Below, one piece after another: positions 1 through 18,746 of a stretch of DNA of 18,746 nucleotides. The notes beneath the pieces are model-generated. The model was not told the origin of the DNA. It did no database searches and saw only the letters and a program-made list of their open reading frames with translations. A program made the position numbers and the translations under genes. Where the stretch lies: assembly GCA_019844455.1 (NCBI GenBank), contig GCA_019844455.1_3938.2; one strand, given 5' to 3'. The DNA is from a phage. Positions within the stretch are counted from its first letter, which is position 1, and every line of letters starts with the position of its first letter.

Positions 1-1
1 A

Positions 2-391
2 CGTGCAAACGAAATCCTGAAGCGTCTGTATGAAATGGGGTTTGCAAGCTCTAACGTGGTGTTTGGTGTAGGCTCTTACACTTACCAGTACATGACTCGT
101 GACACCTTTGCATTTGCTGTCAAAGCAACTCTTGCAAGCATTGGTGGCAAAGAGATTATGCTTGCAAAAGACCCTAAAACAGATAGTGGTGTTAAGAAAT
201 CTGCCTTTGGTGGTGTAGCACCTATGTGGGATGGTGAGAATTTGAAAGCTGTAGATGGCTATGGATTCCAGAGCTTTGCAGATGCACTTGAACATCCAGC
301 TTGTGCTTTACGTTTAGTCTTTAGCGACTCTGAGCAGTACGGTTACACAACTCTTGGTGATATTCGAAATAATATTGACAAGCAGCTTTAA
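2..391 (+). CDS. nadV: nicotinamide phosphoribosyltransferase (NadV/NAMPT-like), C-terminal fragment; 5' end lies outside the window
   Basis: Frame is open from the window edge to TAA at 389-391. The segment NVVFGVGSYTYQYMTRDTF...KDPKTDSGVKKSAFGG matches, from memory, the conserved NAMPT C-terminal pattern (FGxG...TRD...KDP..D...KK). Not searched. Confidence 0.7.
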   Translation, partial: RANEILKRLYEMGFASSNVVFGVGSYTYQYMTRDTFAFAVKATLASIGGKEIMLAKDPKTDSGVKKSAFGGVAPMWDGENLKAVDGYGFQSFADALEHPACALRLVFSDSEQYGYTTLGDIRNNIDKQL

Positions 392-405
392 AAGTATATG
401 ATAAG

Positions 406-428
406 AGGCTCCTACGGGAGCCTTTTTA
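406..428 (+). terminator. rho-independent terminator after nadV
   Basis: Perfect 7-bp stem aggctcc/ggagcct (406-412 / 417-423) with tacg loop, followed by a T-run (423-427). Confidence 0.6.
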
Positions 429-444
429 ATTTCTGGAGAAGATT

Positions 445-780
445 ATGAAAATCAAAGAGATGAACATCAACATTGTCTTAGAAGAACGTTGGGAGAATAT
501 TAAGAAACCTGAAGATGGTAAAAAGTTCCTTAACAAAATTTTAGTAGCAGCTAAAGAAGAACTGAATGGCAAGATTGCAGCAGCAGTCACAATAAAAGTT
601 TGTGTAAAAGGTCTTCCAGACAACCACCAATTTGCGCTTGACGAGTTTAAAAAAAGCTTCTACAATCCAAACAAACAGATGCTTGAAAGTAACTTTGCAG
701 TATCTACAAGTATCGTCCATGACAGAAGCTTTATCCTTTACAAAAACATGAGGGGTGAGTCATGCAAGCATATTGGGTAG
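445..780 (+). CDS. hypothetical protein (111 aa)
   Basis: ORF with GGAG 7 nt upstream of ATG 445; same strand and spacing as the flanking genes. No recognisable motif. Confidence 0.55.
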   Translation: MKIKEMNINIVLEERWENIKKPEDGKKFLNKILVAAKEELNGKIAAAVTIKVCVKGLPDNHQFALDEFKKSFYNPNKQMLESNFAVSTSIVHDRSFILYKNMRGESCKHIG

Positions 781-938
781 AAATTTTACTGTCACTTGGT
801 AGTGTAGCAGTCCTTGTTTATCTTCTTTGTAAGTACTTTGCAGAACACAAGAAGTGTGACTACTGTAACGGAGAAGGGTATACAAGAGCAGGTTGTTGCC
901 CTATGTGTGGTGGTTCTGGTAAAATGTTTAATAAGTAA
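762..938 (+). CDS. small membrane-anchored protein with two DnaJ-type CxxCxGxG zinc-finger repeats (58 aa; absent from the ORF track)
   Basis: Hand translation: MQAYWVEILLSLGSVAVLVYLLCKYFAEHKKCDYCNGEGYTRAGCCPMCGGSGKMFNK, stop TAA 936-938. Hydrophobic helix at residues 5-23, then CDYCNGEG and CPMCGGSG. Purine-rich stretch aggggtgag at 751-759 ends 2 nt before the ATG; overlaps the end of the 445-780 ORF by 19 nt. Confidence 0.5.
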   Translation: MQAYWVEILLSLGSVAVLVYLLCKYFAEHKKCDYCNGEGYTRAGCCPMCGGSGKMFNK

Positions 939-966
939 TTTAACAGTAAACTAAGAGGAAAGTATT

Positions 967-3333
967 ATGCGCATGGTAAATGACCACGCAGAAGTGATTA
1001 AGAGTTCAACTTCTTTAGAGACGTCTCAAGCACAGATTACAATGACACCTGAGATGTTCAGCCTTTTGAGTTCTGGTGTATATACCTTTAAAGAAAGGGC
1101 AGTGATTCGTGAACTGTCATGTAACGCAGTAGATGCTCAGAAAGAAGCTGGAAAAGAGAACATTCCGTTCCATGTGCATTTACCTACTCGTTTTGAGCCT
1201 TACTTTGAAGTTCGTGATTTTGGAACTGGATTGACTCATGATAAAGTTATGAGTTTGTACCTAAACTACGGGGCTTCTACGAAGAATGACTCTAATGACT
1301 ACATTGGTGCAATGGGTATCGGCTCAAAATCCCCATTTGCAATTGCTCAGTCATTCACAGTATCTAGCTATGTTGATGGTGTTGTTAATAAGTACTCTGT
1401 TTATCTTGAGAATGGTATCCCTCAAGTAACTAAGCTGACCACTAACCCAACAAAAGAACCTAATGGTTTAGCTGTACGTGTGGCAGTTGCTGACCACCGT
1501 ATCTCAAAGTTCTTTGAAGAAGCTGGAAATGTGTACTCATACTTCACTGTAAAACCAGAAAGTAATATTGAGTACGACGATGTATTAGCAGATATGAACG
1601 TCATTGCCCGTGAAGAAGGTGTTTATGATGCCATGATTCATAAGCAAAGCTGGCGTTCTAGTGGTAACAGGACAGAGTTTAATGTGGTGATGGGTAATAT
1701 TGCCTATCCAGTGAACATGGAAGCATTACTTGGTGATGATTTCTTCAAAGTCTTGCCAGAGTTTTTCCGTAGGAGCGTAGACCTTGTAAACATCTACATG
1801 CCTATTGGTTCAGTTGCTATAGCAGCTTCTCGTGAAGCATTGCAGATGAATGATACGACAAAAAATGTTATCATCGAGGCTACCAAAAAGATAACTGAAG
1901 CAATTACAAAGGATGTTATCAAGAAAGTTAATAGCCAACCTACACTCATGGATGCTGCACAGGCTTATGCAGAGCTACGTTTGAACTCACGAGAGATGTT
2001 TAATGCTGTGTGTCCAAAGCTAGAGTGGGGAGGCATTAAGCTTGATTCTCTGGAAGAAGAATTGTTAAACATTCGTCGTGGAATTATCTACGCAGAAGAC
2101 GGCTCAGTCATTTATGAACGTGACGGTAAAGGCAATATTAAGGTTGATAGGAACGGGAACAATATCCCTAAAGTAGATTATCTTTATGACCCAGTTGCTT
2201 ATGTCAAGTTCAACTCTTTAGAGAGTAAGATTCGTGCAACATCGCTTTCCTACACTCAAGAGGCAAGTATGTTCAATATCTTTGGCGCAATGCGTAAAAG
2301 CCAAATTGAACAGTTTTTGTTTGTTATAAATGACCGTCGCAATAAAAACGGTACTGAGAAGACTGTAGGACGCAATCAAATCTTGCGTGGTGCATGTCGA
2401 GACTATGCCAGTGAGTCAGGCCTGTTCCACAGATACAACGGTATTGTGTTTGTATTCTCGACTGAAAAAGAGTTAGACGACCTAATCAATCTACACAAAC
2501 TTGATAAAAGCTTGTTAAAGATTGTGAAGATGTCTGATAAGGAACACCATTATCAGCGTAAAGAAGCTGTAAGAGGTGTTGTAAAACTCTGGAAAGCTGT
2601 TCCAGCAGAAGGTGTAGCTTCCTATAAAGAGGTGTCAGAAGACTTAGACACAATTGAAGAACCTCAACTTTATATCAAGGCAGTAGGTGATACTGTTGAT
2701 GGCGAATGTTTTTGCTCATCTCCAGAAGATGTAGCTAAGTCAGTTGCCAATGTCATTGGGAAGACAGTCTATGTTTTCCGAAAAGCAAATTGGAAAAAGA
2801 TACCAGAAGACTGGATTGAGGTAGATGAGAAGCTCTTGAACGACAGCTTAACTGATGTTCACTGGATTAATCATAACAGATATATGACACGTATCTATAT
2901 GAATGGCGTCCTTGACCTCACAAGCAGTTGGATTATTGCCAGAAACTTTACGTTCAATAACAGGAAGATTTCTCGTGGCTATTGCTATTCACGAGACACA
3001 AACAAAACTATCTTCTTAGAAGGCAATGAAGATGCTGTTGAGGCAATGTTTGGTAAAATCCAATACGTTGCTGCACCGTTTGCATACGCTTACACTATTA
3101 GTAGATTGCAAACTTTGAAAGAATGCCTTGACAATGATACAAAGTTGTACAAGAAAATTAAGAAAGCTGGTGACCGCATGGTCATTAAGGTGACAAACTA
3201 CCTTTCAAAAAGAAAACAAGAAAACTTCTTGCTTTCTCATTTAGATTGGAATAAAGTGTCACCTATTGAAGTGAGTAAGTTCTTAGGCTTTGATGTGAAG
3301 TGTGTTCCAGAAGGGACTACAATTTACGATTAA
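967..3333 (+). CDS. rIIA: rIIA-like protein (membrane-integrity / lysis-inhibition protector; N-terminal GHKL-like ATPase region)
   Basis: 788-aa ORF with RBS aagagga upstream. The N-terminal blocks AVIRELSCNAVDA and DYIGAMGIGSKSPFAIAQSFTVSSY parallel T4 rIIA (recalled as AVVRELITNMIDAH and DFIGGFGLGSKSPF...SITSY). Followed directly by an rIIB homolog. Confidence 0.9.
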   Translation: MRMVNDHAEVIKSSTSLETSQAQITMTPEMFSLLSSGVYTFKERAVIRELSCNAVDAQKEAGKENIPFHVHLPTRFEPYFEVRDFGTGLTHDKVMSLYLNYGASTKNDSNDYIGAMGIGSKSPFAIAQSFTVSSYVDGVVNKYSVYLENGIPQVTKLTTNPTKEPNGLAVRVAVADHRISKFFEEAGNVYSYFTVKPESNIEYDDVLADMNVIAREEGVYDAMIHKQSWRSSGNRTEFNVVMGNIAYPVNMEALLGDDFFKVLPEFFRRSVDLVNIYMPIGSVAIAASREALQMNDTTKNVIIEATKKITEAITKDVIKKVNSQPTLMDAAQAYAELRLNSREMFNAVCPKLEWGGIKLDSLEEELLNIRRGIIYAEDGSVIYERDGKGNIKVDRNGNNIPKVDYLYDPVAYVKFNSLESKIRATSLSYTQEASMFNIFGAMRKSQIEQFLFVINDRRNKNGTEKTVGRNQILRGACRDYASESGLFHRYNGIVFVFSTEKELDDLINLHKLDKSLLKIVKMSDKEHHYQRKEAVRGVVKLWKAVPAEGVASYKEVSEDLDTIEEPQLYIKAVGDTVDGECFCSSPEDVAKSVANVIGKTVYVFRKANWKKIPEDWIEVDEKLLNDSLTDVHWINHNRYMTRIYMNGVLDLTSSWIIARNFTFNNRKISRGYCYSRDTNKTIFLEGNEDAVEAMFGKIQYVAAPFAYAYTISRLQTLKECLDNDTKLYKKIKKAGDRMVIKVTNYLSKRKQENFLLSHLDWNKVSPIEVSKFLGFDVKCVPEGTTIYD

Positions 3334-3338
3334 AGTGT

Positions 3339-3368
3339 TTGACAAGGGGCTTCAAAGCCCCTTAGAAT
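3339..3368 (+). promoter_or_regulatory. candidate early promoter with a stem-loop in the spacer (PeSL-like), upstream of rIIB
   Basis: TTGACA 3339-3344, 18-nt spacer holding hairpin aggggc-ttcaaa-gcccct (3345-3362), then TAGAAT 3363-3368. No T-run after the hairpin, so probably not an intrinsic terminator. Confidence 0.4.
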
Positions 3369-3412
3369 AGCCTTACAAAATGATTTATTAACTAACAAGA
3401 GAGAGTAATAAG

Positions 3413-4522
3413 ATGACTACTAAAACTAAAGCACAGATTGACGCAGAAATTTACAAACTGGTTAAAGAAGGTAAGCTGACTAAAACAGCTATTGCACAGA
3501 AATTTAATACTTCAACCCGTTCAGTCGGTCGTGCTGTAGAGCGTCACGAAGCAACCTTAAAAGGGAATAAGAAGGCAACTTCTACACCAGCTACGAAGAC
3601 TTTGAAACAAGTTGCTAAGACCTTTAAGAAGAAAGCTGACAAACCAGTTGAAAAGGTCGTTAAAGATGTTGTACAGAAAGCTCCAGTAAATAAACTGCAC
3701 GAAGCTATGCAGAAAGATGACAAGATTGAGTACATGATTACTGGTGATTCTGTAATTATGACTTATGGTTCAGAATCTGAAATTGTTGAGTCTACTCATC
3801 CGAACTATCAAGAGATTGTAGTTCATGTTGTGAAAGGTGAGTTCAAGAAAGCATTTGAACTGATGAACATTCGTAAGTCTATCGAAAACTTCACTCAGGG
3901 TGCTATCACAATCAAAGGCGACAAGCTATTCTACGGTGCTGTTGAGATGCGTTCTACTCTGGTTGACCGTATTCTTCACATGATGAAAACTGGTGATAAA
4001 GGTTTTGAACGACTTGTAATGTTCTTCGAAAAACTGATGGAAAACCCATCTAAAGATTCTGTAGAACAACTTTGGGGATTTGTATCTCACCTTGATGTTG
4101 AAATTGATGAAGAAGGTTACATCATTGGTTGGAAGAAAGTCTCTACTCGTGAAGGCAAGCTGGTTGACTCTCACACCTACAAAGTGCCTAATGATTTGGG
4201 TAACATTGTAGAAATGCCACGTTGGATGGTTGATAATAACCGTAACGTAACTTGCTCTCAAGGTCTTCATGTTGGTGCTTGGGATTATGTTCGTTGCTTC
4301 TCAGGTGATACAATCCTGAAGGTTCGCGTACATCCACGAGATGTTGTATCTGTTCCAACTGATTACAACGATATGAAGATGCGTTCCTCTCGTTATGAAG
4401 TTGCAGCAATCGTTGATAATCAACGTAAAGTGCTGGAAGCATGGGACGGTAAGACTGAAGCTTTGCATGTCATCGTTGGCACTGCTGGTGAACTCATCTC
4501 TCAACGTAAACGTGAAATCTAA
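3413..4522 (+). CDS. rIIB: rIIB-like protein
   Basis: 369-aa ORF, RBS gagag 7 nt upstream. The C-terminal two-thirds parallels T4 rIIB as recalled: ...MRSTLVDRIL..., ...ENPSKDSVEQLWGFV..., ...CSQGLHVGAW..., KVRVHPRDVVSVPTDYNDMKMRSSRYEV (T4: KVKVHPRDVVSIPIDYNDAKMR). Confidence 0.9.
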   Translation: MTTKTKAQIDAEIYKLVKEGKLTKTAIAQKFNTSTRSVGRAVERHEATLKGNKKATSTPATKTLKQVAKTFKKKADKPVEKVVKDVVQKAPVNKLHEAMQKDDKIEYMITGDSVIMTYGSESEIVESTHPNYQEIVVHVVKGEFKKAFELMNIRKSIENFTQGAITIKGDKLFYGAVEMRSTLVDRILHMMKTGDKGFERLVMFFEKLMENPSKDSVEQLWGFVSHLDVEIDEEGYIIGWKKVSTREGKLVDSHTYKVPNDLGNIVEMPRWMVDNNRNVTCSQGLHVGAWDYVRCFSGDTILKVRVHPRDVVSVPTDYNDMKMRSSRYEVAAIVDNQRKVLEAWDGKTEALHVIVGTAGELISQRKREI

Positions 4523-4539
4523 TAAGTAATTTCTTAAAA

Positions 4540-4562
4540 GGCTGCTTCGGCGGCCTTTTTTA
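4540..4562 (+). terminator. rho-independent terminator after rIIB
   Basis: Stem ggctgc/gcggcc (one G-U wobble) with ttcg tetraloop, followed by tttttta. Confidence 0.7.
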
Positions 4563-4563
4563 T

Positions 4564-4591
4564 TTGTATTTTGTGCAGAGTGCTGTATAAT
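4564..4591 (+). promoter_or_regulatory. candidate sigma70-type promoter
   Basis: TTGTAT 4564-4569, 16-nt spacer, TATAAT 4586-4591; about 30 nt upstream of the RBS of the next gene. Confidence 0.45.
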
Positions 4592-4622
4592 TGTTGTCAC
4601 GATAAACTAAACAGGAGAACCA

Positions 4623-5171
4623 ATGAAGAAATTGATTCTAGGTTTGTGCTTAATGTTTACAGCACACTTATCTTATGCAGTTGACTGCCCAGAGCTATCA
4701 ATTAGCCAAAAAGTGAACATGTTAAAAGCTTACCAGTATGGTGAGAATAACATGGGTAAAGGTTGGGGTATCACTCTAGCAGCTATAGCCTTACAAGAGT
4801 CAGAGTTAGGTCTGAAGGTAGAAAATAAAAAGACCCATGACTATGGTATCTTCCAGAATCACTTGAAGACTGTTGTAAAGCGTAACAAAATTAGTCCTAA
4901 TGTTGCTAAAAAGAAACTCTTAAAAGATTTTGACTATGCCGCAAAAGAAACACATAAAGAGCTTGAGTTTTGGACGAAGGTACACGGTCACCCAAAGTCA
5001 AAGAAGACTTTACAAAAAGTTTTAGCATCATATAATGCTGGGTATTCGTACAGAATCCCTAAAGCTAAGAAATACTCTCAAGATGTCTATAACAATATGA
5101 AAGTTATCGCTCAATGTGAATTTGCAACAAACATTTCTAAGGTAAATCATGAAAAAATTAAGAAAGTCTGA
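4623..5171 (+). CDS. secreted lytic-transglycosylase-like protein (SLT-domain-like, N-terminal signal peptide)
   Basis: RBS aggag. N-terminus MKKLILGLCLMFTAHLSYA looks like a Sec signal peptide. Blocks IALQESELG, DYGIFQ and ASYNAGYS resemble the SLT family ES / GLxQ / AYNxG motifs (from memory). Confidence 0.55.
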   Translation: MKKLILGLCLMFTAHLSYAVDCPELSISQKVNMLKAYQYGENNMGKGWGITLAAIALQESELGLKVENKKTHDYGIFQNHLKTVVKRNKISPNVAKKKLLKDFDYAAKETHKELEFWTKVHGHPKSKKTLQKVLASYNAGYSYRIPKAKKYSQDVYNNMKVIAQCEFATNISKVNHEKIKKV

Positions 5172-5844
5172 TGAAGTCCTGTGCCACGCTTATGACTTGC
5201 ATCCTCATGAGTTATGTCTTGATTCCTGTGTATGGACTCCAGAACAGTGCAGGGATTTTGAAGACACTGCAAGAGAAGTTGTATGTTCACTTGAAGAGTT
5301 CCACACATCAGAACCCATTGTGAACGTTGTGGACAAAGAGACTGGACAAACTATAGGTGTAAGGCGTGATAGTTTAGTCATAGTCAATAAAGACCTTGTA
5401 GAAAAAGGTAACCTCATCTTAGCAGATATTGATGGCGTTCTTACAAATTTTAATCACGAAGATTGCTCAACGGAATTGACTGATGGGTCATTCTCACAGT
5501 ACACTAATCTTCTTGATTCTGTAAGAGCAAAACCAACATATGTTTTCAACATTATTGATGCAATTGCAAATCATGCAGTAGTTGGACTCTTGACAGCAAG
5601 AGGTGAATCTCAGAGAATACCTACTGAGATGTTTTTAAGGCACAATATAGAGCACGATTACTTGCTTTTTATGCGTGGTTTTGGAACTAACTCTATAAGT
5701 GCAGAAAGTTTGAAAGTGAGGATGATTCAGTCTTGCATTCTTCCTTACTTTAATATAGTATGCTTTATAGAAGATACAGAGAATAATGTTCAGAAGGTAA
5801 ACAGAATCCTTCCACACATTAAAACTATGTTAGTTAAACATTGA
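5149..5844 (+). CDS. HAD-superfamily phosphatase-like protein with a Cys/His-rich N-terminal extension
   Basis: LILADIDGVL fits HAD motif I (hhhDxDGV), GLLTARGES fits motif II, and CFIEDTENN fits the acidic motif IV. The 90-aa N-terminal region is Cys/His-rich. RBS aagg present; overlaps the previous gene by 23 nt. Confidence 0.55.
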   Translation: MKKLRKSDEVLCHAYDLHPHELCLDSCVWTPEQCRDFEDTAREVVCSLEEFHTSEPIVNVVDKETGQTIGVRRDSLVIVNKDLVEKGNLILADIDGVLTNFNHEDCSTELTDGSFSQYTNLLDSVRAKPTYVFNIIDAIANHAVVGLLTARGESQRIPTEMFLRHNIEHDYLLFMRGFGTNSISAESLKVRMIQSCILPYFNIVCFIEDTENNVQKVNRILPHIKTMLVKH

Positions 5845-5855
5845 GAGAAGAACTT

Positions 5856-6320
5856 ATGAACAATATCATTACGGTAGCACTGGACGATACGGCAAACAAA
5901 TCTGAAGTAGTTCGTAAAATGATTCAAGGTAACTTTGAAGGTAAAATTTTCCGTGCTGTTAATGTAAAAGCTGATGGTAGCATTCGCGAATATCGTGCAT
6001 TGTTGAACGTTAAGAAGCACGTAAAAGGTGTTGGTTCAACGACTGCACACAAAGAAAACCTGATGACTATCTATGATATGGGTAAGGCTTCAGAGTTAGG
6101 TGCTGAAGGTATCGTTAAAGAAGGTGCTCCGTATCGCTCTTTCAATCTGGAAACTACTCTTATGCTTTCCTTTACAAGTGGTTCCAAAACAATCACTTAT
6201 CTCTTTACTGATGCTGCAACGGTATCTGCTATTAAGGATAGCACTGTCAAAGCTGGCGTAGTTGCTGCTGCAAAAGCTTCTTCGATGGCTGCAAATATCC
6301 TTGCTAAAGTCCTCGGTTAA
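5856..6320 (+). CDS. hypothetical protein (154 aa; Ala-rich C-terminus)
   Basis: The track starts this ORF at a TTG (5841). The in-frame ATG at 5856 sits 6 nt after RBS gagagaag, so it is the more likely start. No recognisable motif. Confidence 0.55.
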   Translation: MNNIITVALDDTANKSEVVRKMIQGNFEGKIFRAVNVKADGSIREYRALLNVKKHVKGVGSTTAHKENLMTIYDMGKASELGAEGIVKEGAPYRSFNLETTLMLSFTSGSKTITYLFTDAATVSAIKDSTVKAGVVAAAKASSMAANILAKVLG

Positions 6321-6331
6321 GGTTAAGATAC

Positions 6332-6353
6332 AGGCTCCTTCGGGAGCCTTTTT
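6332..6353 (+). terminator. rho-independent terminator
   Basis: Same stem as at 406 (aggctcc/ggagcct, here with a ttcg loop), followed by ttttt; sits 12 nt after the stop at 6320. Confidence 0.65.
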
Positions 6354-6372
6354 CATTTCAGGAGATTGTTAA

Positions 6373-6720
6373 ATGACATTTAAAGAGTTCTGTCAAGCTA
6401 CTTTCATAATTGTTTTCTTAGTTGGGGCAGGTGTCTGGGGAGGATACTCTTACAGAGACTACCAAGTTGCTGAAACTGAGCTAAACAACCAGAAGCTAAT
6501 AAGTGTTGCTAAAGATGCTTATCAGGAAGGATTAGTTACACTGAGCACCAATTACAAAAATGATTTGAAAGACGTGCTTGCTAAGAATAAGCACACAAAA
6601 GAGGTACTGACATATGAAAAGACTAAGCCAGAGTTTTATAATGTTTGTGTTACTGATAACTATGTCAGGGTGTTCAACGAACAAAGTGAGCAATACATTC
6701 AAAAACTCCCAAGTAAGTGA
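6373..6720 (+). CDS. Rz-like i-spanin candidate (type II inner-membrane protein)
   Basis: N-terminal helix ATFIIVFLVGAGVWGGYSY followed by YRDYQ, a charged helical region, and a tail ...NVCVTD...FNEQSEQYIQ. This resembles lambda Rz as recalled (YRDNAI after the helix, ...KAVCQ..., ...KYINEQCR). The next gene starts out of frame inside its 3' end. Confidence 0.55.
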   Translation: MTFKEFCQATFIIVFLVGAGVWGGYSYRDYQVAETELNNQKLISVAKDAYQEGLVTLSTNYKNDLKDVLAKNKHTKEVLTYEKTKPEFYNVCVTDNYVRVFNEQSEQYIQKLPSK

Positions 6721-6880
6721 AAGTGATAAGTACACTCAGGAAGATGTAAGATATGCTGTCAAAGGTAACACTGGTGCAGACTTATCAGAAGCCCTTGAGT
6801 TTTATCGTGACGGGTACTATCAGTGTACTATGAAAGCTAACAACTTGATTGATATGATTTTATTAGGGAATAAGCAGTAA
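6614..6880 (+). CDS. Rz1-like o-spanin candidate (outer-membrane lipoprotein)
   Basis: MKRLSQSFIMFVLLITMSGC has the shape of a lipoprotein signal with a lipobox-like MSGC. RBS aaagagg 9 nt upstream. Overlaps the 3' end of the i-spanin candidate by 107 nt in another frame, the classic overlapped spanin layout. At 88 aa it is long for an Rz1 and lacks a proline-rich stretch. Confidence 0.45.
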   Translation: MKRLSQSFIMFVLLITMSGCSTNKVSNTFKNSQVSESDKYTQEDVRYAVKGNTGADLSEALEFYRDGYYQCTMKANNLIDMILLGNKQ

Positions 6881-7152
6881 TGACACAAAGTAATGATGAA
6901 ACTTTCTACACAGAAGGTTACTTACTTCTACCGAGACCGAAAGATACTTACATGAGGATTGATTTCTTACCTACGATTATGGATAATGTAATGTGTCACA
7001 TCTTTATGCAAGGTATCACAGCACAGCTTAAGCATGTTGGTAAAGAGTGCAAAATAAAGGTTGACACTCATCCAGAAATCAAAGAGAATCACTACACATG
7101 GTTCCTACCAGACTCTAAAGAAATCTTAGCAGTTCTTAAAACGAGGAAATGA
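6880..7152 (+). CDS. hypothetical protein (90 aa)
   Basis: ATG overlaps the upstream stop (TAATG), suggesting translational coupling. No recognisable motif. Confidence 0.5.
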   Translation: MTQSNDETFYTEGYLLLPRPKDTYMRIDFLPTIMDNVMCHIFMQGITAQLKHVGKECKIKVDTHPEIKENHYTWFLPDSKEILAVLKTRK

Positions 7153-7154
7153 TT

Positions 7155-7463
7155 ATGCAATTCCAGCCAACAAATCGTGGATTTTCTTATGCAGAATTTA
7201 AAGATGCTAAAGGGGAAATTTGTACTTTACAAGAGAGTTCATCATACGAACCATGTATCTGGTTAGGTGCTAAAGAGGTCTCTGTTCAGTACCTAGATAA
7301 TGGCTGGAAAACACTTGATATCCCAGCATTAGTTGGTAAAGATTTTGTAGGTAATCAAAGAATGAAGCTCAATCAAGAACAGGTAAAAGAGTTGTTGCCG
7401 TACCTTCAATACTTTGCTGAAAATGGTGAATTACCAACAGAGGAACTTACAAATGCAGATTAA
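7155..7463 (+). CDS. hypothetical protein (about 102 aa)
   Basis: The track gives 7149. The ATG at 7155 is better spaced (7 nt) from RBS gagg at 7144-7147 and lies just after the upstream stop (7150-7152). Confidence 0.5.
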   Translation: MQFQPTNRGFSYAEFKDAKGEICTLQESSSYEPCIWLGAKEVSVQYLDNGWKTLDIPALVGKDFVGNQRMKLNQEQVKELLPYLQYFAENGELPTEELTNAD

Positions 7464-7779
7464 TGGAAGAGACTTTGTAGCCGTTTACTACGAGAAAGGT
7501 AAAGAAGTTGGCGTAGCGCAAGTATCTTATGGCAATGGTGGGTGGCTATATGGAACAATCGCAGTAGTTGGAACGAGAAGTGATACAAAAACTTTTAAAG
7601 ATTGTGTTGACCTTCTTGAAGAATCCATTCAGAATCATTGGTGTCTGATATGGATGACTGACAACGAAGTGATAGAACGCTTCAAAAAGATTGATATCAA
7701 CATTGATAGTATTGAGCATGTTGATTTATATGAGCTAACTGAGAAGGTAAACTATGAGAGTAATTCTAGCCAGAGATAA
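7453..7779 (+). CDS. hypothetical protein (about 108 aa)
   Basis: The track gives 7414. The internal ATG at 7453 follows RBS agagga and overlaps the upstream stop (7461-7463). Confidence 0.5.
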   Translation: MQINGRDFVAVYYEKGKEVGVAQVSYGNGGWLYGTIAVVGTRSDTKTFKDCVDLLEESIQNHWCLIWMTDNEVIERFKKIDINIDSIEHVDLYELTEKVNYESNSSQR

Positions 7780-7981
7780 AAAGACACGGAAACTCATCCG
7801 GTCAGCAGTATTCATTGGAAGAAATGAAGTCATCCCGTTTACAGCAAACGATGTGATAGCCTACAGGAAAAACTTAGTGTTTAGTGATTGCTTGCGTGGC
7901 TTCATCTCCCAACCGTTGGAAGACTTTAAAAGCCGTTGTGGTAAAGGTATCATCATTCAAGAGGCAATTATCAATGGCTGA
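7754..7981 (+). CDS. hypothetical protein (75 aa)
   Basis: RBS gagaagg upstream of ATG 7754; overlaps its neighbours in the style of a coupled operon. Confidence 0.45.
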   Translation: MRVILARDKKTRKLIRSAVFIGRNEVIPFTANDVIAYRKNLVFSDCLRGFISQPLEDFKSRCGKGIIIQEAIING

Positions 7982-8174
7982 CTTCTGCAAAGACTGTTCT
8001 ATCGAAATGTTCGGACGTGATACAGGTGACTTAAAAGGTCTTATCACTGAAGATGACTTTAAAGCTGGTTATGCAATGCCAGTAATCTGTGAAGGTTGTG
8101 GGTGCATCTGGGTAGACCACGAAGGACAACGTGTAAAACCTTCAGAAGACAAAGAATCTTGGGAGAGATGTTAA
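7974..8174 (+). CDS. small Cys-rich putative zinc-binding protein (about 66 aa)
   Basis: The track gives 7884. The in-frame ATG at 7974 follows RBS aagagg (7958-7963). Product MADFCKDCSIEMF...VICEGCGCIW carries CxxC and CxxCxC motifs. Confidence 0.45.
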   Translation: MADFCKDCSIEMFGRDTGDLKGLITEDDFKAGYAMPVICEGCGCIWVDHEGQRVKPSEDKESWERC

Positions 8175-8960
8175 ATGGGTATTGTAAAAATAATTAATGG
8201 TGATATCTTTGCCGCATTTGATAAAGGTAAGTTTGACATCATCGGTCACGGTTGCAACTGTATGAATTTAATGGGTGCAGGTATCGCTGACAAGATTTCT
8301 AAACTTTACCCAAAAGCATATGAGACCGATACAGAAGTTTATCTGTATGCAGGTGGTATAGGACACAAACCCTGTGAAAATTTACTGGGTAATTTCTCTG
8401 TAGCACGTTTAAAACAAGGTCGTATAGCTAACCTTTACACTCAGCTTAAGACTGGTAAAGATGCCCGATACAGTGCTTTAGAGTCATCTTTGAAACAGCT
8501 TAACAGATACTGTGAAGTTAATCAGTTGAAGAAGGTTGGTTTACCTATGATTGGTGCAGGTATCGGTGGACTTGAACCTCAAGCCGTCACAGTTATCATT
8601 AATCAGGTGATGAAGAGTGTAGATGTTTATCTGTATGTCTACGAAGGAGAGATGTACCACAAGTTACGCTCAGGTTGGAATAACTACTGTGAACCAGAAT
8701 ACTTTGCAGGTGTAGTAACGTTCAAAGATGATACAGTTACCCTCTTCAGACGAAGAAAAGGTAAGATACATCAAAGTAACCCTCCGGTTGAGAAGATGTC
8801 TCTAAGTAACGCTCTAGTTACCCACCTGTCGAAGAGCAATCACAGGATAGCCGTAACATTTGGCAGTGATGCAGATACATATATTTATGCAAGAACTGAT
8901 GAGGATATCGAGACGGTCTTCTCTTCACCAGAAGTTACCTTCTTAGACGCAAAGAACTAA
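8175..8960 (+). CDS. macro-domain (ADP-ribose binding/processing) protein with a C-terminal extension of about 100 aa
   Basis: IINGDIF...DIIGHGCNCMNLMGAGIADKI parallels the macrodomain core (recalled from YmdB as VQGDIT...VNAANpSLmGGGGVDGAIH). Later LPMIGAGIGG parallels FPAISTGVYG, and YLYVYE parallels YFVCYD. RBS gggagag upstream. Confidence 0.65.
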   Translation: MGIVKIINGDIFAAFDKGKFDIIGHGCNCMNLMGAGIADKISKLYPKAYETDTEVYLYAGGIGHKPCENLLGNFSVARLKQGRIANLYTQLKTGKDARYSALESSLKQLNRYCEVNQLKKVGLPMIGAGIGGLEPQAVTVIINQVMKSVDVYLYVYEGEMYHKLRSGWNNYCEPEYFAGVVTFKDDTVTLFRRRKGKIHQSNPPVEKMSLSNALVTHLSKSNHRIAVTFGSDADTYIYARTDEDIETVFSSPEVTFLDAKN

Positions 8961-8990
8961 GAAACTTTGTATAATATTCACAATAGACTA

Positions 8991-9034
8991 AGCCTTCCTT
9001 ATCTGGTAAATTTTTCAGGTAAGGAGGGCTTTTT
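8991..9034 (+). terminator. possible terminator (long-loop hairpin plus T-run)
   Basis: agccttcctta (8991-9001) pairs with taaggagggct (9020-9030) with one mismatch and an 18-nt loop, then ttttt. Weaker than the other terminators. Confidence 0.3.
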
Positions 9035-9213
9035 CATTTCAGGATTGTGCAGGTAGAGTTCTGTAGAGAAATCTGTAGAGAGAATTTTGAACTCCAAAGA
9101 GAAAATTCATTTTCAAACTGTGCAGGTAATCTCCAAAGAGCTTTTTCATTTTCAAAACGTGCAGACCCCGCTCAGGTCGGGCAAGAAAAATCATTTTAGA
9201 ATCGTGCAGGTAG
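9035..9213. repeat. four iteron-like direct repeats (about 21 bp, core GTGCAG)
   Basis: catttcaggattgtgcaggta (9035-9055), cattttcaaactgtgcaggta (9108-9128), cattttcaaaacgtgcaga (9147-9165), cattttagaatcgtgcaggtagg (9192-9213). Non-coding leader between a terminator and a strong promoter. Confidence 0.5.
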
Positions 9214-9236
9214 GTTTTTATAGAGAGCCAGACCAA

Positions 9237-9267
9237 CCCCTCTCCCCCTCTTACTCCACCTCTCCCC
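9237..9267. repeat. polypyrimidine (CT-rich) tract
   Basis: cccctctccccctcttactccacctctcccc is 31 nt with only two purines on the plus strand. Confidence 0.5.
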
Positions 9268-9366
9268 AAAAGTCAAGAGAAAAATTTGTAGCTGGTTGAA
9301 AAATAATTCTTGATTTGTGTTCTGTTTTGTGGTAGTCGTGCGCGCCCGTTCATTTCCCAACCTTAC

Positions 9367-9417
9367 AAAAAATATTTAATAAAAACCGTTGACACGCCAA
9401 ACAAGTTTACGTACTAT
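9367..9417 (+). promoter_or_regulatory. strong sigma70-type early promoter with an A/T-rich UP-like element; heads the small-gene array
   Basis: A/T block aaaaaatatttaataaaaa (9367-9385), TTGACA 9389-9394, 17-nt spacer, TACTAT 9412-9417. It is followed by a 5'-UTR hairpin gggc-aagcaa-gccc (9429-9442) and the shared RBS region (cctaaactggagaatcgaaaATG). Confidence 0.6.
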
Positions 9418-9466
9418 TTGCATCAGACGGGCAAGCAAGCCCACTTCCTAAACTGGAGAATCGAAA

Positions 9467-9673
9467 ATGCTTTATAGTCGTGAATTGATGGTTACAACTA
9501 ACGTTAACACAAAGGTAAAACGTTTTTACATGCAAGTATGTGGCGCATGGTCTAGAATATCAGAGGCTGACTATTGCAACTATGTAGAAACAGCTATAAA
9601 CTCTAATTGCTACCTTACAAGAAATACAAGAAAGTACATAAGACAGACAGCAGTTTATTACTACGATGCCTAA
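9467..9673 (+). CDS. hypothetical small protein (68 aa)
   Basis: First ORF after the strong promoter; preceded by the shared RBS region. No recognisable motif. Confidence 0.5.
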   Translation: MLYSRELMVTTNVNTKVKRFYMQVCGAWSRISEADYCNYVETAINSNCYLTRNTRKYIRQTAVYYYDA

Positions 9674-9681
9674 TAAAGTAC

Positions 9682-9764
9682 TTTACAAGGGGCTTAAAAG
9701 CTGATATCTTAAGCCCCAAATAAAGAGCTTTACCAAATCAACCCTTAAACTAGGAGATTCAAAA
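9682..9764 (+). promoter_or_regulatory. intergenic module type A, copy 1 (PeSL-like: -35, stem-loop, -10, shared RBS region)
   Basis: TTTACA 9682-9687; 9-bp perfect stem ggggcttaa/ttaagcccc (9689-9697 / 9709-9717); TATCTT 9705-9710 (17-nt spacer); then agataaagagctttacc...cttaaactaggagattcaaaaATG. No T-run after the hairpin. Confidence 0.5.
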
Positions 9765-10145
9765 ATGGCATATCGTGCACCTAAATTCATCAACAAAGAC
9801 AACTTTCGCAACGCACTGGAGAAGTCACTTGATGAGAATTTTAAAGGTAACGTTATTGTTGTTCACTCGTTTAATTTTAAGTATGATATCAATGGGAATA
9901 AAATTAACCATTACACGGCGACAATGCTAGATGGTACTCTTTCAAGTGAAAAAGCCATTTTACATGCACTTGCTGGACGTGGTAAAAACCTGATAAGATG
10001 CGATAAGAGACGTTATCAGGGTGGCGCATATGGTTACGATGATGCTGTTTATCATCTTGAAAATATGGGCTATCAAGTAGAAAAAGCTGGAGTGTCTCAA
10101 ATAATCGGTAGTGATGGTTATGTAACAATCTTCAAAATTAACTGA
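9765..10145 (+). CDS. hypothetical protein (126 aa)
   Basis: ORF preceded by the shared RBS region (GGAG 8 nt upstream). The 3' end (...aaaattaacTGA) runs into the next module. Confidence 0.55.
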   Translation: MAYRAPKFINKDNFRNALEKSLDENFKGNVIVVHSFNFKYDINGNKINHYTATMLDGTLSSEKAILHALAGRGKNLIRCDKRRYQGGAYGYDDAVYHLENMGYQVEKAGVSQIIGSDGYVTIFKIN

Positions 10146-10153
10146 TAAAGTAC

Positions 10154-10233
10154 TTTACAAGGGGCTTATAGTTCGATAAAGTAAGCCCCAGATAAAGAGC
10201 TTTACCACTAAATCCTAAATTGGAGATTCAAAA
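10154..10233 (+). promoter_or_regulatory. intergenic module type A, copy 2
   Basis: TTTACA 10154-10159; stem ggggctta/taagcccc (10161-10168 / 10182-10189) with 13-nt loop; then cagataaagagctttaccactaaatcctaaattggagattcaaaaATG. Confidence 0.5.
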
Positions 10234-10524
10234 ATGGCTACTATCAAAAACGTTGTAATTCCTGTAAAAACTCGTGATGACGCTCGCATCATGGCGAAAA
10301 AGTTAGGCGGGAAAGTGGTTGACAACGGAAAACAATCTGCTGTAAGATGGGGTGTGAAGGCTGATAAACAGTTGAAGTTAAAAAATTCACCAATAAATCT
10401 TTTTACATGTGTAAACACTATCGGAAAGACAAATGTATACACGAAAAAGGCATATATTAGACGCGTAGCCTTAACATCTCCAATTCGTACAATGAGAGGT
10501 TATGCAAAGCTGAAAATTAACTGA
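10234..10524 (+). CDS. hypothetical basic protein (96 aa, K/R-rich)
   Basis: ORF with the shared RBS region. Lys/Arg-rich throughout; its C-terminal codons (...aaaattaacTGA) match those of the 9765 gene. Confidence 0.55.
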   Translation: MATIKNVVIPVKTRDDARIMAKKLGGKVVDNGKQSAVRWGVKADKQLKLKNSPINLFTCVNTIGKTNVYTKKAYIRRVALTSPIRTMRGYAKLKIN

Positions 10525-10532
10525 TAAAGTAC

Positions 10533-10612
10533 TTTACAAGGGGCTTAAAAGTTGGTATCTTAAGCCCCAGATAAAGAGCTTTACCACTAAATCCTAAACT
10601 GGAGATTCAAAA
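10533..10612 (+). promoter_or_regulatory. intergenic module type A, copy 3
   Basis: TTTACA 10533-10538; stem ggggcttaa/ttaagcccc (10540-10548 / 10560-10568); TATCTT 10556-10561 (17-nt spacer). Near-identical over about 90 nt to the copy at 12196-12282. Confidence 0.5.
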
Positions 10613-11125
10613 ATGAAAACTGTAGACGCTACCTTTGAAGTTGTAAAAGAAAAATTCACCATTATCTATGAAGCTGTTAATTGCTTTGAAGCAAGCCATA
10701 ATCTTGATAATTGGGAATTTACAGATGACCATCAAGGCGGTGTGACTGTTAAAAATCCTAACTACCAGCATAATGAATTTAAATATGCAATCCCTTTACA
10801 TTACAGCCTTAAACAGCTTTCAAGTGACTATGCAAAACAAGGACGGGAAAATCCATCAAAAGAGGCTTACACAAGCTTACAGAAAGAACTAGAAAGAGAT
10901 TTAGAGGCTTCAGAGTATAACATTGCCGCGAAAGTTGTAGATGCAAATGGCAACACGGTTTTAGATAGTTTTTATATTGGTTACGCTTTCGACTGGTGCT
11001 ATAGTGACGGCGATGATTTAGAGGATAGGCTAAAAGAGGAAGTGAACAATTCAGACGCAGAATCTGAAGTATTAGAACGCTTGGAAGCATTAAAAGATTC
11101 AGTGATGAATATCTTTAAGGACTAA
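10613..11125 (+). CDS. hypothetical acidic protein (170 aa)
   Basis: ORF with the shared RBS region. Strongly Asp/Glu-rich, especially toward the C-terminus. Confidence 0.55.
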   Translation: MKTVDATFEVVKEKFTIIYEAVNCFEASHNLDNWEFTDDHQGGVTVKNPNYQHNEFKYAIPLHYSLKQLSSDYAKQGRENPSKEAYTSLQKELERDLEASEYNIAAKVVDANGNTVLDSFYIGYAFDWCYSDGDDLEDRLKEEVNNSDAESEVLERLEALKDSVMNIFKD

Positions 11126-11134
11126 ATAGATTTC

Positions 11135-11212
11135 TTTACACGGGGCTATCAAGCTGATAAGATAGCCCCAGATAAAGAGATTTATCAACTATCCTAAACT
11201 GGAGATTCAAAA
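11135..11212 (+). promoter_or_regulatory. intergenic module type A, copy 4 (variant stem)
   Basis: TTTACA 11135-11140; stem ggggctatc/gatagcccc (11142-11150 / 11161-11169); then cagataaagagatttatcaactatcctaaactggagattcaaaaATG. Confidence 0.5.
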
Positions 11213-11509
11213 ATGAAATTATCAAATAAAGTCCGTGAAAATCTAAGCAAGTTACTCAACAAAATTGATTTTATCGAGACATCAAGGAATAGTCATGATG
11301 TTATGGAATGGTTACACGGAAAAATCAAAGGCCGTCGTGTAGTGATTTGCTTATGGAATAGTTGCAGGGAATATAAAAAACCTGTATTACAAGTCAATAT
11401 CTATGATGATACTTTTAAAAGCCCTGTAAAGTCTAAAAGTGATTTATTAGAATCCTATGAGATAACTGTAAATGGCAAAGTATCAAGTAAAGAGGAAACA
11501 CCATGTTAA
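11213..11509 (+). CDS. hypothetical protein (98 aa)
   Basis: ORF with the shared RBS region. No recognisable motif. Confidence 0.5.
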   Translation: MKLSNKVRENLSKLLNKIDFIETSRNSHDVMEWLHGKIKGRRVVICLWNSCREYKKPVLQVNIYDDTFKSPVKSKSDLLESYEITVNGKVSSKEETPC

Positions 11510-11835
11510 TGACTGGTATCACTTCAATCATTGCCATTTTCGCGCTATATAAGGCATATAAAGCCTATAATCTAGCAAATAAGGCAATCACACAGCAGGT
11601 TAGCAATAGCCTTGTAAAAAGCTTTCTAGGGCGTCTCAGTGATGAGCAAATAAAGCGGTTAGAAATGAGCTTCAGATTCAAAGCGAAAACCTATCAGATA
11701 AGTGACATCTTCAAGGATGATTTCCAGTTAGTCGATGATTATAATTCTCTGATAAATGCTTTAAATATCAGTGACTTAAAAGACTACTACGCTGTAATTG
11801 TTCAAGAGTTGAGCAAACGAAAACAAAACTGTTGA
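11503..11835 (+). CDS. hypothetical protein with N-terminal hydrophobic segment (110 aa)
   Basis: ATG overlaps the upstream stop (ATGTTAATG); RBS agagga upstream. N-terminus GITSIIAIFALY is hydrophobic. The stop TGA (11833-11835) sits inside the TTGACA of the next module. Confidence 0.5.
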   Translation: MLMTGITSIIAIFALYKAYKAYNLANKAITQQVSNSLVKSFLGRLSDEQIKRLEMSFRFKAKTYQISDIFKDDFQLVDDYNSLINALNISDLKDYYAVIVQELSKRKQNC

Positions 11836-11924
11836 CACTGATTTTTAGATAGATTAAATTACACATCAACGGGGAGGGAACAACCTTCCCACTAAATAAA
11901 GTCCTTAAACTAGGAGATTCTAAA
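11832..11924 (+). promoter_or_regulatory. intergenic module type B, copy 1 (sigma70-like promoter, 5'-UTR hairpin, shared RBS region)
   Basis: TTGACA 11832-11837, 17-nt spacer, TAAATT 11855-11860, hairpin gggaa-caacc-ttccc (11876-11890), then actaaataaagtccttaaactaggagattctaaaATG. Confidence 0.55.
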
Positions 11925-12197
11925 ATGTATACTACTAACAATGGCCTCACTTTGAACGTCACACTACGTCACTATGTAGATGGTGTCATGCACTTTGAAG
12001 ATTTACAAGCTGAACAACATATCTTAGATTGGCAAGTCGCAGGACTCCAAAAAACTGCTACGGGATACGGTAAAAAGATTCCAACTAGTTGGAAAGTTCA
12101 CTATGAAGGACGTTTGCGCAGAATTTATCAAGATGTGCAAAGCAATAGCGCATCGAGTTACATTATAGTAAAAGGTGAAAAACTGCATTTAGTATAA
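11925..12197 (+). CDS. hypothetical protein (90 aa)
   Basis: ORF with the shared RBS region. No recognisable motif. Confidence 0.5.
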   Translation: MYTTNNGLTLNVTLRHYVDGVMHFEDLQAEQHILDWQVAGLQKTATGYGKKIPTSWKVHYEGRLRRIYQDVQSNSASSYIIVKGEKLHLV

Positions 12198-12202
12198 AGT
12201 AC

Positions 12203-12282
12203 TTTACAAGGGGCTTAAAAGTTGGTATCTTAAGCCCCAGATAAAGAGCTTTACCCCTAAATCCTAAATTGGAGATTCAAAA
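12203..12282 (+). promoter_or_regulatory. intergenic module type A, copy 5
   Basis: Near-identical to copy 3 (two substitutions that I counted over about 90 nt): taaagtactttacaaggggcttaaaagttggtatcttaagccccagataaagagctttacccctaaatcctaaattggagattcaaaaATG. Confidence 0.5.
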
Positions 12283-12687
12283 ATGGCTATTAATAATCGT
12301 GAGTTATCAATCTTAAAAGCACGTTTAACCGTTAATCGAATCAATGTTATCACGTCATCAGCACCAGACGAGACATTACACAACATTATCGGGAAGATTC
12401 AAGGTGTTATCTTAGACGTTGAGAATGTAAAAAACTCATTAGCAGACGTTGCAGCAGGTGTTACACTAGACGGCGCACAATATGAAATGATTGACATGTT
12501 AGGCAAATCAAAGGTTATGAATAAAGAGTTAGACTTAAAAATGTTTCGATTTGCCGTGAAAGTATGGCTATCTGTCGAGTATGATGCTAATTTTGCAATT
12601 GCTGATTTCTTTGCCACTTGGTTGCAACGTAACTTAACAAATCATGATTTTCGTGATATCTGTGATGCAATTTACGCAGAACTTTAA
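12283..12687 (+). CDS. hypothetical protein (134 aa)
   Basis: ORF with the shared RBS region. No recognisable motif. Confidence 0.55.
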   Translation: MAINNRELSILKARLTVNRINVITSSAPDETLHNIIGKIQGVILDVENVKNSLADVAAGVTLDGAQYEMIDMLGKSKVMNKELDLKMFRFAVKVWLSVEYDANFAIADFFATWLQRNLTNHDFRDICDAIYAEL

Positions 12688-12695
12688 AAATTTTA

Positions 12696-12787
12696 TTGAC
12701 ACTGATTTTTAGATAGACTAAATTACACATCAACGGGGAGGGAACAACCTTCCCACTAAATAAAGTCCTTAAACTAGGAGATTCAAA
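12696..12787 (+). promoter_or_regulatory. intergenic module type B, copy 2
   Basis: TTGACA 12696-12701, 17-nt spacer, TAAATT; differs from copy 1 by about two substitutions over about 90 nt. Confidence 0.55.
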
Positions 12788-13330
12788 ATGAAATGCTTTC
12801 ACGGTACTACTCAAGAAAACTTTATCAACCTGATTAATAACGGTGATAAACCATCAGGTGTATGGAATTGTTCGGATATGGACGGCAATTTTTACGTGTA
12901 CCCAGAAAATAAACTCTATGGTGATGATGAGGAAGAGATAGCATCGGAAGGTATCCAGCAAGCTCTAGGAAATGCCACTATCACGGCAGCTTTTCAGATG
13001 AAAACTCAAAATATTGTTATCTTAGAACTTGACATTCCAGAGGATGAGCTAAATGATGATTATTCTTGTGATAACATGTCAAATATAGCAAGCTTTACAG
13101 AGTACTTTGATGTAAATTGGATTAAAAAGGTCTATACAACAGAGTTCAACGCTATGTATTCACCTTTTTGTCTCCCTTCACTGGATAACCCAAATTTAAA
13201 TTATCTTGATGAAACATTGGAGCTACTTGCTAAAAGTATCCAACAATCCGACAGTATTCAGGTTTTTTGTGACATCATGGATACACTGACAGAAAACATT
13301 GTAGAGAGTGATTTAAAGGTCTTTTTCTAA
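12788..13330 (+). CDS. hypothetical strongly acidic protein (180 aa)
   Basis: ORF with the shared RBS region. Very Asp/Glu-rich with few Lys/Arg. Confidence 0.55.
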   Translation: MKCFHGTTQENFINLINNGDKPSGVWNCSDMDGNFYVYPENKLYGDDEEEIASEGIQQALGNATITAAFQMKTQNIVILELDIPEDELNDDYSCDNMSNIASFTEYFDVNWIKKVYTTEFNAMYSPFCLPSLDNPNLNYLDETLELLAKSIQQSDSIQVFCDIMDTLTENIVESDLKVFF

Positions 13331-13363
13331 AAACCTATACATTCACCTTATAAACACTGATTA

Positions 13364-13382
13364 ACCCCTTACAGGGGCTTTT
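13364..13382 (+). terminator. possible small terminator hairpin
   Basis: cccct-tac-agggg followed by cttttt; the loop is short, so weak. Followed by RBS gaggg and ATG 13397. Confidence 0.35.
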
Positions 13383-13396
13383 AGAGGGCTTAAATC

Positions 13397-13630
13397 ATGC
13401 TTACAACCATTTATCTCATCCTTTCTATCTGTAACGGTCATTCATGTGACTTTAAAGGGCTTGAAGAGTTTACAGGAAGTAAAGAAAATGCTATTCAGGT
13501 TTGCCAGATAGCAAGACAAGACTATCCCGCCAGTGACGACATTCAATGCTACTTTAAGACAGAAGATGAAGACGGCATCTATTTTGACAGCGTTGACGGT
13601 CAATATGAAATTATCATTGAAAAAGACTAG
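13397..13630 (+). CDS. hypothetical small acidic protein with hydrophobic N-terminus (77 aa)
   Basis: RBS gaggg upstream; does not use the shared RBS region. N-terminus MLTTIYLILSICNGHS is hydrophobic and may be a signal peptide. Confidence 0.5.
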   Translation: MLTTIYLILSICNGHSCDFKGLEEFTGSKENAIQVCQIARQDYPASDDIQCYFKTEDEDGIYFDSVDGQYEIIIEKD

Positions 13631-13721
13631 ACAAGCCTGATAAAAGTCTGTAAATTACACATCAACGGGGAGGGAATGACCTTCCCCACTAAATAAAGTC
13701 CTTAAACTAGGAGATTCAAAA
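13628..13721 (+). promoter_or_regulatory. intergenic module type B, copy 3 (degenerate -35)
   Basis: TAGACA 13628-13633 (overlaps stop TAG of the upstream gene), 17-nt spacer, TAAATT 13651-13656, hairpin gggaa-tgacc-ttccc, shared RBS region. Confidence 0.45.
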
Positions 13722-14063
13722 ATGGCTTATGTAACCGTAATTACCGATAAAGCTGGCTCATCTTGGTCAACTCAGGTTAGTGATAAGATGTCGCCTATGC
13801 AGTGCCTAAAATACTTTGAGCAGTGGAACAAAGGCGAGGATGTAAGCCCCTTTCAAGTGATGCAAATCATCCATACAGATAACGAAGGGAATAAAACGAC
13901 CTTGAACAGTGAATACTACGCAAGCCGTTTTGAAACGAGAAGTAAAACAATGAAGCTTTTACGTGAATCCGGCTATTCTCATATTGCCGCGCTAATCTGG
14001 GATGACCTGCTAAAAAGCCAGCGTATCAGCTATGTAAAACCTGAAAAAATATTCATCAGTTAA
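13722..14063 (+). CDS. hypothetical protein (113 aa)
   Basis: ORF with the shared RBS region. No recognisable motif. Confidence 0.55.
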   Translation: MAYVTVITDKAGSSWSTQVSDKMSPMQCLKYFEQWNKGEDVSPFQVMQIIHTDNEGNKTTLNSEYYASRFETRSKTMKLLRESGYSHIAALIWDDLLKSQRISYVKPEKIFIS

Positions 14064-14078
14064 TCAATAACTTACAAA

Positions 14079-14124
14079 AAACTTTTAAAAAAGTGTTGAC
14101 AATACCCCTTGACATTGGTAACTT
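14079..14124 (+). promoter_or_regulatory. possible promoter region (A/T-rich block plus two TTGACA hexamers)
   Basis: aaaaaacttttaaaaaag, then TTGACA at 14096-14101 and again at 14109-14114; no convincing -10. A 5' UTR of about 140 nt follows, containing ctttatag twice. Confidence 0.3.
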
Positions 14125-14263
14125 TGTTCGAGGGGGTTTATCTAAAAGGGATTCACTTAAAAGATTCTTTATAGATAAGCTTAAAAAATTGCTTGCAATC
14201 ATCTTCCAAAAACTTTATAGTTTATCTCAAGCAATAATGCTTTCCTAAACTGGAGATTCAAAA

Positions 14264-14794
14264 ATGAACAAGTTCAAAGCTATCAACTACATTCGCTCAA
14301 ATAGTGTCATGTCTAAGCCTGTTAAGGATACCTACGAATTTCGTTGCAATGGTGAACACTTTGCTACCATCACCAAATCAAACAACGGGGCTTATTATAT
14401 CCATCGTCGTAATGTTTCTACGGTTGTAGTTTCTAACTTTATGCAAGCTGTAGCGGAACTCCTCCCGCTCTTCTTAGAAAAGTATGCCGTACAGTGTGAA
14501 AGTGTTCGTGAATGCACTAAAACAGTGTTAAACGGTTATCGTATGGCTTACGAGCGCTCTTTAAAGAATCTCAATAAATACTACAAAGCACCGGAAGGCA
14601 CTTCATCCACAGCCTACGGGGTAGGGGGCTTCAATGTCAGCCTTTACGAAGTGGAAGAAATCGAGCTTTATGACCATCGCCCAAATGGTTACGCTAAGAC
14701 ACTGGGAGAGGGGTTAATGCTGAATATCAAGAACTTAGAAAAAACTTTAAGAGAAATTGAAAAAGATATTGACGAGACAATCAAAAATCTGTAA
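14264..14794 (+). CDS. hypothetical protein (176 aa)
   Basis: ORF with the shared RBS region. No recognisable motif. Confidence 0.55.
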   Translation: MNKFKAINYIRSNSVMSKPVKDTYEFRCNGEHFATITKSNNGAYYIHRRNVSTVVVSNFMQAVAELLPLFLEKYAVQCESVRECTKTVLNGYRMAYERSLKNLNKYYKAPEGTSSTAYGVGGFNVSLYEVEEIELYDHRPNGYAKTLGEGLMLNIKNLEKTLREIEKDIDETIKNL

Positions 14795-14857
14795 ATTGTC
14801 AATCAACGGGGGGGTAACCTGCCCCACTAAACAAAATCCTAAACTGGAGTTATCAAG
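14769..14857 (+). promoter_or_regulatory. intergenic module type B, copy 4 (promoter embedded in the upstream gene 3' end)
   Basis: TTGACG 14769-14774, 17-nt spacer, TAAATT 14792-14797 (overlaps stop TAA 14792-14794), G/C hairpin, variant RBS region ctaaactggagttatcaagATG. Confidence 0.45.
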
Positions 14858-15121
14858 ATGGAAAACGTAGAATTAACCACACTATTGCAGATTGCAACTG
14901 ACAAAGAAGACGTAGCGTTGTTTCACCGTATCGAAAGTGATTTGTTCAATGGTGAAATCATTAAAGAATCTTACGAAGTTGTCGGATTCAAAGATGGTAA
15001 AGCATTTGGCTTTTTTGACCTCGACAAAAGCAAAGCGGTTACAATGTACGATGTTCTATCTTGTGAAATTCTGACAAAATACAACGAAAAAAGGCTTGCA
15101 ACCTACGCCAATATGCAGTAA
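14858..15121 (+). CDS. hypothetical protein (87 aa)
   Basis: ORF with the variant RBS region (GGAG upstream). No recognisable motif. Confidence 0.5.
   Translation: MENVELTTLLQIATDKEDVALFHRIESDLFNGEIIKESYEVVGFKDGKAFGFFDLDKSKAVTMYDVLSCEILTKYNEKRLATYANMQ

Positions 15122-18746: not shown

Follow-up and report, generated by a model that had tools for sequence, protein, structure and literature searches.

The window, as we call the whole 18,746-nucleotide stretch of phage DNA analysed here, begins inside a gene (Table 1). On the plus strand, the reading frame that starts at base 2 stays open for 129 codons up to a TAA stop at 389–391. The gene continues past the 5′ end of the window, and the program-listed ORF at 35–391 represents its tail only. 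By comparison with relatives, the 129 encoded residues are the C-terminal end of a 593-residue protein of the NAMPT family. The fragment matches Pfam PF04095 (NAPRTase) with an E-value of 2.5e-10 (41 bits, cut-off 20.8) and NCBIfam NF006629 with an E-value of 2.3e-26 at model positions 345–462 of 465, the C-terminus of the model. The latter score (92.5 bits) stays below the NF006629 cut-off of 405 because only 129 amino acids are present. Two PHROG families of nicotinamide phosphoribosyltransferases align with the fragment at their C-terminal ends (phrog_15800, E 4.1e-57; phrog_448, E 2.4e-39). The full-length protein of typing phage 1 (TP1), a close relative, scores 469 bits against NF006629 and also matches PF18127. 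We judge this family likeness to be far beyond chance, and it assigns the protein to the NAMPT/NadV superfamily of type II phosphoribosyltransferases (PF04095 plus PF18127, NF006629). The original prediction had recognised a NAMPT/NadV C-terminal pattern close to rIIA and had proposed a family search with the complete ORF. The Pfam, NCBIfam and PHROG matches, with C-terminal model ends for NF006629 and PHROG, bear out the pattern, as does the search with the full-length relative; rIIA does lie downstream, with two small ORFs in between.

Table 1. Features of the window discussed in the text; gene names of the NARP1 pathway are explained below.
Feature	Position	Strand	Remarks
Very probable 3′ end of Namat (NARP1)	2..391	+	residues 465–593 of 593; annotated nadV / nicotinamide phosphoribosyltransferase
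Selectivity-clamp helix (SCH) motif GSYTYQYMTRD	71..103	+	G488–D498 of the full-length protein
Sigma-70-like promoter match	375..402	+	TTGACA, 16-nt spacer, TATGAT; 11/12; consensus scan only
Terminator-like hairpin and T-run	403..431	+	GAGGCTCC-TACG-GGAGCCTC-type stem, 10 pairs, GC-rich
Small ORF	445–780		between Namat and rIIA; phrog_4262
Small ORF	762–938		between Namat and rIIA; phrog_3931, small CxxC protein
rIIA	967–3333		downstream; phrog_612, E 4.7e-189
rIIB	3413–4522		downstream of rIIA
Macro-domain protein, 261 aa	8175..8960	+	candidate accessory gene; "phosphatase" in relatives; bas63_0095 in Bas63

The putative promoter overlaps the last codons and the stop codon of the fragment, and possibly drives the two small ORFs together with rIIA and rIIB. 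The terminator-like hairpin starts 12 nt past the stop codon and probably marks the end of a transcription unit composed of the gene at the window edge and its upstream partner (Namat and Adps, respectively, see below). The window gave no match in Rfam or tRNA scans. No RyR-domain accessory gene (RyDEP) was found beside Namat in the window or in the ORFs immediately upstream in TP1. The window also includes a gene-free stretch of 1.65 kb that carries an array of iteron-like motifs.

By sequence similarity, the window derives from a myovirus of the Felix O1 type (Felixounavirus). Matches to its first 4.6 kb were obtained in 277 phage records, nearly all of which are Felix O1-like myoviruses with hosts in Escherichia, Salmonella, Shigella and Citrobacter; the closest over this region are the E. 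coli O157 typing phages with approximately 97% identity. The window as a whole has no exact match among deposited genomes, where the best matches are mosaics at 89–96%. The gene fragment is identical to the corresponding part of TP1 at both the nucleotide and the protein level (100% each, residues 465–593 of 593). It shares 96.9% of its nucleotides with KhF3 and 95.6% with gene product 80 of Bas63 (Escherichia phage JohannRWettstein, MZ501086.1), a phage that belongs to the same genus according to its database record. At the protein level, 123 of the 129 residues (95%) are identical to Bas63 gp80. The six substitutions are located in the C-terminal tail and the clamp motif is unchanged; the full-length proteins of TP1 and Bas63 are 98.3% identical. 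Substitutions relative to KhF3 and Bas63 are mostly synonymous, with dN/dS ratios of 0.13 and 0.14, respectively; against the identical TP1 sequence the ratio is undefined. These low values show that purifying selection acts on this region. One local difference concerns an additional ORF of 114 amino acids (phrog_20372) that directly follows the gene in Bas63 and TP1 but is missing from the window. A Pfam search with this ORF at E-values up to 1 returned only noise.

The same relatives reveal what lies upstream. In TP1, KhF3 and Bas63 the complete gene has 593 codons and is directly preceded by a Prs-like gene of 293 codons, annotated as ribose-phosphate pyrophosphokinase, that ends 45 nt upstream. 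All three phages share the order Adps–Namat–small ORFs–rIIA–rIIB. The Adps–Namat pair recurs in 259 records, of which 223 retain 80% or more of it. Annotation places an HNH homing endonuclease inside the matched region in some relatives, and a few have a Namat that is truncated or split into two ORF calls. For the 293-residue Prs-like protein of the relatives, the match to TIGR01251 ends at position 290 of the 309 in the model. This end point is consistent with the description of Adps as a truncated protein without the C-terminal alpha11–alpha12 module of PRPS (PMC13586617). The original prediction had placed a partner gene upstream, beyond the window, and had expected it to code for an NMN adenylyltransferase, while also advising a search for a PRPP synthetase gene in the same region. 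The position was right and the second search proved productive, but in the relatives (259 records) the partner is the Prs-like Adps instead of an NMN adenylyltransferase. A Pfam scan of 25 of the larger ORFs of the window gave no match to NMNAT, NadR or Nudix proteins, and none of these is annotated in the records of Bas63 or TP1.

This gene pair is known from the BASEL phage Bas63, where genes 79 and 80 led to the discovery of NARP1 (NAD+ reconstitution pathway 1) and constitute its founding operon, with gp79 as Adps and gp80 as Namat (Osterman et al., bioRxiv 10.1101/2024.02.11.579819). Adps is not a PRPP synthetase; it is an ADPR pyrophosphokinase that converts ADPR to ADPR-PP. Namat is a nicotinamide ADP-ribose transferase that produces NAD+ from ADPR-PP and nicotinamide without passing through NMN. 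Bas63 without genes 79–80 formed approximately 20-fold fewer plaques on cells with SIR2-HerA and suffered a deeper loss of NAD+. Wild-type Bas63 still overcame SIR2-HerA when the host had neither pncC nor nadR, and therefore an NMN route by way of these host enzymes can be ruled out for this phage. Since the Bas63 Adps "did not purify well", the enzymology was performed on homologues from SpbetaL1. The Prs-like enzyme of SpbetaL1 pyrophosphorylated ADPR and gave no measurable product in a PRPP-synthetase-type assay. For the Felix-type protein itself, the published evidence consists of in vivo genetics and metabolite data from Bas63. The same study lists the proteins of typing phage 1, KhF3, Felix O1 and Bas63 as "Adps-associated" Namat (Table S2) and their Prs-like neighbours in a companion table of Adps/Prs proteins (Table S1). 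The authors did not find NARP1 and NARP2, the KVP40 pathway that combines Nampt with Nmnat, together in any phage.

The structural basis for distinguishing Namat from Nampt was established by crystal structures of SpbetaL1 Namat with nicotinamide and with NAD+ (Lan et al., PMC12774641). The distinguishing element, termed the selectivity clamp, combines a variable loop, the SCL, with a conserved helix, the SCH. [quoted passage not shown] In SpbetaL1 Namat, G390, S391 and R399′ bind the NMN phosphate, and F392, Y396, T398′ and D400′ stack on the adenine of NAD+. The motif GSYTYQYMTRD encoded in the window is an exact fit to the SCH consensus, as expected for a Namat. The labelled sequences of Table S2 behave as the motif predicts. 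The Adps-associated proteins carry the clamp, be it in the form common to the window and the Felix-type phages or as GSYTYQYKSRD (crAss-like cr85_1), GSYTYQYVTRD (Vibrio phage ICP1) or GSYTTQYNTRD and GSFTTQFNTRD (Pectobacterium phages). In contrast, the Nmnat-associated protein of Caulobacter phage CcrSC contains GGMATADMDRD at this position. The aromatic residues of the clamp are absent from Nmnat-associated proteins and from cellular Nampt, and the Nampt form reads GG(A/G)LLQK, as in GGALLQKVDRD of the Xanthomonas campestris (Xcc) Nampt 7yqo.

Comparison with proteins of known structure gives the expected order. The full-length relative scored 431 bits against PDB entries 9w5w/9w5x (E 5.7e-128; 4e-23 with the fragment), 352 bits against 9ke8, 180 bits against Xcc Nampt and approximately 141 bits against human NAMPT. 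The entries 9w5w/9w5x (GSFTYQYNTRD, with F392 and Y396) are taken here as SpbetaL1 Namat because their residue numbers reproduce every residue named by Lan et al., and we suspect that 9ke8 (GAQTYQRNTRD) is the Nampt of KVP40 because its N-terminus fits a cloning primer. By these comparisons the protein is nearer to characterised Namat than to Nampt and is an ortholog of the experimentally tested Bas63 gp80, and the fragment corresponds to the C-terminal quarter of Namat.

We mapped the catalytic residues by hand from the PDB alignment onto the full-length relative, in which all positions before 465 lie outside the window. The reference residues in SpbetaL1 Namat were F189, R192, D215, the catalytic His, R306, D308, G360–D361, G390–S391 and R399. 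The relative keeps F195, R198, D221, the catalytic H251, R327, D329 and G458–D459, and the window itself holds G488, S489, T496, R497 and D498. The absence of NAMPT similarity or of catalytic residues had been named beforehand as grounds for abandoning the assignment; the similarity is strong and the residues are present. By analogy with the SpbetaL1 structures, the part of the protein encoded in the window would contribute the ribose-phosphate loop (G488–S489) and the adenine clamp (Y490, Y494, T496 and D498), and R497 would reach into the neighbouring active site of the dimer. The second clamp element, the SCL, is encoded beyond the 5′ end of the window. This loop reads S40-D41-K42-W43 in TP1 and Bas63, which fits the published description of the Bas63 SCL with Lys in third place and a stacking residue in fourth (PMC12774641).

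The Felix-type proteins and SpbetaL1 Namat share the GS-aromatic-T-Y-Q-Y-x-TRD helix and the catalytic residues, and they differ in several details. The Felix-type proteins are approximately 100 amino acids longer, with an insertion of approximately 77 amino acids (around 350–427) and another of approximately 15 near position 260. Clamp position 3 is Tyr instead of Phe, and the SCL presents Lys42-Trp43 instead of Arg40. A Pfam search with the 77-residue insertion at E-values up to 1 returned only noise. Cellular Nampt (human; Xcc 7yqo) has the catalytic core, the dimeric type II architecture and the TRD/DRD phosphate-binding element in common with these proteins, but it uses PRPP as a substrate, its clamp-equivalent segment makes no contact with adenine, and it is a much weaker match to the full-length relative than 9w5w. 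In vitro, SpbetaL1 Namat keeps about half of the PRPP-to-NMN activity of human Nampt (PMC12774641), and the Felix-type enzyme may also synthesise some NMN.

From these observations we consider it very probable that positions 2–391 represent the 3′ end of a Namat gene that belongs to a NARP1 pathway in a Felix O1-like phage. Gene identity, orthology to Bas63 gp80, the clamp motif, purifying selection and synteny in relatives are all established at the level of sequence comparison. The counter-defence phenotype and the independence from host NMN routes were demonstrated by others in Bas63 and would extend to the present phage by homology. Of the 593 codons, 129 lie inside the window; we infer that the present genome also contains the rest of Namat in undamaged form, preceded by Adps. 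The enzyme presumably shares the preference for ADPR-PP measured on the SpbetaL1 homologue. The pathway would then operate as follows. Host defences such as SIR2-HerA, type I Thoeris, DSR1/2 and SEFIR cleave NAD+ to ADP-ribose and nicotinamide. Adps, the Prs-like enzyme encoded beyond the window, would use ATP to convert ADPR to ADPR-pyrophosphate, and Namat, a dimeric type II phosphoribosyltransferase with Nampt fold, would replace the pyrophosphate with nicotinamide. NAD+ would thus be regenerated in one step, with neither an NMN intermediate nor an NMN adenylyltransferase. The clamp helix encoded in the window would stack on the adenine of ADPR-PP, and in this way favour ADPR-PP over PRPP.

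The original prediction had described a NadV that rebuilds NAD+ as a counter-defence, and this role agrees with the Bas63 data. Its chemistry, NMN formation followed by NMN adenylyltransferase, is that of NARP2 and does not hold. We still have to consider that the gene codes for a true NadV, which would draw on a phage PRPP synthetase for the PRPP that it turns into NMN and rely on a phage NMNAT (as in NARP2 of KVP40) or on host NadR/PncC for conversion to NAD+. Databases and HMMs do name the protein a nicotinamide or nicotinate phosphoribosyltransferase and its neighbour a ribose-phosphate pyrophosphokinase, the catalytic core is common to Nampt, and SpbetaL1 Namat makes NMN from PRPP in vitro. 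KVP40 NadV/Nampt, which acts together with the Nmnat NatV, belongs to the same fold family and likewise serves as a countermeasure to NAD+ depletion. However, the KVP40 Nampt prefers PRPP, makes NMN, requires its Nmnat partner and falls into the separate "Nmnat-associated" clade, whereas the Felix-type proteins are found in the Adps-associated clade; KVP40-type NARP2 also overproduces NAD+ even when no defence system is present. The success of Bas63 against SIR2-HerA in the pncC- and nadR-deficient host speaks against the host branch of this route. The phage branch is opposed by the lack of NMNAT, NadR or Nudix matches among the 25 scanned ORFs, by the records of Bas63 and TP1, in which none of these is annotated, and by the failure to find any phage that combines NARP1 with NARP2. 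The supply of PRPP is called into question by the activity of the SpbetaL1 Prs-like enzyme on ADPR and the blank PRPP-synthetase-type assay. Finally, the window encodes the aromatic Namat clamp instead of GG(A/G)LLQK. Taken together, this evidence makes a true NadV highly improbable.

Namat of the present genome could also be a remnant, truncated or split upstream of the window, with the fragment serving no current function. The first 464 codons do lie outside the window, and relatives with a truncated or split Namat exist; several relatives have an HNH endonuclease annotated in the Adps–Namat span (e.g., ST11, GE_vB_B1, ESCO56). On the other hand, the fragment is identical in nucleotide sequence to TP1, where the gene is intact, its substitutions relative to KhF3 and Bas63 are mostly synonymous with dN/dS of approximately 0.13–0.14, and most relatives (223 of 259) retain 80% or more of the Adps–Namat pair. 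Both the stop codon and the hairpin that resembles a terminator also occupy their normal place. On this evidence the loss of function is extremely improbable, and a functional Namat remains our reading of the locus.

This feature is already known, and NARP1 was first described in a phage of the same genus; the pathway itself gains nothing new from the present sequence. The NARP1 papers name Bas63, and not the genus Felixounavirus. The comparison does correct an annotation: in Felix O1-like phages, the "nicotinamide phosphoribosyltransferase" should be read as Namat and the "ribose-phosphate pyrophosphokinase" as Adps, and mislabelling of these two genes is a common error in this group. As a counter-defence, NARP1 acts broadly against systems that deplete NAD+ (SIR2-HerA, Thoeris, DSR1/2, SEFIR), and its presence is relevant to the choice or engineering of Felix-type phages for biocontrol or therapy.

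A further gene of the window may be connected to this pathway. The Macro-domain protein listed in Table 1 is encoded approximately 7.8 kb and 15 genes downstream of the operon, in the same early region. It matches Pfam PF01661 with 31.2 bits (cut-off 22) and phrog_335 with an E-value of 3.5e-112. The known NARP1 extension with a Macro-domain protein responds to the defence system aRES, which cleaves NAD+ to ADPR-1''-phosphate, a product that NARP1 cannot use (Osterman et al. 2026, bioRxiv 10.64898/2026.01.28.702374). According to the same study, 15% of NARP1 operons carry the Macro-domain phosphatase Adpp, an ADPR-1''-phosphate phosphatase that restores the pathway (NARP1-AP). The screen for Adpp covered two genes on either side of each NARP1 operon, and therefore a Macro gene in the Felix-type position would be missed. 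Table S1 of the aRES paper contains no Escherichia or Salmonella phage.

The protein encoded in the window falls into the same PHROG family as Adpp: phrog_335 was the best family for all four Adpp proteins tested. Its alignments span the whole of Adpp from Vibrio phage Gary (27% identity, E 4e-13) and of a NARP1-linked Macro protein from Pseudomonas phage PN09 (34% identity, E 4e-17), and it shares all 16 invariant positions of a five-sequence alignment. The arrangement differs from NARP1-AP of Gary, where the order is Adps–Adpp–Namat; in the window the Macro gene stands outside the operon and its product has an additional C-terminal extension of approximately 100 amino acids, for which a Pfam search at E-values up to 1 returned only noise. 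A Pfam search found no Macro domain in the ORFs immediately flanking Namat, and the locus does not represent an operon-linked NARP1-AP, in which the Macro gene is encoded in the operon, no more than two genes away.

It is possible, although we lean somewhat against it, that Felix O1-like phages run NARP1-AP with this unlinked protein as the phosphatase. The enzyme could turn the aRES product ADPR-1''-phosphate into ADPR, which would feed Adps and Namat. If so, the published screen overlooked approximately 250 Felix-type genomes among the 859 NARP1 pathways, the share of NARP1-AP lies far above the reported 15%, and resistance to aRES is to be expected of Felix-type phages. The unlinked Macro gene raises the question of a NARP1 extension against RES-type defences. 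The family is widespread, with phrog_335 occurring in 2,843 phage records that include T4-like phages (Tk.4, approximately 35% identity) and KVP40, and the protein of the window is at least as close to the T4-type Tk.4 Macro proteins as to Adpp. To our knowledge, T4-like phages do not carry NARP1. Standalone Macro proteins were reported in approximately 41% of myoviruses by Iyer et al. We also considered a hydrolase of the TARG1/OARD1 type, since 4j5r is the best PDB match of the Macro protein (E 5e-6), and rejected it because the matches to phage Adpp proteins are better. The positions of the catalytic Lys and Asp of TARG1 presumably align with Gln90 and a Gly in the protein of the window, a correspondence that we regard as tentative.

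Felix-type Namat differs from the crystallised SpbetaL1 homologue by an insertion of ~77 amino acids (residues ~350–427 of the typing phage 1 protein); a second, shorter insertion of ~15 amino acids is located near residue 260. No Pfam match was found for the ~77-amino-acid segment. Pectobacterium phage CB7 and crAss-like cr85_1 carry insertions at the same site that differ from the Felix-type one, and because these insertions differ, the site looks like an insertion hot spot.

Between typing phage 1 and Bas63 (MZ501086.1), the Prs-like partner gene Adps is only 77.5% identical and the neighbouring Namat 98.3%. In many relatives, the match to the typing phage 1 Adps-Namat pair begins only at nucleotide 276. 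From these alignments, the N-terminal part of Adps seems to occur in two allelic forms, with mosaicism inside the operon. Many Felix-like genomes have an annotated HNH homing endonuclease inside the Adps-Namat match span, and a few relatives (ST11, as well as ICP1 and Pectobacterium phages) have a Namat that is truncated or split into two called ORFs; example relatives for the HNH and split-Namat annotations are MN850603, KM657822, MF370225, MG969405 and OM386665. In typing phage 1 the two genes are separated by a hairpin, which may act as an attenuator within the operon or affect the stability of its RNA. Directly 3′ of Namat, typing phage 1 and Bas63 contain an extra ORF (phrog_20372) that is missing from KhF3 and from the window, here between positions 391 and 445. 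This ORF, for which Pfam returned no match, is a presence/absence polymorphism adjoining the counter-defence operon.

Coordinates of features in the window and in the records of typing phage 1 (L001) and Bas63 (L004)
Feature	Record	Position	Strand	Description
Adps	L001; L004	9,683–10,564; 3,247–4,128		Prs-like partner gene
Hairpin	L001	10,565–10,609		intergenic, Adps stop to Namat start; perfect hairpin GGGGCTTAAAAGCCCC, then ATTTT
Namat insertion	L001	~11,655–11,890		~77 aa, from comparison with SpbetaL1 Namat; corresponding part lies upstream of window
Extra ORF	L001; L004	12,445–12,789; 6,009–6,353		114 aa, phrog_20372, directly 3′ of Namat
Small ORF	window	762–938	+	58 aa, phrog_3931; hydrophobic N-terminus and CxxC...CxxC segment
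rIIA	window	967–3333	+	
ORF before kinase gene	window	4623–5171	+	182 aa, phrog_600; weak SLT lytic-transglycosylase match
Polynucleotide kinase	window	5149–5844		
Macro-domain protein	window	8175–8960	+	261 aa, PF01661; phrog_335 "phosphatase"
Gene-free stretch	window	~15,490–17,155		YTGTTAR array

Some 15 genes downstream of Namat, the window encodes a Macro-domain protein. Its homology to Adpp, the ADPR-1″-phosphate phosphatase of the extended pathway NARP1-AP, spans the full length of Adpp. The gene lies beyond the ±2 genes that were screened around each NARP1 operon (Osterman et al. 2026, bioRxiv 10.64898/2026.01.28.702374). T4 Tk.4 and KVP40 tk.4 are among the members of this broad Macro family (phrog_335); the window protein carries a C-terminal extension of ~100 amino acids, and this extension is found at full length only in ~258 records, mostly Felix-like.

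Further downstream, the plus- and minus-strand gene blocks meet convergently at a stretch of 1.65 kb without any ORF longer than 42 amino acids. This stretch holds 26 of the 42 YTGTTAR sites (CTTGTTAG / TGTTAAGA) in the window, for which chance predicts 21 ± 4 overall. Many of its sites are spaced by 11 nucleotides, inverted copies occur at 15,946 and 15,957, and GC skew changes sign from −0.39 to +0.42 across it. Rfam and tRNA scans gave no match in this stretch, and Bas63 has the same gene-free gap. The array may serve as an iteron/origin or for the binding of a regulator.

Residues ~30–140 of rIIA match NCBIfam models of HSP90-family, sacsin and BbrUII ATP-binding domains, all below the cut-offs (best E 2.9e-11), which hints at an N-terminal GHKL-type ATPase domain. 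The small ORF upstream of rIIA shares 19 nucleotides with the preceding ORF (445–780), and its product gives weak DnaJ zinc-finger-like matches, also below cut-offs. The SLT match of the phrog_600 protein (E 9e-4, 19.2 bits) falls under the cut-off of 21.3, and the polynucleotide kinase gene begins within its ORF.

Follow-up and report, generated by a model that had tools for sequence, protein, structure and literature searches.

Organisation of the locus

The sequence analysed here, referred to as the window, spans 18,746 nt and comes from a myovirus of the Felix O1 type (Felixounavirus, Ounavirinae). Its bases 400-1400 have 99% identity with E. coli O157 typing phage 1, and all of its features described below are on the + strand. 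At 762..938, including the stop codon, is a small CDS running from ATG to TAA, which encodes a 58 aa protein (MQAYWVEILLSLGSVAVLVYLLCKYFAEHKKCDYCNGEGYTRAGCCPMCGGSGKMFNK). It is preceded by a CDS of 111 aa (ORF111, 445..780), the last 19 nt of which overlap its start in an arrangement that suggests translational coupling, and is followed after 28 nt by rIIA (967..3333, 788 aa; PHROG 612, E = 4.7e-189), just upstream of which it had originally been predicted to lie. The next gene after rIIA is rIIB (3413..4522, 369 aa). Positions 750-759 carry a purine-rich, Shine-Dalgarno-like sequence, GAGGGGTGAG, the GAGGGG core of which lies 6 nt 5' of the ATG; this is the stretch that the original prediction had likened to a ribosome binding site, and relatives have either GAGAGGTGAG or AGGAG in the same position.

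ORF111 belongs to PHROG 4262, a family of unknown function, and is kept in Felixounavirus, Mooglevirus, Suspvirus and Kolesnikvirus, while being absent from Pectobacterium phage Wc4-1. The only structural neighbours of its predicted fold (pLDDT 68) were weak matches resembling the alpha/beta C-terminal domain of IF3 (E of at least 0.04), which are uninformative as to its function. PADLOC found no match for either ORF111 or the small CDS, and searches of the window with Rfam and ARAGORN returned nothing.

Candidate transcription signals were identified through pattern matching. A strong promoter-like sequence (TTGACA-16-TATGAT, 375-402) abuts a terminator-like hairpin following nadV (403-426), and as the next such hairpin comes only after rIIB (4536-4559), where it is likely to mark the end of the unit, ORF111, the small CDS, rIIA and rIIB may be transcribed together as one unit. 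A degenerate promoter-like sequence (TTAACA-17-TATTAT, 940-968) is found between the small CDS and rIIA; its second hexamer extends into the start codon of rIIA, which makes a functional promoter improbable here in Felixounavirus, and the patterns at this junction make cotranscription of the two genes likely in the window phage. Within ORF111, another promoter-like match (638-666) is also conserved, but the stretch that it occupies encodes ALDEF and FYNPN, residues that are themselves invariant; its conservation was therefore not taken as evidence of a promoter. The spacer before rIIA is 28 nt in Felixounavirus as against 58-74 nt in other genera, and in Mooglevirus, Suspvirus and Kolesnikvirus a TTGACA promoter-like site is present right after the stop codon of the small CDS; cotranscription with rIIA therefore does not appear to be a conserved necessity. 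A search of the literature for Felixounavirus transcriptomics gave nothing relevant. RT-PCR of Felix O1 covered 102 ORFs, with gene 131, the orthologue of the small CDS, left out; expression peaked at 25 min for genes 128-130 and rIIA, and at 10 min for rIIB (PMC3185647).

An annotated gene of a narrow phage family

The original prediction, in which the ORF fell below the threshold of the annotation track then used, described it as unannotated. This is true of that track only: the CDS is annotated in HY02, which carries a 100% identical protein, in Felix O1, and in most other relatives. The Felix O1 orthologue (gp131, or Felix01p243; NP_945023) has 94.8% identity, is the last gene in the numbering of that genome (PMC3185647), and occupies the same place between nadV/ORF111 and rIIA, such that the 762..938 ORF and gp131 are the same gene. 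In SUSP1 the orthologue is AVU07_agp080, and the annotation table of that phage ties phrog_3931 to Felix01p243. The labels attached to these CDSs vary: the XTG1 entry is a 'putative membrane protein; similar to Felix01p243', those of Mushroom and EcoM2 a 'heat shock protein', that of Erwinia phage Tian a 'chaperone protein', and others are 'hypothetical' or 'membrane protein'. Annotators of Felix O1-like genomes have thus already called this sub-threshold ORF as a gene, and some noticed its DnaJ-like motif; the gene, its family and the motif were already in public annotation, under putative labels.

The protein matches phrog_3931 across its full length (E = 4e-33, residues 1-58 to positions 1-59 of the 59 in the profile), and this, along with its conserved genomic position, identifies it as a member of the PHROG 3931/Felix O1 gp131 family, which is categorised as being of unknown function. 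The family is narrow, with an exhaustive phmmer search finding just five clusters with E < 1e-10 among 1.84 billion representative proteins. Word-indexed searches with the single protein sequence reached only close relatives; exhaustive phmmer and profile searches reached the forms in Krischvirus, Erwinia phages and Pectobacterium phages.

The reading frame is under purifying selection

In each of the 27 Ounavirinae loci read, the frame is intact, starts at the same position and is accompanied by a Shine-Dalgarno-like sequence. Amongst 16 distinct Felixounavirus sequences, there are 7, 5 and 26 variable sites at the first, second and third codon positions respectively, the corresponding figures for the Mooglevirus/Suspvirus group being 14, 3 and 31. 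Pairwise comparisons with the window give a dN/dS of 0.05-0.11 (dS up to 0.46); this is similar to the values for rIIA (0.03-0.05) and rIIB (0.06-0.15) in the same genome pairs, for which ORF111 gives 0.08-0.19. Frameshifted versions were limited to three singleton entries, P0003 (phage phiWec177), P0005 and P0006, which move into the +1 frame at three different places and reflect either errors in sequencing or the occasional loss of the gene in culture. Frameshifts or stops in the relatives had been put forward at the outset as grounds for abandoning the ORF; with the frame intact and selection purifying, these grounds fall away, and the proposal that a real small gene is present at 762..938 is borne out by its conservation.

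A predicted membrane helix followed by two CxxCxGxG repeats

Hydropathy indicates a transmembrane segment at approximately residues 5-24 (WVEILLSLGSVAVLVYLLCK, 774..833), flanked by Tyr4-Trp5 on one side and Tyr25-Phe26 on the other; the highest scoring 17-residue Kyte-Doolittle window, with a mean of 2.30, corresponds to residues 6-22. An AlphaFold2 (AF2) model based on an alignment of seven sequences (mean pLDDT 74) consists of a single helix, from residue 3 to residue 28, and then short hairpins. Both analyses agree with the hydrophobic helix of the original prediction, as does conservation; within the predicted helix, Glu7 is conserved. Directly after the helix, the window protein (KYFAEHKK) and its counterparts in Erwinia phage M7 and Phi1 carry a net positive charge; under the positive-inside rule, this would most likely place the C-terminal domain in the cytoplasm. 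In Mooglevirus the same flank is neutral, and in Pectobacterium phage Wc4-1 its charge is negative, such that the orientation would not be uniform across the family if judged by this crude charge rule. The C-terminal tail is basic (KMFNK or KKFKK); that of Erwinia phage M7 is acidic.

Beyond the helix are the two exact DnaJ-type CxxCxGxG repeats that first drew attention to the ORF: CDYCNGEG (855-878, residues 32-39), containing Cys32 and Cys35, and CPMCGGSG (897-920, residues 46-53), containing Cys46 and Cys49 and directly preceded by an extra cysteine, Cys45. These are the sole exact matches to the motif in a six-frame translation of the whole window. Shuffled versions of the window (n = 500) contained a mean of 0.034 such motifs each, and in none of the 500 was a pair found in one open frame. 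Across all the sub-families aligned, Cys32, Cys35, Cys46, Cys49, Gly37, Gly51 and Gly53 are invariant and Gly39 nearly so, whilst most of the remaining knuckle positions are variable. Cys45 is not universal, the doublet being Ile-Cys in Wc4-1, and Cys23, at the end of the helix, is absent outside three genera. The presence of two repeats, not four, implies one zinc centre rather than two, in line with the original proposal, and the pair is modelled as a single knuckle in which Cys32, Cys35, Cys46 and Cys49 would be the zinc ligands.

The single sequence aligned with the DnaJ cysteine-rich domain (1EXK) with an E-value of 0.002, and with anti-TRAP (3LCZ) with an E-value of 0.31, the latter alignment being gapless and matching residues 31-55 to anti-TRAP residues 11-35; with a profile of ten family sequences, the E-values were 1.1e-6 and 0.034 respectively. 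When the AF2 model was compared to the PDB using Foldseek, the top three structures were all anti-TRAP (3LD0, 3LCZ and 2BX9), superposing with an rmsd of 1.5-1.8 Å over 27-28 residues at probabilities of 0.89-0.97, although with a domain this short the E-values (0.16-0.43) fall short of significance and the confidence of the model is only moderate; next in the ranking were DnaJ zinc fingers and BSD2. Going by these models, the C-terminal 28 residues look like one zinc knuckle of the DnaJ/anti-TRAP type. The scores against the curated families are nevertheless low, being 17.1 bits for Pfam PF00684 (gathering score 32.7), 11 bits for NCBIfam RtpA (NF058604; cut-off 65) and far below the cut-offs for the NCBIfam DnaJ models, and in this 58 aa protein neither Pfam nor NCBIfam detected a J domain, with its HPD motif. 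The protein belongs to neither the DnaJ nor the anti-TRAP family.

Gene order in Ounavirinae and a homologue in Krischvirus

The order nadV, ORF111, the small CDS, rIIA and rIIB is conserved. In all of the Ounavirinae lineages covered, the small CDS is directly 5' of rIIA: Felixounavirus, Mooglevirus Sf16, Suspvirus phiSUSP1, Wc4-1, Kolesnikvirus M7 and a metagenomic lineage. The M7 form, gp087, is too diverged to be found by tblastn, but has the same layout. This adjacency persists despite turnover of genes just upstream, where typing phage 1 has an additional ORF of 345 nt, SUSP1 an additional ORF of 216 nt, and M7 the gene gp085. However, Ounavirinae genomes are largely collinear, and hence synteny by itself is weak evidence of a functional relationship.

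The adjacency does not extend to Krischvirus (RB49/Phi1-like phages), in which proteins of the ORF046 type, 52-55 aa in length, likewise consist of a helix and a knuckle, with a Gly-Cys-Cys doublet. Homology between the two groups is indicated by hhalign (probability 98.6%, E = 8.8e-16) over 47 columns that include the transmembrane helix. Although the layout of the protein is that of the window protein, the locus differs: the Krischvirus gene invariably has nrdH on one side, sharing 11 nt with the end of that gene, and 55.2 on the other, a long way from rIIA and rIIB.

Conversely, a zinc-knuckle protein was absent from the position 5' of rIIA in the T4, Krischvirus, Vequintavirinae, N4-like, Vibrio and Klebsiella T4-like phages sampled. 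The gene rIIA.1 of T4 is unrelated, its product having neither cysteines nor a hydrophobic helix. Vequintavirinae have a cell-wall hydrolase upstream of rIIA; in the N4-like and Vibrio phages, the ORFs at this position are small and encode soluble products. We also considered whether a small membrane protein 5' of rIIA might be a general theme, covering Krischvirus, one Klebsiella T4-like phage, two Vequintavirinae, two N4-like phages and one Vibrio jumbo phage; a transmembrane segment was present in just one case, Klebsiella RCIP0020_71, which is without the cysteine motif, and the idea was dropped.

Possible functions of the protein

The explanation that we favour, although with rather less than even confidence, is that the 58 aa product is a membrane-tethered, single-knuckle protein-binding module with an accessory role. 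It would be a single-pass protein of the inner membrane, with a short, probably periplasmic N-terminus, one transmembrane helix spanning approximately residues 5-24, and a single Cys4 zinc knuckle (Cys32/35 with Cys46/49) positioned some eight residues past the membrane on the cytoplasmic side, the same unit as in one half of the DnaJ cysteine-rich domain and in anti-TRAP. The knuckle would be a small and rigid platform for protein binding, held at the cytoplasmic face of the membrane, and the protein would act through binding, by recruiting, holding or blocking a partner as an adaptor, holdase or inhibitor. The outcome of this activity would be a conditional benefit, not an essential function. 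Our commitment to a membrane-tethered binding module stems from the precedents of anti-TRAP and FIP, which are described below and are likened to the phage protein by analogy.

Knock-down data are available for the SUSP1 orthologue. In a CRISPRi-ART screen of this phage, AVU07_agp080 had a fitness of 1.05 across seven guides and was classed as 'Not Fit', as was rIIB, whilst rIIA was classed as 'Semi-Fit' on the basis of one guide (PMC11879866, supplements 8 and 16); the orthologue is dispensable on knock-down, and the three independently frameshifted entries likewise speak for an accessory status. The RexAB experiments of the same study covered rIIA and rIIB, and knock-down of either one rendered SUSP1 sensitive to lambda RexAB (PMC11879866). 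In Bas63, another Felixounavirus, the report of a genome-wide knockout screen names g84 and g85 (rIIA/B) as counters of the QatABCD defence system, with plating defects of 10^4-10^5-fold, calls the two co-essential and names no third gene (PMC11482910).

The partner of such a binding module may be a host or defence protein, an identification that we advance as a possibility falling short of an expectation. It seems somewhat likelier than rIIA or rIIB because the gene occurs as a stand-alone cassette in unrelated T4-like phages; that most of the sampled rII-bearing phages are without the gene, and that the report of the Bas63 screen names two genes, are further points in favour of its autonomy. 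Equally, the strict adjacency to rIIA in all Ounavirinae could mean that the partner is rIIA or rIIB after all.

The original prediction had gone further in this second direction, suggesting a small accessory subunit of rIIA or a chaperone-like factor. In its strongest form, the protein would be a subunit of the rII module that tethers rIIA and rIIB to the inner membrane, or helps to assemble them there, and is needed for the rII-mediated countering of RexAB or QatABCD. We consider this unlikely, yet a serious contender. The part of the proposal that stands is the position directly 5' of rIIA across the Ounavirinae, maintained through the nearby gain and loss of genes; the gap of 28 nt in Felixounavirus, in which there appears to be no usable promoter, makes joint transcription probable; no transmembrane segment is predicted in the window's rIIA or rIIB, which would leave a role for a separate anchor; and the gene resembles the rII genes both in its dN/dS and in being non-essential in the laboratory host. 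The part that fares less well is the dependence on rII. The Krischvirus homologue is beside nrdH rather than rII, other rII-bearing phages have different genes 5' of rIIA, the promoter-like TTGACA site separates the two genes in three other genera, the Bas63 report names only g84 and g85 as QatABCD counters, and the collinearity of Ounavirinae genomes weakens the argument from synteny. It is gene order that would connect the protein to rIIA, and as a third component of the rII system it would be a candidate nominated by synteny and partly contradicted by these observations.

A more specific conjecture, which we hold still more loosely, is that this protein serves the rIIA-rIIB complex of Ounavirinae as its missing membrane anchor or assembly factor or, as a variant, that it is a phage analogue of FIP docking on host FtsH. 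Nothing in the evidence assembled here would surprise a specialist, and it is the anchoring of rII to the membrane by a third component that would be the higher stake, if true. The protein may participate in rII counter-defence, against QatABCD in Felixounavirus and RexAB in Suspvirus.

An improbable alternative to the protein-binding module is that the cysteines form a thiol or redox module, in the form of a membrane-bound thiol-disulfide oxidoreductase or redox sensor, instead of a static zinc site. DnaJ-type zinc fingers, along with the plant membrane DnaJ-like proteins LQY1 and CYO1, have disulfide isomerase activity in vitro, and such a role would suit both the overlap of the Krischvirus gene with nrdH, which encodes a glutaredoxin-like redoxin, and the additional cysteines in the Cys45-Cys46 doublet and at the helix end. 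These extra residues are, however, those found not to be universal (Cys45 being replaced in Wc4-1 and Cys23 present in three genera only), whereas the four motif cysteines and their glycines match structural zinc sites; there is no redoxin nearby in Ounavirinae, and the predicted cytoplasmic location favours zinc-bound thiolates.

Finally, gp131 was listed among five possible holins of Felix O1, on account of its small size, its transmembrane domain and its charged C-terminus (PMC3185647). The window protein shares these properties, with one transmembrane helix and a basic tail (KMFNK or KKFKK), and is encoded beside the rII genes, which have traditionally been annotated as lysis inhibitors. 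A function as a holin or lysis-timing membrane protein is nonetheless very improbable, with indirect evidence speaking against a need for it in lysis, a link to an endolysin or late expression: knock-down of the SUSP1 orthologue causes no fitness defect, the neighbours are nadV and rIIA with the endolysin not adjacent, and the neighbouring genes of Felix O1 peak at 10-25 min, not late. Moreover, the tail of the Erwinia phage M7 protein is acidic. Nearly all of the soluble part of the window protein is taken up by a conserved Cys4 zinc knuckle, which is not known to be typical of holins and better suits a folded binding domain than a pore-former.

Comparison with known systems

The phage protein has the same motif as the cysteine-rich domain of DnaJ (PF00684, 1EXK), either half of which can be aligned to the phage family. 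DnaJ, however, has four of these repeats, as well as a J domain, a G/F region and C-terminal substrate-binding domains; the phage protein has two repeats and none of the rest, and its PF00684 score is below the gathering threshold. Serving as an Hsp70 co-chaperone in the manner of DnaJ is not open to the 58 aa protein.

Anti-TRAP (RtpA/YczA) of Bacillus (PDB 2BX9, 3LCZ and 3LD0) is closer in scale, likewise being small, at around 53 residues, with one zinc centre and two CxxCxGxG-like motifs, the first cysteines of which are 14 residues apart in both proteins. It is a small zinc-binding protein that works solely through binding TRAP (PMC11255114, PMC2896485). Anti-TRAP is soluble, whereas the phage protein has an N-terminal membrane helix; and in anti-TRAP the knuckle is succeeded by the helix of a trimeric bundle (PMC11255114), whereas only five residues follow the knuckle of the phage protein, the AF2 model of which has no trimerisation helix after this point. 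Hence, although the spacing of the cysteine pairs is that of anti-TRAP, the phage protein has neither the family score nor the trimerisation helix of a member.

A parallel in architecture is seen in the plant FtsH5-Interacting Protein (FIP, At5g02160), one of a group of thylakoid DnaJ-like zinc-finger proteins, which combines a membrane anchor with precisely two CxxCxGxG repeats and has the FtsH5 protease as its binding partner (PMC5915565). Once its transit peptide is discounted, FIP consists of one hydrophobic anchor and then a C4 zinc finger, without a J domain, and the phage protein corresponds to the published description of this arrangement in each respect. FIP is eukaryotic and located in plastids, and the likeness is one of described architecture; its partner is a membrane AAA+ protease, such that any parallel with bacterial FtsH would be by analogy only. 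The phage gene would be a very small instance, and one readily mutated, of a single zinc knuckle tethered to the membrane, an architecture otherwise described in plant thylakoids, and its characterisation could reveal a new small phage effector acting at the inner membrane.

Possible regulatory sequences and ORFs around the small gene

The genes lying between nadV and rIIA are preceded by a near-consensus promoter-like site, TTGACA-16-TATGAT (375-402), the end of which coincides exactly with the start of the nadV terminator hairpin (403-426); of this hairpin, only the 3' half would be present in a transcript from the site. Several genera show the same layout at the same distance. Within the interval separating nadV from the 111 aa ORF, the close relatives typing phage 1 (locus L001, 1546-1890), DE17 and typing phage 15 have an extra 345 nt ORF, which is missing from the window and has just marginal similarity to the 111 aa ORF (BLASTP E=0.11). 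The 111 aa ORF itself (445-780, PHROG 4262) is found in Ounavirinae only. In its AF2 model (pLDDT 68), the secondary-structure elements run beta-alpha-beta-alpha-alpha-beta-beta, and the nearest PDB neighbours of the model are IF3 C-terminal domains, at non-significant E values of 0.04 or above.

Downstream, a 28 nt spacer separates the small gene (762-938) from rIIA in Felixounavirus (939-966 in the window), and a degenerate promoter-like site overlaps the rIIA ATG. The equivalent spacer is 58-74 nt in Mooglevirus, Suspvirus and Kolesnikvirus (e.g. 2681-2742 in locus L003 and 2427-2500 in L033), in which TTGACA lies directly 3' of the small gene's stop codon, and that of Sf16 contains the palindrome GTGGCA...TGCCAC. 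Judged by these sequences, it looks as if a promoter or operator before rIIA has been deleted in Felixounavirus.

Variants of the small gene

Three singleton database entries, P0003 (phage phiWec177), P0005 and P0006, have the small gene frameshifted at three different points, all entering the +1 frame (814-954 in the window) and ending ...VVALCVVVLVKCLISNLTVN. Either the zinc knuckle has been lost independently in each of them, or the frameshifts are sequencing errors. In the orthologue of phage phiSUSP1 (L004, 2501-2680), the first motif is CDECEGSD, hence the last glycine of the first CxxCxGxG motif, here replaced by aspartate, is not strictly required. A Felixounavirus small gene, with 94.8% protein identity, is also present in the 70.7 kb entry MG065664.1, labelled 'Campylobacter phage A132', which may be mislabelled or contaminated.

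A repeat-rich region lacking ORFs

Bounded by the last gene on the plus strand and the first on the minus strand, a 1.7 kb stretch (15489-17155) has no ORF of at least 60 aa, no tRNA and no Rfam match. Repeats phased at 11 nt, CTTGTTAGnnn and CTGTTAAGA, are dense across it in both orientations, and its counterpart is annotated as 'repeat_region' in some relatives. Identity to relatives is at most 92% here, whereas positions 400-1400 share 99% identity with typing phage 1. The stretch may be an iteron-type origin or regulatory region.

Small membrane proteins beside rIIA or nrdH in other phages

Among the groups sampled, the sole other small membrane ORF immediately upstream of rIIA is in the T4-like Klebsiella phage RCIP0020 (L034, 1754-1990), where a 78 aa single-pass membrane protein, without Cys motifs, is encoded 10 nt 5' of the gene. 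In Krischvirus, the homologue of the small gene shares 11 nt with the end of nrdH, which encodes a glutaredoxin-like redoxin (L005, 2236-2653, in phage Phi1; also loci L036-L039). This overlap suggests that, in these phages, a cysteine-rich membrane protein is translationally coupled to the redoxin.

Follow-up and report, generated by a model that had tools for sequence, protein, structure and literature searches.

Two overlapping genes in an 18,746-nucleotide stretch of phage DNA (the whole of which is referred to here as the window) very probably encode a two-component spanin of the phage, one subunit each, as a gene pair of the overlapped type. Using the functional class of Summer 2007 and Kongari 2018, we find that the upstream gene product is a small protein with a single N-terminal transmembrane domain (the i-spanin), and that the gene overlapping it encodes a protein with a lipobox that lacks aspartate at position +2 (the o-spanin), each with at least one cysteine in its predicted periplasmic part. 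Support for this assignment comes from the gene structure, the transmembrane helix and the lipobox, from conservation and family identity, and from the lysis cassettes in which homologues are found. The pair is already known: it is p014/p015 of Felix O1, of the 'JH2' spanin family, and its detached position has also been published.

The window belongs to a Felixounavirus. With Escherichia coli O157 typing phage 1 (NC_041979) it shares 99.8% identity, and with most of 254 Felix O1-like phages ~94%; it corresponds to the reverse complement of ~23.9-43.0 kb of NC_041979, with an indel upstream of rIIA. Approximately 350 bp that lie upstream of rIIA in typing phage 1 are missing from the window (1-967), and the small ORFs in this part differ in number and length. 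The coordinates of the features are collected in Table 1.

Table 1. The spanin gene pair, its signals and the surrounding genes, in window coordinates.
Feature	Coordinates	Strand	Description
rIIA	967-3333		first in gene order
rIIB	3413-4522		after rIIA
Signal-peptide SLT-like protein	4623-5171	+	182 aa; after rIIB
'Polynucleotide kinase'	5149-5844	+	after SLT-like gene
Conserved hypothetical gene	5841-6320		directly before spanin pair
Terminator-like hairpin	6332..6349	+	AGGCTCC-TTCG-GGAGCCT + TTTTT; ends 10 nt before AGGAG of i-spanin
Shine-Dalgarno AGGAG of i-spanin	6360..6364	+	8 nt before ATG; from sequence
i-spanin gene	6373..6720	+	115 aa; ORF, hydropathy, PHROG 1152 match, Felix O1 p014 identity
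Shine-Dalgarno GAGG of o-spanin	6601..6604	+	9 nt before ATG, inside i-spanin coding sequence
Dual-coding overlap	6614..6720	+	107 nt; i-spanin C-terminal 35 codons = o-spanin signal peptide + N-terminus
o-spanin gene	6614..6880	+	88 aa; ORF, lipobox, PHROG 4180/2425/456, 10-phage alignment
Macro-domain protein	8175-8960	+	261 aa; after spanin pair and several small genes

The i-spanin and o-spanin proteins

The initial annotation had described the upstream gene product as N-terminally anchored, and our analysis agrees, placing one N-terminal transmembrane segment in an ORF with exactly the boundaries first given. This segment, ATFIIVFLVGAGVWGGYSY, is the sole hydrophobic stretch of the 115-aa protein; it spans approximately residues 9-27 (nt 6397-6453), reaches a 17-residue Kyte-Doolittle maximum of 2.0, and is conserved as a helix in all 10 homologues compared below. 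The charges that flank it are balanced, with K4/E5 before and R27/D28 after, and do not clearly set an N-in/C-out orientation; we infer the type II (N-in, C-out) topology from the spanins of lambda and T4. The part that would lie in the periplasm carries a conserved C-terminal motif, EKTKPxFxNxCxTDxYVRxFNE, and a single cysteine, Cys92, that is invariant in the 10-phage alignment. PHROG 1152, named 'Rz-like spanin', matches the protein over its full length (E = 1e-41). The AGGAG ribosome-binding site that precedes the gene is likewise marked in the supplement of Kongari 2018 (PMC6139136) and is also annotated in the Mushroom record.

The absence of a periplasmic coiled coil had been put forward as grounds for refuting the spanin assignment, which is too strict, as many accepted i-spanins, including the identical protein of Felix O1, have no coiled coil by Pepcoil. 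For that identical protein, Jpred gives 66% helix and Pepcoil no coiled coil, and more than 120 other accepted i-spanins are likewise without one (PMC6139136 and its supplement). Our own heptad test (L, I, V or M at positions a/d) was discarded, as it did not flag lambda Rz itself. Single-sequence AlphaFold2 models of the two proteins are all-helical for the i-spanin (pLDDT 47) and helical for the o-spanin (pLDDT 49), values that are too low for a fold search or for claims about secondary structure.

The description of the downstream product as lipoprotein-like also holds. The 88-aa protein begins MKRLSQSFIMFVLLIT-MSGC-S, with a basic N-terminus and a hydrophobic core forming a predicted signal peptide that ends in the lipobox MSGC (nt 6662-6673). 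The pattern used in the spanin census, [ILMFTV][^REKD][GAS]C, matches at Cys20, and the residue at +2 is serine and not aspartate, as in lipoproteins of the outer-membrane sorting type. The predicted mature protein of 69 aa contains no proline and one further cysteine, the invariant Cys71, and has the C-terminal motif LEFYRDxYxxC...N(G/N)LID. It matches PHROG 4180 (E = 2e-47) and PHROG 2425, neither of which has a name; the match to PHROG 456, 'Rz-like spanin', is weak (E = 1e-4). Its ribosome-binding site is annotated at the corresponding place in Mushroom and Maleficent, and the GenBank record of Kuravirus Paul gives a LipoP SpII call for the homologous o-spanin.

The dual-coding overlap

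The two genes had been described as an overlapped pair, the second starting in another frame within the first, and this arrangement was reproduced to the nucleotide, with the o-spanin frame at +1 relative to that of the i-spanin. An overlap of the same length, 107 nt, is also listed for Felix01 and wV8 (PMC6139136). In three of three comparisons with close relatives the overlap is the most conserved DNA stretch of the pair: its identity is 95.3% against 92.9% and 77.7% for the i-spanin-only and o-spanin-only parts in the first, 85.0% against 78.8% and 80.3% in the second, and 90.7% against 83.0% and 84.7% in the third. The higher conservation of the overlap fits selection on two reading frames. 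Searches with tblastn found the i-spanin in 361 phage records and the o-spanin in 365, the latter with at least 80% of its 88 aa covered; given these numbers and an overlap that is more conserved than the unique parts, the pair lies far beyond what chance would produce.

These observations also bear on a reading in which the 115-aa gene alone is real, the 88-aa frame (or the N-terminal extension of it) having arisen by chance. Such a reading could appeal to RefSeq NC_041979, in which the gene starts at an internal methionine and has no signal peptide, and to records that annotate the i-spanin alone (PMC8300805 among the sources). Nevertheless, the full-length frame, with its basic N-terminus, hydrophobic core, lipobox cysteine and own ribosome-binding site, occurs in 10/10 of the phages compared, down to ~27-33% identity, and the tblastn records and the conservation of the overlap argue in the same direction, so that a chance origin of the second gene is extremely unlikely.

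The non-overlapping part of the o-spanin gene (6721-6877) is a divergent allele, with 77.7% DNA identity to Mushroom as compared to 92.9% for the i-spanin-only part. At the protein level the allele is ~83-86% identical to most Felixounavirus copies, and the o-spanin is 83-89% identical to the other Felix O1-type copies that were compared (Mushroom, EcSzw_1 and wV8); phage records with at least 99% identity by tblastn number only 3 for the o-spanin as compared to 61 for the i-spanin. Judged from these identities, 6721-6877 looks like a small recombination patch.

Identity with the Felix O1 spanins

In the census of Kongari et al. 2018, p014 of Felix01 is listed as an overlapped i-spanin, the coordinates of the pair being 5330-5678 and 5571-5841 (PMC6139136), and the 115-aa protein of the window is 100% identical to the p014 sequence in the supplement of that paper. 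Its overlapped 'JH2' families, 'JH2 (15)' for i-spanins and 'JH2 (11)' for o-spanins, contain Felix01, wV8, Mushroom, Moogle, UAB_Phi87, FO1a and others, with PhiEco32 in the i-spanin family (PMC6139136). The p014/p015 pair of Felix O1, whose i-spanin corresponds to PHROG 1152, agrees with the window pair in its ribosome-binding site, in the 107-nt overlap and in its place in the genome, where it comes after rIIA-rIIB and the 'polynucleotide kinase' gene. Nothing of substance distinguishes the Felix O1-type pairs from that of the window, in which the non-overlapping part of the o-spanin is somewhat divergent.

Many GenBank records, for example those of Mushroom, Maleficent and Paul, annotate the two genes as i-spanin and o-spanin, in all cases bioinformatically. 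Other records differ in their treatment of the second gene. RefSeq NC_041979 starts it, as gp087, at the internal Met17 (window position 6662, MSGC...), which removes the signal peptide, and calls the product hypothetical; EcSzw_1 also starts the gene late. The o-spanin homologue is unannotated in PM-CJR and SP069, and in the KP13-27 record no gene of this group has a name. The practical value of the present analysis is small: records with the internal-methionine start or an unnamed o-spanin gene, RefSeq NC_041979 among them, could be corrected. Beyond correct annotation it has little importance, as the pair, its overlap and its detachment from the holin and endolysin genes have already been catalogued.

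Conservation among distant homologues

Both genes were extracted from 10 phages: two of Felixounavirus (the window and Mushroom), members of Mooglevirus, Suspvirus and Kolesnikvirus, a Hafnia ounavirine, Kuravirus Paul, Gorganvirus PM-CJR, Nonanavirus SP069 and Klebsiella phage KP13-27. These represent at least 8 lineages of myo-, podo- and siphoviruses, and the overlapped arrangement is kept in all of them, with an N-terminal helix in the first protein, a lipobox cysteine at residue 20-26 of the second, and 107-164 nt shared between the two genes. The most distant i-spanins are 23-24% identical to that of the window, and the most distant o-spanin 27%. In the 10-phage alignments the invariant residues are G24, E82, K83, N90, C92, Y97, N102 and E103 of the i-spanin, and C20, G54, C71, N76 and L78 of the o-spanin, which identifies the two C-terminal regions, together with one cysteine in each, as the conserved parts of the pair. 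The conserved C-terminal regions are expected to be where the spanin subunits meet.

The pairs of phiEco32/Kuravirus, Kolesnikvirus, Gorganvirus and the 9NA-like phages are true homologues of the window pair (23-35% identity for the i-spanin and 27-44% for the o-spanin), with which they have in common the C-terminal motifs, the invariant cysteines and the overlapped layout. They differ in where the pair is located. In Gorganvirus, the 9NA-like phages and KP13-27 it closes a classical lysis cassette, whereas in Ounavirinae and Kuravirus it is detached from the cassette. Specifically, among homologues at 24-33% identity, the pair of Proteus phage PM-CJR follows a holin gene, a hypothetical gene and a peptidoglycan hydrolase gene, and that of Salmonella phage SP069 follows an annotated endolysin gene; Klebsiella phage KP13-27 has the same layout as these two, its genes being unannotated.

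Comparison with the lambda and T4 spanins

The pair had been called Rz/Rz1-like, a term that stands for function and architecture but not for sequence, as neither lambda Rz nor T4 PseT.3/PseT.2 proved related in profile comparisons. A profile comparison of the i-spanin with lambda Rz, which had been suggested as a homology check, returned an hhalign probability of 0.2%. BLASTP aligns the two proteins at 20% identity with an E-value of 0.002, marginal for a single-pair comparison, and the match consists of the helix, the YRD sequence and a cysteine. A YRD motif after the helix had been taken as a sign of likeness to Rz; it is indeed present, as in lambda Rz, but it is not conserved in the alignment of the protein's own family, and hence is not diagnostic. 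BLASTP produced no alignment of T4 PseT.3/PseT.2 with the window proteins, and hhalign against the T4 proteins aligned 5 residues for the i-spanin and the lipobox region alone for the o-spanin, which indicates no relationship. Judged by these comparisons, 'Rz/Rz1-like' is a functional and architectural label and not a statement of descent.

As in lambda Rz/Rz1, the window pair would combine a type II inner-membrane protein with an outer-membrane lipoprotein whose gene uses the +1 frame of the same DNA. Periplasmic cysteines are present in both pairs, and both i-spanins have YRD after the helix. The periplasmic domain of the lambda i-spanin is a coiled coil, whereas Pepcoil predicts none for the Felix O1 protein. 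In contrast, the rz1 product comes from a fully embedded gene and is proline-rich and unstructured, whereas the window o-spanin gene is overlapped and the mature part of its product is proline-free. The lambda genes follow S and R in a cassette, whereas the window pair does not adjoin a holin or endolysin gene. In this last respect it resembles T4 PseT.3/PseT.2, which is also a two-component spanin unlinked to its holin (t) and endolysin (e) genes. The T4 o-spanin is structured and proline-poor, and that of the window is likewise proline-poor and presumably structured; in both phages the spanin genes lie near a polynucleotide kinase/phosphatase gene (beside pseT in T4). However, the T4 genes are separated and those of the window overlapped, and the T4 i-spanin has no periplasmic cysteine while its o-spanin has two, as compared to one invariant cysteine in each protein of the window pair.

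Genome position and the other lysis genes

The initial annotation had recognized no holin nearby, and we concur: apart from the spanin pair, plausible membrane proteins in the window are limited to those encoded by 762-938 (58 aa, zinc-finger) and by the signal-peptide gene that follows rIIB. A holin candidate is present in NC_041979 at 11559-12116, in the tRNA cluster, as a homologue of the gene called holin by the CPT annotators in Mushroom. The endolysin gene of NC_041979 (19881-20345) is on the strand opposite to the spanin genes (35766-36273) and ~15.4 kb from them, outside the window. Linkage to holin and endolysin genes, a usual but not a defining feature of spanin genes, is thus absent from NC_041979 and present in PM-CJR and SP069. 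Felix O1-like lysis genes have been described as scattered, as in T4 (PMC4319497), and likewise in the genome note on Meda (PMC6486253); the note on Mushroom by CPT authors calls the lysis system 'T4-like' (PMC4392139), and one comparative paper labels the spanin module 'late or lysis'.

A search for another spanin pair near the endolysin gene, a check proposed at the outset, yielded none, as the endolysin neighbours in NC_041979 belong to unrelated PHROGs, and a six-frame lipobox scan of the whole NC_041979 genome found no second pair. Only one other credible lipoprotein emerged from it, encoded at 66876-67112 between the DNA polymerase and ligase genes (MWKSVIVLGVIFLAGC..., 78 aa, PHROG 902, function unknown). 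It was rejected as a second o-spanin, its upstream neighbour having no transmembrane helix, and is a candidate exclusion-type lipoprotein.

A terminator-like hairpin just upstream of the i-spanin gene forms the 5' edge of a gene block that reaches to the next such hairpin, at 8990-9031. The region near the rII genes is split into blocks by three hairpins of this kind (4536-4559, 6332-6349 and 8990-9031, on the + strand, two of the three with TTCG loops), although their number is not above chance in a simple scan (3 found as compared to 2.3 expected). The spanin genes come first in the block 6373-8960, and the hairpin and the ribosome-binding site are too close together for a promoter between them. 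In the AYO145A record a terminator is annotated under the match, and in Kuravirus Paul one is annotated directly upstream of the i-spanin gene. The spanin pair of Ounavirinae and Kuravirus has thus left the lysis cassette for a hairpin-bounded, putatively non-late block, which in the window ends with the macro-domain gene.

This position is what lends some weight to a different reading, in which the two genes are an unrelated pair of inner-membrane protein and lipoprotein that acts early, in superinfection exclusion or receptor masking (cf. T5 Llp and Cor-type lipoproteins), and not in lysis. The block adjoins rIIA/rIIB, the phosphatase-like 'polynucleotide kinase' and the macro-domain gene, and not late or lysis genes; the homologous pair of Kuravirus Paul is also located among early or middle genes; and the literature that we searched contains neither experimental proof of spanin activity nor any experimental test (complementation, knockout or lipid labelling) for the Felix O1-type family. 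On the other hand, in PM-CJR and SP069 homologues of both proteins are found at the classical place of a spanin pair, behind an annotated holin and/or cell-wall hydrolase, and the layout of KP13-27 is the same; obligatory pairing and overlapped architecture are kept across myo-, podo- and siphoviruses, which argues against an unrelated pair. Detachment itself is compatible with function, as T4 pseT.3/pseT.2, which lie apart from t and e, complement amber mutants of lambda Rz/Rz1 (PMC6139136). The genome of NC_041979 also offers no other spanin candidate. Gram-negative phages generally need a spanin. The superinfection-exclusion function that the initial annotation had held out as its alternative is therefore not favoured, given the match to PHROG 1152, the identity to Felix O1 p014, the existing annotations and the homologues that end holin-endolysin cassettes, and we consider an early-acting pair of this kind very unlikely.

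Proposed mechanism

The spanin reading suggests a sequence of events in which the topology, the lipidation and Lol sorting, the assembly of the complex with its disulfides, the fusion of membranes and the timing are extrapolated from the spanins of lambda and T4 (PMC6139136). The N-terminal helix would hold the 115-aa protein in the inner membrane, with a mostly helical domain of ~88 residues in the periplasm. The 88-aa protein would be exported, lipid-modified on Cys20 after cleavage by signal peptidase II, and sorted by the Lol pathway to the outer membrane, because serine and not aspartate is present at +2. The conserved C-terminal regions of the i- and o-spanin would then bind each other, such that the complex spans the periplasm and threads the peptidoglycan mesh, and Cys92 of the i-spanin and Cys71 of the o-spanin would probably form stabilizing intermolecular disulfides. 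The complex is predicted to be inert while the wall is intact, so that a non-late block remote from the holin and endolysin genes would be a workable place for the spanin genes. Once the holin released the endolysin and the wall was degraded, the spanin complexes would be free to disrupt the outer membrane, presumably by fusing it with the inner membrane, as proposed for lambda Rz/Rz1.

It is conceivable, if very improbable, that the relocated pair is made early and has an additional pre-lysis role at the envelope, for example in the exclusion of superinfecting phage; in a related suggestion, the single invariant cysteine of each subunit would join i-spanin to o-spanin in a heterotypic disulfide, where lambda and T4 have homotypic links.

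Neighbouring genes

The cell-wall enzyme that had been noted 1.2 kb upstream of the spanin pair is the protein encoded by 4623-5171; it has a signal peptide and SLT-like motifs, but its match to the Pfam SLT domain is below threshold (E = 9e-4). The signal peptide, MKKLILGLCLMFTAHLSYA, appears cleavable, with VD following the predicted cleavage site, and the lytic-transglycosylase motifs are ALQESELG, GIFQ and SYNAGYSY. A sequence search of the PDB with this protein found nothing. Its annotations conflict: Mushroom has 'RegB-like endoribonuclease', Hafnia phage SarahDanielle has 'lytic transglycosylase domain', and PHROG 600 is of unknown function. We rejected it as the phage endolysin, as a separate lysozyme-type endolysin exists (PHROG 7, E = 7e-58). 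It is thus a putative exported murein enzyme that adjoins rIIB and is distinct from the endolysin.

The product of 762-938 (+ strand), just upstream of rIIA, has an N-terminal hydrophobic helix and two CxxCxGxG motifs of the DnaJ zinc-finger type, and matches PHROG 3931 (function unknown). The 'polynucleotide kinase' weakly resembles the HAD phosphatase half of T4 Pnkp, with DIDGVL in place of DVDGTL (BLASTP E = 0.1). Finally, the 261-aa protein at the end of the spanin block is annotated as 'phosphatase' and contains a Macro (ADP-ribose/Appr-1-p) domain with a Pfam match above the cut-off (E = 2.4e-7); the homologous o-spanin gene of Kuravirus Paul likewise has a macro-domain gene directly after it.

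Follow-up and report, generated by a model that had tools for sequence, protein, structure and literature searches.

For phage T4, a preprint of November 2025 using HIDEN-SEQ reported that, on a DarTG2 host, tk.4 alone was significant as a conditionally essential gene and that a clean tk.4 knockout sensitises the phage to DarTG2, and named the gene adfM, for anti-DarT factor Macrodomain (bioRxiv 10.1101/2025.11.20.689424). This T4 evidence comes from a single preprint and is a phenotype, not biochemistry. A macrodomain of chimalliviruses, independently named AdfM in 2026, removes DarT2 ADP-ribose from DNA; the chimallivirus proteins keep an Asn and a Lys at the active site, and N22 is named as one active-site residue of DarG (PMC13309987). 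In the cellular macrodomain SCO6735, Q85 occupies the position of TARG1 K84 and DarG K80 and is essential, its mutation abolishing activity, and lysines of the loop that follows aid DNA binding; SCO6735 takes DarT-installed ADP-ribose off thymidine in single-stranded DNA (ssDNA) more efficiently than DarG or TARG1 (PMC9411070). NADAR proteins form an anti-DarT1 enzyme class (PMC11825919), and a comparative survey found Macro domains in 40–56% and NadV in 22–33% of medium and jumbo phages (Iyer et al. 2022, PMC9503650).

Here we characterize computationally a gene within an 18,746-nt stretch of phage DNA (hereafter, the window), which an earlier note made from the sequence alone had described as encoding a macrodomain followed by an unrecognised C-terminal domain. 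Our literature searches found no publication on Felixounavirus that mentions a 'macro domain', none that links this group to DarTG2, and no experiment on any macro protein of the Felix O1 group.

A core gene of Felix O1-type phages

The open reading frame (ORF) is complete and agrees exactly with the coordinates, ATG start, plus strand and 261-aa length given in the earlier note (Table 1). It is the homologue of Felix O1 ORF13 (Felix01p025): region 7500–9800 of the window shares 99.4% DNA identity with E. coli O157 typing phage 1, whose record calls the gene 'macro domain protein', and 93.8% with Salmonella phage Felix O1, whose record calls it 'phosphatase'. The whole 18.7-kb window matched 283 phage records, mainly of Escherichia and Salmonella phages, and on these matches the source phage is a Felixounavirus, that is, a Felix O1-like virulent myovirus. 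The macro gene is a long-annotated core gene of such phages, a status that the earlier note did not recognise; about 240 Ounavirinae records carry it, under the label 'phosphatase' or 'macro domain protein', and PHROG 335 ('phosphatase') covers the whole protein (E 3.5e-112).

The gene order of the window follows that of Felix O1 (rIIA, rIIB, an SLT-like ORF, a polynucleotide-kinase-like (PNK-like) ORF and small ORFs), the immediate neighbours of the macro gene being small phage ORFs of unknown function. Scans of the window for tRNAs and Rfam families found none, and none of the 20 flanking ORFs scanned had a Pfam match to an ADP-ribosyltransferase (ART) or DarT. A GGGAGAG ribosome-binding site lies at 8161–8167, 7 nt 5′ of the macro ATG, and the TAA stop of the upstream 66-aa zinc-ribbon-like ORF (8172–8174) abuts this ATG, so that the macro gene may be translationally coupled to the upstream ORF. 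In a distant relative (L003), an unrelated 63-aa CxxC...CxxC ORF occupies the same coupled position. Given this layout and the strong terminator-like hairpin downstream, we read the macro gene as the final cistron of an early-region unit transcribed rightward. Records for phages KhF2, KhF3 and XTG1 annotate 'terminator' features within the region matching window positions 7500–9800, an agreement at the level of the region.

Table 1 Features of the window discussed in the text
Feature	Position	Strand	Basis or remark
nadV 3′ end, last 129 codons plus stop	2..391 (codons at positions 2–388)	+	Translation; context only
rIIA	967–3333		Gene order as in Felix O1
rIIB	3413–4522		Gene order as in Felix O1
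PNK-like (polynucleotide-kinase-like) ORF	5149–5844		
66-aa CxxC...CxxC zinc-ribbon-like ORF	7974..8174	+	Felix O1 ORF12 homologue, PHROG 2210
Macrodomain gene	8175..8960	+	Complete CDS, ATG start, 261 aa plus stop; ORF list
Macrodomain, residues 1–157	8175..8645	+	ALC1-like / TARG1-DarG-SCO6735 class; Pfam, NCBIfam, PADLOC, PDB profile search, AF2 plus Foldseek
Motif 1, H25-G-C-N28-C...M33-G-A-G-I-A38, first ADP-ribose-binding loop	8247..8288	+	Invariant columns, 26-sequence alignment; common to T4 Tk.4
Motif 2, N86-L-Y-T-Q90	8430..8444	+	HMMER alignment to TARG1, MAFFT
Motif 3, P124-M-I-G-A-G-I-G131, diphosphate-binding loop	8544..8567	+	Family and TARG1 alignments
C-terminal domain, residues ~170–261	8682..8957	+	Six beta-strands, a helix and a short final strand; preceded by linker helix 158–167
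Intrinsic-terminator-like hairpin	8990..9031	+	17-bp stem plus T-run; closes the transcription unit of the macro gene

The N-terminal domain is a macrodomain

Residues 1–157 form a macrodomain, with the three-layer alpha/beta/alpha fold of that superfamily. Pfam PF01661 (Macro) matched residues 25–141 at 31.2 bits against a cut-off of 22, and the AF2 model of the full protein has a pLDDT of 91.6 and a pTM of 0.89. When this model was compared with the PDB by Foldseek, TARG1 came first (target TM 0.86, E 4.7e-11), followed by Poa1p and the DarG macrodomain; there were 242 PDB matches at E<=1e-3, and among the 50 listed nearly all were macrodomains. A profile built from 26 homologues likewise matched TARG1/OARD1 in the PDB (E 3.6e-17), together with DarG of M. 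tuberculosis and T. aquaticus, yeast Poa1p, SCO6735 (E 6.8e-15) and BT1257. Among defence families, DarG was the top NCBIfam match (NF048014, residues 7–162, E 2.3e-12), at 46.9 bits against an equivalog cut-off of 250, and the sole PADLOC match (E 6e-13), which covers the macro part only.

The assignment of a macro fold to the N-terminal ~160 aa in the earlier note is thus borne out by the Pfam score, the AF2 model and the fold matches to TARG1, Poa1p and DarG. The two findings that were named there as fatal to it, a placement outside the macro fold or a loss of the glycine-rich loops, were both looked for: profile and structure searches place the protein inside the fold, and both loops are invariant in the 26-sequence alignment.

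The presence of Poa1p, an ADP-ribose 1″-phosphate (Appr-1″-p) phosphatase, among the top fold matches bears on the database label 'phosphatase'. This label goes back to an old macrodomain name, 'A1pp phosphatase motif', as in the note on T4 tk.4 ('contains A1pp phosphatase motif'), and together with the PNK-like ORF of the window it would suit a phosphatase working beside that ORF in RNA repair. Appr-1″-p, however, arises from Tpt1/KptA-type 2′-phosphotransferase reactions and not from T4-type Pnkp/ligase repair, neither a KptA nor a ligase gene adjoins the macro gene, and the label is an annotation transfer, not the result of an assay; we regard a role in RNA repair as very improbable.

A glutamine occupies the catalytic lysine position

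Homology searches connect the macrodomain to T4 Tk.4. BLASTP aligned query residues 3–157 with residues 2–152 of RB32 Tk.4, nearly the whole of that protein, at 35% identity (E 2e-24), and T4 Tk.4 carries the same HGCNC, NLYTQ and PRIGAGIG (PxIGAGIG) motifs. A tblastn search with residues 1–160 matched 2,848 of 50,697 phage records, tk.4 of T4-like phages among them, and the Felix O1 record itself notes a likeness to the T4 '17.5 kDa protein in tk-vs intergenic region'. By homology, the gene belongs most naturally with the Tk.4-type AdfM family, from which its function would be predicted.

In the 26-sequence alignment, H25, G26, N28, C29, M33, G36, A38, N86-L-Y-T-Q90, P124, G127 and G129 are family-invariant, and both ADP-ribose loops (M33-G-x-G-x-A38 and P124-x-I-G-A-G-I-G131) are invariant or nearly so. 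The invariant N28 lies at the position of Ser35 in TARG1 and is probably the equivalent of DarG N22, a correspondence drawn indirectly. HMMER alignment to TARG1 pairs NLYTQ with Y-L-I-T-K84, which sets Q90 opposite the catalytic K84, and pairs G-A-G-I-G131 with G-C-G-L-D125, which sets Gly131 opposite Asp125; MAFFT gives both pairings, and the TARG1 sequence in the MAFFT alignment agrees with the PDB chain in the HMMER alignment. Because Q90 and G131 align with them, both catalytic residues of TARG1, including the lysine also used by DarG (K80), are replaced in the phage protein. By transitivity through TARG1 K84, Q90 would correspond to SCO6735 Q85, and the protein appears to fit the SCO6735 subtype, with Gln at the catalytic lysine position. 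The loop that follows in the phage protein reads Q90-L-K92-T-G-K95.

These replacements (K84 to Q and D125 to G relative to TARG1) might instead mean that hydrolase activity was lost and that the protein only binds ADP-ribose, as a sponge or sensor. We hold this to be highly unlikely: the highly active SCO6735 carries the same Gln and depends on it (PMC9411070), NLYTQ is invariant in the family, the macro part has a dN/dS of 0.03, a sign of very strong purifying selection, and T4 Tk.4 with the same motifs has the DarTG2 phenotype (bioRxiv 10.1101/2025.11.20.689424).

The match to TARG1, the best in both sequence and fold, raises a further alternative, namely a TARG1-like eraser of ADP-ribose on protein or RNA that would act against another host ART defence, such as CmdTAC-type mRNA ADP-ribosylation or protein-targeting ARTs. 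SCO6735, with the same Gln, also acts on proteins (PMC9411070), and the fast-evolving C-terminal domain described below could recognise a protein target. The phage protein nevertheless does not have the Lys84/Asp125 dyad that TARG1 uses for Glu/Asp-linked protein ADP-ribose, and SCO6735 is reported to act on protein substrates by a different mechanism (PMC9411070). The T4 homologue is the single significant gene for DarTG2 (bioRxiv 10.1101/2025.11.20.689424), and the Pfam scan of the 20 flanking ORFs gave no ART; an eraser of this kind is, in our view, unlikely.

The C-terminal domain is an orphan fold under relaxed purifying selection

For residues ~170–261 we found no matching Pfam family, solved structure or viral model, in agreement with the description of the C-terminal ~100 aa as unrecognised in the earlier note, and the fold of this domain is an orphan. 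Pfam and PHROG scans of residues 161–261 alone gave no convincing match, and a Foldseek search of BFVD with the domain returned its SUSP2 orthologue only. In a profile search of 1.84e9 representatives, the only accepted matches to the C-terminal domain were two-domain macro proteins or their fragments; the other matches consisted of multiple stretches in long proteins, and, two inspected cases being beta-propeller-like repeat proteins, the whole set was judged spurious. A tblastn search found the domain in 243 phage records, always in the same gene, in Felixounavirus, Suspvirus and Mooglevirus, and it is also present in divergent metagenomic relatives with the rIIA-rIIB-SLT-PNK...macro synteny. 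Its distribution is thus limited to Ounavirinae, and in every case it is joined to the macrodomain. A 260-aa protein of Erwinia Ounavirinae also has a C-terminal extension, of ~100 aa; homology of this extension to the Felix-type domain was rejected (hhalign probability 0.2%).

The two domains evolve at different rates. Among nearer homologues, identity is 46–54% in the C-terminal domain versus 76–81% in the macrodomain, and among farther homologues 15–24% versus 38–52%; dN/dS among 17 close alleles is 0.20 for the C-terminal domain versus 0.03 for the macro part. From the dN/dS values and the divergence we conclude that the C-terminal domain is real and constrained, yet fast-evolving: it is under purifying selection that is relaxed relative to the macrodomain. 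In a Felix-type genome from IMG/VR (L028), which is ~93% identical on both sides, the macro gene from about codon 48 through the terminator is a 41%-identical allele. Conservation combined with variation, the gene body being exchanged in this way, is what arms-race genes typically show. In the searchable literature, neither a fused, orphan-fold, fast-evolving C-terminal domain nor allele replacement at the locus appears to have been described.

The rate of evolution and the analogy with the second domain of DarG suggest that the C-terminal domain may provide partner or substrate targeting. Neither DarG model matches it, so that a DarG-type second domain was rejected, and charge and pI as a sign of DNA binding or DNA mimicry were inconsistent across homologues. 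A more specific proposal, which we consider doubtful, is that the domain is a new fold that binds DarT2 or another variable host defence protein, so that the protein would be an orphan antitoxin combining erasure with stoichiometric inhibition, and allele swaps would retune its specificity. Such an antitoxin would be analogous in function to the two domains of DarG, built from an unrelated module.

Association with NAD-salvage genes is recurrent and in the minority

The window begins within nadV, and this fragment is 100% identical to residues 465–593 of Ro111lw NadV. The Ro111lw genome has the same order as the window: Prs, NadV, two small ORFs, rIIA, rIIB, eleven more ORFs and the macro gene. 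The earlier note had placed the macro gene in the same region as NadV and drawn a functional hint from this proximity. The first statement holds only loosely, the fragment being present but 7.8 kb upstream of the macro gene, with at least 15 genes between them, including rIIA, rIIB, the PNK-like ORF and about a dozen small ORFs. Because of this separation, proximity to NadV says little here, and a functional link argued from the window alone was rejected. In the window the macro gene is neither adjacent to nor co-transcribed with NadV, and the arrangement that defines a NARP2 module, NadV with Prs/Nmnat, does not extend to it. In T4 there is no NadV within 5 kb of tk.4, and, to our knowledge, T4 does not encode NadV.

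The hint fared better in other phages, where a minority of relatives is linked with NAD-salvage genes. We searched ±10 kb around relatives at 79 IMG/VR loci for NadV and Prs. Every Felix-type locus of sufficient length has Prs-NadV within 10 kb, a matter of shared synteny alone. Outside the Ounavirinae, NadV lies within 10 kb at 5 of 54 loci, and two of these five are one and the same sequence. L070/L072 read NMNAT/Nudix-like, SLOG (YAcAr), NadV, macro, with the stop of NadV overlapping the start of macro; L082 reads NadV, NADAR, macro; and Vibrio phage Bennett has its macro gene flanked by Prs and NadV. The NadV-adjacent macro proteins also carry the Gln motif. The co-occurrence suggested for checking in the earlier note is therefore a real and recurrent, though minority, association, and it agrees with the survey by Iyer et al. 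2022 (PMC9503650).

Such neighbourhoods are what would be expected of a helper in NAD+/ADP-ribose salvage that converts soluble ADP-ribose derivatives (O-acyl-ADP-ribose, ADP-ribose-1″-phosphate, and cyclic or conjugated ADP-ribose signals) to free ADP-ribose, thereby destroying host NADase/TIR signals, feeding NAD+ reconstitution by phage Prs-NadV, or both. The Gln-type macro between Prs and NadV in Bennett, the macro directly after NadV and downstream of Nudix and SLOG genes in L070/L072, the macro after NadV-NADAR in L082 and the Prs-NadV genes of the Felix-type loci all fit this role, and phage Macro, NADAR and SLOG domains have been argued to prefer soluble ADP-ribose derivatives (PMC9503650). 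We nonetheless assign it a low probability, given the distance in the window and the small share of non-Ounavirinae loci with NadV nearby. We know of no defined NARP1 or NARP2 step that needs a macrodomain, a point we also count against it. A literature search for phage macrodomains that act on Thoeris signals found none. Macro and NadV are each common in medium and jumbo phages (PMC9503650), counter-defence genes tend to lie together in any case, and the sole known genetic phenotype of the family is specific to DarTG2 (bioRxiv 10.1101/2025.11.20.689424).

The association itself fits either a metabolic or signal-degrading role or a clustering of NAD-related counter-defence genes. We favour clustering because of the NADAR–macro pairing and the T4 phenotype; under it, NARP2 would counter NAD+ depletion, NADAR would counter DarT1 and the macro protein would counter DarT2.

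A predicted eraser of DarT2 ADP-ribose

Our preferred reading, held with moderate confidence, is that the protein is an early-expressed AdfM-type counter-defence enzyme that would take DarT2 ADP-ribose off phage ssDNA with a lysine-less, Gln-type macrodomain. We favour this function because of the homology to Tk.4, the Gln-type active site as in SCO6735 and DarG as the best defence match. The chimallivirus enzyme sets a precedent for the activity, the ADP-ribose loops are intact, and the arms-race pattern and the dN/dS values of the gene are in keeping with counter-defence. Among the roles listed in the earlier note, reversal of the ADP-ribosylation of phage DNA is the one best supported on these grounds; the argument from NadV put forward with it is weak in the window. 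The position of the same macro type directly after a NADAR gene in L082, next to a presumptive DarT1 countermeasure, would suit this role.

In the proposed mechanism, the macrodomain would bind ADP-ribose through its two conserved glycine-rich loops and hydrolyse the ADP-ribose put on thymidines of single-stranded phage DNA by a host DarT2-type toxin, which would let replication resume. Catalysis may follow the lysine-less, Gln-dependent route described for SCO6735, where Gln85 positions the substrate and a water network and no Schiff base forms; Gln90 would take this part here. The C-terminal ~100-residue beta-rich domain may direct the enzyme to a target or partner, such as ssDNA, the replisome or the toxin. 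The fold, the motifs, the homology to T4 Tk.4, the restricted distribution of the C-terminal domain and its selection regime are results of our analysis; DarT2-modified DNA as the substrate, the catalytic mechanism and any role of the C-terminal domain are parts of the model that we infer.

Several observations weigh against an AdfM role. The protein is no more than 35% identical to Tk.4, it has neither the classical catalytic Lys nor the Asp, the NCBIfam DarG score falls at 46.9 against a cut-off of 250, and the C-terminal domain has no counterpart in Tk.4. Some relatives adjoin NadV or Prs, and a metabolic role fits these equally well. More generally, the substrate range of a macrodomain cannot be read from its sequence (Iyer et al. 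2022, PMC9503650).

The advance is incremental, as the fold, the family and the likely function were known already and the family function has just been assigned in T4. If confirmed, the reading would add a third large myovirus group to T4 and the nucleus-forming phages as users of the AdfM strategy against DarTG2, and would show the lysine-less Gln-type macrodomain to be the common phage solution. The C-terminal domain is a tractable example of how a counter-defence enzyme acquires a fast-evolving accessory module, and the repeated occurrence of this macro type next to NadV, Prs and NADAR elsewhere among phages suggests NAD-centred counter-defence clusters. Felix O1-type phages are used in biocontrol and typing of Salmonella and E. 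coli, where knowing which defences they neutralise helps to predict host range.

Comparison with known systems

Human TARG1/OARD1 (PDB 4J5R) is the best match (E 3.6e-17 with the family profile, TM 0.86), but its Lys84 and Asp125 correspond to Q90 and G131 in the phage protein, and it is a single-domain, eukaryotic protein. DarG of DarTG2 (PDB 5M31, 5M3E and 5M3I) shares the macro fold, the ADP-ribose loops and a two-domain logic of macro plus second domain. It differs in that its catalytic Lys80 is replaced here, in that the phage protein scores far below the equivalog cut-off, and in that the DarG models match only at positions 4–152 of 338 and 18–145 of 329, leaving the DarT-binding domain unmatched; moreover, the 20 flanking ORFs scanned include no DarT gene beside the phage macro gene.

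Chimallivirus AdfM (PhiKZ gp104 and relatives) is imported into a phage nucleus (PMC13309987). Felix O1-type phages are not known to build such a compartment. Like the protein described here, chimallivirus AdfM is a phage orphan macrodomain of DarG2 type, and the two seem to have the first-motif Asn in common; unlike it, chimallivirus AdfM keeps the DarG catalytic Lys (K78) where the phage protein has Gln (PMC13309987), and it is without an equivalent C-terminal domain. SCO6735 of Streptomyces coelicolor (PDB 5E3B; PMC9411070) is likewise ALC1-like, has Gln in place of the catalytic Lys and does not have the TARG1 Asp; lysines follow the Gln in both proteins, K89 and K93 there and K92 and K95 here, although their spacing differs. 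SCO6735 is, however, a cellular, single-domain and DNA-damage-regulated protein, and its similarity to the phage protein is at the profile level only.

T4 Tk.4 is a stand-alone 155-aa macrodomain, whereas the phage protein carries in addition the ~100-aa C-terminal domain, which has no T4 homologue. The two proteins nevertheless belong to the same PHROG 335 family and share the same motifs, including the Gln at the catalytic lysine position, and both are encoded in early-gene regions of virulent enterobacterial myoviruses.

Allele replacement at the macro locus

Comparison of the window with L028, a Felix-type genome from IMG/VR, revealed flanks that are ~93% identical on both sides of the macro gene, and an absence of DNA similarity across the macro gene body and terminator (L028 10143–10934 versus window 8318–9145). 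The left breakpoint of this replacement lies directly past the conserved HGCNC/MGAGIA motif region, and the L028 allele encodes a protein of 259 aa that is only 41% identical to that of the window. In the macro protein of Erwinia Ounavirinae, the otherwise invariant His25 of this motif is replaced by Gln (AQGCNC), and we detected no homology between its ~100-aa C-terminal extension and the Felix-type domain.

Felix O1-type sequence with ~92% identity, including the macro gene, also occurs in GenBank GU169904.1 ('Staphylococcus phage SA1') and in Campylobacter phage records, which are probably chimeric or contaminated assemblies and not true host jumps.

Surroundings of the macro gene

Both the window and L003, a distant relative, encode a small zinc-ribbon-like protein with a CxxC...CxxC pattern immediately upstream, and the stop codon of this ORF touches or overlaps the macro start codon. 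The two small ORFs are unrelated in sequence; they could encode a partner of the macro protein, or be coincidental neighbours.

Immediately 3′ of the macro gene terminator, within an ~800-bp region devoid of a convincing ORF, a ~20-nt core, TCATTTT(C/A)nnA(T/A/C)(T/C)GTGCAG(G/A), occurs four times in direct orientation, at spacings of 39–58 nt. The repeat region had zero matches in Rfam, and the copies may constitute an operator or promoter array; a strong sigma-70-like promoter lies farther downstream. From 9.6 to 13.7 kb, an intergenic module of ~100 bp, comprising a hairpin and a promoter-like site, recurs between small genes. It is also present in L028, and resembles a recurrent terminator/promoter cassette that divides units of one gene each from one another.

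Towards the right of the window, ~1.7 kb lacks any ORF of at least 70 aa, and around this region the coding strand flips from + to − and the sign of the GC skew reverses. No tRNA genes were found in the whole window; Felix O1 carries tRNAs elsewhere in its genome.

Coordinates of features in the window and in related loci
Feature	Locus	Position	Remark
Zinc-ribbon-like ORF	window	7974–8174	66 aa
Zinc-ribbon-like ORF	L003	7810–8001	63 aa
Direct repeats	window	9034–9226	
Sigma-70-like promoter	window	9389–9417	TTGACA-17-TACTAT; 5′ of 68-aa ORF at 9467
Intergenic module	window	9670–9770, 10145–10238, 10524–10586, 11903–11927, 12194–12287, 12767–12788, 13700–13726	hairpin at 9674–9732
ORF-poor region	window	~15440–17150	
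Erwinia macro gene	L029	8483–9265	260 aa
NadV-NADAR-macro	L082	7894–10456	non-Ounavirinae IMG/VR contig
NMNAT/Nudix-SLOG-NadV-macro	L070	7047–10456	non-Ounavirinae IMG/VR contig, 247 kb
Prs-macro-NadV	L005	4129–7135	Vibrio phage Bennett

Macro genes in NAD-related clusters of other phages

In Vibrio phage Bennett and in the contigs L070 and L082, macro genes stand close to NadV and other NAD-related genes, and these compact groups are probably NAD-related counter-defence clusters.

Follow-up and report, generated by a model that had tools for sequence, protein, structure and literature searches.

A 0.5-kb non-coding stretch of a Felixounavirus genome, with a macro-domain gene on one side and an array of small genes on the other, carries four direct repeats that, judged by nucleotide diversity among relatives, are under strong purifying selection. 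The region is best explained as a cis-acting DNA element that would be neither a gene nor a structured RNA, and we infer that the repeats are binding sites, acting at the DNA level, for a sequence-specific protein encoded by the phage. The locus was analysed in a window of 18,746 nucleotides (contig GCA_019844455.1_3938.2, to which all positions refer) that belongs to Felixounavirus and is 99% identical to E. coli O157 typing phage 1 (TP1). Felix-O1-like phages are used in Salmonella diagnostics, biocontrol and therapy, and their replication origin, transcription timing and genome-end position are all still unsettled. The array is the most strongly conserved non-coding sequence found in the region and, being unique in the genome and common to at least four genera, it offers a small, concrete target (~180 bp) for finding both the missing DNA-binding protein and the missing cis-acting function. 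The array likewise marks a boundary where sequence is exchanged among relatives, a point of concern for phage engineering and for assembly from mixed samples. No description of the four repeats was found in the library searched, and the intergenic region has no readout in the main texts of the PhageMaP (Bas63) and CRISPRi-ART (SUSP1) papers.

Repeat units

The motif TCATTTYMRRANYGTGCAG has four matches, at 9034, 9107, 9146 and 9191, all on the plus strand, where shuffled sequences give 0.01. The core pattern is TCATTT-N7-GTGCAG, in four same-strand copies. The preliminary description had reported four GTGCAG-core repeats of ~21 bp; the copies exist and their positions were right within one base, but the full unit is longer, at ~35–36 nt (CTCCAAAGAG-N4-TCATTTT-N6-GTGCAGGTA). 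Each site consists of three conserved blocks, ..C..GAGAG.., TCATTT and GTGCA(G/T), with ~13 bp between them, and the sites are non-palindromic and lie in a single orientation.

The core of repeat 1 (TCATTTCAGGATTGTGCAGGTA) occupies 9034–9055 on the plus strand, as do all units and spacers described here, and its 5′ half is the T-tract of the preceding terminator (TTTTTCATTTC, 9030–9040). A spacer with 12-bp mini-repeats follows (AGAGTTCTGTAG, AGAAATCTGTAG and AGAGAATTTTGA; 9055–9090), and in the distant contig L085 a similar GTAGAG..TCTGTAGAGA comes after the final repeat. The full units of repeats 2, 3 and 4 are CTCCAAAGAGAAAATTCATTTTCAAACTGTGCAGGTA (9092–9128), CTCCAAAGAGCTTTTTCATTTTCAAAACGTGCAG (9131–9164) and GTCGGGCAAGAAAAATCATTTTAGAATCGTGCAGGTA (9176–9212), the last two separated by a variable spacer (ACCCCGCTCAG, 9165–9175) that reads AGAAAAATCAG or ATAAAAATCAG in relatives. 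Start-to-start spacing in the window is 73/39/45 nt, with spacers of 2–40 nt between units in Felixounavirus. Units of one phage are 63–89% alike, and the differences between copies are themselves conserved.

Across the 88.5-kb TP1 genome the motif is confined to the array locus on either strand, and a dispersed promoter motif for a phage-modified polymerase was therefore rejected. Half-sites GTGCAGGTA in the macro gene (8275 and 8554; GGTGCTGGTAT in Kolesnikvirus) encode the macro-domain G-A-G-I glycine motifs and were set aside. Partial resemblances seen by eye to sigma-E, sigma-54, ops, IHF and EcoKI-type bipartite sites failed across units or lineages.

Conservation among relatives

Nucleotide diversity was computed over 17 Felixounavirus sequences, using the codon positions of the adjacent macro gene as a yardstick (0.137 at position 3 and 0.019 at position 2). 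Repeats 2, 3 and 4 have diversities of 0.012, 0.024 and 0.019, which is 6–11 times below the third codon positions. The spacers and the CT-rich tract beyond the repeats vary freely among relatives, with values of 0.30 for the spacer between repeats 3 and 4 and 0.35 for the CT-tract region.

The same layout, in which a terminator is followed by three to six repeats, a C-rich tract and a strong promoter, is found in Felixounavirus, Suspvirus, Mooglevirus, Kolesnikvirus and two distant contigs (L084 and L085) whose macro proteins are 33–35% identical to that of the window. The preliminary description had counted absence of the repeats from all relatives, with no regulatory effect on deletion, as refuting its reading; the repeats occur instead in every relative examined, down to other genera. 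In a consensus over 33 units TCAT and GTGCA are invariant and the flanks are lineage-specific, the 3′ block varying by phage genus (GTGCAGGTA or GTGCATAG). When Erwinia phages are compared with Escherichia phages, BLAST aligns no part of the intergenic region except the repeats, the unit found being repeat 4. Unit spacing differs by lineage (39/45, 41/45, 37/37/39 in Kolesnikvirus, 35/45 and 47 nt), as it does start to start in the distant contigs (91/35/45 nt in L085, 37–47 nt in L084), and units are contiguous in Kolesnikvirus only. The non-coding stretch of L085 holds two more repeat families, CAGAAACGC in three to four copies and TACGAAGCTGGG in three.

Further afield, a three-copy scan of viral contigs returned Ounavirinae plus coding Ser/Ala repeats and nothing else. 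The metagenome pattern scan gave 110 matching stretches (80 loci returned), which, apart from Felixounavirus/Suspvirus-type contigs, are unrelated satellites. In Pectobacterium phage Arno18 the array was not found in the 8 kb around the equivalent region.

The third and upstream blocks change with phage lineage, and the hosts fall within one bacterial order; hence the binding partner is probably encoded by the phage. A host regulator, which had been offered as an alternative binder, fits poorly with a 3′ block that changes with phage genus.

Elements around the array

Directly upstream, the terminator scan places an intrinsic terminator of the macro-domain gene (8990–9031, plus strand; 17-pair stem, 8-nt loop), which the earlier reading had missed. 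GenBank relatives have a terminator annotated at this site, and in Mooglevirus and Kolesnikvirus the stem is kept despite changed bases. The scan found no terminator-like site downstream of the array.

Downstream of the repeats lies the C-rich tract CCCCTCTCCCCCTCTTACTCCACCTCTCCCC (9237–9267, plus strand), in which 29 of 31 positions are pyrimidines, 21 of them C, and none is G. Among 31-mers it ranks first in the window for pyrimidine content and first in the TP1 genome for C content (G content on the other strand), and it has 9-nt mirror-symmetric arms (CCCCTCTCC and CCTCTCCCC). The 31-nt polypyrimidine tract described earlier is therefore present, but nearly rather than strictly polypyrimidine, because of two A residues. 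Mooglevirus, Suspvirus and Kolesnikvirus have a comparable C-rich tract after the repeats, and many Felixounaviruses carry instead an unrelated, non-mirror allele that begins with GGTGGGTGCAGGTGGGG and is G-rich at its start on the same strand. Composition and mirror arms suit H-DNA, and the two A interruptions and the replacement do not. Since the tract is swapped in so many members, the triplex or single-strand-binding role once suggested for it would be dispensable within Felixounavirus.

The block at 9268–9345 (diversity 0.057) is kept in three genera and is not recognisable in Kolesnikvirus. It contains short inverted arms, AGTCAA (9271–9276) and TCTTGA (9308–9313), the first of which reads as a TTGACT −35-like hexamer on the minus strand, and no folding signal was detected in it.

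An A/T-rich, UP-element-like block (9366–9388, plus strand) precedes the sigma-70-type promoter TTGACA-17-TACTAT of the first small-array gene (9389–9417, plus strand), so both features named in the preliminary description are in place. The promoter is the joint-best sigma-70 match within 8000–11000 (10/12); relatives keep its −35 TTGAC and −10 TAnTAT, and Kolesnikvirus has TTGACT-17-TATATT at the equivalent place. The A/T content of the upstream block is unexceptional and the block lies outside the window's most A/T-rich 40-mers. The 5′ leader (9429–9469, plus strand) comprises a hairpin, GGGC-AAGCAA-GCCC (9429–9442), an RBS, GGAG (9455–9458), and the ATG at 9467; in relatives an alternative leader allele has a different hairpin (GGGGAGGG..CCTTCCCC) in the same place. 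The gene that starts at this ATG encodes a 68-aa product matching phrog_5293.

Candidate functions

Of the classes of explanation, an array of protein-binding sites has the best support, with operator and origin as putative functions. This upholds the class proposed in the preliminary description, but the geometry is unlike that of a classical operator, because the repeats end ~180 bp before the promoter, directly behind the terminator. Tentatively, and with clearly less than even confidence, we consider the sites of the phage-encoded protein most likely to form an origin-type element. The bound protein would load or position the phage replication machinery, and the promoter 180 bp downstream, its A/T block and the strand-biased C-rich tract may help opening or priming.

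Several observations are consistent with an origin-type element. The four same-strand copies compare with 0.01 expected by chance, and a strong promoter, an A/T block and the genome's most C-rich 31-mer adjoin them. As in iteron arrays, at least three direct repeats of ~17–22 bp share one locus (four here, three to six in relatives). Origins often hold several repeat families, like the L085 stretch. However, the spacing lacks the regularity of one or two helical turns (35–47 nt, and 73–91 nt after the first unit), against ~22 nt in classical iterons. The A/T block, at a distance of 155 bp from repeat 4, doubles as the promoter upstream element and is no more A/T-rich than many places in the window; the CT tract is dispensable in many Felixounaviruses; and the negative result in the Arno18 region also counts against an origin. 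GC skew tracks transcription and carries no origin signal; its magnitude does change at the locus, but in the direction opposite to that expected of a bidirectional origin. A Pfam scan of ten neighbouring and ten replication-module genes found a macro domain, a T7 gp4-like Toprim+DnaB_C primase-helicase, a dNMP kinase and a 99-aa HTH_3 protein, with no Rep, O or other initiator-type domain. The phage may still encode an initiator of unrecognised type. A second repeat-dense non-coding region, at 15438–17155, could equally hold the origin. Host DnaA was considered as a partner, given that TTATNCACA matched 7–9 of 9 positions by eye in Kolesnikvirus and L084 units, but it cannot be the common one because Felixounavirus, Mooglevirus and L085 units match at 6/9 only.

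The main rival of the origin-type reading is a transcriptional boundary or operator, which is possible but rather unlikely. A phage protein on the four sites would act as a roadblock, insulator or remote operator, separating the rII-to-macro transcription unit from the small-gene array and controlling the first promoter of that array, and the C-rich, G-poor tract would be a Rho-loading (rut-like) site that mops up read-through. The arrangement speaks for this, since in every lineage the array comes after an intrinsic terminator and before a strong sigma-70 promoter, in the orientation of transcription. The tract, with 21 C and zero G, has the C-rich, G-free composition that Rho prefers, but in many Felixounaviruses its place is taken by the allele with a G-rich start on that strand. 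Small HTH proteins are among the phage's products; no regulator was identified, and the sites lack palindromic symmetry. A gap lies between the end of repeat 4 (9212) and the first base of the −35 hexamer (9389), so that the sites neither overlap nor abut the promoter, and more than ten similar promoters within the small-gene array are without them. The timing of transcription in Felix O1 is unexplained (PMC3185647), which leaves room for a boundary element.

At the RNA level, it is improbable that the array is transcribed as a decoy for a host RNA-binding factor or for a ToxN/AbiQ-type type III toxin, in the manner of phiTE pseudo-ToxI. The unit length of 35–47 nt and the near-contiguous Kolesnikvirus units (37/37/39 nt) recall type III antitoxin arrays, which have units of 34–45 nt (PMC5086642, PMC3475682). 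The neighbouring gene product is a DarG/TARG1-like macrodomain, likely a counter-defence protein. However, the plus strand has a strong terminator directly upstream rather than a promoter. On the minus strand, the TTGACT −35-like hexamer (complement of 9271–9276) is conserved in three genera, but the −10 of the candidate promoter (TAAGAG) is poor, and in Kolesnikvirus the candidate cannot be recognised. The present units are only 63–89% alike with conserved differences, in contrast to the near-identity of type III antitoxin repeats, and in Felixounavirus they have variable spacers between them. Neither 72,556 plasmids nor 5,426 E. coli genomes contain a similar array, and a scan of 185,579 species genomes (GTDB) yielded seven unrelated tandem repeats with no toxN-like neighbour, the closest being a 35-nt tandem in MAG RUG13901, likewise with no toxN-like gene nearby. 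There is no Rfam antitoxin match at E≤10 and no folding signal. The hallmarks of type III systems, namely near-identical head-to-tail repeats, a promoter upstream with a terminator downstream, and similarity to bacterial antitoxins, are all missing, and a type III antitoxin mimic is not supported.

We give an equally low chance to the array being a polar landmark with a bound phage protein that splits a ~7-kb first-expressed terminal segment, made up of the small promoter-rich genes beside the terminal repeat, from the rest of the genome, where it would stop or pause DNA entry, or block forks or transcription. If true, this would make it the Felix-O1 counterpart of the T5 first-step-transfer boundary, the molecular basis of which is, to our knowledge, still unknown. 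A DNA-entry or packaging landmark proper, imposing a polar stop or pause before the first-entering terminal segment by analogy with T5, is a still fainter prospect. The 581-bp terminal repeat assigned by PhageTerm to Pr103Blw, a close relative (PMC8303462), maps to 15929–16510 of the window. The array is ~7.3 kb (~8% of the genome) from the Pr103Blw end, with only small promoter-rich genes between. In T5 the segment transferred first amounts to ~8% of the genome, and repeats abound in the boundary region. However, the argument is purely geometric, and we know of no report of two-step entry for Felix-O1-like phages. In UAB_Phi87 a 608-bp terminal repeat was mapped by experiment to another place, by the tRNA cluster, and the array is neither inside nor adjacent to either reported repeat. 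The position of the genome ends is disputed because the two terminal repeats differ in place; nothing in the window matches the start of the UAB_Phi87 record.

A genome terminus or pac site at the array was suspected, since the Andreotti record and four IMG/VR or Logan contigs end inside the intergenic region, and is not supported. The Pr103Blw terminal repeat is 6.7 kb away, both ends of the Andreotti record are fold-back artefacts (~5 kb is missing from it), and the breakpoints lie at or near points where relatives diverge (CT-tract alleles, promoter region), which fits assembly breaks in mixed populations.

Coding and RNA-level tests

The earlier reading of the region as lacking a credible ORF holds up: most relatives in GenBank have no annotation here, the few calls that exist differ from one another in strand and frame, and the two overlapping ORFs (9039–9269 minus, 9087–9299 plus) are not conserved. 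Unit spacing shifts by non-multiples of three, and repeat 3 of wV8 has lost 2 bp internally; no reading frame is preserved. Within the repeats the three codon positions are invariant to the same degree, and the spacers vary.

A structured RNA is not supported either. Folding z-scores over both strands were 0.04, 0.17, 0.98 and −0.12, giving no signal, and Rfam 15 gave no gathering-score hits. At E≤10, seven of eight Rfam hits fell on the terminator hairpin and the eighth matched a Coxiella sRNA model at 9042–9161 with 13 bits (E=3).

A small repeat-containing protein, or neutral leftovers from duplication of a terminator-tail/RBS module, is very improbable, and the protein is not supported: several frames across the repeats are stop-free on both strands and some GenBank records annotate CDSs (wV8 gene 13, FO1a gp14, Mordin gp014), but these vary in strand and position among records, the sole PHROG hit is marginal (E=0.0099) and the frames are lost as described above, while neutral leftovers, suggested by the near identity of the repeat 1 5′ half to a terminator tail and RBS at 6349–6372, would not stay at diversities of 0.012–0.024 nor persist across genera.

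Comparison with known systems

Felix O1 and wV8 are already annotated with 57-bp and 39-bp intergenic direct repeats, DR_1 to DR_9 (PMC3185647). They share with the array its genome region and its general type, short direct repeats between genes, but they are promoter-terminator modules between small genes, for example at 9679–9735 of the window (CTTTACAAGGGGCTTAAAAG...) (PMC3185647), and the four imperfect repeats of the present locus are absent from the set.

ToxI, antiQ, CptI and phiTE pseudo-ToxI (PMC3475682) resemble the array in being intergenic, non-coding direct repeats of 35–47 nt, here in a lytic phage and adjoining a probable counter-defence gene. In contrast to them, the present units are not near-identical and are separated by spacers in most genera, the terminator is upstream in place of a promoter with none after the array, no toxin partner is known, and no similar array was found in bacteria or plasmids.

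Tus-Ter sites and the Sal-box/TTF-I repeats of rRNA genes are also co-oriented, non-palindromic sites just past a transcription unit, at the boundary of a gene block. The array does not resemble Ter sites in sequence, no protein of the Tus or RTP kind was identified, and fork or transcription arrest at the array, suggested by this analogy, is putative only.

Compared with iteron origins (lambda ori with four O-protein sites, P1 oriR, T4 oriE and those of F, R6K and RK2), the array has irregular and long spacing (35–47 and 73–91 nt, not ~22 nt), each of its units carries one more block upstream that is specific to the lineage, an initiator gene was not recognised, DnaA boxes are approached by Kolesnikvirus units alone (8/9), and the A/T block is 155 bp off. 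What it shares with these origins is a single non-coding locus of three to six direct repeats with cores of ~19–22 bp, an A/T block and an active promoter nearby, and conservation above that of its surroundings.

Results

By its sequence, the window is assigned to a Felix-O1-like phage: positions 8600–9900 share 99.1% identity with Escherichia coli O157 typing phage 1 (TP1, KP869100) and approximately 80–96% with over 200 further Felixounavirus records. Between the macro-domain gene (8175–8960) and a 68-aa gene (9467–9673), the first of a long small-gene array, lies an intergenic gap of 506 bp. It contains an intrinsic terminator with a 17-pair stem (8990–9031), missed by the preliminary description, the T-tract of which forms the first half of repeat 1. 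The four iterons claimed in that description were recovered as + strand copies of TCATTTYMRRANYGTGCAG at 9034, 9107, 9146 and 9191 (4 matches in the window versus 0.01 in shuffled sequence), and a repeat finder widened units 2–4 to approximately 34–37 nt (CTCCAAAGAG-N4-TCATTTT-N6-GTGCAGGTA). The proposed strong promoter (TTGACA-17-TACTAT, 9389–9417) is indeed the joint-best sigma-70 match within 8000–11000. The supposed polypyrimidine tract at 9237–9267 is C-rich (21 C) and the top C-rich 31-mer of both the window and the complete TP1 genome, but only 29 of its 31 bases are pyrimidines.

Repeat 1 with its terminator (9018–9052, GGAGGGCTTTTTCATTTCAGGATTGTGCAGG) has a near-identical counterpart in the terminator tail and RBS ahead of gene 6373 (6332–6372, GGGAGCCTTTTTCATTTCAGGAGATTGTTAAATG), and a generic terminator-tail module may be the source of the unit's 5' half. 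A short hairpin lies in the first small gene's leader at 9429–9442 (GGGC-AAGCAA-GCCC), and an alternative promoter-leader allele of relatives has another one there (GGGGAGGG-AATGA-CCTTCCCC); because different hairpins occupy one position in the two alleles, a conserved 5' stem-loop is suggested. At 9679–9765 and in other small-gene gaps, a module is repeated ahead of each small gene, made up of a shared RBS (AAACTAGGAGATTCAAAAATG) and a promoter-like TTTACA-17-TATCTT that overlaps a hairpin (GGGGCTTAAAAG...CTTAAGCCCC). These modules are the 57-bp direct repeats known from Felix O1. The direct repeats published for Felix O1 and wV8 are promoter–terminator modules between small genes (PMC3185647) and are distinct from the four-unit array, of which we found no description in the literature searched.

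The motif search of genome and relatives proposed in the preliminary description located the array in other genera and at a single locus in TP1, with no further full copy in the 88.5-kb genome (≤3 mismatches, either strand), and a dispersed promoter or terminator motif is therefore excluded. The architecture is old. Mooglevirus and Suspvirus, with macro proteins 63–69% identical to that of the window, have four units of nearly unchanged sequence followed by a C-rich tract and a promoter. Kolesnikvirus (Erwinia phages) retains the order of macro gene, terminator, four units (core TCATTTT-N6-GTGCATAG), C-rich tract (CCCACCCTCCCCTCTACC) and promoter (TTGACT-17-TATATT with an A/T block), and the repeats are the sole intergenic part that BLAST still aligns between Erwinia and Escherichia phages. 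Arrays are also present in two contigs from public read sets (L084 and L085) with macro proteins 33–35% identical to that of the window, in both cases behind a terminator and 0.7–2 kb downstream of the macro gene; one has four units (GGACTAACGAGCTTTTTCATTCTGAAACTGTGCAGG) and the other six (GRCACGAGRC..TCATWT-N7-GTGCATA). In L085, a non-coding island upstream of the four-unit array (4200–4440) holds three copies of TACGAAGCTGGG and three to four of CAGAAACGC. Three units are present in a lineage represented by Si3 and a single IMG/VR contig; in Pectobacterium phage Arno18, the 8 kb surrounding the corresponding region did not yield the motif. The uncultured proteobacterial MAG RUG13901 (L040, 6040–6170) carries a 35-nt tandem repeat (TTCATTTTTACACCGTGCAGACCGAGGGATGACTA) that shares 20 of 23 positions with phage repeat 3; this tandem occupies a repeated intergenic element by GIY-YIG and YbaK-like genes, no toxin gene is close by, and the likeness is probably due to chance.

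In the consensus of 33 units (.gtC..gagag..tttTCATTTt.AAattGTGCAg.ta), TCAT and GTGCA vary hardly or not at all, and a weaker third block lies approximately 13 bp upstream. The 3' block is GTGCAGGTA in Felixounavirus, Mooglevirus and Suspvirus and GTGCATAG/A in Kolesnikvirus and L084, and the upstream block is also lineage-specific. Among 17 distinct Felixounavirus sequences, nucleotide diversity is 0.012, 0.024 and 0.019 in repeats 2, 3 and 4, compared with 0.019 and 0.137 at codon positions 2 and 3 of the macro gene, 0.30 in the spacer between repeats 3 and 4, and 0.35 in the CT-tract segment. Hence, the repeats are constrained like second codon positions and the DNA between them is free to drift. 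Unit spacing is 39/45 nt in Felixounavirus, 41/45 in Mooglevirus, 37/37/39 in Kolesnikvirus, and 35/45 and about 47 in the two distant contigs, and wV8 has a 2-bp deletion within repeat 3.

Four genera carry a C-rich tract behind the repeats. Segment 9213–9267, next to repeat 4, occurs as two unrelated alleles: the CT-rich one is carried by the window, wV8, Mooglevirus, Suspvirus and Kolesnikvirus, and the other (GGTGGGTGCAGGTGGGGATGTCGCCATTTCTCACAAGGCTACCACATCTG), which duplicates the GTGCAGGT core and opens G-rich on the strand of the CT tract (GGTGGGTGCAGGTGGGG...), by many Felixounaviruses. Because of this unrelated allele, any role of the tract, including triplex formation, is not essential in Felixounavirus. 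A second large non-coding gap, outside the window and after the DNA ligase gene (KP869100 68,779–69,365; L039 23779–24365), holds a TTGACA promoter, then two 77-nt GT-rich direct repeats, and the genome's most G-rich 31-mers on that strand, surpassed only by the CT tract's complement.

Stop-free frames cross the array on both strands because the repeat unit contains no stops. No frame, including the overlapping ORFs listed in the preliminary description, is kept through the array in relatives; GenBank records leave the region empty or carry small CDSs that disagree in strand and position, and the best PHROG match has E = 0.0099. This agrees with the earlier claim that no credible ORF exists: the region is non-coding. 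Nor is the array a recognisable RNA. Rfam gave no match in the region at gathering thresholds, and 7 of the 8 matches at E ≤ 10 fall on the terminator hairpin, the eighth being a Coxiella sRNA model over 9042–9161 (13 bits, E = 3). Folding of 9032–9270 and 9262–9390 is no better than shuffled on either strand (z 0.04, 0.17, 0.98 and −0.12). The repeats are preceded on the + strand by a strong terminator, not a promoter; the minus strand has a conserved TTGACT (complement of 9271–9276) with a weak −10, and this hexamer is not recognisable in Erwinia phages.

Several assemblies stop inside the intergenic region, an initial hint of a physical genome end. Two IMG/VR contigs share an end base within the CT tract (window equivalent 9257), a further one ends approximately 40 nt past it, a Logan contig breaks off past the −35 hexamer, and the Andreotti record opens at window equivalent 9234, with fold-back duplications at both ends and approximately 5 kb of the small-gene array missing. 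A Nextera adapter follows one of the two contigs ending at 9257, and two other assemblies carry Nextera sequence at their ends. The independent assemblies ending or chimeric here are IMG/VR 3300045988_003641, _009833, _001525 and _004180, Logan SRR18206799_3024 and MN850610 (loci L019/L051, L020/L059, L027/L077, L022/L065, L086, L004 and L079). The two published Felixounavirus terminal repeats occupy different genome positions: that of Pr103Blw (MW481326, L037; 581 bp by PhageTerm, PMC8303462) maps to non-coding DNA at window positions 15929–16510, and that of UAB_Phi87 (JN225449, L036; 608 bp by Bal31 and run-off sequencing) lies beside the tRNA cluster. With both repeats elsewhere and the Andreotti ends being fold-back artefacts, a physical genome end in this region was rejected. 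The breakpoints coincide with or adjoin sites of divergence among relatives, namely the two alleles of the CT tract and the promoter region, in which partial BLAST matches stop at query 394, 417 and 471; our reading is that the assemblies broke at mosaic junctions. Region 15438–17155, 1.7 kb without ORFs between convergent gene blocks, is dense in 11–12-bp periodic CTTGTTA(A/G)/TGTTAAG copies in both orientations; it probably serves as the terminal-repeat and packaging region, and it is also a candidate origin.

Discussion

Co-oriented sites at a single locus, kept in sequence and not in spacing, without coding capacity or RNA structure, bear the signature of putative protein-binding DNA. The partner would be phage-encoded, because the 3' and upstream blocks vary by lineage though all hosts are Enterobacterales. 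DnaA was rejected: Kolesnikvirus units come within a single mismatch of a DnaA box, but those of Felixounavirus agree with it at only 6 of 9 positions.

The preliminary description had offered an operator or an origin. We tentatively favour an origin-type element, a candidate still short of probable, because a unique iteron-like array sits in a non-coding island of 0.5–0.8 kb within a genome that is otherwise compact, an active promoter, A/T block and extreme strand-biased tract adjoin it, and the L085 island holds two further short-repeat families. The case is weakened by irregular unit spacing, by an A/T block that is distant and unexceptional, and by the repeat-dense 1.7 kb at 15438–17155, an equally good origin candidate. 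It is weakened further because a scan of neighbouring and replication genes gave no initiator-like domain, and GC skew is uninformative on the origin. The operator survives as part of the main rival, a transcriptional boundary or remote operator, which we consider rather unlikely; the array is always right behind a terminator and ahead of the first promoter of the small-gene array, and the C-rich, G-poor tract is composed like a Rho-loading site. A decoy RNA like type III antitoxin mimics is highly improbable, given the missing promoter, the heterogeneous units and the absence of a bacterial counterpart from Rfam, plasmids, E. coli genomes and 185,579 species genomes. About as improbable is a T5-like entry or packaging landmark, for which the only support is geometry that hinges on a disputed terminus.

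The array resembles iteron arrays but differs in two testable defining features, regular spacing and a recognisable initiator. Because both fail, we set it apart from the iteron family proper and file it as a variant of that kind.

Follow-up and report, generated by a model that had tools for sequence, protein, structure and literature searches.

Near-identical intergenic repeats in the early-gene array of a Felixounavirus phage as probable PeSL-type regulatory cassettes

Non-coding segments of about 90 nt recur almost unchanged between small genes in the 18,746-nt stretch of phage DNA analysed here (contig GCA_019844455.1_3938.2; the window), which raises the question of what these segments are and what keeps them alike. 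An earlier note had singled out two pairs of them, each said to bracket a pair of genes, and had proposed them as recombination substrates that had spread recently or were maintained by gene conversion. Alignment of the type A pair (10524-10615 and 12194-12285) gave 90 identical positions of 92, in register, with mismatches at 10586/12256 (A/C) and 10599/12269 (C/T); over the slightly shorter span first compared by eye 85 of 87 positions agree, so that the two differences counted there were correct and the repeat extends a little further. [quoted passage not shown] The type B pair (11832-11924 and 12696-12787) is equally close, as had been judged, with 91 of 93 positions matching and the differences consisting of one substitution (11854 T / 12718 C) and one 1-nt indel. 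The copies are thus not substantially more divergent than the hand comparison had indicated, and their measured spacing of 1670 bp (A) and 864 bp (B) agrees with the 0.9-1.7 kb given. The longest exact runs are 60 nt in the A pair and 66 nt in the B pair, against a mean of 14.1 and a maximum of 18 for the longest exact repeat in 50 dinucleotide-preserving shuffles of the window, and a chance origin was ruled out.

The two pairs are not isolated. The window was found to carry five type A copies (9674, 10146, 10525, 11126 and 12198), five type B copies (11832, 12688/12696, 13628, 14769 and 15096) and related modules at 9389 and 3329 (Table 1). The B pair does enclose a pair of genes, g11925 and g12283, whereas the A pair encloses four genes and two further modules. 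The repeats are probably composite regulatory cassettes of the PeSL (promoter-early stem-loop) type in a variable early-gene array of a Felixounavirus phage, with putative promoters, hairpins of presumed function and a likely part in recombination; this primary nature, a cassette of promoter, stem-loop and ribosome-binding site, had been missed in the earlier note.

Table 1 Features of the gene array and its intergenic modules. Promoters are given as -35 hexamer, spacer length and -10 hexamer; promoters and start sites are predictions.
Feature	Coordinates	Strand	Details
Gene array, 14 small genes	9467..15437	+	Felix O1 ORF15-23 plus extra cassettes; g9467, g9765, g10234, g10613, g11213/g11503 (overlapping pair), g11925, g12283, g12788, g13397, g13722, g14264, g14858, g15189
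B-like module, 5' of g9467	9389..9466	+	TTGACA-17-TACTAT (9389-9417); short GGGC..GCCC hairpin; leader CCTAAACTGGAGAATCGAAA precedes ATG at 9467
Type A module, g9467 stop to g9765 ATG	9674..9764	+	TTTACA-17-TATCTT (9682-9710)
Type A module	10146..10233	+	TTTACA-17-TAAAGT (10154-10182)
Type A module, first copy of the A pair	10524..10612	+	-35 TTTACA 10533-10538; -10 TATCTT 10556-10561 with TGn just upstream; two-part hairpin 10522-10586, inner stem 10540-10548 / 10560-10568; start ~10569; GGAG in leader; ATG 10613
Type A module, slot-specific variant 5' of g11213	11126..11212	+	TTTACA-17-TAAGAT (11135-11163); hairpin fully paired: 13 bp outer, 3x3 internal loop, 9 bp inner, -29.7 kcal/mol
Type B module, first copy of the B pair	11832..11924	+	-35 TTGACA 11832-11837 includes TGA stop of g11503; -10 TAAATT 11855-11860; start ~11868; 7-bp stem-loop 11871-11890, then leader and ribosome-binding site
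Type A module, second copy of the A pair	12194..12282	+	-35 12203-12208; -10 12226-12231; hairpin 12195-12253; start ~12239
Type B module, second copy of the B pair	12688..12787	+	repeat proper 12696-12787; -35 12696-12701; -10 12719-12724; start ~12732; stem-loop 12735-12754
'Type C' spacer, g12788 to g13397	13331..13396	+	hairpin CCCCTTACAGGGG, then CTTTT; no A/B module
Type B module	13628..13721	+	-35 TAGACA 13628-13633 includes stop codon of g13397; -10 TAAATT 13651-13656, then 8-bp stem-loop
Long spacer 5' of g14264	14064..14263	+	own promoter TTGCAA-17-TATAGT (14193-14221)
Short type B module	14769..14857	+	-35 TTGACG within 3' end of g14264; -10 TAAATT 14792-14797 includes stop codon; then stem-loop and ribosome-binding site
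Short type B module	15096..15188	+	-35 TTGCAA within 3' end of g14858; -10 TAAATT 15119-15124 includes stop codon; then stem-loop and ribosome-binding site

The best genome matches of the window are Felixounavirus phages (Ro111lw at 96%), and its start corresponds to the rIIA-rIIB block of Felix O1. Ten of the 14 array genes were screened; none of their proteins has a Pfam domain, and their PHROGs matches are to families of unknown function only. Host-takeover or anti-defence functions are likely for these small early genes. Type A modules were detected in 287 phage records and type B in 245, at about five module places per genome; almost all of these records belong to genera of Ounavirinae, the exceptions being one Staphylococcus and one Campylobacter record. 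At the divergent end of the range are Erwinia phages with about 78% identity; the modules are old and subfamily-wide in Ounavirinae, contrary to the recent spread that had been suggested. In the 86-kb genome of Felix O1 they occur only at 8.6-12.1 kb. Multi-copy matches in IMG/VR lie on contigs of 54-94 kb, mostly of 82-94 kb, the size of full Felixounavirus-type genomes, while single 16-mer matches on odd-sized contigs are at about chance level. Host repeats (REP/BIME) and miniature transposable elements were rejected, as no copy was found in 5,426 complete E. coli genomes.

Each module reaches from an upstream stop codon to the following gene's ATG, the spacers being ~84-96 nt long for type A (one exception, 172 nt) and, in the window, 63-100 nt for type B. 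At its 3' end each has GGAG followed by 7-9 nt and ATG, within a leader CCTAAAyTGGAGATTCAAAAATG or CCTTAAACTAGGAGATTC that includes the ribosome-binding site. Upstream of it, a host sigma-70-type promoter and a G+C-rich stem-loop would complete the cassette. A sigma-70-type match with a 17-nt spacer was obtained for nine of the ten A/B modules; module 15096 (TTGCAA-17-TAAATT) agrees with the consensus at 8 of 12 positions and was not among the promoter hits. Among 46 distinct type A sequences from four genera the -35 hexamer TTTACA is invariant, as are the T, A and final T of the -10 hexamer, the three middle positions of which vary freely, and the putative type A promoter can be written as TTTACA, 17 nt, TAnnnT. 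The -10 hexamers themselves (TATCTT, TAAAGT, TAAGAT) are weak, many with an extended -10 TGn. In type B, with the predicted layout TTGACA-17-TAAATT, the TTG is kept in 50 of 53 distinct sequences, and a 17-nt spacer before TAAATT or TAAAGT is retained even in modules whose hexamers run into the stop codon or coding DNA of the gene upstream. Promoter activity and the start sites of Table 1 are predictions from these patterns; a search of the literature for mapped transcription starts, reporter data or recombination products of this phage or its relatives found none, and one for Felixounavirus transcriptomes returned unrelated papers only.

The stem-loop differs in position and size between the two types. 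For type A modules the folds have energies between -24 and -30 kcal/mol, with z-scores from -2.6 to -5.7, and consist of an 11-13-bp outer and a 9-bp inner stem (20-22 bp together) separated by a symmetric 3x3 internal loop; type B modules fold at -17 to -19 kcal/mol. Pairing holds in 93% of the cells of the type A alignment, both sides have changed at three pairs (G-C to U-A, columns 19-44 and 6-57), and the covariation score was reached by none of 500 shuffles. Thus, the type A stem-loop is kept by compensatory changes. All 40 distinct type B sequences fold, with stems of 4-8 bp that start at essentially one position. Canonical intrinsic terminators were rejected because a T run follows none of the module hairpins, and of the four terminator-like calls between 8900 and 15700, which include a true terminator at 8990-9031, none lies in a module. 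A search of 8900-17200 against Rfam in E-value mode matched no family and gave only four sub-threshold chance matches.

In type A the 5' arm of the inner stem would fill the promoter spacer, with the -10 hexamer in the loop and the 3' arm over the start site. Because the hairpin overlaps promoter and start site, a transcript begun at this promoter would lack it, and the two-part hairpin would form only in RNA that reads through from upstream. Its most likely role is to attenuate read-through, by analogy with the reporter assay on PeSLs, or to give the upstream message a stable or processed 3' end. In type B the hairpin lies ~3 nt past the predicted start, so that the mRNA would carry a 5'-terminal stem-loop. 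Such stem-loops protect E. coli mRNAs from 5'-end-dependent decay, as in the ompA leader, and the type B hairpin resembles these in its distance from the predicted 5' end.

An alternative main role for the type A hairpin is RNase III processing, of the kind found among the early genes of T7. The read-through RNA would be cut in the 20-22-bp stem, the upstream message would keep a 3' hairpin, and the downstream message would begin near the promoter start; a promoter could be present at the same time. RNase III is suited to two helical turns with an internal loop, as at the T7 sites, and about two helical turns is what the outer stem, internal loop and inner stem amount to. Like the T7 hairpins, the modules are intergenic, lie in an early polycistronic region and lack a U tract; in T7 as well the 3' hairpin would stay on the upstream message. 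The conserved outer stem, one compensatory pair and the plus-strand wobbles point to RNA, and the hairpin exists only in RNA from upstream, with no T run after it. On the other hand, no Rfam family was matched, T7 sites have no promoter, and the invariant loop positions (T, A and the final T of the -10) fit a promoter and not an RNase III substrate. In addition, the PeSL hairpins of T4-like phages lower downstream expression like a terminator (PMC2839356). Processing by RNase III as the main role is therefore considered possible, though the less favoured reading of the hairpin.

It is unlikely that the words GGGGCTT and AAGCCCC are binding sites of a phage DNA-binding protein, for instance one that shuts off early promoters, with the stem as an operator palindrome. 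Similar single words do occur in a 1.7-kb non-coding stretch, and in phage ESCO45 all A copies and the type C hairpin read GGTGCTT / AAGCACC; in the non-coding stretch of that phage the word is also changed at 5 of 18 aligned GGGC/GCCC sites, compared with a background of ~4%, and some of the changed sites lie outside hairpins. However, the U-G wobble pairs of type A are found on the plus strand only (16 and 40 of 46 sequences at two pairs), and the g11213-type outer stem is fully paired through wobbles and one compensatory change, neither arm being palindromic. In type B stems the sequence varies widely and pairing alone is kept, and a candidate protein was not identified. An operator palindrome in the outer arms was rejected as well, since AAAGTACTTT is a perfect palindrome in the window but not in ESCO45, in Erwinia phage Tian or in the g11213-type copy, in all of which the pairing of the arms is kept.

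The part of the modules in gene exchange was examined in 30 related loci, nearly all of which have a set of array genes of their own. Start codons were set by a Shine-Dalgarno rule, as the first-ATG rule yields false N-terminal extensions from inside the B loop (GGGAATGACC). The loci contain 49 distinct gene adjacencies, mostly with one module of normal length in register; A junction spacers are 84-96 nt bar the one of 172 nt, and most junctions have neither scars nor doubled modules. The structural variants that recombination at the repeats predicts were thus found in relatives, usually joined at one intact module. In SUT_S820 the arrangement g11503-B-x23 corresponds to the loss of g11925 and g12283 that B×B recombination predicts, in LF82P5 g9467-A-g12788 is a large A×A deletion, and A×A products are also present in radambza and Felix O1. 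Among the relatives g10234 also occurs tandemly duplicated, x23 and x30 are in reversed order in two contigs of one metagenome, and cassette x39 occupies two different slots. Another allele takes the place of g14264, and the breakpoints of this swap fall at the modules on either side; in Ro111lw a B module stands in place of the long spacer 5' of the gene, the replaced tract beginning at ~14161-14199, and a switch in identity between the window and Ro111lw falls in module 11126..11212. Indels away from modules also occur, as in a 16-nt spacer between g10613 and g11503 and at x38 and x44, which are followed by a partial module only. The type C junction (g12788/g13397) is unchanged in all 21 loci containing it.

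The gene g9467 is followed by an A module before four different downstream genes, g12283 by a B module before four different genes, and the module in front of g12788 is of type A or B according to the adjoining gene. The promoter-hairpin half of the module therefore travels with the upstream gene, which places the crossovers mainly in the 3' leader of 25-45 nt common to A and B. BLAST segment ends were unfit for mapping crossovers, since the modules are all alike and the ends would fall at the ATG wherever the true crossover was. The proposal that the repeats are recombination substrates is supported by the deletions, duplications and swaps of relatives, from which exchange between the two copies in this genome is extrapolated, with most crossovers probably in the leader and not along the whole ~90-nt repeat. 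Homologous recombination, within a genome or between co-infecting relatives, would delete, duplicate, reorder or swap whole genes, and because modules stand on both sides of each cassette gene and the 3' leader is common to A and B, genes could be shuffled without breaking expression. We infer from these comparisons that the modules both drive the small genes and act as junctions for their gain, loss and reordering.

Gene conversion, the other proposal of the earlier note, gained support. At three core positions the copy at 10533 departs from its orthologues in six close relatives (L001, L004, L005, L006, L048 and L049), and in all three cases it has the base of paralogue 12203. Across the loci 38 core alleles were distinguished, and the same allele appears in different slots in different genomes. 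Identical core pairs within a genome make up 15.6% of pairs against 5.6% expected, a value reached by none of 2000 slot-preserving permutations, in which shared ancestry was not removed. This sharing above expectation indicates gene conversion, and the comparison supports the view that it keeps the copies within one genome alike.

Selection on promoter, hairpin and ribosome-binding function could in principle maintain the similarity of the copies with no special part for recombination. The functional positions are the most conserved, some indels have no module boundaries, and viable whole-gene indels must end between genes, so that module-bounded junctions are partly expected from selection alone. 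Nevertheless, many alternative variants of loop and spacer are clearly functional, as the 38 core alleles show, and alleles are still shared within genomes above expectation, single alleles occur in different slots of different genomes, most junction modules have normal length without scars or doubling, cassettes change order and slot, and the switches in mosaic identity are located at modules. An explanation by selection only is quite improbable in view of this, and the junctions appear to have been made by recombination rather than by selection alone.

Very improbable is a dedicated site-specific recombinase acting on the modules by integron-like excision and insertion of cassettes, an option left open by the PeSL authors and in keeping with the cassette layout, the single conserved junction element, the reordering and the confinement of crossovers to part of the module, because integron attC systems need an adjacent tyrosine-recombinase integrase and the Felix O1 annotation has no integrase or recombinase, the ten cassette proteins scanned have no Pfam domain, both variants of the 3' leader are found at one and the same type of junction, which points to crossovers at scattered positions, and 60-66 nt of uninterrupted identity suffices for general recombination.

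A more tentative extension of the cassette reading is that the array serves as an integron-like exchange platform in a strictly lytic phage, with the leader as preferred crossover site and the cassettes moving as small circles. Each circle would consist of a gene and a chimeric module and could re-enter at any other module, and gene conversion would keep all sites compatible. Exit and re-entry of circles would explain the two slots of x39, the reversal of x23 and x30 and the tandem duplication. In a sharper variant, the GGGGCTT word might be read by a co-evolving phage factor (cf. the GGTGCTT change of ESCO45).

PeSL cassettes are known from the T4-like phages RB49/phi1, PST/T4 and nt-1/KVP40 (Arbiol et al. 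2010, PMC2839356; Comeau et al. 2014, PMC4122927). They are likewise stop codon-to-ATG units, of 60-120 nt, with a sigma-70-type promoter, a GGGG..CCCC stem-loop in the spacer, over the -10 or just downstream, in which G-T pairs are tolerated, and a ribosome-binding site of the GGAGAATCAAAATG type at the 3' end. They too form clusters in a variable region, whose small genes have no known function, and bound the indels and replacements between close relatives, and their crossovers are reported between the -10 and the ATG, the pattern inferred here. The layout of the RB49 PeSLs, taken from the RB49 genome itself, shows the same architecture as the A and B modules. The lineages differ, PeSLs belonging to Straboviridae and the modules to Ounavirinae. 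The A and B profiles had no detectable homology in the 35 kb RB49 variable region (nhmmer, E = 0.7 and 0.016), and among the matches listed in a database-wide blastn all were Ounavirinae-type; the elements are therefore analogous and not demonstrably homologous. Unlike PeSLs, type A has an added conserved outer stem that makes the 20-22-bp two-part hairpin, and the modules form two sharply defined sequence families interleaved in one array. Promoter activity, terminator activity and mini-circles were demonstrated for RB49/phi1, whereas promoter and attenuator activity of the Ounavirinae modules are predicted.

A link between PeSLs and Felix O1-like phages was not found in the literature searched; the wV8 paper has no mention of promoters or repeats, and the Bas63 PhageMaP preprint nothing on these modules. 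What is new is the recognition of PeSL-type cassettes in Ounavirinae, the kind of element being known from T4-like phages. PeSL-type modular shuffling would then extend beyond T4-like phages, the same design having arisen, or persisted beyond recognisable homology, in a second myovirus family. This bears on how virulent phages without integrases exchange accessory genes, and on the stability of engineered or therapeutic Felixounaviruses. Felix O1-like phages are widely used for typing, biocontrol and therapy with regard to Salmonella and E. coli, and module shuffling would explain why isolates differ in their small early genes.

The 'direct repeats' described in Felix O1 by Whichard et al. in 2010 are the same elements: a 57-bp repeat CTTTACATGGGGCTTAAAAGTCTGTAAAGTAAGCCCCAGATAAAGAGCTTTACCACT between genes 15/16 and 19/20, and a 39-bp repeat TTGACACTGGTTTTTAGATAGATTAAATTACACATCAAC between genes 18/19 and 20/21 (PMC3185647). 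They lay outside the promoters and terminators predicted in that work, which proposed no function or recombination role for them and stated that the organisation of Felix O1 transcription was not known (PMC3185647). The cassette reading provides a testable map of early transcription units with predicted start sites. By RT-PCR, Felix O1 ORF16, 20, 21 and 22, each 3' of a module, peak 5 min post-infection, and ORF17, 19 and 23, also after modules, at 25 min (PMC3185647); the early peak of the first four speaks indirectly for the cassette reading, the late peak of the latter three against it.

Two families of intergenic modules, A and B, each extending from a stop codon to an ATG and carrying a predicted promoter, a stem-loop and a leader with a ribosome-binding site, are present in the window in five copies each (see the table). 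The near-identity of two copies of each family, claimed in the earlier note from a hand comparison, was upheld by computed alignment. The A pair 10524-10615 and 12194-12285 aligns in register over 92 nt with mismatches only at 10586/12256 and 10599/12269 (85/87 identical over the coordinates first proposed), and the B pair 11832-11924 and 12696-12787 differs by one substitution and one 1-nt indel. Identity starts within the upstream stop codon and ends at the downstream ATG, and the flanking coding sequences are unrelated, as had also been noticed. Exact repeats reach 66 nt in the window; in 50 dinucleotide-preserving shuffles the longest averaged 14.1 nt and none exceeded 18. A 3' segment, CCTAAAyTGGAGATTCAAAAATG, is common to all A and B copies of the window.

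Database matching places the window closest to the Felix O1-like myoviruses that infect E. coli and Salmonella, in the genus Felixounavirus (subfamily Ounavirinae). Its matches are mosaic; that to phage Ro111lw covers 68% of the query at 96% identity. The window is laid out as rIIA and rIIB, a conserved block, and an array that is the counterpart of Felix O1 ORF15-23 with extra genes. Ten array proteins were tested, and they gave no Pfam match and only PHROGs families of unknown function.

Features of the array and its surroundings, in window coordinates
Feature	Coordinates	Remarks
Canonical intrinsic terminator, three copies	406-439, 4539-4572, 6332-6365	AGGCTCCTxCGGGAGCCTTTTT; conserved block
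Promoter-like site with hairpin	3329-3412	between rIIA and rIIB; TTGACA-AGGGGCTTCAAAGCCCCT-TAGAAT; GGGGCTT/AAGCCCC hairpin entirely within spacer
Macro-domain or phosphatase gene	8175-8960	end of conserved block
Strong 17-bp terminator	8990-9031	after macro-domain/phosphatase gene, just ahead of array
34-nt unit (CTCCAAAGAG..TTCATTTTCAAA.GTGCAG), three tandem copies	9092-9209	68-82% alike, spacing 39-45 nt; in 500-nt spacer from post-phosphatase terminator to first array promoter
Array	9467-15437	14 small genes, all on same strand
A modules	9674, 10146, 10525, 11126, 12198	mutual likeness 77-94%
B modules	11832, 12696, 13628, 14769, 15096	
Type C spacer	13331-13396	between g12788 and g13397; hairpin without A or B module
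GGGGCTAAATAGCCCCAGATAC, then terminator-like GGGGCTTTTTT	15440-15470	just past g15189 stop codon
ORF-free stretch, 1.7 kb	15440-17150	between + strand array and - strand genes
Periodic words of 10-12 nt (CTTGTTA / TGTTAAG), dense	~15990 to 16950	in ORF-free stretch; inverse TTAACA at 15934-15964
12-mer, 5.5 times	16886-16951	in ORF-free stretch
ACTATATA, three times	16991-17020	in ORF-free stretch

Type A modules run in the order stop codon, AAAGTAC, TTTACA, 17 nt, TAnnnT, AAGCCCC, AGATAAAGAGCTTTA, leader, GGAG, 7-9 nt, ATG. A promoter scan listed 9 of the 10 A and B modules as having a sigma-70-type site with a 17-nt spacer; the module at 15096, with an 8/12 promoter match, was absent from its list. 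In an alignment of 46 distinct A sequences from Felixounavirus, Mooglevirus, Suspvirus, Kolesnikvirus (Erwinia phages) and the unclassified phage ESCO45, the -35 TTTACA never varies; in the -10 hexamer, positions 1, 2 and 6 (T, A and T) are likewise fixed and the three in between are free (TATCTT, TAAAGT, TAAGAT, TAGAGT, TATGAT, TAGTAT, TAATCT), a pattern that would be expected of a -10 element, unlike an arbitrary hairpin loop. The predicted RNA fold is a two-part hairpin in which a 3x3 internal loop separates an 11-13-bp outer stem from a 9-bp inner stem (GGGGCUUAA / UUAAGCCCC); the inner stem closes on a loop of 10-11 nt that includes the -10, and the hairpin has a free energy of -24 to -30 kcal/mol (z-scores -2.6 to -5.7). 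Across the alignment 93% of cells are paired, falling to 31-54% when partner columns are slid, compensatory G-C to U-A changes on both sides occur at columns 19-44 (ESCO45 and Erwinia phages) and 6-57, the + strand has many U-G wobbles, and the covariation score was reached by 0 of 500 shuffles. The inner 3' arm ends at the predicted start, about 8 nt past the -10, so the hairpin would form only in RNA coming from upstream. Its geometry fits an RNase III role, which it may have, perhaps alongside the promoter.

Type B modules have the order TTGACA, 17 nt, TAAATT, 7 nt, AAC, stem-loop, ACTAAATAAAG, leader, GGAG, ATG, with TAGACA, TTGACG, TTGCAA or TTGATT as alternative -35 elements. Often the upstream gene's stop codon is embedded in the -35 (TTGACA, TAGACA) or the -10 (TAAATT), and in two window copies the -35 lies within the upstream coding sequence. 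All 40 distinct B stems fold, with 4-8 bp, essentially the same start position and -5 to -17 kcal/mol (for example GGGGAGG/CCUCCCC, GGGGAAGG/CCUUCCCC, GGGGG/CCCCC and GGGGC/GCCCC). A start at the predicted place, some 7-8 nt past the -10, would leave about 3 nt of mRNA ahead of the stem. Work on mRNA decay in E. coli has linked a stem near the 5' end to 5'-end protection, and the B geometry would, by analogy, be of this type. None of the module hairpins is followed by a T run, and no Rfam family matched the modules.

A word-level change in ESCO45 (OM386661), compared with window 9600-17150, raised the reading of GGGGCTT as a binding site. ESCO45 has GTGCTT at sites where the window and eight other relatives carry GGGCTT (two-strand counts: GGGCTT 3+3 and GTGCTT 15+10 in ESCO45, 15+14 and 6+6 in the window). 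The change hits all A-module stems in compensatory fashion (GGTGC..GCACC) and the type C hairpin, and some changed sites lie outside hairpins; in the non-coding stretch it affects 5 of 18 aligned GGGC/GCCC sites, against a background of about 4% for G>T or C>A. A trans factor whose specificity has changed could lie behind it, as could conversion between copies. The binding-site reading is weakened by the strand specificity of the wobble pairs and the diverse sequences of the B stems.

The A module was detected in 287 phage records and the B module in 245, at about five places per genome; almost all are from Ounavirinae genera, the exceptions being one Staphylococcus and one Campylobacter record. 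Erwinia phages match at about 78%, and no module was found in 5,426 complete E. coli genomes. Profile searches across all 86,155 bp of the Felix O1 genome located A at 8630, 9231 and 10297 and B at 9935, 10800, 11365 and 11964, with one weak A-like match between rIIA and rIIB (2290-2352); as this match lies at the same place, the promoter-like site at 3329-3412 of the window is related to type A. By this distribution the modules are an old, lineage-specific feature of one genome region. The "recent spread" suggested earlier does not hold: a recent invasion is ruled out by their range across Ounavirinae, and a host repeat by their absence from those complete E. coli genomes.

The proposal that the modules are recombination substrates gained comparative backing, structural variants at module boundaries being present in relatives. 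Thirty loci were compared, drawn from ten relatives in GenBank, from three other genera and from IMG/VR contigs recovered with a 16-mer. Gene order is broadly colinear, presence or absence differs in almost every genome, and 49 distinct gene adjacencies occur, most with one module of normal length (~84-96 nt for A). With array genes named by window start and cassette genes of relatives prefixed x, SUT_S820 carries g11503-B-x23 and has lost g11925 and g12283, which is the product that would be expected of recombination between the two near-identical B copies. LF82P5 has g9467-A-g12788, all genes between being missing, radambza g9765-A-g11213 and Felix O1 g9467-A-g10613. A 90-kb IMG/VR contig (L019) carries g10234 twice in tandem, cassette x39 occupies two different slots, two contigs of metagenome 3300045988 read x23-A-x30 and x30-A-x23, and in an Erwinia phage the gene order is different. 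Identity between the window and Ro111lw is essentially complete over 11126-14160 and only 70-94% to the left of it, the switch being at the A module 11126; g14264 with its upstream promoter (~14161-14755) is a different allele in Ro111lw (77% identical), bounded by a spacer on one side and the next B module on the other.

The promoter–hairpin half of the module goes with the upstream gene: g9467 has A, and g12283 has B, on the 3' side ahead of four different downstream genes each, g11503 has B ahead of three, and x23 and x30 are always followed by A, while g12788, g13722 and x23 have A or B on the 5' side according to the neighbour. Leader variants TGGAG and TAGGAG are both found within single junction types, and x38 has the leader alone on its 3' side. 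Together these observations point to crossovers mostly in the leader common to A and B. It is the same place as in the promoter-early stem-loop (PeSL) cassettes of T4-like phages, where crossovers sequenced in mini-circles fall between the -10 and the ATG (Arbiol et al., PMC2839356). Indels are not all module-mediated, as at the g10613-g11503 junction, which has a 16-nt spacer.

Gene conversion, also suggested in the earlier note, is likewise supported. The 101 A cores represent 38 alleles; allele 3 occurs twice in the window, allele 9 twice in Felix O1, allele 2 three times in each of L024 and L066 and allele 20 three times in L019, and all ESCO45 A copies have a common GGTGC/GCACC stem. One allele can occupy different slots in different genomes. 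Mean copy identity within genomes is 0.843, against 0.814 ± 0.006 under slot-preserving permutations (reached in 0/2000), which do not remove shared ancestry. Window copy 10533 has three core differences from the slot allele of six close relatives (L001, L004, L005, L006, L048, L049); all three match paralogue 12203 and the flanks match the orthologues, the pattern of a putative short conversion tract. Selection alone, which might keep copies alike, does not account for allele sharing between copies, for alleles moving between slots or for reordered cassettes. A dedicated recombinase acting on the modules finds no support in the Felix O1 annotation.

The Felix O1 genome paper recorded these same sequences as direct repeats of 57 bp (between genes 15/16 and 19/20) and 39 bp (between genes 18/19 and 20/21), left them uninterpreted and outside its promoter list, and stated that the organisation of transcription was unknown; by its RT-PCR, the peak comes at 5 min for ORF16, 20, 21 and 22 and at 25 min for ORF17, 19 and 23 (PMC3185647). 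PeSLs combine a sigma-70-type early promoter with a GGGG..CCCC stem-loop, which can lie at any of five positions; they reach from stop codon to ATG and cluster in variable regions, where both indels and mini-circles are mediated by them (PMC2839356). Those of RB49, as read from its genome, have the same layout as A and B (e.g. TAAAAAGTTGTTGACAGGGGGTCACCGATCCCCTATAATGC...GGAGAATCAAACATG; others with the -10 in the loop), but the A and B profiles gave no significant match to its PeSL region (E = 0.7 and 0.016). The modules thus appear to be of the PeSL kind by architecture and behaviour, not demonstrated homologues. The ribosome-binding segment GGAGAATCAAAAATG is nearly letter-identical in both, with no other similarity, probably through convergence on an optimal E. 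coli translation-initiation region; Erwinia phages have AAGGAATCAAAACATG instead. No PeSL link to Felix O1-like phages was found in the searchable literature, subscription papers being outside its scope. The modules are foremost regulatory cassettes; cassettes of this kind are known, and had not previously been described in this phage group.

Past the array, the GGGGCTAAATAGCCCCAGATAC sequence looks like a remnant of the A-type inner hairpin with an AGATA tail, and the periodic words of the ORF-free stretch look like iterons. Because several GenBank records of relatives start or end within this region, it may hold the genome termini or a replication origin.

Sample 3300045988 of IMG/VR contains at least 10 different Felixounavirus contigs in one metagenome (loci L034, L035, L037, L038, L045, L048, L049, L056, L060, L066 and L075), and offers a natural population where module-mediated exchange could be studied. 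The cassette complement is different in each of its seven contigs with compared arrays, and L049 matches the window at 98% identity over 10514-16926.
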